From contig DAOVUW010000001.1 in NCBI GenBank assembly GCA_030632385.1, positions 1-34,029 on the forward strand: DNA of 34,029 bases. Direction: 5' to 3'. A program made the position numbers and the translations under genes. Positions 1 to 34,029 of this stretch are shown here, one piece after another; positions within the stretch are counted from its first letter, which is position 1, and every line of letters starts with the position of its first letter. Source of the stretch: Candidatus Nanohalarchaeota archaeon (GTDB lineage: Archaea > EX4484-52). The notes beneath the pieces are model-generated. The model was not told the origin of the DNA. It did no database searches and worked only from the letters and a program-made list of their open reading frames with translations.

Positions 1-141
1 CAGATACCAGAATTAAGCGATAAAATCACAATCCAAACATCTTCTTATACACCTATTGCAAAAGGAAAAATTGAAAAACATCCAAATTTAACTTTAATAG
101 AAGAACCAGAAATTTCTGAAGAAGTTGAAGAAAGCGCATAA
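1..141 (+). CDS. 3' end of an unidentified CDS truncated by the window edge (…KGKIEKHPNLTLIEEPEISEEVEESA*)
   Basis: Frame 1 is open from the window edge to TAA at 139-141 and ends in an acidic C-terminus. No recognisable domain. Confidence 0.3.
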   Translation, partial: QIPELSDKITIQTSSYTPIAKGKIEKHPNLTLIEEPEISEEVEESA

Positions 142-176
142 TTATTTTTTTGGAATTTCTATAAAACTAAGAAATT

Positions 177-782
177 ATGAAAGACACAAATATACAAAAA
201 GAATTAAAAATTGCAGGATATGCAGGAATCGTTAATTTAGCTTTAATGATTCCTATCTTGGCGATGAGTTTTATGCGTATCATGGGTTCTTTTTCTAATC
301 CAGTGATTATTGCGTATATTATATCATCGATTATTACAATAATGGTCGCCATATTATTTTTTAGAGGATTTATATTAATCGGAGAAAAACTCCAAAATCA
401 GTTTCTTGTCAAAAGTTCATACATTATTGTAATCACAACAATTATTTTTTGTATTTATGATATGCTTTCGCTCGGATTTCCTTTTATTGAAAGTGAATTG
501 ATTGCAATAGTAATCTTATTTTTAATGGGAATTATCAACATATTTTTCGGTATAGGCATATATAAATTAAAGGATAAATTCGGAAATATTGCAATAGCAG
601 CAGGCATTTTAGAAATAATAATGGGCATTATGTATTCTTCAATATTGTTGGTATTTATTGCAATAATTTTAACAATTCCTGTAGTTATTCTTGAAATTAT
701 AATTTTGTTTCGTGCAGCAGATAAATTTGCGGAAAAGAAACCCAAAAAAGAAACCTCAAAAGTCAATCAAGAAAGTAAATAA
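177..782 (+). CDS. Multi-pass membrane protein, paralog A of a tandem pair (unknown family)
   Basis: 201-aa ORF with several hydrophobic segments. Shares with the next gene the N-terminal MKD.NI.K.LK.AGYAGI, the central GF.LIG.KL.NQFLV, and the C-terminal YKLKD.FGNIA..AGIL.II.GI … IIILFRA..KF. Confidence 0.6.
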   Translation: MKDTNIQKELKIAGYAGIVNLALMIPILAMSFMRIMGSFSNPVIIAYIISSIITIMVAILFFRGFILIGEKLQNQFLVKSSYIIVITTIIFCIYDMLSLGFPFIESELIAIVILFLMGIINIFFGIGIYKLKDKFGNIAIAAGILEIIMGIMYSSILLVFIAIILTIPVVILEIIILFRAADKFAEKKPKKETSKVNQESK

Positions 783-784
783 TT

Positions 785-1459
785 ATGAAAGACAAAAACA
801 TAAAAAAACAATTAAAAAGTGCAGGATATGCCGGAATTGCTTCACTGGTTTTATTTATTGTCTGGTCTATATTAACCATATTCATGGAATATCTTTCAAT
901 TATATTGTATGATAAAGAGATTTCAACTGTATTGTATGCTATTATAACAATAATTTTAGCCGTCTCCGTCATATATTTCTTCAAAGGATTTGTTTTGATT
1001 GGGAAAAAACTGAAAAATCAGTTTCTTGTTGCAAATTCATATATTTTCATAATATTTGTTGTTATTTATTCAGCATATTTAATAATTGGTGGAGGGATTT
1101 TCCCATCATGTGAAAATTTAGAAAAAATAGAAAATATACCGGAAAACTCTTTTGAAACTAAATATTATTGTTGGGAGGACGATTTTAATATTGAACTTTT
1201 GCCGATAGAATTTTGGATTAAATCTGTAATTATGCTTATTTTGATATGGTCTTTTGGCATTATTAATATATTTTTTGGAATTGTTATTTATAAATTGAAA
1301 GATGAATTTGGGAACATTGCAAAATCAGCAGGTATTCTGCATATAATTGCAGGTATTTTATCTATGTTAATATATTACGAAATTGCTGTCTTTTTAATGC
1401 TTTTCAGTACGATTCTGGATATCATAATTCTATTCCGTGCATCAGAAAAATTTAAATAA
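785..1459 (+). CDS. Multi-pass membrane protein, paralog B of the tandem pair, with a ~37-aa Cys-containing loop insertion
   Basis: 224-aa ORF starting 2 nt after the stop of paralog A. Same conserved blocks as paralog A. Extra segment PSCENLEKIENIPENSFETKYYCWEDDFNIELLPIE at about nt 1103-1213. Confidence 0.6.
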   Translation: MKDKNIKKQLKSAGYAGIASLVLFIVWSILTIFMEYLSIILYDKEISTVLYAIITIILAVSVIYFFKGFVLIGKKLKNQFLVANSYIFIIFVVIYSAYLIIGGGIFPSCENLEKIENIPENSFETKYYCWEDDFNIELLPIEFWIKSVIMLILIWSFGIINIFFGIVIYKLKDEFGNIAKSAGILHIIAGILSMLIYYEIAVFLMLFSTILDIIILFRASEKFK

Positions 1460-1561
1460 TATGGACAAAAAAATCTAGTGAATCTGTAGTTAAGAAAAAA
1501 ATGCCGTATTTTTTTGCATATCATAAAATGGAGTTTTAAAATACAAATTAAATAGAAAAAT

Positions 1562-1586
1562 AAAAAAACAACCTGTCAAAGACAGG
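1562..1586 (-). terminator. Hairpin plus T-run downstream of ftsZ (read on the minus strand)
   Basis: cctgtc-aaa-gacagg (1572-1586) lies 10 nt past the ftsZ stop. On the minus strand it is followed by ttgttttttta. Confidence 0.45.
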
Positions 1587-1595
1587 ATAGATTAT

Positions 1596-2771
1596 TTAAA
1601 CAAAATCAATTCCAAGCTTGGTTTCCATTTGTGCTCTGTGCCTTTCCCTAAATTCTTGTTTATGCGCCCCGTATATTTGTGTTGATTTAACGCCGGTCAC
1701 AATTACCATTACGCGAATCAAATCACCTAATTCTTTTTCAATAGAAGCACCCCATATTATTTTTGCATCAGGCGACAATTTACTGGTTACTTCTTCAACA
1801 ACTTGTTTGGATTCCTTTAGTGTAAGAGAACTTCCACCGACAACATTTATTAATGCTCCTGTTGCCCCTTCTATATCTACATCAAGCAATGGATTATTAA
1901 GCGCTTTTTTTACAGCTTCTGTCGCTCTTTTTTCTGTATCACTTTCAGCCATTCCAATCATTGCAACGCCTCCTTCATTCATTATGGCTTTGATGTCTGC
2001 AAAGTCGAGATTAATAAGACCTGGTTTTGTTACCATTTCTGTAATTCCTTTTACTGCATTTACCAAAATTTCATCTGATATCTTAAATGCTGTATTAATT
2101 GAAACATCCGGCGCTATCTGAAGCAATTTGTCATTTGGTATAATTATAAGCGTATCCACATTGCTTTCTAATTTTTCAAGACCTGTTTTTGCATTGTTTA
2201 TTCTATGTGCTCCTTCCATTGTAAATGGAACTGTAACAATAGCAACAGTTAATGCTCCGCTTTTTTTGGCTGTCTCTGCTACTACTGGTGCAGAACCTGT
2301 TCCTGTTCCGCCTCCAAGTCCGCAAGTAATAAAGACCATATCTGATTTTGACATCGCGCTTTTTATACTTTCTCTTGATTCTTTTGCAGATGATTCGCCC
2401 ACAGCTGGATTTGAACCTGCGCCAAGTCCATTTGTAAGTTCAACACCAATTAATATTTTCTCATTTGCCTGAGTGTATAATAAATCCTGTGCATCTGTAT
2501 TTATTGCAATTGTATCTGCGCCAATTATACCCACATCTGAAAGACGATTCAATGTATTCTTGCCTGCTCCACCACAACCAATAACTTTTACTTTTGCTCT
2601 TCTTTGTTCAAGAATTGTTTTCAGATCATCATTGATTGACTGCTGCCTTTTTTGGACAGAAGAATCTATTATTTCCCTCGGACTTTCTTCCAAAATACTA
2701 CTCATTTCGCTTCTTTCATCTCTGCTATTTATTTCTTCTCTTCCCAATACATTTTCTATTAAAGAATCCAT
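1596..2771 (-). CDS. ftsZ: Cell division GTPase FtsZ
   Basis: VIGCGGAGKNTLNRL, the tubulin signature GLGGGTGTGSAPVVAE, NTDAQDL, and a T7-loop region LINLDFADIK. Confidence 0.95.
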   Translation of the reverse strand: MDSLIENVLGREEINSRDERSEMSSILEESPREIIDSSVQKRQQSINDDLKTILEQRRAKVKVIGCGGAGKNTLNRLSDVGIIGADTIAINTDAQDLLYTQANEKILIGVELTNGLGAGSNPAVGESSAKESRESIKSAMSKSDMVFITCGLGGGTGTGSAPVVAETAKKSGALTVAIVTVPFTMEGAHRINNAKTGLEKLESNVDTLIIIPNDKLLQIAPDVSINTAFKISDEILVNAVKGITEMVTKPGLINLDFADIKAIMNEGGVAMIGMAESDTEKRATEAVKKALNNPLLDVDIEGATGALINVVGGSSLTLKESKQVVEEVTSKLSPDAKIIWGASIEKELGDLIRVMVIVTGVKSTQIYGAHKQEFRERHRAQMETKLGIDFV

Positions 2772-2825
2772 TTTACCCCTCTTTCTTTTTCTTTACTACA
2801 GTTATCATAACTGTATAAATTATAT

Positions 2826-3518
2826 TTATTCTTTTATGTTTTTAAATGTTTCGACAAATGTCACTTCGTCTATTTTTTCAATAAATTCTGTTGAATATTT
2901 TGCAATAAGTTGTTTTATAACAGAATTGTCTAATTCTTTCGGAAGATTAATTGTAAGTACATTTCCTGTTATATGTTTTTCTATTTTCTCGTGTTTTTCT
3001 GGAATAAACATCTTAATTACTGCATCTGTTTTTTCTTCTATTGTTTTAAATACTTTATTTACTGTCAATTCATACTCTATTTCTTTTCCTGCAAGCACAT
3101 GATTGAAATCAACACGAACCCTTCCTGCTGAAACAGACACTATTTTTCCGGTTACTTTTTCCTTTTTATCTTCTATTTCTATTCTCTGACCGACAATAGG
3201 ATTTATTTTCTTTTCTTTTAAAACAGAAGATGAAAATACTTTAATCATTTTGGCATCTCTTTGTCCAAATGCATCTTTTGGCTCAAATGAAAAAGTAAAG
3301 TTCTTACCCATATCTTTTTCATCTATTTTGAAAATTTTATCTTCAAGAGCTTTCAATACAAACCCCTGTCCCATAATTATAACAAGAGGATGATAAGAAT
3401 AAGATTCATTGTATATATTCAACTCTTTGGCTTTTTTTTCATTTGTGAGATCAAATACATCGCCTGTTTTCTTTATTTTGCCCACGTAATCTATTTCAAC
3501 AAAATCATTTTTCTTCAT
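2826..3518 (-). CDS. FKBP-type peptidyl-prolyl cis-trans isomerase (archaeal long, SlyD-like form with insert-in-flap and C-terminal domain)
   Basis: N-terminal V.IDY.GK…G.VFD pattern, AFGQRD, and VDFNHVLAGKEIEYEL, which is typical of archaeal FKBPs. Confidence 0.85.
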   Translation of the reverse strand: MKKNDFVEIDYVGKIKKTGDVFDLTNEKKAKELNIYNESYSYHPLVIIMGQGFVLKALEDKIFKIDEKDMGKNFTFSFEPKDAFGQRDAKMIKVFSSSVLKEKKINPIVGQRIEIEDKKEKVTGKIVSVSAGRVRVDFNHVLAGKEIEYELTVNKVFKTIEEKTDAVIKMFIPEKHEKIEKHITGNVLTINLPKELDNSVIKQLIAKYSTEFIEKIDEVTFVETFKNIKE

Positions 3519-3596
3519 AAAATATAATTCAAGAGAAGATTTAAAAGGTTATTTTTTGTTTCAAATCTTAATTTTTCTCACAAATAAAATATATAA

Positions 3597-3669
3597 CGCT
3601 CCTGACAGGACTCGAACCTGTGGCAACTTGGTTAACAGCCAAGCGCTCTACCTACTGAGCTACAGGAGC
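3597..3669 (-). tRNA. tRNA-Asn (anticodon GTT)
   Basis: Complete 73-nt cloverleaf read by hand: GCTCCTG/TA/GCTC-AGTAGGTA-GAGC/G/CTTGG-CTGTTAA-CCAAG/TTGCC/ACAGG-TTCGAGT-CCTGT/CAGGAGC/G. CCA is not encoded. Confidence 0.95.
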
Positions 3670-3800
3670 TTTAAACTATGATTTACTATGAACTATGAAA
3701 TCCGATCAATAAGAAAACCTTTTGTCACTATACTATTAACAACAATACTATTGTTGACACATCTTTCATACCCCAAACGCATTGTCAGATAAAGAGGACA

Positions 3801-4118
3801 TTATATTTTTCTTTCAATTAACCGTATTTCAATATTTACAGAGTCAGGCATTTCCATACGCATGATGTGTTTTAAGATTCTCTCATTCATACCTATATCA
3901 ATCAGTCTTTTATGAATTCTCATTTCCCATTTCTCGTAAGTTGAGGTTCCATCGCCAGAAACTGCTTTTCTGGTAACAATCGATAATTTTTTCGTAGGCA
4001 ACATTATAGGACCTTTTATTTTTGCCTTAAACCTCATCGAAAGAGATTTTATTTCGTTTATTGTGCTATTTAAAGACTCTATTGAATTACTTGTTAATTT
4101 CATTCTTGCTATTTGCAT
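3801..4118 (-). CDS. rps10: 30S ribosomal protein uS10
   Basis: 105 aa. ARMKL.S.....L…I…KGPI.LPTKKL.I.TRK..SGDGT.T.EKWEMRIHKRLIDI is typical of archaeal S10. Confidence 0.9.
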   Translation of the reverse strand: MQIARMKLTSNSIESLNSTINEIKSLSMRFKAKIKGPIMLPTKKLSIVTRKAVSGDGTSTYEKWEMRIHKRLIDIGMNERILKHIMRMEMPDSVNIEIRLIERKI

Positions 4119-4188
4119 ACTTATGGTATGTAATTAGATTTAAAAAGTTTTCAATGTTATTTGCTTAATAAGAGTCAATAGAAATAAT
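4119..4188. promoter_or_regulatory. Divergent promoter spacer between uS10 and uS19
   Basis: 70-bp AT-rich spacer between divergent starts. A TATA-like tttaaaaa lies at 4139-4146, about 45 nt upstream of the uS19 ATG. Confidence 0.3.
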
Positions 4189-4575
4189 ATGGCAAAAGAA
4201 TTTTACTTTAGAAACAGGACAATAGAAGAGTTGGACAAAATGTCAATTAATGAATTTTCAGAACTGTTAAAATCCAGACAAAGGAGATTACTAAAAAGAG
4301 GATTGAAAAATAATGAAAAAAAATTCATTGAAAAAGTAAAAAAAGCAGGATCTGAAGATTATGTAAAAACACATTTAAGACACATACCTGTTCTTCCTTG
4401 TTTTATTGGCAAAAAAATAGGCATCTATCAGGGAAAGGAATTCACATCTGTAATTATGCAACCAGAAATGCTCGGACATAGATTAGGAGAATTTACAATG
4501 ACAAGAAGAAAAATAGTTCATTCTGCAGCAGGACTTGGGGCTACAAGAGGAAGTAAATTCGTATCTAAGAAATAA
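4189..4575 (+). CDS. rps19: 30S ribosomal protein uS19
   Basis: …IGKKIGIYQGKEFTSV.I.PEMLGHRLGEF..TRR.V.HSAAG.GATRGSKF. Confidence 0.9.
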   Translation: MAKEFYFRNRTIEELDKMSINEFSELLKSRQRRLLKRGLKNNEKKFIEKVKKAGSEDYVKTHLRHIPVLPCFIGKKIGIYQGKEFTSVIMQPEMLGHRLGEFTMTRRKIVHSAAGLGATRGSKFVSKK

Positions 4576-4579
4576 TATT

Positions 4580-5023
4580 ATGGTAAGCGGATATGCAGTA
4601 GAAACAGACCCAAAAACAACCAGTCGTGTTTTAGGAAGAAATTTATCTATTTCAAAAAAATATTCTGTTGAAGTAGGGAGAACAATAAAAGGAATGAAAT
4701 TAAAAGATGCAAGAAAAAAATTACAAAACGCAATAGAATTAAAAGAACCTATACAATTCGTAAAATATAAAAGATCTACGGGTCACAGGAAAGGAGGTGT
4801 AATTGGAAAATATCCTAAAAATGTATGTCTTGCGGTTGACAATCTTCTCGATACACTTGAAAAAAATGCAATCGACAAAGGTTTGGATGACAAGAAATTA
4901 TACATCAAATATGTTTTTGTTGCAAAAGCATTTAGATTTCCAAGAAGAAGAAAAGTAAGCTTAAGAGGACAACGAAGAAAAAATACCAATGTCGGTATTG
5001 TCTGTGAGGAGGTATATCAATAA
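4580..5023 (+). CDS. rpl22: 50S ribosomal protein uL22
   Basis: Follows uS19 in the conserved order. Contains ISKKYSVEVGRTIKGMKLKDARKKLQ and GHRKG. I chose ATG 4580 just after the uS19 stop rather than the track start 4535, which overlaps uS19. Confidence 0.85.
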   Translation: MVSGYAVETDPKTTSRVLGRNLSISKKYSVEVGRTIKGMKLKDARKKLQNAIELKEPIQFVKYKRSTGHRKGGVIGKYPKNVCLAVDNLLDTLEKNAIDKGLDDKKLYIKYVFVAKAFRFPRRRKVSLRGQRRKNTNVGIVCEEVYQ

Positions 5024-5034
5024 TAATAAACAAT

Positions 5035-5919
5035 ATGAATGAATTAAATTTTATAAAAGAAGGAATACAAAAAGAAGAAATAAATCGCTTTATTACAAAA
5101 GAAATAGGACAAAGTCAGATAAGCCAATGTATAATTAAAAAAACGCCATTATATACACATGTACTTATTTATACTCAAAGACCTGCCAGAATAGTAGGAT
5201 ACAAAGGCACAAAATTAATGCACCTGAAAGAAACAATATCTTCTAAATTCAAGATAAAAAGTCTTAAAATGGATGTTTATAGTATAGACAATCCTTATCT
5301 AGATGCAAGTTTGATGGCAAATTTCATCGCAAGATCCTTGGAACAAGGCAAAAAACATAAAAGAGTAGTTTCTTTTATTATCGAAAAAATTATGTCTTCA
5401 GGAGCAATAGGCGTCGAGATAAATGTTACCGGCAAGATAAGCGGTTCGAGAAGCAGAGGAGACAAATTTTACAGAGGTTATCTTAAAAAATGCGGAGATC
5501 CTATTTATACATGCATAGACAAGAAAAAAGTAAGCGCTGTTTTAAAACAAGGATGCATCGGCATAAAGGTTACAATCATGAAAATCATGCCTGATGTAAT
5601 GCAATTGGAAAGCAACATCAATGCATTGGAAGTTCGTCTGAAAAGAGAATTTGAAAAAGCAGAAAAAGAGAAAAATAAAATAGAAACAAATGAAAAAGCA
5701 GAAACCCAAATGGTAGAGGGAAAAACAGATGACAAAAAGATTGTAGAAAACAAAGCAGAAGAAAAGTCAGTTGAAAAAACGAAAAAAACCGTGGAAGAAA
5801 AGGAAGAATCGAAAAAACTGGATGAAATTGAAGATAAAAAACCAGTAAAAAAAGAAACAAAAAAAGAAGAAATCCAAAAAGTAGAAGAAAAAGAAAAAGC
5901 TACTAAAACAAAAGAATAA
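5035..5919 (+). CDS. rps3: 30S ribosomal protein uS3 with a ~95-aa Lys/Glu-rich C-terminal extension
   Basis: KH-domain region RPARIVGYKGTKL, then GAIGVEINVTGKISGSRSR and GCIGIKV. The low-complexity K/E tail starts at about aa 200. Confidence 0.9.
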   Translation: MNELNFIKEGIQKEEINRFITKEIGQSQISQCIIKKTPLYTHVLIYTQRPARIVGYKGTKLMHLKETISSKFKIKSLKMDVYSIDNPYLDASLMANFIARSLEQGKKHKRVVSFIIEKIMSSGAIGVEINVTGKISGSRSRGDKFYRGYLKKCGDPIYTCIDKKKVSAVLKQGCIGIKVTIMKIMPDVMQLESNINALEVRLKREFEKAEKEKNKIETNEKAETQMVEGKTDDKKIVENKAEEKSVEKTKKTVEEKEESKKLDEIEDKKPVKKETKKEEIQKVEEKEKATKTKE

Positions 5920-5926
5920 TATCAAT

Positions 5927-6136
5927 ATGGCAATATTAAAAAATACTGAAATAAAGCAGAAATCGAGAGAAGAATTAAACAAAATACTTTATGATCTTAA
6001 TTTTGAGTTATTAAAAGAAAGAGGAAAAATACAAATAGGTAGTCCTCCTGAAAACACAGGAAAAATATCTCAAATAAGAAAAACAATTGCAAGAATAAAA
6101 ACTTATTTAAATGTGAATGATTCTATAATATCATAG
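5927..6136 (+). CDS. rpl29: 50S ribosomal protein uL29
   Basis: 69 aa in the conserved position after uS3. Contains EL…L..L..EL..ER and I.QIRKTIARIKT. Ends with TAG. Confidence 0.8.
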   Translation: MAILKNTEIKQKSREELNKILYDLNFELLKERGKIQIGSPPENTGKISQIRKTIARIKTYLNVNDSIIS

Positions 6137-6161
6137 AATAAAAAAAGAGGAAATTTAAAAG

Positions 6162-6461
6162 ATGGGTGAAATCTGTAGTAAATGTGGCTTACCAAAAGAA
6201 TTATGCATCTGTACTACTCTTTTTAAAGAACAACAAAACATAAAAGTTTATAAAAAAAAAAAAAGATTTGGTAAATTCGCAACCATTGTTGATGGAATAA
6301 ATGTGAAAGATGTAAATATAAAAGAACTTGGGAAAAAATTAAAGACCCACCTTGCATGTGGTGGAACTATAAAAGATGATAAAATAGAGTTACAGGGCAA
6401 TCAGAAATCAAAAACAATAGAATTCCTAAAAAAACAGGGCTTTAGCAATATAGAATCATAA
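6162..6461 (+). CDS. Translation initiation factor aSUI1 (eIF1 homolog)
   Basis: N-terminal Zn-knuckle CSKCGLPKELCIC, then KRFGK..T.V.G and LK..LACGGT.KD..IELQG. Confidence 0.85.
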   Translation: MGEICSKCGLPKELCICTTLFKEQQNIKVYKKKKRFGKFATIVDGINVKDVNIKELGKKLKTHLACGGTIKDDKIELQGNQKSKTIEFLKKQGFSNIES

Positions 6462-7684
6462 TGATATATGACTTTTTTAAATTAGCGGTGTCGAGCATAA
6501 AACAGAGAAAAATGCGTTCGTGGCTGACAATGATAGGTATATTTATAGGAATAGCTGCGGTTGTTTCTTTAATTTCTTTGGGTGATGGTATGCAGTCCGC
6601 CATCAATGAACAATTTGAAAAAATGGGTTCTGATAAGATTATGGTTATGCCTGGTGGCGCAGGCGGTGTTGGAATGATGAACATGATGACTTCTGCTGCT
6701 AAATTAACAGAGGATGATTTAAAAATAATAAAAAAACAAAGCGGAGTGGATGTAGCAGGAGGCATGATTTTTAAATCCGTTGCTGTAAAATACAAAGATA
6801 AAACAAAATACAGTTTCGTCAATGGGATTCCAACAGATGACACGCAAGATATTTTTAAAGACATGGAATCTTATGAAATGCTCAAAGGTCGTGATTTAAA
6901 AGAAGGAAATGACAAAGAAGTATTAATTGGATACGATATTGCATATACTGATTACTTTGACAAAAGACCAAAATTAAGAGACAAAATATATATAATGGAC
7001 AAACCATTTACAATTATCGGTGTGATTGACAGAATCGGAAATTCTCAGGATGATTCAAGTTTATATGTAACTTTTGATGCAGCAAGTGACTTATTCGGAA
7101 CAAAAGATGAATATGGCATTATTCTTGTAAAAGTCAAACCCAATGTCAAACCAGCTGATTTAGCAGAAATTCTGAAAAAAAAGTTAAGAAGAGAAAGAAG
7201 AGAGAAAGAAGGAGAAGAAAGTTTTCAGGTTCAGACAACAGAACAGTTGTTAAATCAAGTTAATTCGCTATTAGACGTAATTAACGCAGTATTAATTGCA
7301 ATAGCATCTATTGCTTTGGTAGTTGGAGGGGTCGGCATAATGAATACAATGTATACTTCTATTGTAGAGCGGACAAAAGATATCGGCATAATGAAAGCAA
7401 TAGGTGCAACAGACAGCCAGATATTGTCAATCTTTTTATTTGAAGCAGGAATTTATGGACTTGTTGGTGGGACAATTGGAGTGATACTTGGCTATATGAT
7501 AAGCAAATCAGCAGAATATATAACTGTTGTTGTTTTGCAGCAGGAATTACTCTCTGTAACTTATGATCCTTATTTAATCGGTGGAGCTCTTGCATTTTCC
7601 ACAATTCTCGGCATTCTTTCGGGAATATTTCCTGCAAAAAAAGCAGCAGATATGGAACCTGTCGATGCATTAAGATATGAATAA
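6461..7684 (+). CDS. ABC transporter permease, MacB/FtsX family (no cognate ATPase gene adjacent)
   Basis: N-terminal TM helix, large extracytoplasmic domain and C-terminal FtsX-type block (GGVGIMNTMYTSIVERTKDIGIMKAIGA…, …PA.KAA.M.PV.ALRYE). The ATG overlaps the SUI1 stop by 1 nt. Confidence 0.8.
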   Translation: MIYDFFKLAVSSIKQRKMRSWLTMIGIFIGIAAVVSLISLGDGMQSAINEQFEKMGSDKIMVMPGGAGGVGMMNMMTSAAKLTEDDLKIIKKQSGVDVAGGMIFKSVAVKYKDKTKYSFVNGIPTDDTQDIFKDMESYEMLKGRDLKEGNDKEVLIGYDIAYTDYFDKRPKLRDKIYIMDKPFTIIGVIDRIGNSQDDSSLYVTFDAASDLFGTKDEYGIILVKVKPNVKPADLAEILKKKLRRERREKEGEESFQVQTTEQLLNQVNSLLDVINAVLIAIASIALVVGGVGIMNTMYTSIVERTKDIGIMKAIGATDSQILSIFLFEAGIYGLVGGTIGVILGYMISKSAEYITVVVLQQELLSVTYDPYLIGGALAFSTILGILSGIFPAKKAADMEPVDALRYE

Positions 7685-7770
7685 AAAAATTGAAATTATT
7701 CTTCCCTTATTTATTTAAAAGTTCTGTTGAATTATTTATTAATTACATTAATTACAAAAGAGGGAGTTGT

Positions 7771-10770
7771 ATGTTTGGATATATAGGAAAAATATTAATA
7801 GTTGATTTAACTACAGGAAAAACAGATGAAAAAACACTAGATCCAGAATTATTGTCTAAATATATTGGTGGAAGAGGATTGACTACAAAAATTCTTTATG
7901 ATGAATTAAAGCCGGGAATTGATGCGCTTTCAGAGGAAAATATTATGGTCTTTATGACCGGTCCATTAACAGGACTTGCATGCTCTTCAGGAAGATTTTG
8001 CATTGCATCTAAATCTCCGCTTACCGGGACTATATTTGATTCACAGGTCGGCGGTACATTTGGCGTTGAACTCAAAAAAGGAGGATATGACGGAATAATT
8101 ATACTCGGAAAATCAAAAAAGCCGGTTTATCTTATGATTAACGATGGAAAAGCAGAATTAAAAGATGCTAAAAATCTATGGGGTAAAAACACAGGCGAAT
8201 GCACAGATTTAATATTAAATAAAGAAGGGAAAAATGTGAAAGTTTCATGCATTGGTCCTGCCGGAGAACATCTTGTAAGATATGCATGCATCATTACAGA
8301 GAAAGAAAGAGCTGCCGGACGAGGTGGTCTGGGAGCTGTAATGGGTTCAAAGAACTTAAAAGCTGTTGCTGTTAGGGGAACAGGAAAAATCATTCCTGCA
8401 AATGAATACGCATTTAGAAACGAAGATAGAAAATTTATGAAACTCTTAAGAGGTCATCCTGTTACAGGCGATGGATTTGGGCGTTTTGGAACATTAATAT
8501 TAATGAACCCAGTTAATAAGCAGGGTGTTTTGCCAGTAAATAACTTTCAGGAAGGTTATTCAGAATCAATAGAAAAACTGACCGGAGAAACAATGCAAAA
8601 ATATCTTGTAAAAAAAAGATCATGCGCTTTATGTCCCATTGCCTGCGGCAGAATTATTAAAGTAGGAAACACAACTACAAGCGGACCTGAATTCGAGAGT
8701 ACATGGGCATTGGGCGTCTTGACAGGATATTCTTCTGCTGAAAGTGTAGCACACTTAAATGAACTTTGCAATCAGTATGGATTGGATACTATTTCTACAG
8801 GAAACACAATGGGTTTTATCAAAGAATGTTTATCTAAATGTCTCATTGATGAAAAAATATCCTTTGATAATCACGAGGCACTTGCTAATTTAATAACTAA
8901 AATTGCATTTAGAGAAGGCATTGGTGATTTAATCGCAGAAGGAACAAAAAGAATTTCTTCAAAAATCGGGGGAAAAGAATTTGCAATCAATGTTAAAGGA
9001 TTGGAATTGCCTGCATATGATCCAAGGGGTACTAAAGGACAGGGACTTGCATATATTACAAGCAATAGAGGTGGTTGTCACACAAGAGCTTACATGATAC
9101 CACAAGAAGTACTTTCAATGCCAAGTTACTTGGATAATTTAGAAACGGACGGAAAGGCTAAAAAAGTAATAGATATTGAAAATATTTTTACTGTACTGGA
9201 TTCATTGATGAGATGCAAATTTACCTCACTGGCTGTCTTTAAAACATTCGATTATGAAGTTGAAGTCTACAGCAGACTACTGACAACAGCTACAGGATTT
9301 TATTTCTCACCGGAAGATTTCAAACAAGCAGGAGAAAGAATATGGAATCTAGAGAGATGCTTTAACAATAGAGAAGGATTTACAAAAGCAGATGATTCCT
9401 TGCCTAAAAGATTCTCCAAACCCATGATTGGAGGACCAGCAGACGGAGAAACAATTAACACAGAAAAAATGCTTGAAGATTATTATGATTTAAGAGGCTG
9501 GGATAGTGAAGGAATGCCGAGCGAAAGAAAATTAAAGGAATTGAGTTTGGATAAAATTAAAGTTCGGGAAATATGGCCTAAAAAAATAATCTCCTTAAAT
9601 TATGAATCTATTGATGAGGCTATTGCTACTGCAAAAAAAAAGGCAGGAATCGAAAACTGGATTGAAGCATCTTCGCCCTTGATCAAAAGTCAGGGCAATA
9701 ATGCAATATCTCAACTTAGATCAAATTTTCCAAACAACACGATCATTGCAGATTACAAAACAATGGATACAGGATATCTTGAAGTTACTATTGCCGCACA
9801 GGCAGGAGCCGATATCATAACAATATCAAGTCATGCGAGCAATAATACTATTGTAGATGCTGTTGGCGCAGCCGGAAAATACAGTGTGAAAATAATGATA
9901 GATTTATTTAGTTCAAATATAGACCGCGCAAAAGAACTTGAGTCTCTTGGTGTTAATTACATAAGAGTATTTGATGAAGAAAAAATAGAAGCAATATCCA
10001 ATGCAGTGACTATCCCTGTTGTTTCTTTAAAGACATCAAAATATGCTAAACTAATTACAGAGTCATATTATGATGAAAAAAAGGCACCTATAAAACGAAA
10101 GAACACACCGGAAAATGATGGAATATGGCCTAAACTCCAAGTAGCTTTAGATTTAGATAATCTTCCTGAAGCATTGAAACTTGCGCACGGAGCAAAAAAA
10201 GCAGAAGCAGACTGGCTGGAAGCAGGAACTCCATTGATAAAATACGCAGGTATGGAAGCTGTAAGAAAATTAAGAATACAACACCCCAAAAGCACTATTG
10301 TTGCTGATCTAAAGACATTATGCTATGGCTCAAAAGAAGTGGCAATTGCAGCAAGAGCAGGCGCAGATATAATTGGAATCTGCGGCGCATCTGAAGACAA
10401 AATTATTTTAGATGCTATTCAAACAGCAAAAGAATATAATGTACGAATAATGGCAGATTTAATATCCATTAAAGACCCTGTAAAACGGGCTAAAGAACTT
10501 GAAGATATGGGAGCAGACTATATTGAATTTCATATCTCTGTTGATGACCAAATGAGAAGCAGTGATGCAAAAATTCCTTTTCCTTTGGTAGAGCAAGTTT
10601 CTAAAGTTCTGACCATACCTATGGGTGTTGCAGGAGGCATGAGAGCAGATACAGCTCCATTGGCAATAAAATCCGGCGCAAAAGTAGCTGTTGTTGGCGG
10701 AGCAATAACAAGAGCCGCTAATCCTGAAAAAGCAAGTCTGTTACTCTTGAAGGCAATGGGAAGAAAGTGA
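7771..10770 (+). CDS. Fusion protein: tungsten-type aldehyde:ferredoxin oxidoreductase (AOR family) + truncated HPS-like barrel + full 3-hexulose-6-phosphate synthase barrel
   Basis: AOR part: GGRGL, CALCPIAC plus distal MRCKF (4Fe-4S ligand pattern), NRGGCH, and C-terminal YYDLRGWD. HPS part: LQVALD, LEAGTP, VADLKT, EFH, GVAGG, VVGGAI. ATG 7771 is preceded by agggag; the track start 7690 is a TTG. Confidence 0.85.
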   Translation: MFGYIGKILIVDLTTGKTDEKTLDPELLSKYIGGRGLTTKILYDELKPGIDALSEENIMVFMTGPLTGLACSSGRFCIASKSPLTGTIFDSQVGGTFGVELKKGGYDGIIILGKSKKPVYLMINDGKAELKDAKNLWGKNTGECTDLILNKEGKNVKVSCIGPAGEHLVRYACIITEKERAAGRGGLGAVMGSKNLKAVAVRGTGKIIPANEYAFRNEDRKFMKLLRGHPVTGDGFGRFGTLILMNPVNKQGVLPVNNFQEGYSESIEKLTGETMQKYLVKKRSCALCPIACGRIIKVGNTTTSGPEFESTWALGVLTGYSSAESVAHLNELCNQYGLDTISTGNTMGFIKECLSKCLIDEKISFDNHEALANLITKIAFREGIGDLIAEGTKRISSKIGGKEFAINVKGLELPAYDPRGTKGQGLAYITSNRGGCHTRAYMIPQEVLSMPSYLDNLETDGKAKKVIDIENIFTVLDSLMRCKFTSLAVFKTFDYEVEVYSRLLTTATGFYFSPEDFKQAGERIWNLERCFNNREGFTKADDSLPKRFSKPMIGGPADGETINTEKMLEDYYDLRGWDSEGMPSERKLKELSLDKIKVREIWPKKIISLNYESIDEAIATAKKKAGIENWIEASSPLIKSQGNNAISQLRSNFPNNTIIADYKTMDTGYLEVTIAAQAGADIITISSHASNNTIVDAVGAAGKYSVKIMIDLFSSNIDRAKELESLGVNYIRVFDEEKIEAISNAVTIPVVSLKTSKYAKLITESYYDEKKAPIKRKNTPENDGIWPKLQVALDLDNLPEALKLAHGAKKAEADWLEAGTPLIKYAGMEAVRKLRIQHPKSTIVADLKTLCYGSKEVAIAARAGADIIGICGASEDKIILDAIQTAKEYNVRIMADLISIKDPVKRAKELEDMGADYIEFHISVDDQMRSSDAKIPFPLVEQVSKVLTIPMGVAGGMRADTAPLAIKSGAKVAVVGGAITRAANPEKASLLLLKAMGRK
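10572..10770 (+). repeat. Direct repeat copy A (last ~66 codons plus stop of the AOR-HPS gene)
   Basis: Aligned by hand to 12439-12632. About 9 mismatches in the first ~155 nt, then a 5-nt indel. Both copies end at the stop codon. Confidence 0.85.
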
Positions 10771-10800
10771 ATTTTGCGTACACTAAAAAGGATAATTAGC

Positions 10801-10836
10801 CTTGAAAATCTGAATAGTAAGATAAGGATTTTCAAG
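10801..10836 (+). terminator. Hairpin plus T-rich tract downstream of the AOR-HPS gene
   Basis: Perfect 10-bp inverted repeat cttgaaaatc / gattttcaag with a 16-nt loop, followed by attttctttgtaattttttt. Confidence 0.4.
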
Positions 10837-10920
10837 ATTTTCTTTGTAATTTTTTTAAGAAAATGAGGGATTTTAAAATTAATTTGAACTTTAGAACCTT
10901 AAAAAATAATAACTACTTTT

Positions 10921-11078
10921 CTTATTTCTCCAAATAGTATCACTCAATTAATGTCTCTCTCCGACAGCATCAAAACAACCCACCCACATCCACAATCAGT
11001 TTCATACTTTCCACAATTCACCAGCCCTACACATCCCCAATAAACGTAGATTTATAACTAAGACAAATTTAAACTATA
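10921..11078 (+). promoter_or_regulatory. G-depleted, C-rich putative leader of the helicase gene containing a 30-codon uORF (10951-11043)
   Basis: Hand count of 37 C versus 5 G in 10951-11040. The ATG…TAA uORF reads MSLSDSIKTTHPHPQSVSYFPQFTSPTHPQ and ends 35 nt before the helicase ATG. Confidence 0.3.
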
Positions 11079-12380
11079 ATGGAGAATAAAATATCATTTA
11101 AAGATTTGAATTTAATACCACCGCTCGAAAGAGCACTAACTAAACAAAAGTATACCGTTCCTACCCCCATACAATCAAAATCCATCCCTGGTCTATTACA
11201 AGGTGAAGATTTGATTGGTATCGCACAAACAGGTACTGGTAAAACAGCAGCATTCATATTGCCAATATTGCAAAGGATGAGAGAGAAATATCCCAGAAAA
11301 ATTAAGACTTTGGTAATTACCCCTACCAGAGAACTTGCTGCACAAATTGGAGAAAGTTTTTCTGCATACGGCGAGTTTCTTAAATTTAAGCACACTGTAA
11401 TTTTTGGTGGAGTTGGTCAGGGGAAACAAGTCCGGGTCTTATCCAGCGGCGTAGATATTCTTGTTGCAACCCCAGGCAGATTACTGGATTTAATGAATCA
11501 AGGAATAATTAATCTAAAGGATGTAGAATTTTTTGTATTGGATGAAGCAGACAGAATGCTGGACATGGGATTCATTAATGATGTAAAGAAAATAATCTCA
11601 AAATTACCTCTTAAAAGACAATCCCTGTTTTTCTCAGCAACAATGTCTCCTGAGATTAATAAACTTGCAAAAACTCTACTTAAAAATCCTATTCATGTTG
11701 AAGTTACACCTCAGGCAACTACAGTTGAGCGCATAAAACAATGTATCTTTTTTGTAGACCCATCTGCAAAAGAAAAATTATTATTTGAACTTCTAAAACA
11801 GGAACATCTTACAAGTGTTTTGGTTTTCACCCGAACAAAACATAAGGCAAATAAATTAGCATCATTTCTTAGTAAAAATAATATATCTGCTGATGCAATT
11901 CATGGAAATAAATCACAAAACGCAAGAACTAAGGCAATTAGCGATTTTAAAACAGGCAAAACCAAAGTATTGGTAGCAACAGACATTGCTGCGCGAGGAA
12001 TAGACATTGAGAATATTTCGCATGTTATAAATTTCGAACTTCCGAACGAACCAGAAAGCTATGTTCACAGAATTGGGAGGACTGCCCGAGCCGGGGCTGA
12101 TGGAACAGCCTATTCATTTTGTGCAGCAGAAGAAAGGAATTATCTTAGAGATATTGAAAGATTAATAAAACAAAAAATTGAAGTTAATAATCATACCTTT
12201 CATTCAGAAATTGCTCAAAACGCAGTAGGTGCAGCAGCCAAACCTGCACCAAAAAATAAAAGACAATTTTCTAGAAATGCCAAATATGGTGATGGACCTA
12301 AAAACACACAAAAAAATAAAAAACCATTTTCTAAGAATGTTAAATCAGGGAATAGACCTAAACGCAGTTTTAGAAGATGA
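11079..12380 (+). CDS. DEAD-box ATP-dependent RNA helicase (RhlE-like) with a basic repeat tail
   Basis: Q motif [35 protein letters not shown] and [10 protein letters not shown]. Lys/Arg/Asn-rich C-terminus. Confidence 0.92.
12252..12362 (+). repeat. Two 51-nt tandem units (60-nt period) encoding KNK.(Q/P)FS(R/K)N.K.G..PK in the helicase tail
   Basis: 12252-12302 and 12312-12362 align with few substitutions and are separated by aacacacaa. Confidence 0.7.
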
Positions 12381-12438
12381 TTAATAAATAATATTATTCT
12401 TGCTGTGCCATCCTAACTTCGACAAATTTGAAAGCAAT

Positions 12439-12632
12439 AATTCCTTTTCCTTTGGTAGAGCAAGTTTTTAAAGTTCTGACTATACCCACGGGTGTTGCAG
12501 GAGGCATGAGAGCAGATACCGCTCCATTGGCAATAAAATCCGGCACAAAAGTAGCTGTTGTCGGCGGAGCAATAACAAGAGCAGCCAATCCCGACAAGCC
12601 TCTTGCTCTTGAAGGCTATGGGGAGAAAGTAG
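12439..12632 (+). pseudogene. Promoterless 3'-terminal remnant of an HPS gene (direct repeat copy B)
   Basis: Encodes IPFPLVEQVFKVLTIPTGVAGGMRADTAPLAIKSGTKVAVVGGAITRAANP, nearly identical to the C-terminus of the 7771-10770 product. A 5-nt deletion then shifts the frame, and the original LLKAMGRK-stop is still visible out of frame (TAG 12630-12632). There is no upstream HPS sequence. Confidence 0.85.
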
Positions 12633-12749
12633 TTGCTTTATTTGTAATAAATCTCTTCTGCCTAAAAAATATCTTAACTATTTTAGACAAAGCATTTCAG
12701 ATAAATTTAAAAACGCAAAATTTAGTTATTTATTAGAATAATAACTAAT

Positions 12750-13784
12750 ATGAAAACTAATCTGACAAAACATGATGTTTCTATCATAATGATATTTGTC
12801 CTGTTATTGATTATAGGAAATGCTTTTATTTATTTGAAAGCCAGCGACAATAGTGAAATTTTAACAATGGATGAGAAAAATGATGAAATGAATGCTTATG
12901 TAGATAAATTGTATACAGATGCTGCAAATAATATAAAACGCATAAATAATGCCGATATAAAATCATGGACATTATATACAAACAAAGAACGTGGATTCTC
13001 TTTTAGATATCCTTCATATTACGATAAGTTTATAGTACCACAATCCGCTTATAGTGGTGAGGACAGAATTGACTTGACAATTACTCTTTCAGCATATAAT
13101 GATGAATTTACAGGAAGAATTATGATTATAGTTCATGATAAGCATTTGGATACTGTAAAATGGGAAATGAAAGATAAAGTAGAATCTTTTGAGGACATTG
13201 CTGTTGCAAAAGTAACTGGGAAAAAAGGAATAGTAAAATCAGAAAACATGGCGTACTCTTTTGTACTCTTTGAAAAGAACAGTAAAACTTATTCTATTAT
13301 TGCTGAAGATAATGAAGTCCTTGAAAAGATATGCAGTAGTTTTACTTTTCAAAACGATGATAGCACCACTGCACAGACAAATGAAATAGAAACAACTTCT
13401 GATTCATTGAAAACATATAAAAACGAAGAGTATAAATTTATGTTAGAATATCCTTCTTATCTTGAAAAATTCATAACTCCCATTACAAATGACGCTCCGG
13501 ATGGAGTTGAATTAATAGTTCTCTTCTCTTCTTTAGGTGATGAATCTTTTGAACCAATAGCTGTAATAATCTATAATCAAAGTGTTGAAGAGATAACAGA
13601 TGCTATAGGTGTTGACATAGAAGATACTACCATTAATGGATTGCCTGCTAAAAAAGGAGTGCGTCAGCAAAACGGAGAACTACAGGCAACTGTAATTTTT
13701 GAGAAAAACAGCAAAGTGTATGTTCTCATTGGAAAAGAAAATAAAGAGTTTAAAACAATATTAAATAGTTTTATCATGCTGTAA
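12750..13784 (+). CDS. Membrane-anchored or secreted protein with two tandem ~125-aa repeats (unknown family)
   Basis: N-terminal TM helix (SIIMIFVLLLIIGNAFIY). Repeat 1 (aa 72-200) and repeat 2 (aa 220-344) share Y.N.E..F...YPSY..KFI.P… and …FEKNSK.Y..I.….F….L.SF. Confidence 0.6.
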   Translation: MKTNLTKHDVSIIMIFVLLLIIGNAFIYLKASDNSEILTMDEKNDEMNAYVDKLYTDAANNIKRINNADIKSWTLYTNKERGFSFRYPSYYDKFIVPQSAYSGEDRIDLTITLSAYNDEFTGRIMIIVHDKHLDTVKWEMKDKVESFEDIAVAKVTGKKGIVKSENMAYSFVLFEKNSKTYSIIAEDNEVLEKICSSFTFQNDDSTTAQTNEIETTSDSLKTYKNEEYKFMLEYPSYLEKFITPITNDAPDGVELIVLFSSLGDESFEPIAVIIYNQSVEEITDAIGVDIEDTTINGLPAKKGVRQQNGELQATVIFEKNSKVYVLIGKENKEFKTILNSFIML

Positions 13785-13793
13785 TAATTGATT

Positions 13794-14933
13794 ATGAATC
13801 GAACATTATTGAAGTGGTTATGCCTTATTTTCGTGATTAATTTAATTGGAATTTATTGTGTTTTCTACTACAATCCGAGTTATTCTATTTTAGATATAGG
13901 GAGTGAAAGTTGCGTTCCTATTACCTGGAACTCTGAAGGAGAAAAGATTGCGTTTTTAAAGAACTTTGACGGATTTATTAAAGCTAGAGTTTACGATTTT
14001 CAAAACAAAAAGTTTAAGGATTATCCTGTAAATTCTTTAAGCGAAGTAAGTTTTAGAGACAATATTGTTTTTTCGCCGGACGCTAAAAAAATAGTTTACA
14101 TAACTAGAATAGGAAACGATAGAATTGTATCTTTATTAAATCTTGATAGCAGTACTGTATCTACTCTGGAAGATATATTGATTTATTCAAATTTATCAAC
14201 AACTTCTACAGGACGACCCATAAAAACTGTTTTTTGGTTAGATAATGACAGATTAATATATGAAAACAAAATTTCATTTAAACGAAATGGCATAATCATA
14301 GTTGATTTAAAGACAGGAGAAGAATTGCTATTTATAAAAAATGGGCTTCAACCATCTTTGTCTAATGACAAGACAAAAATAGCATATATCGTAATGGCAG
14401 AAGGAGGGATAAAATTTAATGTAAAAGTATTGAATTTGTTGTCCAATAAAACAATAACATTGGCAGAAAATGTTGAAACTTATTTGCATAGTATCAGATG
14501 GTCTCCAACAGATGCACACATAGCCATAGGGTATTCACAAGTTTATAAAATACCAGATAAAGCGAATATTGTTGGAGACAAAATTGCTATTATTGATATG
14601 GATAAGAATTTTTCTCTAGTTAGCGGAAGTAAATTATTGGCCTCGCCGGAATGGATAGATGAAAATAATATTTTAATGGCAGAATATAAAACATCCGGAA
14701 TTGTGCTACAGTCAAAAACAATAAAGGGATTGTATCTTTACAATATTAAAACAAGGGATTATAAAAAAATTTCATCAAAAATAAGATCTCTTAATTACTA
14801 TATTTCGCCTGATAGAAAAACACTGGTTTCGAGTTTGGGAACAAGAGGTTTTTTTGTTTTAAATTTAGAAAGATTGCTTTATCCAACCAAAATTGATAAA
14901 CTAAGAACAAAACTTGGAATTGTTAATCCATGA
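13794..14933 (+). CDS. Membrane-anchored TolB-like beta-propeller protein
   Basis: N-terminal TM helix. PD40-like repeats recur: FSPDAKKIVYI, SNDKTKIAYIV, WSPTDAHIAIG, ISPDRKTLVSS. ATG 13794 is preferred over TTG 13788. Confidence 0.55.
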   Translation: MNRTLLKWLCLIFVINLIGIYCVFYYNPSYSILDIGSESCVPITWNSEGEKIAFLKNFDGFIKARVYDFQNKKFKDYPVNSLSEVSFRDNIVFSPDAKKIVYITRIGNDRIVSLLNLDSSTVSTLEDILIYSNLSTTSTGRPIKTVFWLDNDRLIYENKISFKRNGIIIVDLKTGEELLFIKNGLQPSLSNDKTKIAYIVMAEGGIKFNVKVLNLLSNKTITLAENVETYLHSIRWSPTDAHIAIGYSQVYKIPDKANIVGDKIAIIDMDKNFSLVSGSKLLASPEWIDENNILMAEYKTSGIVLQSKTIKGLYLYNIKTRDYKKISSKIRSLNYYISPDRKTLVSSLGTRGFFVLNLERLLYPTKIDKLRTKLGIVNP

Positions 14934-15148
14934 TAAAAATAAAAAGATTCAATTCTAAAAAAAATATGAGTACAGGTTTACGCGGATTCCTAAAAGACAT
15001 AATCATATTTTATCTTTGCTTTAAAATTTTCATGATGTGGATATTTGAAGCGCCGTTTACAAATGAAATAGGCTATGCTGCATTAGTTTTGTTTGTAATC
15101 GCCACTTGGTTTATGCTTGAAAGATTTGGATTTCTGCCGAGATTGTAA
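14930..15148 (+). CDS. Small two-TM membrane protein (hypothetical)
   Basis: 72-aa ORF whose ATG overlaps the upstream stop (ATGA), suggesting translational coupling. Two hydrophobic segments. Confidence 0.4.
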   Translation: MIKIKRFNSKKNMSTGLRGFLKDIIIFYLCFKIFMMWIFEAPFTNEIGYAALVLFVIATWFMLERFGFLPRL

Positions 15149-17428
15149 TTATTCCAAATATTTTATATGCAATAAATCTTTTTCTTCAAGACATAGTTTT
15201 TCATACATGCATGCAAATATTCCTTCCAAGAAACCAAGAAGAAGAATCTCTCCTTTAAATTCTGATGGGTATCTGTAATTTTTTCCGCTGCTGAACTGCT
15301 TTTCAAACCATGATATTTTTTCAGTATAACTTTCTTCTTTGTCCTGGACATAGATGCCTGTTGCTTTTTTGCTGTTTATCAATTCCTGCACCAACGTCTT
15401 TTTGCCCGAGAGGAAAAAATACGGAACAATGCCTATGTCATTCAAAACCTGCGTTGCATAATGAGTCTCTTTGATTCTGCCGGACAAAGACAAAATGACG
15501 GCGACATCTTTTTCATCTATCCTCTTTACGACTGATGAGCCTATGATCATTATCTTTGTGCCGGAAATCTGATATAGCCTTGAAGCAAATAATTTGGCTA
15601 TCGTGTGCATCCTGCCGTATGCCTGCAATACAATTTTTGAAGATTTTCTTGTCTCTAAGATGGCATCAATAAGCGTCTCTATTTTTTCATACTGGTCATG
15701 GATTATTTCTTTTTGCCTGAGAAGTTCATCAGAGATATCGAGTATGTATTTTTTCATATAAGATGGTTTTTTACCCACCATATAAGCTTCCACCAAACTG
15801 GTCAAAACTACAAGAACTGAAAATTCCGAAATAGTGCCCAATGGGGTCCTTTTGGAAATCAAATCCTTTTCTTTGCTTTTGAAATCATCCTTTGTCCTCC
15901 CTTTTATGACAAGCAATGTGTCTTTTTCATCCCATGCCTTGCCCTGCGCATTGGTGGTGATTCCGATTATTCTTGCGCCTTTTTCTCTCAAGGTGTTTAC
16001 ATATTCCATGACAGAATAAGTGTTTCCTGAAGAGGAAATCGCAAATAATATGTCTTTTTTTCTTTTTCCAAAATCAACAGCAATGTCCTCATCGCCTGCA
16101 GATATTATCCGCGTATCTGCTATCTTTCCAAGCCATGCGCCTGCATATCTTGCCACAAGCCCCGAGCGACCGGCACCGGTTAAAACAATTCTTGAATCTT
16201 TGTCTATTGAATCTAATATCTGCGCAATAATATTTTCATCTATATTCTCCGCCACTTCTTTGAGCTGAGAGGATAGAATTTCCAGCACATCTTCTATCAC
16301 AGAACCCATATCATCTGTAATTTTTTCTTTTATTTTTTTTATTGCTTCAGCAGGATTTTCTGATTTGGCAATTTCACTGCCTACAATGACTATTCCTACT
16401 CCTGCTTTAGAGATATTATATGCACTCTGCTTATTTACTCCTCCTGCAACTGCTACAGGTATCGACAATTCCTGTGATATTCTTTTTATGCTTTTCGGAG
16501 GAACTATTTTACTGTGCAATAAATCATTTTCTGATTGATAATAGCGAACAAAATCAACTCCTATTTTCTCCAGTTCTTTTGCCCGTTTTATTAATCTCTC
16601 TTCTCCAATGCACTCGCGCAGACCAATCAAATCCGCCATAACTTTTTTTTTGTATTTTTTTGCAACAGATACTGCTTTTTTTATCTCCTCGATATCTGTA
16701 ATTGCGAGTATGCATGCTATATCTGCTCCTGCTGCAAAAGCACTTGAAAATTCTTTTTCTGCATCAGTTATTGTTCTTGTATTGGCAACAATGGTATTGT
16801 GCGGATAAAGTTCTTTAAATTGACTTACAACATCCATTCCTTCTTCTTTTAATTCATACCCTCTAACCACCAGAGCATCTTGAGGAATCGTCCCAATAAT
16901 CACATTCTTTTCATCTTCTCCCTTGGCTTCTTCTCCTGTATATCTTAACATCAAATCTTTATTGATTTGACATACCATACACTTTGAATCCATATATATT
17001 TTGATATTTGCTTCTATGGCAGCGTTAATGCATTCCCTTATTGTTGTCAAAGAGCCCATCTGCGTAATAATTATAATATCTGCTCCGGCATCAATTGCTA
17101 ATTTCATTTCTTCTTTTCCTGCATTTATTGGTTTTAAACTAACAGCTATCAATTTTCCTGGATTGCTTTTTTTTAATTTCTTTACTTTTTTCATTCCTAC
17201 TGCCTTAATCAAAAGCGGTCCAACCTCAATAAAATCACTATCTTCTACAACTAATTCTTTAGCTATTTTCAACGCCTTTTTCTTATCTGTAAAATTTATT
17301 GCTGTCTGCAGAACTGTTTTTCTCTCATTGCGTATAAACTCCATGTTGTGCGCTGGTTTAGACACAACATGAGAAAATCCTGCACTATCTAAAGAAGAAT
17401 CAAATCTGCAGGATTTTTGCTTGTTCAT
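15149..17428 (-). CDS. Four-module RuMP protein: HPS-like (truncated) + HPS-like + 6-phospho-3-hexuloisomerase (SIS) + second degenerate SIS domain
   Basis: HPS-like: LQTAINF, FIEVGPLLIK, AGADIIII; second module AGADIACI, VAVAGGV, VIVGSEI. PHI: VLTGAGRSGL, FAISSSGNT, PLGTISEF. Second SIS: VLQAYGRM, LSLSGRIKET. A possible alternative start is M29 (ATG at 17344). Confidence 0.85.
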   Translation of the reverse strand: MNKQKSCRFDSSLDSAGFSHVVSKPAHNMEFIRNERKTVLQTAINFTDKKKALKIAKELVVEDSDFIEVGPLLIKAVGMKKVKKLKKSNPGKLIAVSLKPINAGKEEMKLAIDAGADIIIITQMGSLTTIRECINAAIEANIKIYMDSKCMVCQINKDLMLRYTGEEAKGEDEKNVIIGTIPQDALVVRGYELKEEGMDVVSQFKELYPHNTIVANTRTITDAEKEFSSAFAAGADIACILAITDIEEIKKAVSVAKKYKKKVMADLIGLRECIGEERLIKRAKELEKIGVDFVRYYQSENDLLHSKIVPPKSIKRISQELSIPVAVAGGVNKQSAYNISKAGVGIVIVGSEIAKSENPAEAIKKIKEKITDDMGSVIEDVLEILSSQLKEVAENIDENIIAQILDSIDKDSRIVLTGAGRSGLVARYAGAWLGKIADTRIISAGDEDIAVDFGKRKKDILFAISSSGNTYSVMEYVNTLREKGARIIGITTNAQGKAWDEKDTLLVIKGRTKDDFKSKEKDLISKRTPLGTISEFSVLVVLTSLVEAYMVGKKPSYMKKYILDISDELLRQKEIIHDQYEKIETLIDAILETRKSSKIVLQAYGRMHTIAKLFASRLYQISGTKIMIIGSSVVKRIDEKDVAVILSLSGRIKETHYATQVLNDIGIVPYFFLSGKKTLVQELINSKKATGIYVQDKEESYTEKISWFEKQFSSGKNYRYPSEFKGEILLLGFLEGIFACMYEKLCLEEKDLLHIKYLE

Positions 17429-17475
17429 AAGAATTCAAAACAAATGTTTTTTTAAGTATATAGTAATCTTAAATA

Positions 17476-18852
17476 TTAATTTACAATTTTCCCGCCGGAA
17501 ATATTTCTGCAAACAATTTTTGAGTCAAGCTTGCGCAATTTAACATAGTTTTGAATACCTGAAGAGTTTAATACAATGAACTTTTTATTTATTTTTTTTT
17601 CTATTTCTTTTGGAATCGCAATTTGCTTTTTTGCTTTTTGACTGCCTATAGAGTGCAATAAATCAAATGCGTGTGTTATTCTTCTTTTTTCAAAGCACAC
17701 ACAATTGCCTTGTGAAAAATAAACAGACTTGTGTTTTTCAAGGAAATTTTCTATCTTTTGATTACCTGAAAATAAATCTGGCCCTTTTCTGTGGACATAG
17801 AATGACAAAACATCTGTTGAAAAATCAAATCCCATTATGCATAAATTGTTTTTTTCATCAACATCAAAAAAATAATCATTCAGAAAAAAAGCATTTGAGT
17901 GAATGTAATTCTTAAGAGAATTGTTGAATTTTTCAAGTTGAGGAAACAATATATCCTCTACCACAGTAGGTTTTTCAAAACACAAAACATAAATGCATCT
18001 GTTCTTTAACAGAGTCTGCAATGTTTTTTTTGTAGATGTTTTTTTTTCAAAAGCTTTTTCATCAAAATATATCTTGTCTGGATTCTGAAGATACATTCTG
18101 CTGTAATAGCTTGCTTTCAAAAGAGCCTCACTTCCCAATGACGCAGAAACATTTCTGTTATTATCTACAGGATCTAAAAAAATAAAAGGTGAATCAAATT
18201 TTTTTATCAGTTTTTTAACATCTTTAAGCTCAAAAAGAGAAGCAATTCTGTTTTCTCTCAAATTAGATAATTTGGTCAATACCCCTTCAAATGTTTTGTA
18301 TTTCACAATAAGCAATTCGCATAAATATCCGCTGAATCCTTTTGTCTTTAAATCAGAACCATAGCATTTTATTGTTCTTAAAAATTGTTTTAAAAGCAAG
18401 ACTTCTGTTCTCTGGTTTTTTTTTAAATATTTAAGGATGTATTCTGTATGGAACGGAGTCCTGTCAACTGCGGAAATCATCTGGTTGATGGTTTTTAGTC
18501 TATAGCATGGAACAATCTCTATTTTACAATTGCCTATTTTTCCTTTAGTGTAGGGATGAGAAGCATATTCTATTTCAAAACTTCCGCCAAAATGTTTGAA
18601 TGTATTTTCGCCGATATTGAGTGCTTGTTTTTCCATTTCTTCAGAAGTTGTTGTCTTATCGAAAAAAAGAAATATATCTAAATCATTGTTTTTTTTTAAG
18701 AAAGTGTGTTTTGCAACAGAACCCATTAACGCAGACTCTAAATTATATTTTGAGGAAATATACTTCTTTATTTCCAAAAACATATTGTTCATTTCACCCT
18801 CTTCTTTTTGAGAAGGTCTAATCTCTTTTATTACTGTTTCTAAAAAACTCAT
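17476..18852 (-). CDS. cca: CCA-adding enzyme (archaeal class I tRNA nucleotidyltransferase)
   Basis: GSVAKHTFLK.NNDLDIFLFF, ASHPYTKG, IEIVPCY, and AVDRTPFHTEYI. Confidence 0.9.
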   Translation of the reverse strand: MSFLETVIKEIRPSQKEEGEMNNMFLEIKKYISSKYNLESALMGSVAKHTFLKKNNDLDIFLFFDKTTTSEEMEKQALNIGENTFKHFGGSFEIEYASHPYTKGKIGNCKIEIVPCYRLKTINQMISAVDRTPFHTEYILKYLKKNQRTEVLLLKQFLRTIKCYGSDLKTKGFSGYLCELLIVKYKTFEGVLTKLSNLRENRIASLFELKDVKKLIKKFDSPFIFLDPVDNNRNVSASLGSEALLKASYYSRMYLQNPDKIYFDEKAFEKKTSTKKTLQTLLKNRCIYVLCFEKPTVVEDILFPQLEKFNNSLKNYIHSNAFFLNDYFFDVDEKNNLCIMGFDFSTDVLSFYVHRKGPDLFSGNQKIENFLEKHKSVYFSQGNCVCFEKRRITHAFDLLHSIGSQKAKKQIAIPKEIEKKINKKFIVLNSSGIQNYVKLRKLDSKIVCRNISGGKIVN

Positions 18853-18966
18853 ATATTTATTGGCAATATATGTTTTTTAAATTTTGTATCTTCGAGAGAA
18901 AAAGTGAAAAGAATTCAAACTTTGATTTAGATAAACTTTTAAATAATGTAATATAATCAATAAAAT

Positions 18967-19915
18967 ATGCGAGTCTATATATCAATCCCCTCGTGGAAAA
19001 ATAAAGATTGGAAAAATAAAAAATTATTAAATTTGTTTAATCAAAAAGTTGACATTGTCATTTGCGATAAAAGACCAACTCAATCAGAATTTGAAAATAT
19101 AATTCGTGAATATGATGGAGCAATTATTGGACAATTCCATTCAATTAATAAAGAAGTATTAAAAAATACAAAGCTAAAATTTGTTGGAACAGTGACTTAA
19201 AGGAACAGACCTTATTGATATCGATGAATGCAAAAAGAAAAATGTTTCTGTTTTCTATACTCCTGAAACAAATATAACTTCTGTTGCTGAACATGTTATG
19301 ACTTTAATTTTATCTTTATCAAAAAATCTAATTAAACTTGACAAAAGTGTTAGAGAAGAACAATTTGATAAATATAAATATTTTACTATCGATATAAAAG
19401 ATAAAACATTAGGAGTTATTGGTGCAGGAGCTATCTCAACAGAAATTATCAAAAGAGCAAATAGTTTTGATATGAAGATAATATGTTATACGCAACATCC
19501 AGAAAAACACAAAAACTTGAAAGTTGAATTTGTTCCTTTGACAGATTTATTGAAAAACTCTGATTTTGTTTCAATTAACATTCCCTTAACCAAAGATACA
19601 GAAAATTTTATTGATATAAAAGAATTATCTCTTATGAAAGAAAGCTCTTTTTTAATAAATGCATCAAGAGGGAAAGTGGTTAATGAAAAAGCATTGATAA
19701 ATGTTTTAAAAAATAATGAACTAGCAGGAGCAGGAATCGATGTTTTTGAAGAATAGCCAACACACAATAAGCAATTATTCTTATTGGATAATGTAATCCT
19801 AACTCCTCATGCTGCAGGATGTTCAAAAGATGCACTCGATAGGATGGAAAAATATGTAATTGAGGATATAATCGCCTTCTTAGAAAATAAACAACCCAAA
19901 TATAGATTAGCATAA
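18967..19915 (+). pseudogene. D-isomer-specific 2-hydroxyacid dehydrogenase (SerA/GyaR-like), disrupted by one frameshift and one in-frame TAG
   Basis: Three collinear ORF pieces. The frame changes at ACT-TAA-A (19195-19201), and removing one base restores VGTVTKGTDLIDID. NAD motif GVIGAGAIS, then NASRG, then DVFEE-TAG(19754-19756)-P…LTPHAAG. Confidence 0.8.
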
Positions 19916-19932
19916 TAGAAAAAGTCGCCGCC

Positions 19933-19987
19933 CTGCGTTATACTGTACTTTCGGTATTTTTTCTTGCAGAAAAAATACATAACGCAG
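19933..19987. other. 55-nt two-tier hairpin just downstream of the dehydrogenase pseudogene
   Basis: Outer stem ctgcgttat / ataacgcag (9 bp). Inner stem gtattttttc / gaaaaaatac (10 bp, loop ttgca). A 12-nt asymmetric bulge sits between them. Confidence 0.5.
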
Positions 19988-20141
19988 ATTGTAAGGAAAA
20001 ATCTTGCATAATTTTGCCTAAATCGCTTCATGACTTCTTATAATCCCATTTATTGATTTGTTTAACATTCCAATTTTGTTTCATTTAACAAATATAAAGT
20101 TTTAAAAGCTATCTTGTTATTAAATAATAACAATAATATAT

Positions 20142-20214
20142 GGGCTTGTAGTTCAGCTGGTAGAACGCTGCCCTTGCAAGGCAGAGGCCACGGGTTCAAA
20201 TCCCGTCGAGTCCA
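20142..20214 (+). tRNA. tRNA-Ala (anticodon TGC)
   Basis: Hand-folded cloverleaf: GGGCTTG/TA/GTTC-AGCTGGTA-GAAC/G/CTGCC-CTTGCAA-GGCAG/AGGCC/ACGGG-TTCAAAT-CCCGT/CGAGTCC/A. The G3:U70 alanine identity pair is present. Confidence 0.95.
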
Positions 20215-20248
20215 TAATCCGTATATTGGGTGATATAAAATATATAAT

Positions 20249-21487
20249 ATGTATTTGTACGAATTCCTACTGTTTATCTTCTTTCTTATTCTATCGGCTT
20301 TTTATTCTGCGAGCGAAACTGCTTTTTTATCAATAAATGAATTGCAGGTCAAAAAAATGCTGGAAAAAAAGGAAAAAAACGCAAAAACAATTAACAAACT
20401 AAAGAAAAAATCGCATAAAGTAATTATAGCTATTTTAATAGGAAACAATATTGCAAATGTAAGCCTCTCTGCTATCGCAACTTACGTCGCAACAAGAATG
20501 TTCGGAGCTTCTGGTGTGGGAATAGCGGTGGGGATAATCACATTAATTATATTGATATGTGGAGAAGTCACTCCAAAAATAATGGCAGTTGCAAAAGCAA
20601 AAAAATTCATGAAATATTTTGCAAAACCAATAGAATATAGTTGCTACTTATTTGCTCCTTTAATTTTTATGCTCGAGAATATATCAAAAAACACATCAAG
20701 AATCTTTGGCATAAAACTAGAAAAAGCAAAAGGGCTGACAGAAGAAGAATTAAAGACTGCAGTCATAATTAGTGAAGAAAAGGGAATAATAGACAAACAT
20801 GAAAAAAAATTAATCAATAATTTATTTGATTTTAGCGACACAAAAGTGGATGAAATTCTAACGCCAAAGTCTGAAGTAATTATGATAAACAAAAAAATGA
20901 CTGTGGTCGAGTTTGTGAATTTTATAAAAGAACACAGATATTCAAGATTCCCAATTTATGAAAATAAAGAAGACAATATTGTTGGAATTGTCTATGCAAA
21001 AGACATTTTAGCAAATATTTCAAAAGACATGAAGGGTACAGTAAACGATTTTATAAAAAAACCGTATTTTGTGCACGAAGATAAGGAAATAGGAAGTTTA
21101 ATGGAAGAAATGCGCAAAAGACAACAGCATATGTCTATTGTCGTAAATGAATATGGTGTGGTTGAAGGCATTGTAACACTGGAAGATATACTTGAAGAAA
21201 TTGTCGGCGAAATAGAAGATGAGAAGGATATGAAAAAACACATACTGCCTATAAAAGACAAAGGTCTATTTGTCGATGGATTGACCAAAATCGAAGAATT
21301 AGAGAAATATGGCGTAAAACTCCCGGAAGGCAAGTATAATACAATCAACGGTTATCTGACAAAAAAATTTAAAAAAATCCCCGAAGTAGGAGATAAATTA
21401 AAGCACAAAAAATACGAAATAATTGTCAAAGAAAGACACAGAAATCGCATTTCCAAGATATTTATAAAAATAAAAAAAAATAAGTAA
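20249..21487 (+). CDS. CNNM/CorB-type (HlyC/CorC family) divalent-cation transporter: DUF21 membrane domain + CBS pair + CorC_HlyC domain
   Basis: N-terminal SAFYSASETAF, GNNIANV, GEVTPK, a CBS-pair region (…RYSRFPIY…IVGIVYAKD…), and C-terminal GY…K…P..GD. Confidence 0.85.
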   Translation: MYLYEFLLFIFFLILSAFYSASETAFLSINELQVKKMLEKKEKNAKTINKLKKKSHKVIIAILIGNNIANVSLSAIATYVATRMFGASGVGIAVGIITLIILICGEVTPKIMAVAKAKKFMKYFAKPIEYSCYLFAPLIFMLENISKNTSRIFGIKLEKAKGLTEEELKTAVIISEEKGIIDKHEKKLINNLFDFSDTKVDEILTPKSEVIMINKKMTVVEFVNFIKEHRYSRFPIYENKEDNIVGIVYAKDILANISKDMKGTVNDFIKKPYFVHEDKEIGSLMEEMRKRQQHMSIVVNEYGVVEGIVTLEDILEEIVGEIEDEKDMKKHILPIKDKGLFVDGLTKIEELEKYGVKLPEGKYNTINGYLTKKFKKIPEVGDKLKHKKYEIIVKERHRNRISKIFIKIKKNK

Positions 21488-21577
21488 AGTTTTACTGTTG
21501 CAACTATAGATTTTCACGCAAATTTAGATTTTATTGTAATGTATAAAAGTTTAAAAGTATAAAATCTAGTTATTCTT

Positions 21578-22204
21578 ATGAAATTGCGTTTAATTAAACT
21601 AGATTCTCCGAACTCAAATATATATCTTATTGATGAAGATATATTAATAGATACTGGCTGTGGATTTAAGGAAGATAGAGAACTTTTTGAAAGCAAGTTA
21701 AAGAAATGCAAAAGCGGTTTTGATAAAATAAAAGTAATTGTATTGACGCATTGCCATTATGATCATTCCAATGGAACAAGATTTTTTAAAAATGCAAAAA
21801 TATACATTGGATACAATGATGCATTAGCACTTGAAGAAAAAGATGATAAATCAATATGTTCTTCTTATTTTTCTCAAAATTACACAGGACGCTCAGATAT
21901 TCATCTTGCCATTAAAAAAGGAGCGATTCTTCCGTTAAAACCTGATTTCACACTCCACATAATTGAAACACCGGGACATTCAAATGGGAGCATATGTCTG
22001 TATGACAAAAAAAGAAAGACTCTTTTTAGCGGAGATACTTTATTTGACTGCGGACACGGACGGGTCGACTTGCCCGGGGGAAATATAGAAGAAATGAAAA
22101 ATTCTTTGGAAAAACTAAGAAAACTGGATTTCAAGGTCGTCTACCCGGGACATGGAAATGTATTTAGACGAGACCAAAACACATTTAATAATATAATAAT
22201 ATAA
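21578..22204 (+). CDS. Metallo-beta-lactamase-fold hydrolase
   Basis: THCHYDH (HxHxDH), TPGHS, GDTLF, and PGHG. Confidence 0.8.
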   Translation: MKLRLIKLDSPNSNIYLIDEDILIDTGCGFKEDRELFESKLKKCKSGFDKIKVIVLTHCHYDHSNGTRFFKNAKIYIGYNDALALEEKDDKSICSSYFSQNYTGRSDIHLAIKKGAILPLKPDFTLHIIETPGHSNGSICLYDKKRKTLFSGDTLFDCGHGRVDLPGGNIEEMKNSLEKLRKLDFKVVYPGHGNVFRRDQNTFNNIII

Positions 22205-22209
22205 TTACT

Positions 22210-22788
22210 ATGCTCAAAAAATTATACGAAAAATATCCTTTTTTAAGACGGTATTTCTTAACGCCTTTTGCTTACAACACAAATCCCAATACTATTTCTT
22301 TTATTGCTTTAATCAGTGCATTTATTGCAGGAGGATTATTTTACAACAAATATTATGTTTTTGGTGCCTTATTTGTACTCATAAATGGATATCTTGATTT
22401 ACTTGACGGCGAAGTTGCAAAAAAACACAATAGAGCCAGACCATTGGGTGATTTTCTAGATCATTTTTTTGACAGGATTGCCGACATAATGATAATATTC
22501 CCATTAAGTTTTGCGCCTTTTGTTAATACCAATCTAGTATTTGCTGTAATAGTGCTTATGCTCTTAACATCATATTTGGGTGTTGAATCACAAGCCTTGT
22601 TAAATAAAAGAAATTACAGCGGTATTGGAGGTAGAGCAGAACGCTTAACAATAATATTCTTCACATGCCTTCTTTTTCCATTCTATGATCAAAGCATTGT
22701 AATTGGTTTATACATTATTTCATTTCTGTGCCTGATAACTGTCAGCAAAAGATTCTACGATACATATACAGCACTGGACAAAAAATGA
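22210..22788 (+). CDS. CDP-alcohol phosphatidyltransferase (archaetidyl-inositol-P/serine synthase-like)
   Basis: DLLDGEVAKKHNRARPLGDFLDHFFDRIAD fits D-G-x2-A-(R/K)-x8-G-x3-D-x3-D. Multi-TM protein of about 190 aa. Confidence 0.8.
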   Translation: MLKKLYEKYPFLRRYFLTPFAYNTNPNTISFIALISAFIAGGLFYNKYYVFGALFVLINGYLDLLDGEVAKKHNRARPLGDFLDHFFDRIADIMIIFPLSFAPFVNTNLVFAVIVLMLLTSYLGVESQALLNKRNYSGIGGRAERLTIIFFTCLLFPFYDQSIVIGLYIISFLCLITVSKRFYDTYTALDKK

Positions 22789-22805
22789 ACATACTATCCA
22801 AATAA

Positions 22806-23438
22806 CTATTCTTTCTTTCTTTTCAAATATCTTCCTCTGTGTTCTATTTTCTCCAGCCTGTTTTTTACCATAGTTGCATCCCTTTCTTGAGAATTTTTAA
22901 AATAATCTTTTTTGAAATCAGATAAATATTCTCTGAGCTGCGGAAAGGTCGCCTCAAATGATTTTATAAAATTATGGATATCCATTGCTTTTTCTTCTGT
23001 CCTGTGTGTTATTTGACCGAATCCAAAATCTATAAAATAAGGTATTTCTTTGTCATTCTCCAGAGCAACAATAATATTGGATGAGGTTAAATCGCCATGG
23101 ACAATATCGTTCTTGTGCATTTCTGCAATAAAAAAAGCGCATTTCGATAAAATATTTTTTAGTTTATTCGCTTTTTGACTACATTCCTTTATGTATTCAT
23201 CCAGCTTTTTTCCTTCAACAAAATCAATTTTAAGAGTGTATTTGTCTTCAATAATAACCCCAGGCACAGGAATGTTGTTTTTTCTGCACGCATTCAATAA
23301 ATTTGCCTCTTTTTTTGTACGTACCTTTCTTATATGCCTATCCAGCGTCTCTTCGCGGTAATTTTTTCTTATCCGTCTTTTAAAAATATATTTCCTGTCT
23401 TCAGATACAATTATATCTGCTTCAGCTCCGATTTTCAT
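22806..23438 (-). CDS. bud32: KEOPS-complex kinase Bud32 (Kae1-associated kinase), stand-alone
   Basis: GAEA.I, K.R..K.YR, VHGDLTSSNII and IDFG. About 210 aa. Ends with TAG. Confidence 0.85.
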   Translation of the reverse strand: MKIGAEADIIVSEDRKYIFKRRIRKNYREETLDRHIRKVRTKKEANLLNACRKNNIPVPGVIIEDKYTLKIDFVEGKKLDEYIKECSQKANKLKNILSKCAFFIAEMHKNDIVHGDLTSSNIIVALENDKEIPYFIDFGFGQITHRTEEKAMDIHNFIKSFEATFPQLREYLSDFKKDYFKNSQERDATMVKNRLEKIEHRGRYLKRKKE

Positions 23439-23487
23439 AAAATAATATCTTCGATAAGTTTTTTAAGTTCTTTTCTTTATTTAGTGC

Positions 23488-25251
23488 ATGGTACATTACC
23501 GCCAACCAATTGTGTCTGTTCTCGCACATGTAGACCACGGGAAAACAACATTGCTGGATTATATCAGAAAAAGCAGCATTGCGAAAAAAGAAGCAGGCGG
23601 CATTACACAACATATCGGAGCATCAGAAATTACAAAAGAAGCATTGCTCAATATGTGCTCAAAATATATAAAAGAAGTGGATTTTGACGGGCTGTTGTTT
23701 CTCGACACACCAGGACATGAAGCATTTTCATACTTGAGAGAAAAGGGAGGAAATCTGGCAGATTTATGCATCCTGCTTGTTGATATAACAGAAGGAATAA
23801 AACCTCAAACAAAAGAATGCATAGAGATTTTAAAAAACAATAAAACGCCTTTTTGCATAGCAGCAAACAAGATTGACAAGATTACGGGATGGAAATGTTT
23901 TCCGGATGCAGATTTTAATGAATCTTTCAGCAAACAGGATGAGAGCGTAAAAAAAGACTTTGAATTAAAAATGTATAAACTAATTGGTGATTTCTATGAA
24001 ACCGGTTTCAGTGCGGATTTATATTCAAGAGTTGATTCATTTGAAAAAACAATCGCGCTTATTCCTATATGTGCAAGAAGCGGAGAGGGAGTGATTGATT
24101 TAATAAGCATTCTTGTCGGTCTTGCATCAAAATATCTGAAAGAAAATCTAAAAACAACAGACTCTACAGGTGTTGGAGAAGGAGTAATACTTGAAGCAAA
24201 AGATATTACAGGAATTGGAAAAACAATTGATGTCATATTATACGAAGGCTGCATTTCTCAAAAAGATATAATTATCGCAGGCACAAAAAGCGGCGAACCT
24301 GTTGTCTCAAAAGTAAAGGCAATCCTCCGGGAAAAAATTGGTCCGAAAAAAGAGATGAATTTCTGCAAAACAGTATCTGCTGCAATAGGCGTCAAGATAT
24401 CAGCACTGGGAATTGATGAAGATAGTGTAGGCTTCCCGGTAGTTTTCTTAAAAGACGACAAAAAAACAAAGGAAGAAATCCAAAAAATGAAAGAATTATT
24501 CAAGGAAGAATTAGACATAGATACAGATGAAACAGGAGTCATAATAAAATCAGATACAATAGGAAGCATTCATGCACTGTGCGGAATCTTAAAAAACAAA
24601 AATATAAAAATAAAGTCTGCGGAAATTGGAGGTGTGAAAAAAGAAGATGTGGCATTGGCAGAAGTAGCAAAGGACAAATACAAAGTGATTTTGGCATACA
24701 ATGCGACTATCCCTGAAGATATTTTAACCATGGCAAAGCAAAGAGGCATCACTATAATCCAGGAAAAAGTAATTTATCATCTATTGGAAAGATATGAAGA
24801 TTTTGTTGAAGAAACAAAAAAATCAAACAACACTTCATTCTTAAAACAAATATCTCTTCCCAGCAAAATAAAACTTTTGCCCGATTGCATATTCAGGAAA
24901 AACAACCCATTTATAGGCGGGTTTGAAGTCTTAAGCGGAACTGTCAAAAAAGACATCCAATTAATGGATGAAACAGGAAATGTATCTGGCAAAGTCGACC
25001 AAATCCAGTTAAACGGGAAAAACATGCAAAAAGGAGAACAAGGAGAAAAAGTTGCAATTTCTTCCAATTATTTCAACTACGGCAAAAACATCAAAGAAAA
25101 AGACATATTCTATTCTTTCTTAAATAATGAAACAATAACTATGTTAAAAGAAAAATTGATTGAAGAGCCGGATTTTCTGTCTACTGATGAAAAAAAGACA
25201 TTATCAGAAATAGAAAAAATAAAGAGAAAAAAGTTACTGGAAAAAAATTAA
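23488..25251 (+). CDS. infB: Translation initiation factor aIF5B (IF-2 homolog)
   Basis: RQPIVSVLAHVDHGKTTLLD, DTPGHEAF and ANKIDK, with the aIF5B domain order and a length of 587 aa. Confidence 0.92.
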   Translation: MVHYRQPIVSVLAHVDHGKTTLLDYIRKSSIAKKEAGGITQHIGASEITKEALLNMCSKYIKEVDFDGLLFLDTPGHEAFSYLREKGGNLADLCILLVDITEGIKPQTKECIEILKNNKTPFCIAANKIDKITGWKCFPDADFNESFSKQDESVKKDFELKMYKLIGDFYETGFSADLYSRVDSFEKTIALIPICARSGEGVIDLISILVGLASKYLKENLKTTDSTGVGEGVILEAKDITGIGKTIDVILYEGCISQKDIIIAGTKSGEPVVSKVKAILREKIGPKKEMNFCKTVSAAIGVKISALGIDEDSVGFPVVFLKDDKKTKEEIQKMKELFKEELDIDTDETGVIIKSDTIGSIHALCGILKNKNIKIKSAEIGGVKKEDVALAEVAKDKYKVILAYNATIPEDILTMAKQRGITIIQEKVIYHLLERYEDFVEETKKSNNTSFLKQISLPSKIKLLPDCIFRKNNPFIGGFEVLSGTVKKDIQLMDETGNVSGKVDQIQLNGKNMQKGEQGEKVAISSNYFNYGKNIKEKDIFYSFLNNETITMLKEKLIEEPDFLSTDEKKTLSEIEKIKRKKLLEKN

Positions 25252-25317
25252 ATCAAAAATTAACTATATGTTTAAATAATTTTCTCTTATTATTTATATA
25301 CTAAGAGGGGTCTTAAT

Positions 25318-25584
25318 ATGTTGAAAATATCATGTATGAGAATGAGCGAATTGGCAAACAAGGTAATTATAAGTGATGAAAGCGGACGAAATTTTGGAAA
25401 AGTGTCTGATGTTAGTTTTATCTGTGACACAGGAGAGTTGATGAATGTTATTGTCAAAGATCCTACACAAATGTCGCACGAAATGCAATTGCAGCAGGAC
25501 GAACAAGGAAGATTGTTGATTCCTTTTTCAGCGATAAAATCTGTCGGCGATTTTGTAATTGTTTCTGAGAAGGAAATCTTTTGA
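25318..25584 (+). CDS. PRC-barrel domain protein
   Basis: …V.SDESGRNFGKVSDV.F…GEL..V.V … LLIPFSAIKSVGDFVIV. A GAGGGG Shine-Dalgarno-like element lies 8 nt upstream. Confidence 0.55.
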   Translation: MLKISCMRMSELANKVIISDESGRNFGKVSDVSFICDTGELMNVIVKDPTQMSHEMQLQQDEQGRLLIPFSAIKSVGDFVIVSEKEIF

Positions 25585-25679
25585 TTGAAATAACACACCA
25601 TCTGGATATCGTATCAACTCTTTTGCTTCGTAAAAAAACTTTGCGAAATATGTAGCGTTGCAAATAAATTTCTTCTAAT

Positions 25680-25976
25680 ATGAATATAAACGATTGGATT
25701 GAATACATGAGAACATTACTTGGATTATCCACTGATATAAAAAAGAAAAAAGTTTGTAAAAAGTGTGGAGAAACAATCAAACATAGCATTCATTGTTGTT
25801 CAACAAAATGTAAGAAAAAATTGTCATCTATGCGTACTAGAAAACAAACAAAAATGTTAAACCGTTTCTTGAAAAATCCATCAATTTGTCCGGTTTGTAA
25901 TAAAAGAAAAACACGCCTCGGCGGATTTGGTAAAGAATATAAATGTAGAAAATGTGGTCACCATAGTTATTATTGA
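25680..25976 (+). CDS. Small basic zinc-ribbon protein (hypothetical)
   Basis: CKKCG…HCCSTKC and CPVC…CRKCGH cysteine pairs in a Lys/Arg-rich protein. Confidence 0.5.
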   Translation: MNINDWIEYMRTLLGLSTDIKKKKVCKKCGETIKHSIHCCSTKCKKKLSSMRTRKQTKMLNRFLKNPSICPVCNKRKTRLGGFGKEYKCRKCGHHSYY

Positions 25977-26076
25977 ATTACTTACTCTTCTTCACCACTT
26001 TGTTCATTCATCATTCTTTTTATCAAAATAATCAACAAAACACACCAAACCAATAAATCACACTTTAAACTAACAA

Positions 26077-27219
26077 TCATTCAACGCATCTTTTAACAGC
26101 ATCTGCAATTGCGTCTACTACACCTTCCTCAAAAGGTTCGGGTATTATTTTTTCTTTGGTCGGTACTTTTACCAGCCCTGCAAGAGCTTTAGCAGCTTCA
26201 AGTTTCATCTCTTCGGTGACATATTTAGCACGGGAGTCCAACAAACCTCTAAAGATTCCGGGAAATGCCAATACATTATTAATCTGATTTGGAAAATCAC
26301 TTCTGCCTGTAGCAACTACAGCTGCACCTGCAAGATATGCCGTTTCCGGAGCGATTTCAGATATAGGATTTGCCATTGCAAATATTATTTGGTCTTTGCT
26401 CATGGATTTGACCATCTCTTTTGTGACAAGGTTTGCTTTAGATACACCTATAAAAACATCAGCATCAATCAATGCATCTGATAGATTACCCAGTCCATGA
26501 ATACTGCTTTTTTCAATAACTTCCAATTTATATTTATTTACGCCTTCTCTTTCTTTAAAGATAATACCTTTAGAATCTAATAAAAGTAATTTCCTGACAC
26601 CATAATTCATTAATAGTTTAGATATGGCTATCCCGGCAGAACCTGCACCATTAATAACAACCTTGATATTGTCTATGTCTTTATTGACTATTTTTAATGC
26701 ATTGATTAAACCTGCTAAAACTACTATTGCCGTACCGTGTTGATCATCATGAAAAACAGGGATGCTTAATTCTTCTTTTAATCTTTTCTCAATTTCAAAA
26801 CATCGTGGTGCGGAAATATCTTCTAGATTAATGCCGCCAAATGCAGGCGCAATGTATTTGACAGTCTTTATTATTTCTTCAGTATCTTTAGTATCAAGAC
26901 ATATAGGTATTGCATCAACTCCTCCGAATTCTTTAAACAAGACGGCTTTTCCTTCCATGACCGGAAGCGCAGCAATCGGACCAATATCTCCAAGACCCAA
27001 TACAGCAGTGCCATCGCTAACAACAGCGACAGTGTTCCATTTAGATGTCAATTCATAAGCAAGAGTGCTATCTTTAGCAATTGCCTCTGATACTTTAGCA
27101 ACACCAGGGGTATATGCAAGTGATAAATCTTTTTTAGTCTTAACAGAAACTTTAGATCTAATCTCTAATTTTCCTTTGTATTTCCTGTGAAATTCAATTG
27201 AATCATCCATTAACATCAA
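26077..27219 (-). CDS. NAD(P)-dependent malic enzyme (short form)
   Basis: YTPGVA, AVVSDGTAVLGLGDIG, PVMEGKA.LFK.FGGVD, FGGINLEDI, HDDQHGTA, NGAGSAGIA and ANP. Confidence 0.9.
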   Translation of the reverse strand: MMLMDDSIEFHRKYKGKLEIRSKVSVKTKKDLSLAYTPGVAKVSEAIAKDSTLAYELTSKWNTVAVVSDGTAVLGLGDIGPIAALPVMEGKAVLFKEFGGVDAIPICLDTKDTEEIIKTVKYIAPAFGGINLEDISAPRCFEIEKRLKEELSIPVFHDDQHGTAIVVLAGLINALKIVNKDIDNIKVVINGAGSAGIAISKLLMNYGVRKLLLLDSKGIIFKEREGVNKYKLEVIEKSSIHGLGNLSDALIDADVFIGVSKANLVTKEMVKSMSKDQIIFAMANPISEIAPETAYLAGAAVVATGRSDFPNQINNVLAFPGIFRGLLDSRAKYVTEEMKLEAAKALAGLVKVPTKEKIIPEPFEEGVVDAIADAVKRCVE

Positions 27220-27675
27220 CTTATATTTTAATTTAGATTTTATTTTTATTATTTATTTTTTAATAAATATTTTTAAGAAAGTGCGCATGTAGAGAATAGT
27301 TCTCCAATAGATAACAGCATTCCTCAACTCGCTACGATCCTACTATATATGCCTACTCTCGCTACTTGTGACGTCTAAGAGTGCACGTGTTCTACAATTA
27401 GATATTCATGATGGATGAGAGAGATAGGAGAATATATGAAAGACCAACACCACACAACAATACAACACACCATATGCTACACATACAGATATAGTATAAA
27501 TATTTAATTAAACGCACATTCTAACACAAAAAATAAGACTGCTATTTTTAGACGCCATGTTAATTTGATTAAGAATAATTATATAATGTTTTAAACAATA
27601 GAATAGTATGTTTTATAACAAAAACAATTTGTATAAAATGACTTATACGAAATTTTACTATAAATCAATTTAATT

Positions 27676-28023
27676 ATGAATATTATACCGTTTGTGATAC
27701 CGACCAAAGAAAAGATAATTCTATTTGCAATTTTCGTGTTTCTGTTTTTGCCGATAGTTTTTTCCAATGGTTGCGGAATTAGAAATTCATTATGTACACT
27801 TGAAAATACGCATATTAACTACTTTCCTCCAGTAATATTAACAATTGGTTTTATATATGAATACATCATAAATCCCATCGATATTTCATCTATGAATGAA
27901 TTAATAGAAGGGGCAATACTGCCCATTAACTACTATTTGTTGCCTGCCTTTCTGACAATAATATACTATCTTATTTCCTGTACTGTTGTGTATTTTTACA
28001 ATAAGAAGAAATTGAATAATTAA
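27676..28023 (+). CDS. Small membrane protein (hypothetical)
   Basis: 115-aa ORF with about 3 hydrophobic segments. No recognisable motif and not a class III (pilin) signal peptide. Confidence 0.4.
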   Translation: MNIIPFVIPTKEKIILFAIFVFLFLPIVFSNGCGIRNSLCTLENTHINYFPPVILTIGFIYEYIINPIDISSMNELIEGAILPINYYLLPAFLTIIYYLISCTVVYFYNKKKLNN

Positions 28024-28094
28024 ATTAATTTAGAGTAAAACTCAAACCCATGTGCTGTCAAATAAACACAATAATGGAATAATTCAACTTCAAC

Positions 28095-29438
28095 CTAAAA
28101 CATATTATCTTCAAAAAAAGTTCCCATTTTGTCAAGAAAACTTTTATCTTCCTGTTTTCTTTTTCTTTTCTTTTCATGCAAGTTGTGATGGCTATTATGA
28201 TGAATATTGCTTTGAACAGGTTCATCTGTTGTCTGACCAACAGTCGAACTTGAAAGATTGTGACTTGTTGTATGTTTACTTTGTTTGTCAAATACTTCCA
28301 AAAGTTCTTTATTTTTGAAATTTTCACTTCGCTCAGCCAAAAGAGAAAGAATCCTTTTTCTTTTCGAGAATATTCTTTCAAATTCAAATATGGTGATTCC
28401 CAGTTCTCCCACTATTTTTGCCCTCGTACGGCTTGGGACATTTGTTTTTTCAAGACAGTTGGAAGTTGTGTTAAAAGAGAAAATCGTATTGAGTAATGGA
28501 TTTTCTCCTTCGCTTCCGCTTATTTCACTTACCTCACTTATGTATCTTTTTGTTCTGCCATTTGAAAGCCTTCTTTTTTGCATCACAATCAAATCCAGAT
28601 TTCTGAGTAAAATTAGCGGAACATCCATTGGTCGGTTTGTTATTCTTGTAATTGTCTCTCTTGAAGAATTTGAATGAAGCGTCCCCATGCATCCACTGTA
28701 ACCGACATTCATTGCAGTAAATAAATCCTGCGCTTCTTTATCCCGAACTTCTCCAATAATCATCCTGTCCGGTCTCATCCTTAGAGTTGCCTTAACAAGA
28801 CGCTGCATTGAAATCTTTTCTGTTGATTCAAGAGAAACAAGATGCGGATGAATTACCCGCAATTCCAGACAATCCTCTATTGTTATTATTCTAGAATATT
28901 TTGGAACAAAAATAGAAAATGCATTTAAAAGCGTTGTTTTCCCACTGCTTGTACCTCCGCAGAAAATAATATTTGAAGGAGACATATTTAATCCTTCAAT
29001 GCACATCCACATAAATGTAGCAAAGTCAACAGAGAGAGATTGATTTTTTATTAAATCTATAACTGTAATTGGTTCTTGTTTGAATTTTCTTATTGTAATG
29101 ACCGGTCCTTCTGCTACAATCCCGCCTCTCATAATATTGATACGAGAACCATCTGACAAACTGGTATTTATAATATTGGCAGATTTATCCAAAATATAAG
29201 AAGAATCAAGTATTTTTTCAATCATCTTGTTTGCATCTGCCTGATTCATTTTAAAATCAGTATCGCACATGCCCTGTTTCCTGTGTATCACTTTAACTGT
29301 ACTTTTTTGACCAATATACATTATTTCTTCAAGTTCGTCATCATATATCAAGCTTATGAAAGAATCTATAGGCGACTGCATCTGTTTTACAGAATAAACA
29401 GAATTGATTTCTTTATCAGGAAGAGGAATATTTGTCAT
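28095..29438 (-). CDS. Type II/IV secretion-family ATPase (archaeal pilus/archaellum FlaI/TadA-like) with a ~90-aa His- and Lys-rich C-terminal tail
   Basis: Walker A GGTSSGKTTLLNA, Asp box ITIEDCLEL, Walker B RPDRMIIGEVRDKEA, and His box GCMGTLHSNS. The tail includes NIHHNSHHNLHEKKRKRKQ. Confidence 0.85.
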   Translation of the reverse strand: MTNIPLPDKEINSVYSVKQMQSPIDSFISLIYDDELEEIMYIGQKSTVKVIHRKQGMCDTDFKMNQADANKMIEKILDSSYILDKSANIINTSLSDGSRINIMRGGIVAEGPVITIRKFKQEPITVIDLIKNQSLSVDFATFMWMCIEGLNMSPSNIIFCGGTSSGKTTLLNAFSIFVPKYSRIITIEDCLELRVIHPHLVSLESTEKISMQRLVKATLRMRPDRMIIGEVRDKEAQDLFTAMNVGYSGCMGTLHSNSSRETITRITNRPMDVPLILLRNLDLIVMQKRRLSNGRTKRYISEVSEISGSEGENPLLNTIFSFNTTSNCLEKTNVPSRTRAKIVGELGITIFEFERIFSKRKRILSLLAERSENFKNKELLEVFDKQSKHTTSHNLSSSTVGQTTDEPVQSNIHHNSHHNLHEKKRKRKQEDKSFLDKMGTFFEDNMF

Positions 29439-29478
29439 AATACTATTACTTATATATTTTTTTATATTTAATATTTAT

Positions 29479-30630
29479 ATGTCCATGCAAATAATTGATT
29501 TTATGAATAATTTAAACATTGATGTTTTGTTTTTCCTTAATCAATTTAATTCTGTTATTATGTGTTTTATTTCAGATCTTTTTTATCTTTTCATATTTGC
29601 TGTTCTTTTTCTTTCATATAAAAAAAGCATAAAACATCTTGCATTAAACTCATTCTGGCTTTTCGTGCTTTATATATTCGTGGGAAATCTGAAAATACTG
29701 ATAAATATCCCGCGTCCATGCTTTTCTTTCACAGAGTTAAACATAATTTCGCAATTTTTTTATGCTTCAATGTCTTTTCCAAGCAGGCATGCAACAATTG
29801 CTTTTTTTCTTCTTGCCCTACTCCCAAATCTTCTCGAAAAAAGAAAAAATGCCAATCTACTTTATTTGGCTGGTATCTTAACTGCTTTTTTAATCTCAAT
29901 ATCACGCATTGGTCTGGGGGCGCATTACCCGAGCGATATACTCGCAGGAATAGTGCTGGGTTTTGTTTTCGGAAAAGCCACGTTGCTCTACAAGCCAGAA
30001 CATTTTTCATTTAATTTTATGGAACTGAAAAGGCAAACCATTCATTTGATTTTAGGTCTGATTATGACATTTGTTTTGCTGACTTGCACAAAATCACAGA
30101 GCATTGTATTTGTATTTTTGATTATCTTAATTTTGATTATAGCAGAATATATTTACACCAATAAAAAATTCCAAATGCACCATATAATTGGTGAAATGAA
30201 AAGAGAACAGGAACATGCTTTTGAAGGAGCAGTGTATTTGCCATTGGGAGTACTCATAACCATTATTATATTTCCACAAATAATTGCGGTAATTGCCATT
30301 CTGCTTTTGGCAGTTGGTGATTCGTTTGCCACAATATTTGGAATGCATTTTAAAACAAAAAAATTGAAATTCTCCCCGAATAAATCTGTTGGAGGAAGCC
30401 TTGCTGGATTTTTATTTAATTTTATTGCTTTACTGCTTCTTTTCAATTACAATGAAATTTGCGGAATCAAAACAATGCTATTTTTGTTTTTCTGTGCCAT
30501 AGCCGGAACAATAGCCGAACTAATTGAAGTAAAAATAAACAAAAAAACAATAAATGACAATCTTTCTATGCCTTCAATTTGCGCAATATTTGTTTTAATA
30601 ATTTATTTATTATTTGGATTCTCTATATAA
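29479..30630 (+). CDS. Fusion: PAP2-family (polyprenyl-diphosphate/lipid) phosphatase + dolichol/polyprenol kinase-like (CTP-dependent, CDS/DolK family) domain
   Basis: PAP2 motifs KILINIPRP, FPSRHA and SRIGLGAHYPSD. The C-terminal half carries AVGDSFATIFG … KSVGGSLAGF. ATG 29479 is preferred over TTG 29404, which overlaps the ATPase start. Confidence 0.75.
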   Translation: MSMQIIDFMNNLNIDVLFFLNQFNSVIMCFISDLFYLFIFAVLFLSYKKSIKHLALNSFWLFVLYIFVGNLKILINIPRPCFSFTELNIISQFFYASMSFPSRHATIAFFLLALLPNLLEKRKNANLLYLAGILTAFLISISRIGLGAHYPSDILAGIVLGFVFGKATLLYKPEHFSFNFMELKRQTIHLILGLIMTFVLLTCTKSQSIVFVFLIILILIIAEYIYTNKKFQMHHIIGEMKREQEHAFEGAVYLPLGVLITIIIFPQIIAVIAILLLAVGDSFATIFGMHFKTKKLKFSPNKSVGGSLAGFLFNFIALLLLFNYNEICGIKTMLFLFFCAIAGTIAELIEVKINKKTINDNLSMPSICAIFVLIIYLLFGFSI

Positions 30631-31190
30631 ACATAAGTGATAAGCCCTGTTAAAATAAAAGCATTTACGCAATAAAATAAAAACATCTCTATATTTGTGA
30701 CCAATGGAATTATTATTCCAAAATATAGAAAAAGTTCATTTTCCGACATCATTTTGAAAGCTATTATTACTATATTCAAAATAAGAGCAGGAACAAATGC
30801 AAAAAGAATATACACATCCATAAGTGTTGTTGCGAAATTTTCATATTGCGAATGCATATTCTGCTGTTCTCTTACTTCTATTTTTCCAAGCCGGATAATA
30901 TTTTCCAATATGTCTGTCTTATTCTTATAGGAAAAAGCAAGATATTCCAGAAGCTGTTTGTAATACGGGATATCTGTATTCTGTCTTATGCTCAATAGCG
31001 CTTCATCCAAACTCATATAATTATCTTTTGTTTTCCCGACAACTTTTCTAAAATCCGATGATATTTCTCCATAGCTATTCTTTGAAATGATTTCAATCGT
31101 CTCTTCTATGCTTTTTCCAGAAGACATAAGGATTTCAAAAGAATTTAAAACAAAAAGAAGATTTTTTTTTCTTGATTTTTCCTTAATCAT
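30603..31190 (-). CDS. Single-domain T2SSF-type pilus platform protein (TadC/FlaJ-like)
   Basis: 195 aa. A soluble helical region with the T2SSF pattern (…LMSSGKSIEETIEIIS…G.SLDEALLSI…) is followed by TM helices. Its 3' end overlaps the convergent gene by 28 nt. Confidence 0.6.
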   Translation of the reverse strand: MIKEKSRKKNLLFVLNSFEILMSSGKSIEETIEIISKNSYGEISSDFRKVVGKTKDNYMSLDEALLSIRQNTDIPYYKQLLEYLAFSYKNKTDILENIIRLGKIEVREQQNMHSQYENFATTLMDVYILFAFVPALILNIVIIAFKMMSENELFLYFGIIIPLVTNIEMFLFYCVNAFILTGLITYVYIENPNNK

Positions 31191-31239
31191 ATTATATCCA
31201 TTTAAGAAAAAAATAAAAACATGAACGATTAATATTAAA

Positions 31240-32769
31240 ATGAATAAATATATTATTTCTTCAATTCTTGATTCTAATGCCCTGAATCAAAAAGATAAAA
31301 GTTCTTTTATCGCCATATCTGATGCTCTAAAGCATGGTTCTGAATTTATCGTACTTGAAAAAGAAGAATTATCAGGGAATCTTGAACCATTTTTAGAAAA
31401 AGCAATAGATCATCTTTTGACTGTTGAAAAAGCAAAAATGGGTTGCCGAACCACAGACAGTTTGGATCTTTCTTCTTCTAATCTTAGCGAATGGAAAAAC
31501 AGTCATAAAAAACTCATTTCTATGCTATTTTACAATAAAAAAATATTTAATGCTCAATTTATTTCATTTTATCCTTCAACAAAAGTGATTCCTCCATTAT
31601 GCTATGATTTTGAATATCTGAACCAAAAAAAAGTATCTCCGCAAGTTTGCCCAAAAGGAAATAATCTGGGTCTTTTCATCCAAGACGCAAATCTTATCGA
31701 TTGGTTTTGCGCAAAACATATCCGACTTATTTTTGAAAATCTCAACATCCATAATTCCAGCGCAACCCAGATAATACTTTTTTTTGAAAAAGAATCACGA
31801 AAAGCAATAGAACTAAACAAAACTCCTTCTTTAAAGCAATTTGAGGAAAATATCGGGGAAAACGAAACTCTCAAAAAAGCCATGAGCCAATACAATATTA
31901 TTTCTATTTTCCAACATTGGGTTGCAAACGGAGCAAGAGCAGAAGAAAAAGATGCGTATGCTATTATTGCGCAATACTTATATTCCACAAAAAATAAATT
32001 ATGGAATGATTTTCGCCTGAATAATATCAATCCTGAAATGATTATTGAAAAAATAAACCGGGGAGAAAAAATCTATGAAAATTCTATTTTTGAAGATAAA
32101 AGTTTTGTGTATATTCTAAAGAAAATCATCTCTGCCGTTGCCTGCAACTATATAGATGGGCATTTTAAAAATACAGATGCATCAATATCCTTTGAAACTT
32201 TTGATAGAAATCTCGGGAAAATAACTGCCTATGATTATATTGTTAAAAGCAATATTCCTGTTTTATTTGCAACTGCAAAACCGCAGGATAAATGGAGTAG
32301 TGAAAATCTCCGCCTAAATAATATAGAAGATTATACTCTGCTCTCTAAAAATTTGGATGAAGGACAATACAGTGGGATTTGCCTAAATCTTTATAATTTG
32401 ATATTAAATCTCGTAGATATTGAAAAAGACATAAATCAGATGTATGGATATTCCGGAAAATACATAAAAGAAGTTGTAATTGATTTAATAAACAATCCTG
32501 GCATAAGTCAAACAAGTTACAGAATGTATTCTGTTTATTCTATATTGTATCGCCTAAAGCAAAAAGGAATGGACTTTGCTTATCTGTCTTATTCTATAAG
32601 CAATACTTTAGAAACCGCACATAATCTTAGAATCATAAGAGATTATTTGTTGAGAAATACAACACCTAAAGAACTGCCTGCATCCTTTTATGGTATCGAT
32701 GAAAACCTGAATGCGCAACATCAAAGAACAATAAGAGAAAATACTTATCGACTGCTGGATAAGATGTAG
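31240..32769 (+). CDS. Large soluble hypothetical protein (509 aa), no recognisable motif
   Basis: Long uninterrupted ORF in an AT-rich, stop-rich background. It is divergent from the platform gene with a 49-bp spacer. Confidence 0.6.
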   Translation: MNKYIISSILDSNALNQKDKSSFIAISDALKHGSEFIVLEKEELSGNLEPFLEKAIDHLLTVEKAKMGCRTTDSLDLSSSNLSEWKNSHKKLISMLFYNKKIFNAQFISFYPSTKVIPPLCYDFEYLNQKKVSPQVCPKGNNLGLFIQDANLIDWFCAKHIRLIFENLNIHNSSATQIILFFEKESRKAIELNKTPSLKQFEENIGENETLKKAMSQYNIISIFQHWVANGARAEEKDAYAIIAQYLYSTKNKLWNDFRLNNINPEMIIEKINRGEKIYENSIFEDKSFVYILKKIISAVACNYIDGHFKNTDASISFETFDRNLGKITAYDYIVKSNIPVLFATAKPQDKWSSENLRLNNIEDYTLLSKNLDEGQYSGICLNLYNLILNLVDIEKDINQMYGYSGKYIKEVVIDLINNPGISQTSYRMYSVYSILYRLKQKGMDFAYLSYSISNTLETAHNLRIIRDYLLRNTTPKELPASFYGIDENLNAQHQRTIRENTYRLLDKM

Positions 32770-32772
32770 AAT

Positions 32773-33942
32773 TTATTTTACTATTTTTCTGTATTCCTTC
32801 ACATTCAGCATTTTATCTGTCTTCACAAACAATCCGCTCAAATGGCAACGGGATGCATTAAACCCATTTTTTTTTAAACGAGATATCATTTCATTAGTCT
32901 TTAAAATATCCATTTTTGCTGTTTTTCCAAATTCATGGATAGAATAGCAGATTCCATCAATTTCATTTTCTTCTTTTATAATTTCAATGAAATCTTTCAT
33001 TTTCTTATCTTCTGTGTATGAGAGAAGTTTTTTGCAAAATCCTGTATCGTGCAAAGCTCCTGTCCATAAAGGACCCGCATAATTATATTTTTCCCCGCAA
33101 GAACATATTTTTAGATTATTGAACAAATCCAACTCTACAAACTTTCGTTCCATGCATTTTGAACAATAAAGCATGTAACCGATATTTTTCATATTTTCTT
33201 TTAGTTTTCCTTTGGATGATTTTCTTGACTCTCCAAAAAGGCGAAAATAATGCCTTTTTGAAAATGAAAGAAGAGGATGATATATTTTTTCATGCATAGC
33301 AGAAATTATATTTATTTTGGCAATCAAAATTCTTAAAGCAATTTCATGCATATTGTCTATATGCGCAGGCTTTGCAAAATAGCGTATAAAACATGTTTTG
33401 GGATATGTACCGCACAAAGGTGCTGTATCTGTATAAGTTGTTGCAAGAATGGATTTGTGCATTGAATTTGCAAAAAAGGAATTCAGGAAATAAACACTGC
33501 TGCCAAAAGGATCAATATCGACAAAATCAAATTTATTTCTCAGAACCAAACAATTTGCATCTTTTTGGCTAAGAATAATTTTTTTATCGATTAAATCATC
33601 AAGTTTGTTTAGTCTTAAATTATTCTCTATTTGGCTTATTGCCTGTTGGTTTATGTCATTTGAATATATGGAAAATATTTGCTTTTTGTATTTTTTTTCA
33701 ATTTTTTCAAGTTCCTTAAAATATCTTATTGTCCTTATCCCGCTTGCCGCCATTGAATCGCACACCAAATAACTATCTCTTCCCTCTATTTTCGATTCAA
33801 AATTGCACGCCAGAACAAGACATGAAATATCCCTGTTGAATTTCATTTCAGGATTAAAGAAAACCTCTGCTTTGCTGGTAATTTTTTCAAATGCAGGTAT
33901 TTCGACAATTGAATCTTCTTCTTTTTGAATTGAATTTGGCAT
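32773..33942 (-). CDS. trm1: tRNA (guanine26-N2)-dimethyltransferase Trm1
   Basis: FFNPEMKFNRD, DSMAASGIRTIRY, VDIDPFGS, TDTAPLCG, and the Zn-finger CSKC…CSCG followed by GPLWTG. Confidence 0.9.
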   Translation of the reverse strand: MPNSIQKEEDSIVEIPAFEKITSKAEVFFNPEMKFNRDISCLVLACNFESKIEGRDSYLVCDSMAASGIRTIRYFKELEKIEKKYKKQIFSIYSNDINQQAISQIENNLRLNKLDDLIDKKIILSQKDANCLVLRNKFDFVDIDPFGSSVYFLNSFFANSMHKSILATTYTDTAPLCGTYPKTCFIRYFAKPAHIDNMHEIALRILIAKINIISAMHEKIYHPLLSFSKRHYFRLFGESRKSSKGKLKENMKNIGYMLYCSKCMERKFVELDLFNNLKICSCGEKYNYAGPLWTGALHDTGFCKKLLSYTEDKKMKDFIEIIKEENEIDGICYSIHEFGKTAKMDILKTNEMISRLKKNGFNASRCHLSGLFVKTDKMLNVKEYRKIVK

Positions 33943-33999
33943 ACTATCAGAAAAGTTATTATTTTAAAAAATATACCTTTATTATGTATTAAATGTTGA

Positions 34000-34029
34000 G
34001 ATCGCATAGCTCGGTAGTGCGCCAGCCTG
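34000..34029 (+). tRNA. Possible 5' part of a tRNA gene cut by the window end (anticodon would begin with G at 34029)
   Basis: A GC-rich island in an AT-rich spacer reads GATCGCA/TA/GCTC-GGTA-GTGC/G/CCAGC/CT/G. A TATA-like ttttaaaaaatata lies about 30 nt upstream. The D-arm is unusually short and has one mismatch, so the call is tentative. Confidence 0.35.

Follow-up and report, generated by a model that had tools for sequence, protein, structure and literature searches.

In archaea that run HPS and PHI in reverse, one molecule of toxic formaldehyde is released for every ribulose-5-phosphate formed, and methanogens are known to trap this formaldehyde by means of a Fae-Hps fusion. How most of the non-methanogenic archaea, the Asgard relatives of eukaryotes among them, dispose of the formaldehyde is a part of their central metabolism that is still to be settled. 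A gene encoded in a stretch of 34,029 nucleotides from Candidatus Nanohalarchaeota archaeon, a member of DPANN (assembly GCA_030632385.1, contig DAOVUW010000001.1, forward strand; the whole stretch is referred to as the window), raises the question whether an aldehyde:ferredoxin oxidoreductase (AOR) could dispose of the formaldehyde while joined to HPS in a single chain. A conserved HPS-AOR fusion would provide a concrete and testable answer to the question of formaldehyde fate.

The open reading frame extends from 7690 to 10770 on the forward strand, to which all the coordinates below refer unless stated otherwise, and comprises 1026 codons counted from a TTG, with no internal stop in the translation. 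The start is likely to be the ATG at 7771, which gives a protein of 999 residues; a Shine-Dalgarno-like GAGGGAG is located at 7760-7766, and the gene predicted on an independent contig begins at the same codon. The whole gene (7771..10770, 999 codons and the stop) encodes an AOR, followed by a pseudo-HPS barrel and an HPS barrel. An earlier note, made from the letters of the DNA, had described a single stop-free frame for AOR and HPS. The frame is indeed continuous over 7771-10770, all the motifs quoted in that note (GGRGL, CALCPIAC, MRCKF, NRGGCH, YYDLRGWD, LQVALD, LEAGTP, ADLK, EFH, GVAGG and VVGGAI) occur in the translation, and the domain borders hold in Pfam/HMM searches, which assign AFOR_N, AFOR_C and OMPdecase/HPS.

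The same reading frame has been identified in a 26.8 kb contig (L001) from ENA that is 99.89% identical to the window over 20.7 kb, with 4 substitutions and no indel in the frame. Nine further clusters of this long form, 52-65% identical, and about 88 clusters of a one-barrel fusion have been found in NCBI, JGI, ENA and Logan assemblies; clustering at 90% identity thus leaves about 100 clusters with the AOR-HPS architecture. When the identity threshold is lowered to 50%, four representatives of the fusion remain (P0005, P0097, P0121 and P0122), and no further architectures have been found among the 1.84 billion representatives searched. The hosts include MAGs of Promethearchaeota, Hodarchaeales, Heimdallarchaeota, Nezhaarchaeales, Methanomethylicota, Bathyarchaeia, Thermoplasmata and DPANN. 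In a neighbour-joining (NJ) tree all the fusions fall in one clade with the stand-alone AORs outside, and the three-module long form is confined to one sub-clade, in which the named genomes are DPANN (Aenigmatarchaeota-type) MAGs. The linker between AOR and HPS is short and fixed across the phyla of the fusion clade. Judged from these comparisons the fusion is ancient and maintained, and its occurrence as a conserved clade argues for selection.

A full-text search of the published literature revealed no description of an AOR-HPS fusion. The novelty suggested in the earlier note therefore stands as far as the literature found is concerned, but the architecture is widespread and not unique to the window. 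In the databases these proteins are labelled generically as 'aldehyde ferredoxin oxidoreductase' or 'OMP decarboxylase', and the fusion conceals the RuMP enzymes from routine annotation. HxlA and HxlB have been reported as absent outside Altiarchaeota in a survey of DPANN (PMC8407392).

The N-terminal part belongs to the AOR family, as both members of the Pfam pair are assigned well above their thresholds: AFOR_N (PF02730; residues 6-204, 7786..8382) with an E-value of 1.9e-81 and 273 bits against a cutoff of 29.8, and AFOR_C (PF01314; domains 2 and 3, residues 221-593, 8431..9549) with an E-value of 1e-130 and 436.8 bits against a cutoff of 27. In the alignment to the AOR of P. furiosus (1AOR), three of the four [4Fe-4S] ligands lie in C285-x2-C288-x3-C292 (8623..8646) and the fourth is C482 (9214-9216); they correspond to Cys288, Cys291, Cys295 and Cys494 of PfAOR. 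The catalytic Glu309 and His437, situated in the AFOR_C region, align with Glu313 and His448. None of these six residues varies among 48 fusion proteins, and the [4Fe-4S] ligands on which the earlier reading depended are intact. At the positions of the two pterin-binding motifs of the type DxxGL(D/C)x the protein reads N334-QYGL-D339-T, in which the first Asp is replaced by Asn as in the solved AOR 9mqx, and D477-SLMR-C482-K.

The earlier note had further taken the AOR part as a plausible formaldehyde oxidiser and had pointed to the FOR clade, which oxidises formaldehyde with ferredoxin. Membership of that clade is rejected, as the AOR part aligns to 1AOR with 514.8 bits and 43% identity, against 370.6 bits and 34% identity for the FOR of P. 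furiosus (1B25). By these scores the AOR part is nearer to AOR proper than to FOR; its nearest relatives are broad-specificity AORs and any preference for formaldehyde would be putative. The metal is presumed to be tungsten. A MoaD/SAMP1-like gene adjoins the fusion at two other loci (L083 and L085) and is no more than a hint toward a W/Mo bis-pterin cofactor.

The C-terminal part is an intact HPS barrel (residues 787-999, 10129..10767) according to profile, fold and residue comparisons. The HPS motif set noticed earlier in the last barrel is borne out by the equivalog-domain profile TIGR03128 (RuMP_HxlA, NCBIfam), which gives 276.4 bits over residues 789-991 (cutoff 200). The Pfam family OMPdecase matches two stretches of the protein, the better one at residues 787-988 (E-value 1.9e-43). 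Foldseek superposes the barrel on HPS 3AJX with a TM score of 0.94, an rmsd of 1.3 Å and 37% identity, in agreement with the (β/α)8 fold. The residues D794, E817, D846-x-K848, H921, G955-G956 and G976-G977 are all present. The third Asp of the D-x-K-x-x-D motif is replaced by Cys851 (10321..10323), and the HPS catalytic set, otherwise conserved, is to be regarded as complete only under the pseudo-dimer model described below. This Asp is absent from the C-terminal HPS of all ten long forms, where C, R, S, A or K is found instead, and is kept in all 38 one-barrel forms as well as in 3AJX and KGPDC.

The middle barrel (residues ~601-767, 9571..10071) duplicates the C-terminal HPS barrel within the protein, with 40% identity (blastp, 1e-36). 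Two OMPDC-type barrels had been counted in the earlier note; the number is right, but the first of them is catalytically degenerate. It keeps D661-x-K663-x-x-D666 and has lost the β1 Asp and the His, together with the two glycine loops that bind phosphate. Among the ten long forms its third Asp is kept in every case, the β1 Asp is lost in every case and the His is lost in nine. Conservation of this barrel is highest at residues 661-700 around D-x-K-x-x-D (0.85-0.93), and eight strands are seen in the AF2 model. A poorly conserved linker (residues 768-786, 10072..10128; mean conservation 0.44, pLDDT ~77 in AF2) separates the two barrels. The AF2 model of the full-length protein has a pTM of 0.86 and that of the isolated pair of barrels one of 0.90, and the packing of the domains is therefore confidently predicted.

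In the OMPDC suprafamily the third Asp of D-x-K-x-x-D acts in trans, across the dimer interface; this role was reportedly described by Wise et al. in 2002-2005, the counterpart in OMPDC being Asp75'. Since the third Asp is lost from the C-terminal HPS yet kept in the dead middle barrel, the complementary loss of residues points to a pseudo-dimer formed within the chain and having a single active site. The middle barrel appears to complete this single HPS active site in trans, and by analogy Asp666 (9766..9768), an Asp in all ten long forms, may be the residue that reaches into the live barrel. The HPS module would have been duplicated within the gene in this DPANN lineage, after which the copies would have lost complementary residues, leaving a middle barrel that donates the cross-interface Asp and a C-terminal barrel that supplies every other catalytic residue of a single-chain pseudo-dimer. 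If this model holds, the long form is a clean natural case of a homodimeric barrel enzyme that became a single chain by duplication and complementary loss.

A second RuMP-related gene has been identified by profile search on the reverse strand at 15149..17428, 4.4 kb downstream of the fusion. Its product of 759 residues combines two barrels (one partial and degenerate, the other HPS-like but lacking the catalytic D, K and H) with a PHI-type SIS domain and a further SIS-like one. PHI activity would probably come from this gene. The assignment of PHI is provisional because the score with TIGR03127 (101.7 bits) is below the cutoff of 160. With the 759-residue protein as the query, the only matches were one identical partial protein, from an Aenigmarchaeota MAG, and two remote relatives, and no wider occurrence of its unusual architecture emerged. 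In the window, in a Hodarchaeota contig (L009), in a Promethearchaeota contig (L083) and in L087, a PHI gene is located no more than a few kb from the fusion; the one in L087 is a bona fide PHI with 184.6 bits against the same cutoff. No PHI was found within 6-10 kb of the fusion at five other loci (L002, L008, L010, L012 and L085), and neither PHI nor HPS was found near the stand-alone AORs at any of 68 loci. No ferredoxin gene was found in the window, the motif CxxCxxCxxxC being absent from all six frames. A decayed duplicate of the last ~200 nucleotides of the fusion gene (original 10567-10768) is present at 12434..12630, with 93% identity over 164 nucleotides, 86% over 36 nucleotides and a 5-nucleotide deletion; a DEAD-box helicase gene is bracketed by this duplicate and its original.

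These observations lead us to propose, with a probability of roughly 0.6, that the gene encodes a bifunctional reverse-RuMP enzyme which converts hexulose-6-phosphate to ribulose-5-phosphate and the formaldehyde so formed to formate, with reduction of ferredoxin. Fructose-6-phosphate would be isomerised to D-arabino-3-hexulose-6-phosphate by a PHI that probably resides in the SIS domain of the 759-residue protein. The C-terminal HPS barrel would cleave this product to ribulose-5-phosphate and formaldehyde, and the N-terminal AOR domain, with its pterin and [4Fe-4S] cofactors, would oxidise the formaldehyde to formate and pass two electrons to ferredoxin. Free formaldehyde would be expected to remain low, the unfavourable cleavage to be pulled forward and a part of the reducing power to be recovered. 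To our knowledge, formaldehyde is the sole metabolite common to an aldehyde oxidoreductase and HPS; what we infer from the sequences is that formaldehyde links the two reactions, that it is channelled between the two sites and that flux runs in this direction.

Loki- and Heimdallarchaeia are thought to make pentoses through the reverse RuMP pathway (bioRxiv 10.1101/385732). For the family as a whole, the AOR-HPS fusion probably removes the formaldehyde that arises in pentose synthesis, and we favour the view that this clade supplies the formaldehyde sink hitherto missing. In archaea that have neither Fae nor H4MPT, it would make reverse-RuMP pentose synthesis safe and a source of reduced ferredoxin. 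Pentose synthesis would then feed the ferredoxin pool.

AORs are reversible and the sequence therefore does not fix the direction of the reaction. The same enzyme working in the opposite sense would be a route of ferredoxin-driven formate assimilation, in which the AOR reduces formate to formaldehyde, HPS condenses it at once with ribulose-5-phosphate, pulling the unfavourable reduction of formate forward, and PHI yields fructose-6-phosphate. We regard this as a tentative and rather doubtful possibility. The AOR of Clostridium autoethanogenum (9g7j, 497 bits), which is among the closest solved relatives, physiologically runs in the acid-reducing direction, and the equilibrium of HPS favours condensation. 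An uphill first step would need precisely such a fusion, and many of the hosts (Bathyarchaeia, Methanomethylicota and Asgard) live with formate and reduced ferredoxin available. The formate/formaldehyde couple, at about -530 mV, is however lower than most ferredoxins. A cyclic RuMP pathway must also regenerate ribulose-5-phosphate by transketolase and transaldolase, both of which are reported missing in many of these archaea (bioRxiv 10.1101/385732; PMC8407392). Autotrophy on C1 compounds is unlikely for a DPANN symbiont of reduced genome, and neither a formate transporter nor a formate dehydrogenase adjoins the fusion among the loci examined. The corresponding proposal for the whole clade, a natural single-polypeptide module from formate through formaldehyde to hexulose-6-phosphate in Asgard, TACK and DPANN archaea, is unlikely; if true, it would be a C1-fixing entry to sugar phosphates in archaea, of a kind that we know only from synthetic designs.

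The two activities could also be uncoupled, with the AOR oxidising other aldehydes, for example from the breakdown of amino acids or sugars, and formaldehyde serving as no link; the attached barrels would either serve co-expression, oligomerisation or regulation or act on another sugar phosphate. The similarity of the AOR part to broad-specificity AORs rather than to FOR, the several lineages in which the fusion has no linkage to PHI, and the functional promiscuity of OMPDC-suprafamily barrels such as KGPDC and HPS (PMC5980557) are in line with this. We consider it quite unlikely in view of the HPS score above the equivalog-domain cutoff, the HPS catalytic residues kept in all 48 fusions (the third Asp of long-form C-terminal barrels excepted), and the stability of the clade and its linker over phyla. 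Linkage to PHI in four lineages, as against none of the 68 control loci, likewise speaks against uncoupled activities, and the rigid assembly confidently predicted at a pTM of 0.86 argues against a loosely tethered passenger domain. The caveat raised in the earlier note was an artefact, with AOR and HPS genes that are in reality separate and have been joined by a chimeric assembly, an overlooked stop or a frameshift. Nothing was found in its favour; it is extremely improbable and, as far as sequence comparison reaches, is rejected by the unbroken frame, the second contig and the same junction, which recurs across many phyla and four data sources in ten long-form and ~88 one-barrel clusters.

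With the reverse-RuMP formaldehyde sink as the preferred reading, the window protein may be compared to the known fusions of HPS. The profiles of Fae-Hps (NF009833; 178.5 bits, cutoff 274), Hps-Phi (NF041755; 264.9 bits, cutoff 500) and Hps-RraA-like proteins (NF005442; 345.9 bits, cutoff 593) match only its HPS part, and in the absence of a full-length match above these curated cutoffs it is not assigned to any of the three. The Fae-Hps of methanogens represents the same logical solution, in that HPS is joined to an enzyme serving as the sink or the source of its formaldehyde. The partners are nevertheless unrelated, as Fae condenses formaldehyde with tetrahydromethanopterin and the partner in the window is a pterin/[4Fe-4S] oxidoreductase. 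The Hps-Phi proteins of Thermococcales and others share the pathway with the window protein, and one of them (PDB 9lj9, chain 9lj9_B) is the closest solved HPS relative of its barrel (186 bits, 44% identity). They differ in that the window protein carries an N-terminal AOR as the partner and lacks a SIS/PHI domain; PHI is provisionally assigned to the separate gene at 15149-17428.

The AOR part shares the fold (Foldseek TM 0.95), 43% identity and the [4Fe-4S] and Glu/His residues with 1AOR and its relatives (9mqx, 9g7j and 8c0z), which are of ~605 residues and have no C-terminal extension, whereas the fusions form an NJ clade of their own. FOR (1B25) has the family and fold in common with the AOR part (TM 0.92) but is more remote from it than 1AOR. 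With the homodimeric HPS and KGPDC (3AJX and 1KV8), the long form shares the barrel and the catalytic set of D, E, D-x-K, H and phosphate loops; it differs from them in having a covalently attached dead copy as its putative dimer partner, to which the third Asp would have moved.

An open frame spanning 7690..10770 on the forward strand, uninterrupted in the ORF listing of the window, encodes an aldehyde:ferredoxin oxidoreductase (AOR) joined to HPS, a 3-hexulose-6-phosphate synthase. Translation most probably begins at the ATG at 7771, since a purine-rich GAGGGAG lies at 7760-7766 and an independent contig carries a gene call with the identical start; this gives a protein of 999 aa. Pfam assigns AFOR_N to residues 6-204 (E 1.9e-81), AFOR_C to residues 221-593 (E 1e-130) and OMPdecase to two stretches, the better of which covers residues 787-988 (E 1.9e-43). 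The HPS equivalog-domain model of NCBIfam, TIGR03128, scores 276.4 bits over residues 789-991 (cutoff 200). The ORF listing, Pfam and NCBIfam thus confirm the AOR-HPS fusion that the earlier note had placed at 7771-10770; the domains it had proposed for checking (AFOR_N, AFOR_C and OMPdecase/HPS) are all detected on the one product, and every motif it quoted is found in the translation.

As far as sequence comparison can tell, a chimeric assembly or other artefact is ruled out by a second copy of the gene and by about 100 clusters of the same architecture from several data sources. The second copy lies on a 26.8 kb ENA contig (L001) that is 99.89% identical to the window across 20.7 kb, and it differs by four substitutions, two of them amino-acid changing (R481I, S486T), with no indel. 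The AOR-HPS junction is in register in all the 48 aligned fusion sequences.

The search for further fusions that the earlier note had suggested, made by homology in NCBI, JGI, ENA and Logan assemblies, has identified about 100 clusters at 90% identity (P0001-P0101) from many archaeal lineages, with AFOR_N, AFOR_C and OMPdecase in a single polypeptide. A library of 1.84 billion representatives clustered at 50% identity gave 22,766 matches, in which only four representatives of the fusion are left. The majority are short forms of 803-859 aa comprising the AOR, a short linker and a single HPS barrel, and the named metagenome-assembled genomes (MAGs) encoding them belong to Promethearchaeota, Hodarchaeales, Heimdallarchaeota, Nezhaarchaeales, Thermoprotei, Thermoplasmata, Methanomethylicota/Methanosuratincola and Bathyarchaeia. 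The long forms, to which the window's protein belongs, make up ten clusters; they measure 988-1014 aa, carry an additional barrel of about 170 aa between AOR and HPS, and come from MAGs labelled Aenigmatarchaeota, 'Nanohalarchaeota' or 'archaeon'. The genes of the window place it in a DPANN archaeon of Aenigmatarchaeota type: the aIF5B shares 77% and 63% identity with proteins of Aenigmarchaeota MAGs, and the genes are archaeal in context (ribosomal proteins, SUI1, FtsZ, archaeal CCA-adding enzyme, Trm1, RIO kinase).

In a neighbour-joining tree of 121 AOR domains, rooted on 1AOR and without support values, all fusions form one clade separate from the stand-alone AORs (P0102-P0120), and the 'non-fusion' leaves within this clade are truncated proteins only. 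The long forms are a single sub-clade nested among the short ones. By the simplest history, the fusion arose once, and in a DPANN lineage its HPS module was then duplicated once within the gene.

The AOR part scores highest with 9mqx (518.6 bits), P. furiosus AOR 1AOR (514.8) and C. autoethanogenum 9g7j (497.2), followed by Aromatoleum 8c0z (441.2), the formaldehyde:ferredoxin oxidoreductase FOR 1B25 (370.6) and WOR5 (241.8). Its AF2 model superposes on 1AOR with a TM-score of 0.95 (43% identity) and on FOR with 0.92 (34% identity). The domain does not belong to the FOR clade, at which the earlier note had hinted, the nearest relative by sequence being AOR proper (514.8 bits for 1AOR vs 370.6 for 1B25). 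Formaldehyde is a known in vitro substrate of P. furiosus AOR, and the Km of FOR for it is very high, so the clade to which the domain belongs does not settle its substrate. The cluster cysteines C285, C288, C292 and C482 align with C288, C291, C295 and C494 of the P. furiosus enzyme, and the catalytic Glu309 and His437 with its E313 and H448. Since these six residues are unchanged in 48/48 fusion proteins, the AOR domain looks catalytically competent.

The middle barrel (residues ~601-767), for which AF2 predicts eight strands, shares 40% identity with the HPS barrel at the C-terminus (blastp 1e-36). Two OMPDC-type barrels are thus present, as had been noticed earlier, but the middle one has lost the beta1 Asp (10/10), the phosphate loops and mostly the His (9/10). 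An alignment was made of the single barrel of 38 short forms, the two barrels of each of the 10 long forms, M. gastri HPS (3AJX) and KGPDC. Throughout this alignment D794 (the beta1 Asp), Glu817, D846-x-K848, His921 and both glycine phosphate loops are retained in the C-terminal barrel. All 38 short forms and both reference enzymes have the third Asp of the suprafamily motif D-x-K-x-x-D; in its place the C-terminal barrels of all ten long forms have C, R, S, A or K (Cys851 in the window). The middle barrel retains this motif, including the third Asp (Asp666 in the window), in 10/10, and its conservation is maximal at this segment (0.85-0.93 for residues 661-680; 0.4-0.6 in the last strands). 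In dimers of the OMPDC suprafamily this Asp crosses the interface into the active site of the partner (Asp75' of OMPDC; Wise, Gerlt, Rayment and co-workers). The residue pattern is as one would expect for an intramolecular pseudo-dimer, in which the C-terminal barrel and Asp666 of the middle barrel would build the single complete HPS active site and the reciprocal site would be degenerate on either side. A fixed packing of the domains is supported by the AF2 models of the full-length protein (pLDDT 92.7, pTM 0.86) and of the two barrels alone (pLDDT 90.4, pTM 0.90, from an alignment of 10 sequences only).

A 759-aa RuMP-related protein is encoded 4.4 kb downstream on the opposite strand (15149-17428). 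It comprises a partial degenerate (dead OMPDC-type) barrel, an HPS-like barrel (TIGR03128, 185.8 bits, under the cutoff of 200), a 6-phospho-3-hexuloisomerase (PHI)-type SIS domain (TIGR03127, 101.7 bits, under the cutoff of 160) and a second SIS-like domain. The HPS-like barrel is without the catalytic Asp, Lys and His (ANTRT for ADLKT, VRYY for EFH), and therefore the AOR-fused HPS is the only HPS barrel of the window with a full catalytic set. Only three relatives were found: a partial Aenigmarchaeota MAG protein, identical (100%), and two more remote proteins with 39% and 31% identity. The architecture is unusual and, as in the fusion gene, RuMP domains have been duplicated and have then degenerated.

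At other fusion loci, a bona fide PHI (184.6 bits vs cutoff 160) lies 2.5 kb downstream in L087, and in Promethearchaeota (L083/L084) and Hodarchaeota (L009) the fusion has tandem double-PHI genes as direct neighbours. The 389-aa product with two tandem PHI-like SIS domains, encoded on the reverse strand (L083 8738-9907; L009 ~4629-5753), is another tandem-duplicated RuMP enzyme. PHI linkage was not found in L002, L008, L010, L012 and L085, and the same scan found PHI or HPS in the flanks of 0/68 stand-alone AOR loci. A small MoaD/SAMP1-like (ThiS-fold) gene also adjoins the fusion in Promethearchaeota and Nezhaarchaeales (L083 8451-8804, forward; L085 5644-5931, reverse), which is compatible with a link to pterin-cofactor maturation.

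The final ~200 nt of the fusion gene (10567-10768) recur 1.87 kb downstream at 12434-12630 (93% and 86% identity, with a 5-nt deletion) in a 102-codon remnant ORF (12428-12736). The two copies bracket a DEAD-box helicase gene (11079-12380), which looks like the outcome of an insertion of this gene or a duplication of the segment; L001 has the identical arrangement. The basic C-terminal tail of the helicase contains a tandem 60-nt repeat (12228-12347, 70% identity). In a 2-hydroxyacid dehydrogenase gene (~18967-19756), 10 differences from L001, one of them an extra T at 19197, cluster at 19168-19268, and because that T disrupts the frame only a 152-aa ORF (19298-19756) is left of the 262-aa gene of L001, either by sequencing or assembly error or as a strain-specific pseudogene. 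Three sizeable ORFs (344, 381 and 509 aa; within 12750-14933 and 31240-32769, forward strand) match no Pfam family, the 381-aa one having weak TolB/beta-propeller-like NCBIfam matches only.

We favour, with a probability of roughly 0.6, the role proposed in the earlier note, reverse-RuMP pentose synthesis with the AOR domain oxidising the released formaldehyde, because formaldehyde is the sole compound handled by both HPS and an aldehyde oxidoreductase and archaea run HPS and PHI in reverse to obtain ribulose-5-P. For Loki- and Heimdallarchaeia such a route has been proposed (bioRxiv 10.1101/385732). PHI would convert F6P to hexulose-6-P, the HPS barrel would cleave this to Ru5P and formaldehyde, and the AOR domain would yield formate and two reduced ferredoxins. 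Formaldehyde oxidation, at its very low potential, would draw the unfavourable HPS cleavage forward and hold formaldehyde low. The main alternative, though an unlikely one, is the same enzyme working in the opposite direction, in ferredoxin-driven formate assimilation; it is conceivable because AORs are reversible, and acid reduction is known for the close solved relative 9g7j. That the two activities are non-coupled is less likely still in view of the HPS catalytic set, intact in 48/48 sequences (the third Asp of the long forms being in the middle barrel), the age of the fusion clade, the PHI linkage and the rigid predicted model.

According to a comparative study of DPANN (PMC8407392), HxlA and HxlB are absent outside Altiarchaeota, a statement that the fused HPS genes in DPANN contradict. 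The fusion proteins are named 'aldehyde ferredoxin oxidoreductase', '3-hexulose-6-phosphate synthase' or 'orotidine 5'-phosphate decarboxylase' in databases. Full-text literature searches gave no description of the AOR-HPS fusion, which is no proof that none exists. The protein falls under the curated cutoffs of all three catalogued HPS fusions (Hps-Phi, Fae-Hps and Hps-RraA-like), whose NCBIfam models align with its HPS part only. In methanogens, Fae-Hps follows the same logic of coupling HPS to an enzyme that deals with formaldehyde, with a different partner and different chemistry. The domains and the pathway are known; the AOR-HPS architecture is widespread but undescribed in the literature searched, and one sub-clade has a predicted single-chain pseudo-dimer as an elaboration of it.

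Follow-up and report, generated by a model that had tools for sequence, protein, structure and literature searches.

Complementary HPS barrels in one chain: a probable pseudo-heterodimer joined to an aldehyde:ferredoxin oxidoreductase in a DPANN-type archaeon

Why should a single archaeal polypeptide carry two copies of an HPS domain, of which one has kept the active-site aspartate that the other has lost? The question is posed by a gene in the window analysed here, by which we mean the whole stretch of 34,029 nucleotides at the start of contig DAOVUW010000001.1 (Candidatus Nanohalarchaeota archaeon, assembly GCA_030632385.1). How active sites shared across a dimer interface evolve is classically illustrated by the OMPDC suprafamily, and a natural single-chain pseudo-heterodimer with complementary losses would directly tell the cis-acting residues of HPS from the trans-acting ones. 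Wise et al. are said to have described in 2002 that Asp67' of KGPDC acts from the partner subunit. In human OMPDC, the second monomer supplies Asp317' and Thr321' (PMC12631982).

The listed open reading frame spans 7690..10770 on the plus strand (1026 codons), and its numbering is used for all residues throughout. The true start appears to be ATG 7771, because a GAGGGAG Shine-Dalgarno sequence lies 5 nt upstream of it and the database twin P0001, 100% identical to the protein from this ATG, is 999 aa long; TTG 7690 is probably not the start. Profile searches of the reading frame with Pfam and NCBIfam return AFOR_N (aa 33-231) and AFOR_C (aa 248-620), followed by two OMPdecase/HPS stretches, and judging from these matches the gene, from a DPANN-type archaeon, is a tungsten-type aldehyde:ferredoxin oxidoreductase (AOR) fused to two HPS copies:

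7771..10770, plus strand: whole gene, AOR - HPS' (module 1) - HPS (module 2), 999 aa from ATG 7771
7771..9549, plus strand: tungsten/molybdopterin AOR domain, aa 28-620 (Pfam and structure-sequence matches)
9571..10074, plus strand: module 1, HPS-like barrel, aa 628-795 (HPS profile, AlphaFold2)
10075..10122, plus strand: poorly conserved linker between the modules, aa 796-811
10123..10767, plus strand: module 2, complete HPS barrel, aa 812-1026 (TIGR03128, Foldseek, KGPDC alignment)

An assembly or frameshift artefact merging two HPS genes is ruled out by the same architecture elsewhere: the order AOR - HPS' - HPS recurs in at least 9 AOR-fused clusters, in 7 GTDB MAGs and on an independent contig. 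Tandem proteins are represented by only about 4 sequences among 1.84 billion proteins at 50% clustering. Fusions of AOR to HPS as such amount to at least 60 protein clusters and are common in MAGs of Thermoplasmata, Thermoprotei, Nezhaarchaeales, Bathyarchaeia and Asgard archaea. We found no paper on the AOR-HPS fusion or on tandem HPS in a literature search of incomplete coverage, which is absence of evidence only.

Both modules begin with IWPK (aa 628-631 and aa 812-815), encoded each time by the identical 12 nt, ATATGGCCTAAA, and it was this repeat by which the initial annotation had recognised an internal duplication. The modules are indeed 40% identical over 167 aa (BLASTP, E=6e-37) and the duplication is therefore far beyond chance; across 15 distinct tandem relatives, identity between the two modules ranges from 27 to 50%. 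As an alternative origin, two unrelated HPS lineages may have been fused rather than one duplicated: both modules have their nearest counterparts in single-module AOR-HPS fusions, whose HPS domains they match at 46.7% and 53.9%, as against 39.2% to each other. In a neighbour-joining tree calculated from about 100 columns and carrying no support values, the branching of the module 1 subtree is mirrored by that of module 2.

Module 2 scores 277-281 bits against TIGR03128 (RuMP_HxlA), for which the curated cutoff is 200, and its AlphaFold2 model matches 3ajx_A with a TMt of 0.95 and an rmsd of 1.5 Å over 209 columns (Foldseek, single chains matched). Its active-site positions are the following:

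10150-10152, plus strand: D821, the β1 Asp, on KGPDC Asp11
10219-10221, plus strand: E844, the β2 Glu (Mg2+), on KGPDC Glu33
10306..10332, plus strand: motif D873-L-K875-T-L-C878-Y-G-S, in which the position of C878 is variable among relatives
10321-10323, plus strand: Cys878, at the position of KGPDC Asp67 / OMPDC Asp317'
10456-10458, plus strand: D923, HPS-type Asp at KGPDC position 112
10531-10533, plus strand: H948, the β6 His, on KGPDC His136
10633-10638, plus strand: A981-G982-G983, phosphate loop of β7, cis-acting set
10696-10701, plus strand: G1003-G1004, phosphate loop of β8, cis-acting set

The alignment to KGPDC is free of gaps and places C878 on Asp67, with D873 and K875 on Asp62 and Lys64. 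It shows that the motifs, previously aligned by hand, had been in the correct register, and it upholds the description of module 2 as complete but for the last Asp of DxKxxD (ADLKTLCYG): all cis residues are present and a Cys takes the place of the Asp. Furthermore, D923, V951 and A981 reproduce the D/V/A triad of the KGPDC mutant 1xbx (E112D/R139V/T169A), which was engineered for HPS activity; by these specificity residues at positions 112, 139 and 169, where Asp, Val or Ile, and Ala are typical of HPS, module 2 should be an HPS rather than a KGPDC.

Module 1 matches positions 8-136 of the HPS profile (E=2.8e-38) and is predicted to form eight strands and six helices, α7 and α8 being absent. 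The losses that the initial annotation had listed are confirmed: the β1 Asp is replaced by Asn637, and the His as well as the VAGG and VGG phosphate loops are missing. Because of these losses, together with that of the two helices, module 1 is on sequence grounds a pseudoenzyme domain, an HPS homologue without a complete catalytic set. The perfect DxKxxD motif with which it had been credited is equally present, as D688, K690 and D693:

9751..9774, plus strand: motif D688-Y-K690-T-M-D693-T-G (ADYKTMDTG), invariant in 15/15 tandems
9766-9768, plus strand: Asp693, the proposed trans-acting Asp, part of this motif

Conservation of module 1 extends beyond this motif. In the tandem alignment, S662, K666, G669, D688, K690, M692, D693, T694, G695, E698, AGA 705-707, S713, A716, T720 and D738 are invariant, and according to the alignment and the AlphaFold2 secondary structure all of them lie at the C-terminal (catalytic-face) ends of β2-β5. 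Mean pairwise identity among the relatives is 0.72 for module 2, 0.64 for the AOR domain, 0.54 for module 1 and 0.26 for the linker; the difference between the last two indicates that module 1 is under purifying selection. It thus appears that what module 1 has kept is a complete interface face to which its own D-x-K belongs, and not the single Asp alone, although D688 and K690 would not obviously have to be conserved if the module did no more than donate an Asp. A function of its own via D688/K690/D693, be it the binding of another ligand, regulation or the handling of formaldehyde between HPS and AOR, would agree with the strict conservation of D-x-K and with the location of module 1 between the two enzymes in AOR-fused members. 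We nonetheless regard such a function as very unlikely: the domain is devoid of phosphate loops and His, the Mg-ligand β2 Glu, present in the window's protein (E659), has become Gly or Cys in 8/15 relatives, and in the minimal stand-alone tandems module 1 has shrunk to about 125 residues.

The trans position was compared over 15 tandems (AOR-fused plus stand-alone proteins). It is Asp in module 1 of 15/15 distinct tandem proteins, always within D-x-K-x-M-D-T-G, and Asp in module 2 of 0/15 (C/R/R/S/S/R/A/S/K/A/S/E/E/E/E), counts that are not independent because the 15 tandems descend from one or two ancestral events. The same position is Asp in 314/315 single-module HPS domains and in 60/60 single-module AOR-HPS fusions. 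The four Glu residues belong to minimal tandems (the P0125 group), where Glu might partly replace Asp. Stand-alone tandems without AOR (351-395 aa) display the same Asp split, and the pairing of the modules therefore does not depend on AOR.

These patterns bear directly on the possibility that module 1 is a spacer or docking domain only, with module 2 working without a trans Asp or dimerising with another module 2. Most catalytic residues are gone from module 1, it evolves faster than module 2, and trimmed pseudoenzyme domains often persist as scaffolds. However, M-D-T-G and D-x-K have remained invariant in spite of the decay of the β1 Asp, β2 Glu, His and phosphate loops, the otherwise near-universal trans Asp has been dropped only where module 1 is present, and stand-alone tandems retain module 1 though they have no AOR to dock; a mere spacer is in our opinion distinctly unlikely.

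We consider it probable that the two HPS barrels pair within the single chain as a pseudo-heterodimer and share one composite HPS site, and that their attachment to AOR serves the disposal of formaldehyde. As to the mechanism, we strongly infer that D693 acts in trans in the canonical dimer geometry. Within the C-terminal 400 residues, module 2 would bind Mg2+ and the sugar phosphate and carry out the chemistry via D821, E844, D873, K875, D923 and H948, using in addition its two Gly-Gly phosphate loops; module 1, catalytically dead, would keep only its partner-facing surface and give D693 to the site of Lys875, whilst the reciprocal site, formed by the module 1 pocket and Cys878 of module 2, would have been abandoned. 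The initial reading of a fused heterodimer is thereby supported through the complementary residues of the 15 tandems; its notion that module 1 survives mainly to donate one Asp fits less well, as the module keeps more than that.

The AlphaFold2 model of the two-barrel unit as a single chain (pLDDT 92.8, pTM 0.91, the latter denoting confident packing and not which packing) shows an ordered linker with a pLDDT of 80-89. The same composite site could in principle be built between chains, in a domain-swapped dimer held for example by an AOR homodimer: AORs of the P. furiosus type are homodimers (two chains in 1aor), the 60 single-module AOR-HPS fusions must build their HPS dimer between chains, and complementary motifs are compatible with an intrachain as well as a swapped topology. 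Against this stand the confident packing of the modules within one chain, ordered linker included, and the retention of the architecture in stand-alone tandems that have no AOR, so that an interchain arrangement seems unlikely to us.

The role of the AOR domain within the pseudo-heterodimer reading depends on its own chemistry. Both Pfam families are matched over their full length (AFOR_N, PF02730, E=2e-81; AFOR_C, PF01314, E=1e-130), and none of the motifs for the cluster and the pterin site is missing: the four [4Fe-4S] cysteines are found in C312-x2-C-x3-C (CALCPIAC) and in RCKF (around aa 509), accompanied by the Glu of an EFES motif and the His of RGGCH. The N-terminal 600 aa can be aligned over their whole length with P. 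furiosus AOR (1aor, E=3e-153), the match to FOR being weaker (1b25, E=1.6e-109), and from both the protein differs in its 400-aa C-terminal HPS'-HPS extension. By these scores the domain is nearer to the broad-specificity AOR than to the formaldehyde oxidoreductase, which counts against a formaldehyde role. In spite of this, we infer both the flux direction and the coupling to AOR as follows: HPS would run in the archaeal biosynthetic direction, from hexulose-6-P to ribulose-5-P and HCHO, and the AOR domain would most likely oxidise the released formaldehyde to formate with reduction of ferredoxin, in analogy to Fae in Fae-HPS fusions. The latter have been read as a trap for the formaldehyde freed by HPS in ribulose-5-P synthesis (PMC5241800), and AOR could likewise remove it, though by oxidation.

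Like the other archaeal HPS fusions (Fae-HPS, HPS-PHI and HPS-MenG/RraA-like), the present protein joins HPS to an enzyme that could handle its substrate or product, but the partner is here an N-terminal tungstopterin [4Fe-4S] AOR, and the tandem HPS'-HPS unit is without counterpart among known fusions. With known members of the OMPDC suprafamily, module 2 shares the (β/α)8 fold, the cis residues and the HPS-type D/V/A triad, and the logic of D-x-K-x-x-D with its last Asp reaching across the interface is kept in principle. Those enzymes, however, pair two identical barrels as a homodimer in which both shared sites are equivalent, whereas here two unequal barrels lie in one chain and the last Asp is found only in the dead barrel, the catalytic one having Cys878, so that each pair would retain a single site. 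Pseudo-heterodimers with one degenerate site are formed by C1/C2 of mammalian adenylyl cyclase, by ABC transporters with one degenerate nucleotide site and by the AdoMetDC and DHS prozyme pairs of trypanosomatids. In these, as probably in the present case, a homodimer with interface sites was duplicated and underwent complementary loss, with the dead paralogue becoming an obligatory partner; folds and chemistries differ, and the dead partner is here physically trimmed too. To our knowledge, this pattern is unreported for the OMPDC suprafamily or for any TIM-barrel aldolase. A minimal half-partner of this kind could serve as a guide when monomeric HPS is to be engineered for synthetic methylotrophy, and the AOR-HPS fusion offers a testable answer to the fate of reverse-RuMP formaldehyde in non-methanogenic archaea.

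A second HPS-related protein in the window belongs to another tandem family (family B, the AOR-fused tandem being of family A):

15149..17428, minus strand: 759-aa protein, two degenerate HPS-like pieces, a PHI/SIS domain (aa 385-553) and a C-terminal extension

No other PHI candidate occurs in the window, and this protein is a probable pathway partner; neither PHI nor helicase was found in synteny in the relatives. Its HPS-like pieces carry the motifs SLKPIN and NTRTIT and a Tyr in place of the His, which marks this tandem clearly, as far as motifs can tell, as a dead member of family B. Its decay might suggest that the HPS part of the fusion is likewise a non-functional remnant and the protein simply an AOR. 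This seems hardly credible, since no part of the fusion is better conserved than module 2 (0.72 versus 0.64 for AOR), which also retains all cis-acting residues and exceeds the curated HPS cutoff. For annotation, neither module 1-type domains nor the dead family-B protein should be taken to stand for an HPS activity when metabolism is reconstructed.

Intact family-B tandems (P0134, P0241, P0249, P0274 and P0332) exhibit K-P-[ML]-D in the N-piece and D-x-K-x-I-S in the C-piece, and fall into clades separate from family A in the neighbour-joining tree (about 100 columns, no support values); the same Asp split thus looks like one of independent origin. On a wider and decidedly tentative view, to which we give somewhat less than even weight, archaea have on two or more independent occasions made a single-chain enzyme of the symmetric HPS homodimer, in families A and B, with the trimmed, dead copy only completing the live site, and family A together with AOR would make Ru5P from hexulose-6-P while converting the toxic formaldehyde to formate and reducing ferredoxin. 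If true, pentose synthesis would be irreversible and energy-yielding in these genome-reduced DPANN archaea.

The fusion gene encodes an AOR part followed by two HPS-related modules, and residues are numbered here from the first codon of the open reading frame as listed:

7690..10770, + strand, fusion open reading frame as listed, 1026 codons from TTG
aa 33-231 of the fusion protein, AFOR_N (Pfam/NCBIfam, 2e-81)
aa 248-620 of the fusion protein, AFOR_C (Pfam/NCBIfam, 1e-130)

Translation almost certainly begins at the ATG at 7771 and not at the TTG at 7690, and the first 27 codons of the listed frame are probably untranslated, because this ATG is preceded 5 nt upstream by the strong Shine-Dalgarno sequence GAGGGAG and fits the 999-aa database protein P0001, which is 100% identical to the fusion protein and is encoded on another contig, 26.8 kb long, amid the same neighbours. 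Over its full length the AOR part aligns with P. furiosus AOR (1aor, 3e-153); it matches formaldehyde oxidoreductase more weakly (1b25, 1.6e-109) and retains the cluster cysteines CxxCxxxC...C as well as the EFES and RGGCH motifs. Two OMPdecase/HPS stretches lie C-terminal to AFOR_C (Pfam/NCBIfam), the second of which (aa 814-1023) scores 277-281 bits against TIGR03128 (3-hexulose-6-phosphate synthase; curated cutoff 200 bits).

The initial annotation had taken the IWPK that opens both modules as the mark of an internal duplication, and this is borne out: the same 12 nucleotides encode the motif at aa 628 (module 1, HPS') and aa 812 (module 2, HPS), and the modules share 40% identity over 167 residues (BLASTP, E=6e-37). 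It had further described module 1 as devoid of the β1 Asp, the His and the phosphate loops but with a complete DxKxxD, and module 2 as complete save for the last Asp of that motif, the trans Asp given by the partner subunit in ordinary dimers. Both descriptions hold: in module 1, Asn637 replaces the β1 Asp, the His is missing together with any VAGG or VGG phosphate loop, and D688, K690 and D693 are present in ADYKTMDTG; the motif of module 2 reads ADLKTLCYG (D873, K875, C878). The underlying hand alignment was in register, as a gap-free HMMER alignment of module 2 to solved HPS and KGPDC chains agrees with it, placing D821/E844/D873/K875/H948 on KGPDC Asp11/Glu33/Asp62/Lys64/His136 and Cys878 on Asp67. 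By the account of Wise et al. in 2002, KGPDC Asp67 reportedly has the same role as OMPDC Asp317'. At KGPDC positions 112/139/169 module 2 carries Asp923, Val951 and Ala981, identical to the HPS-like residues of the KGPDC triple mutant E112D/R139V/T169A (1xbx). Judged from sequence, module 2 belongs to the HPS family by all criteria but the trans Asp, and module 1 is a predicted pseudoenzyme domain.

With the whole protein as query, the three-part architecture recurs in nine clusters (988-1014 aa, 52-100% identity). The same search returned about 60 clusters of a single-HPS AOR-HPS fusion (P0008-P0069, 803-859 aa), which is widespread in archaeal MAGs (Thermoplasmata, Thermoprotei, Nezhaarchaeales, Bathyarchaeia and the Asgard groups Thor-, Hod- and Promethearchaeota); a tandem-only query added AOR-less HPS'-HPS proteins of about 395 aa (P0121, P0122) and a minimal AOR-less group of about 352 aa (P0125, P0128, P0140, P0152). 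Catalytic columns were read after alignment of all HPS segments to a profile from 71 short canonical HPS sequences.

Residues in the trans-Asp column
315 single-module HPS domains: Asp 314, Glu 1
60 single-module AOR-HPS fusions (subset of the 315): Asp 60/60
Module 1, 15 distinct tandems: Asp 15/15, inside invariant M-D-T-G
Module 2, 15 distinct tandems: C,R,R,S,S,R,A,S,K,A,S,E,E,E,E; Asp 0/15

The residue following this column also varies in module 2 (Y, N, C, A, G, R, H), and the cis residues are invariant throughout the 15 tandems (β1 D, β2 E-x-G-T-P, D-x-K, β5 D, His, D, Q, GG, GG). Module 1 has lost the β1 Asp in every tandem, its His and phosphate loops are absent, and Gly or Cys replaces its β2 Glu in 8 of the 15 tandems. 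Such a pattern would be predicted for a dead pocket in module 1 and a live one in module 2, where the sole trans contribution still required is that of module 1 to module 2.

Residues 620-1026 were modelled with AlphaFold2 using a 15-sequence alignment, giving a mean pLDDT of 92.8 (above 90.8 in all five models) and a pTM of 0.91, which in a two-domain chain means that the model is confident on the mutual placement of the barrels. Module 2 folds as a complete (β/α)8 barrel (3ajx_A in Foldseek: TMt 0.95, rmsd 1.5 Å); module 1 has eight predicted strands and only six helices, lacking α7 and α8 and with a shorter β6-α6 His loop. The reading of the two motifs as complementary is supported by strong comparative evidence (15 tandems against 315 single domains) and by a confident model.

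OMPDC employs a Lys-Asp-Lys-Asp' tetrad, with Asp317' and Thr321' supplied by the second monomer (PMC12631982). By analogy, modules 1 and 2 would pack within one chain as a pseudo-heterodimer. Asp693 of module 1 would supply the residue that the Lys875/Asp873/Mg2+ site of module 2 lacks, and the reciprocal site would have been given up; D688 and K690 of module 1 are probably, if speculatively, retained to hold the β3-α3 loop beside the live site. From residue pattern and model together, we consider it probable that the tandem is such a single-chain pseudo-heterodimer, with one composite HPS site and Asp693 acting in trans. A domain-swapped pairing that forms the composite site between chains would give the same chemistry, and we regard it as improbable. 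The single-chain tandem would work like an OMPDC-type dimer, sharing its interface-site logic, yet as a new variant with both barrels on one chain.

Module 1 was also considered as a decaying relic, a view that was rejected: in the nine AOR-fused proteins its mean pairwise identity is 0.54 versus 0.26 for the inter-module linker (AOR 0.64, module 2 0.72), and it keeps invariant residues. These comprise, in 15/15 tandems, S662, K666, G669, D688, K690, M692-D693-T694-G695, E698, A705-G706-A707, S713, A716, T720 and D738, all located in the model where strands β2-β5 end C-terminally and the next helices begin. They thereby map to the catalytic face, on one side of the barrel, which we take to be the partner-facing side in OMPDC-type dimers. 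A neighbour-joining tree separates the modules into two clades, one of module 2 and one of module 1 sequences (with the minimal group on a long branch), whose internal branching orders mirror each other; therefore, the module split is old and both modules diverged together.

Archaea mostly run HPS and PHI in reverse towards ribulose-5-phosphate, releasing formaldehyde. An AOR joined to HPS could oxidise this formaldehyde to formate, reducing ferredoxin, and the domain architecture suggests a functional coupling of this kind. The Fae-HPS fusion has been read as capturing formaldehyde released by HPS (PMC5241800), and papers on Brockarchaeota and Asgard archaea list separate routes for formaldehyde, by HPS/PHI and by AOR, with no fusion mentioned. 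We found no description of an AOR-HPS fusion, single-module or tandem, or of a tandem HPS in the searchable literature.

The window also encodes a member of a second tandem family (family B):

15149..17428, - strand, HPS-like + PHI/SIS protein, 759 aa

Its N-terminal HPS piece covers profile positions 2-112 and its second piece, without β1 and α1, positions 39-210, followed by a PHI/SIS domain and an extension of about 200 aa. Key residues are lost in both pieces (LQTAIN, SLKPIN, NTRTIT; His to Tyr, Gln to Leu), D-x-K being gone from each (SLKPIN and NTRTIT). Judged by these residues its HPS part is dead, and AOR-HPS'-HPS is the window's one credible HPS. The intact family-B relatives P0134, P0241, P0249, P0274 and P0332 form clades separate from the AOR-linked and stand-alone HPS'-HPS tandems (family A; neighbour-joining); their N-piece retains the β1 Asp, the β2 Glu and (D/E)-x-K-P-[ML]-D, and their C-piece retains D-x-K, His and phosphate loops, with Ser at the trans-Asp position. 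Family B shows a split similar to that of family A. The AlphaFold2 model of P0134 (pLDDT 92.9, pTM 0.91) has 5 + 7 strands, and its 333-residue chain aligns with the 207-residue 3ajx_A over 332 columns (Foldseek, TMt 0.87), which suggests a single barrel to which both pieces contribute and which holds a four-strand partial duplicate, either copy, as an insert. P0241 (968 aa) has three HPS-like modules, namely the family-B pair and a third full barrel (D-x-K-x-x-D present, His to Leu), then two SIS domains.

The HPS'-HPS tandem is rare: of 1.84 billion 50%-identity representatives scanned exhaustively, only about four, from family A or related tandems, rise above ordinary HPS. The AOR-linked form occurs in seven GTDB species representatives (67-72% identity; five of the seven MAGs labelled Candidatus Nanohalarchaeota). 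The window is about 31% GC and carries archaeal housekeeping genes (uS3, SUI1/aIF1, aIF5B, CCA-adding enzyme, RIO kinase, FtsZ). Its source is probably a DPANN archaeon. Downstream of the fusion gene lie:

11079..12380, DEAD-box helicase gene, listed between fusion gene and relic ORF
12428..12736, + strand, relic ORF of 102 codons, repeating the C-terminal ~55 residues of module 2

Some 200 nt are directly repeated (10567-10768 and 12434-12630; 93% and 86% identical, 5-nt indel), which places a copy of the fusion-gene 3' end downstream of the helicase, which is therefore flanked by two HPS 3'-end copies, and the arrangement looks like an insertion or duplication scar. It is the same on the independent contig L005; in relatives no helicase occurs at this position. 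The helicase has a repeated basic C-terminal tail, for which two 60-nt units in tandem (12228-12347, 70% identical) code. The 308-nt intergenic region upstream of the helicase gene (10771-11078) contains an unusually C/A-rich tract (~10940-11050) in AT-rich surroundings; a long 5' leader or DNA of foreign origin might explain it.
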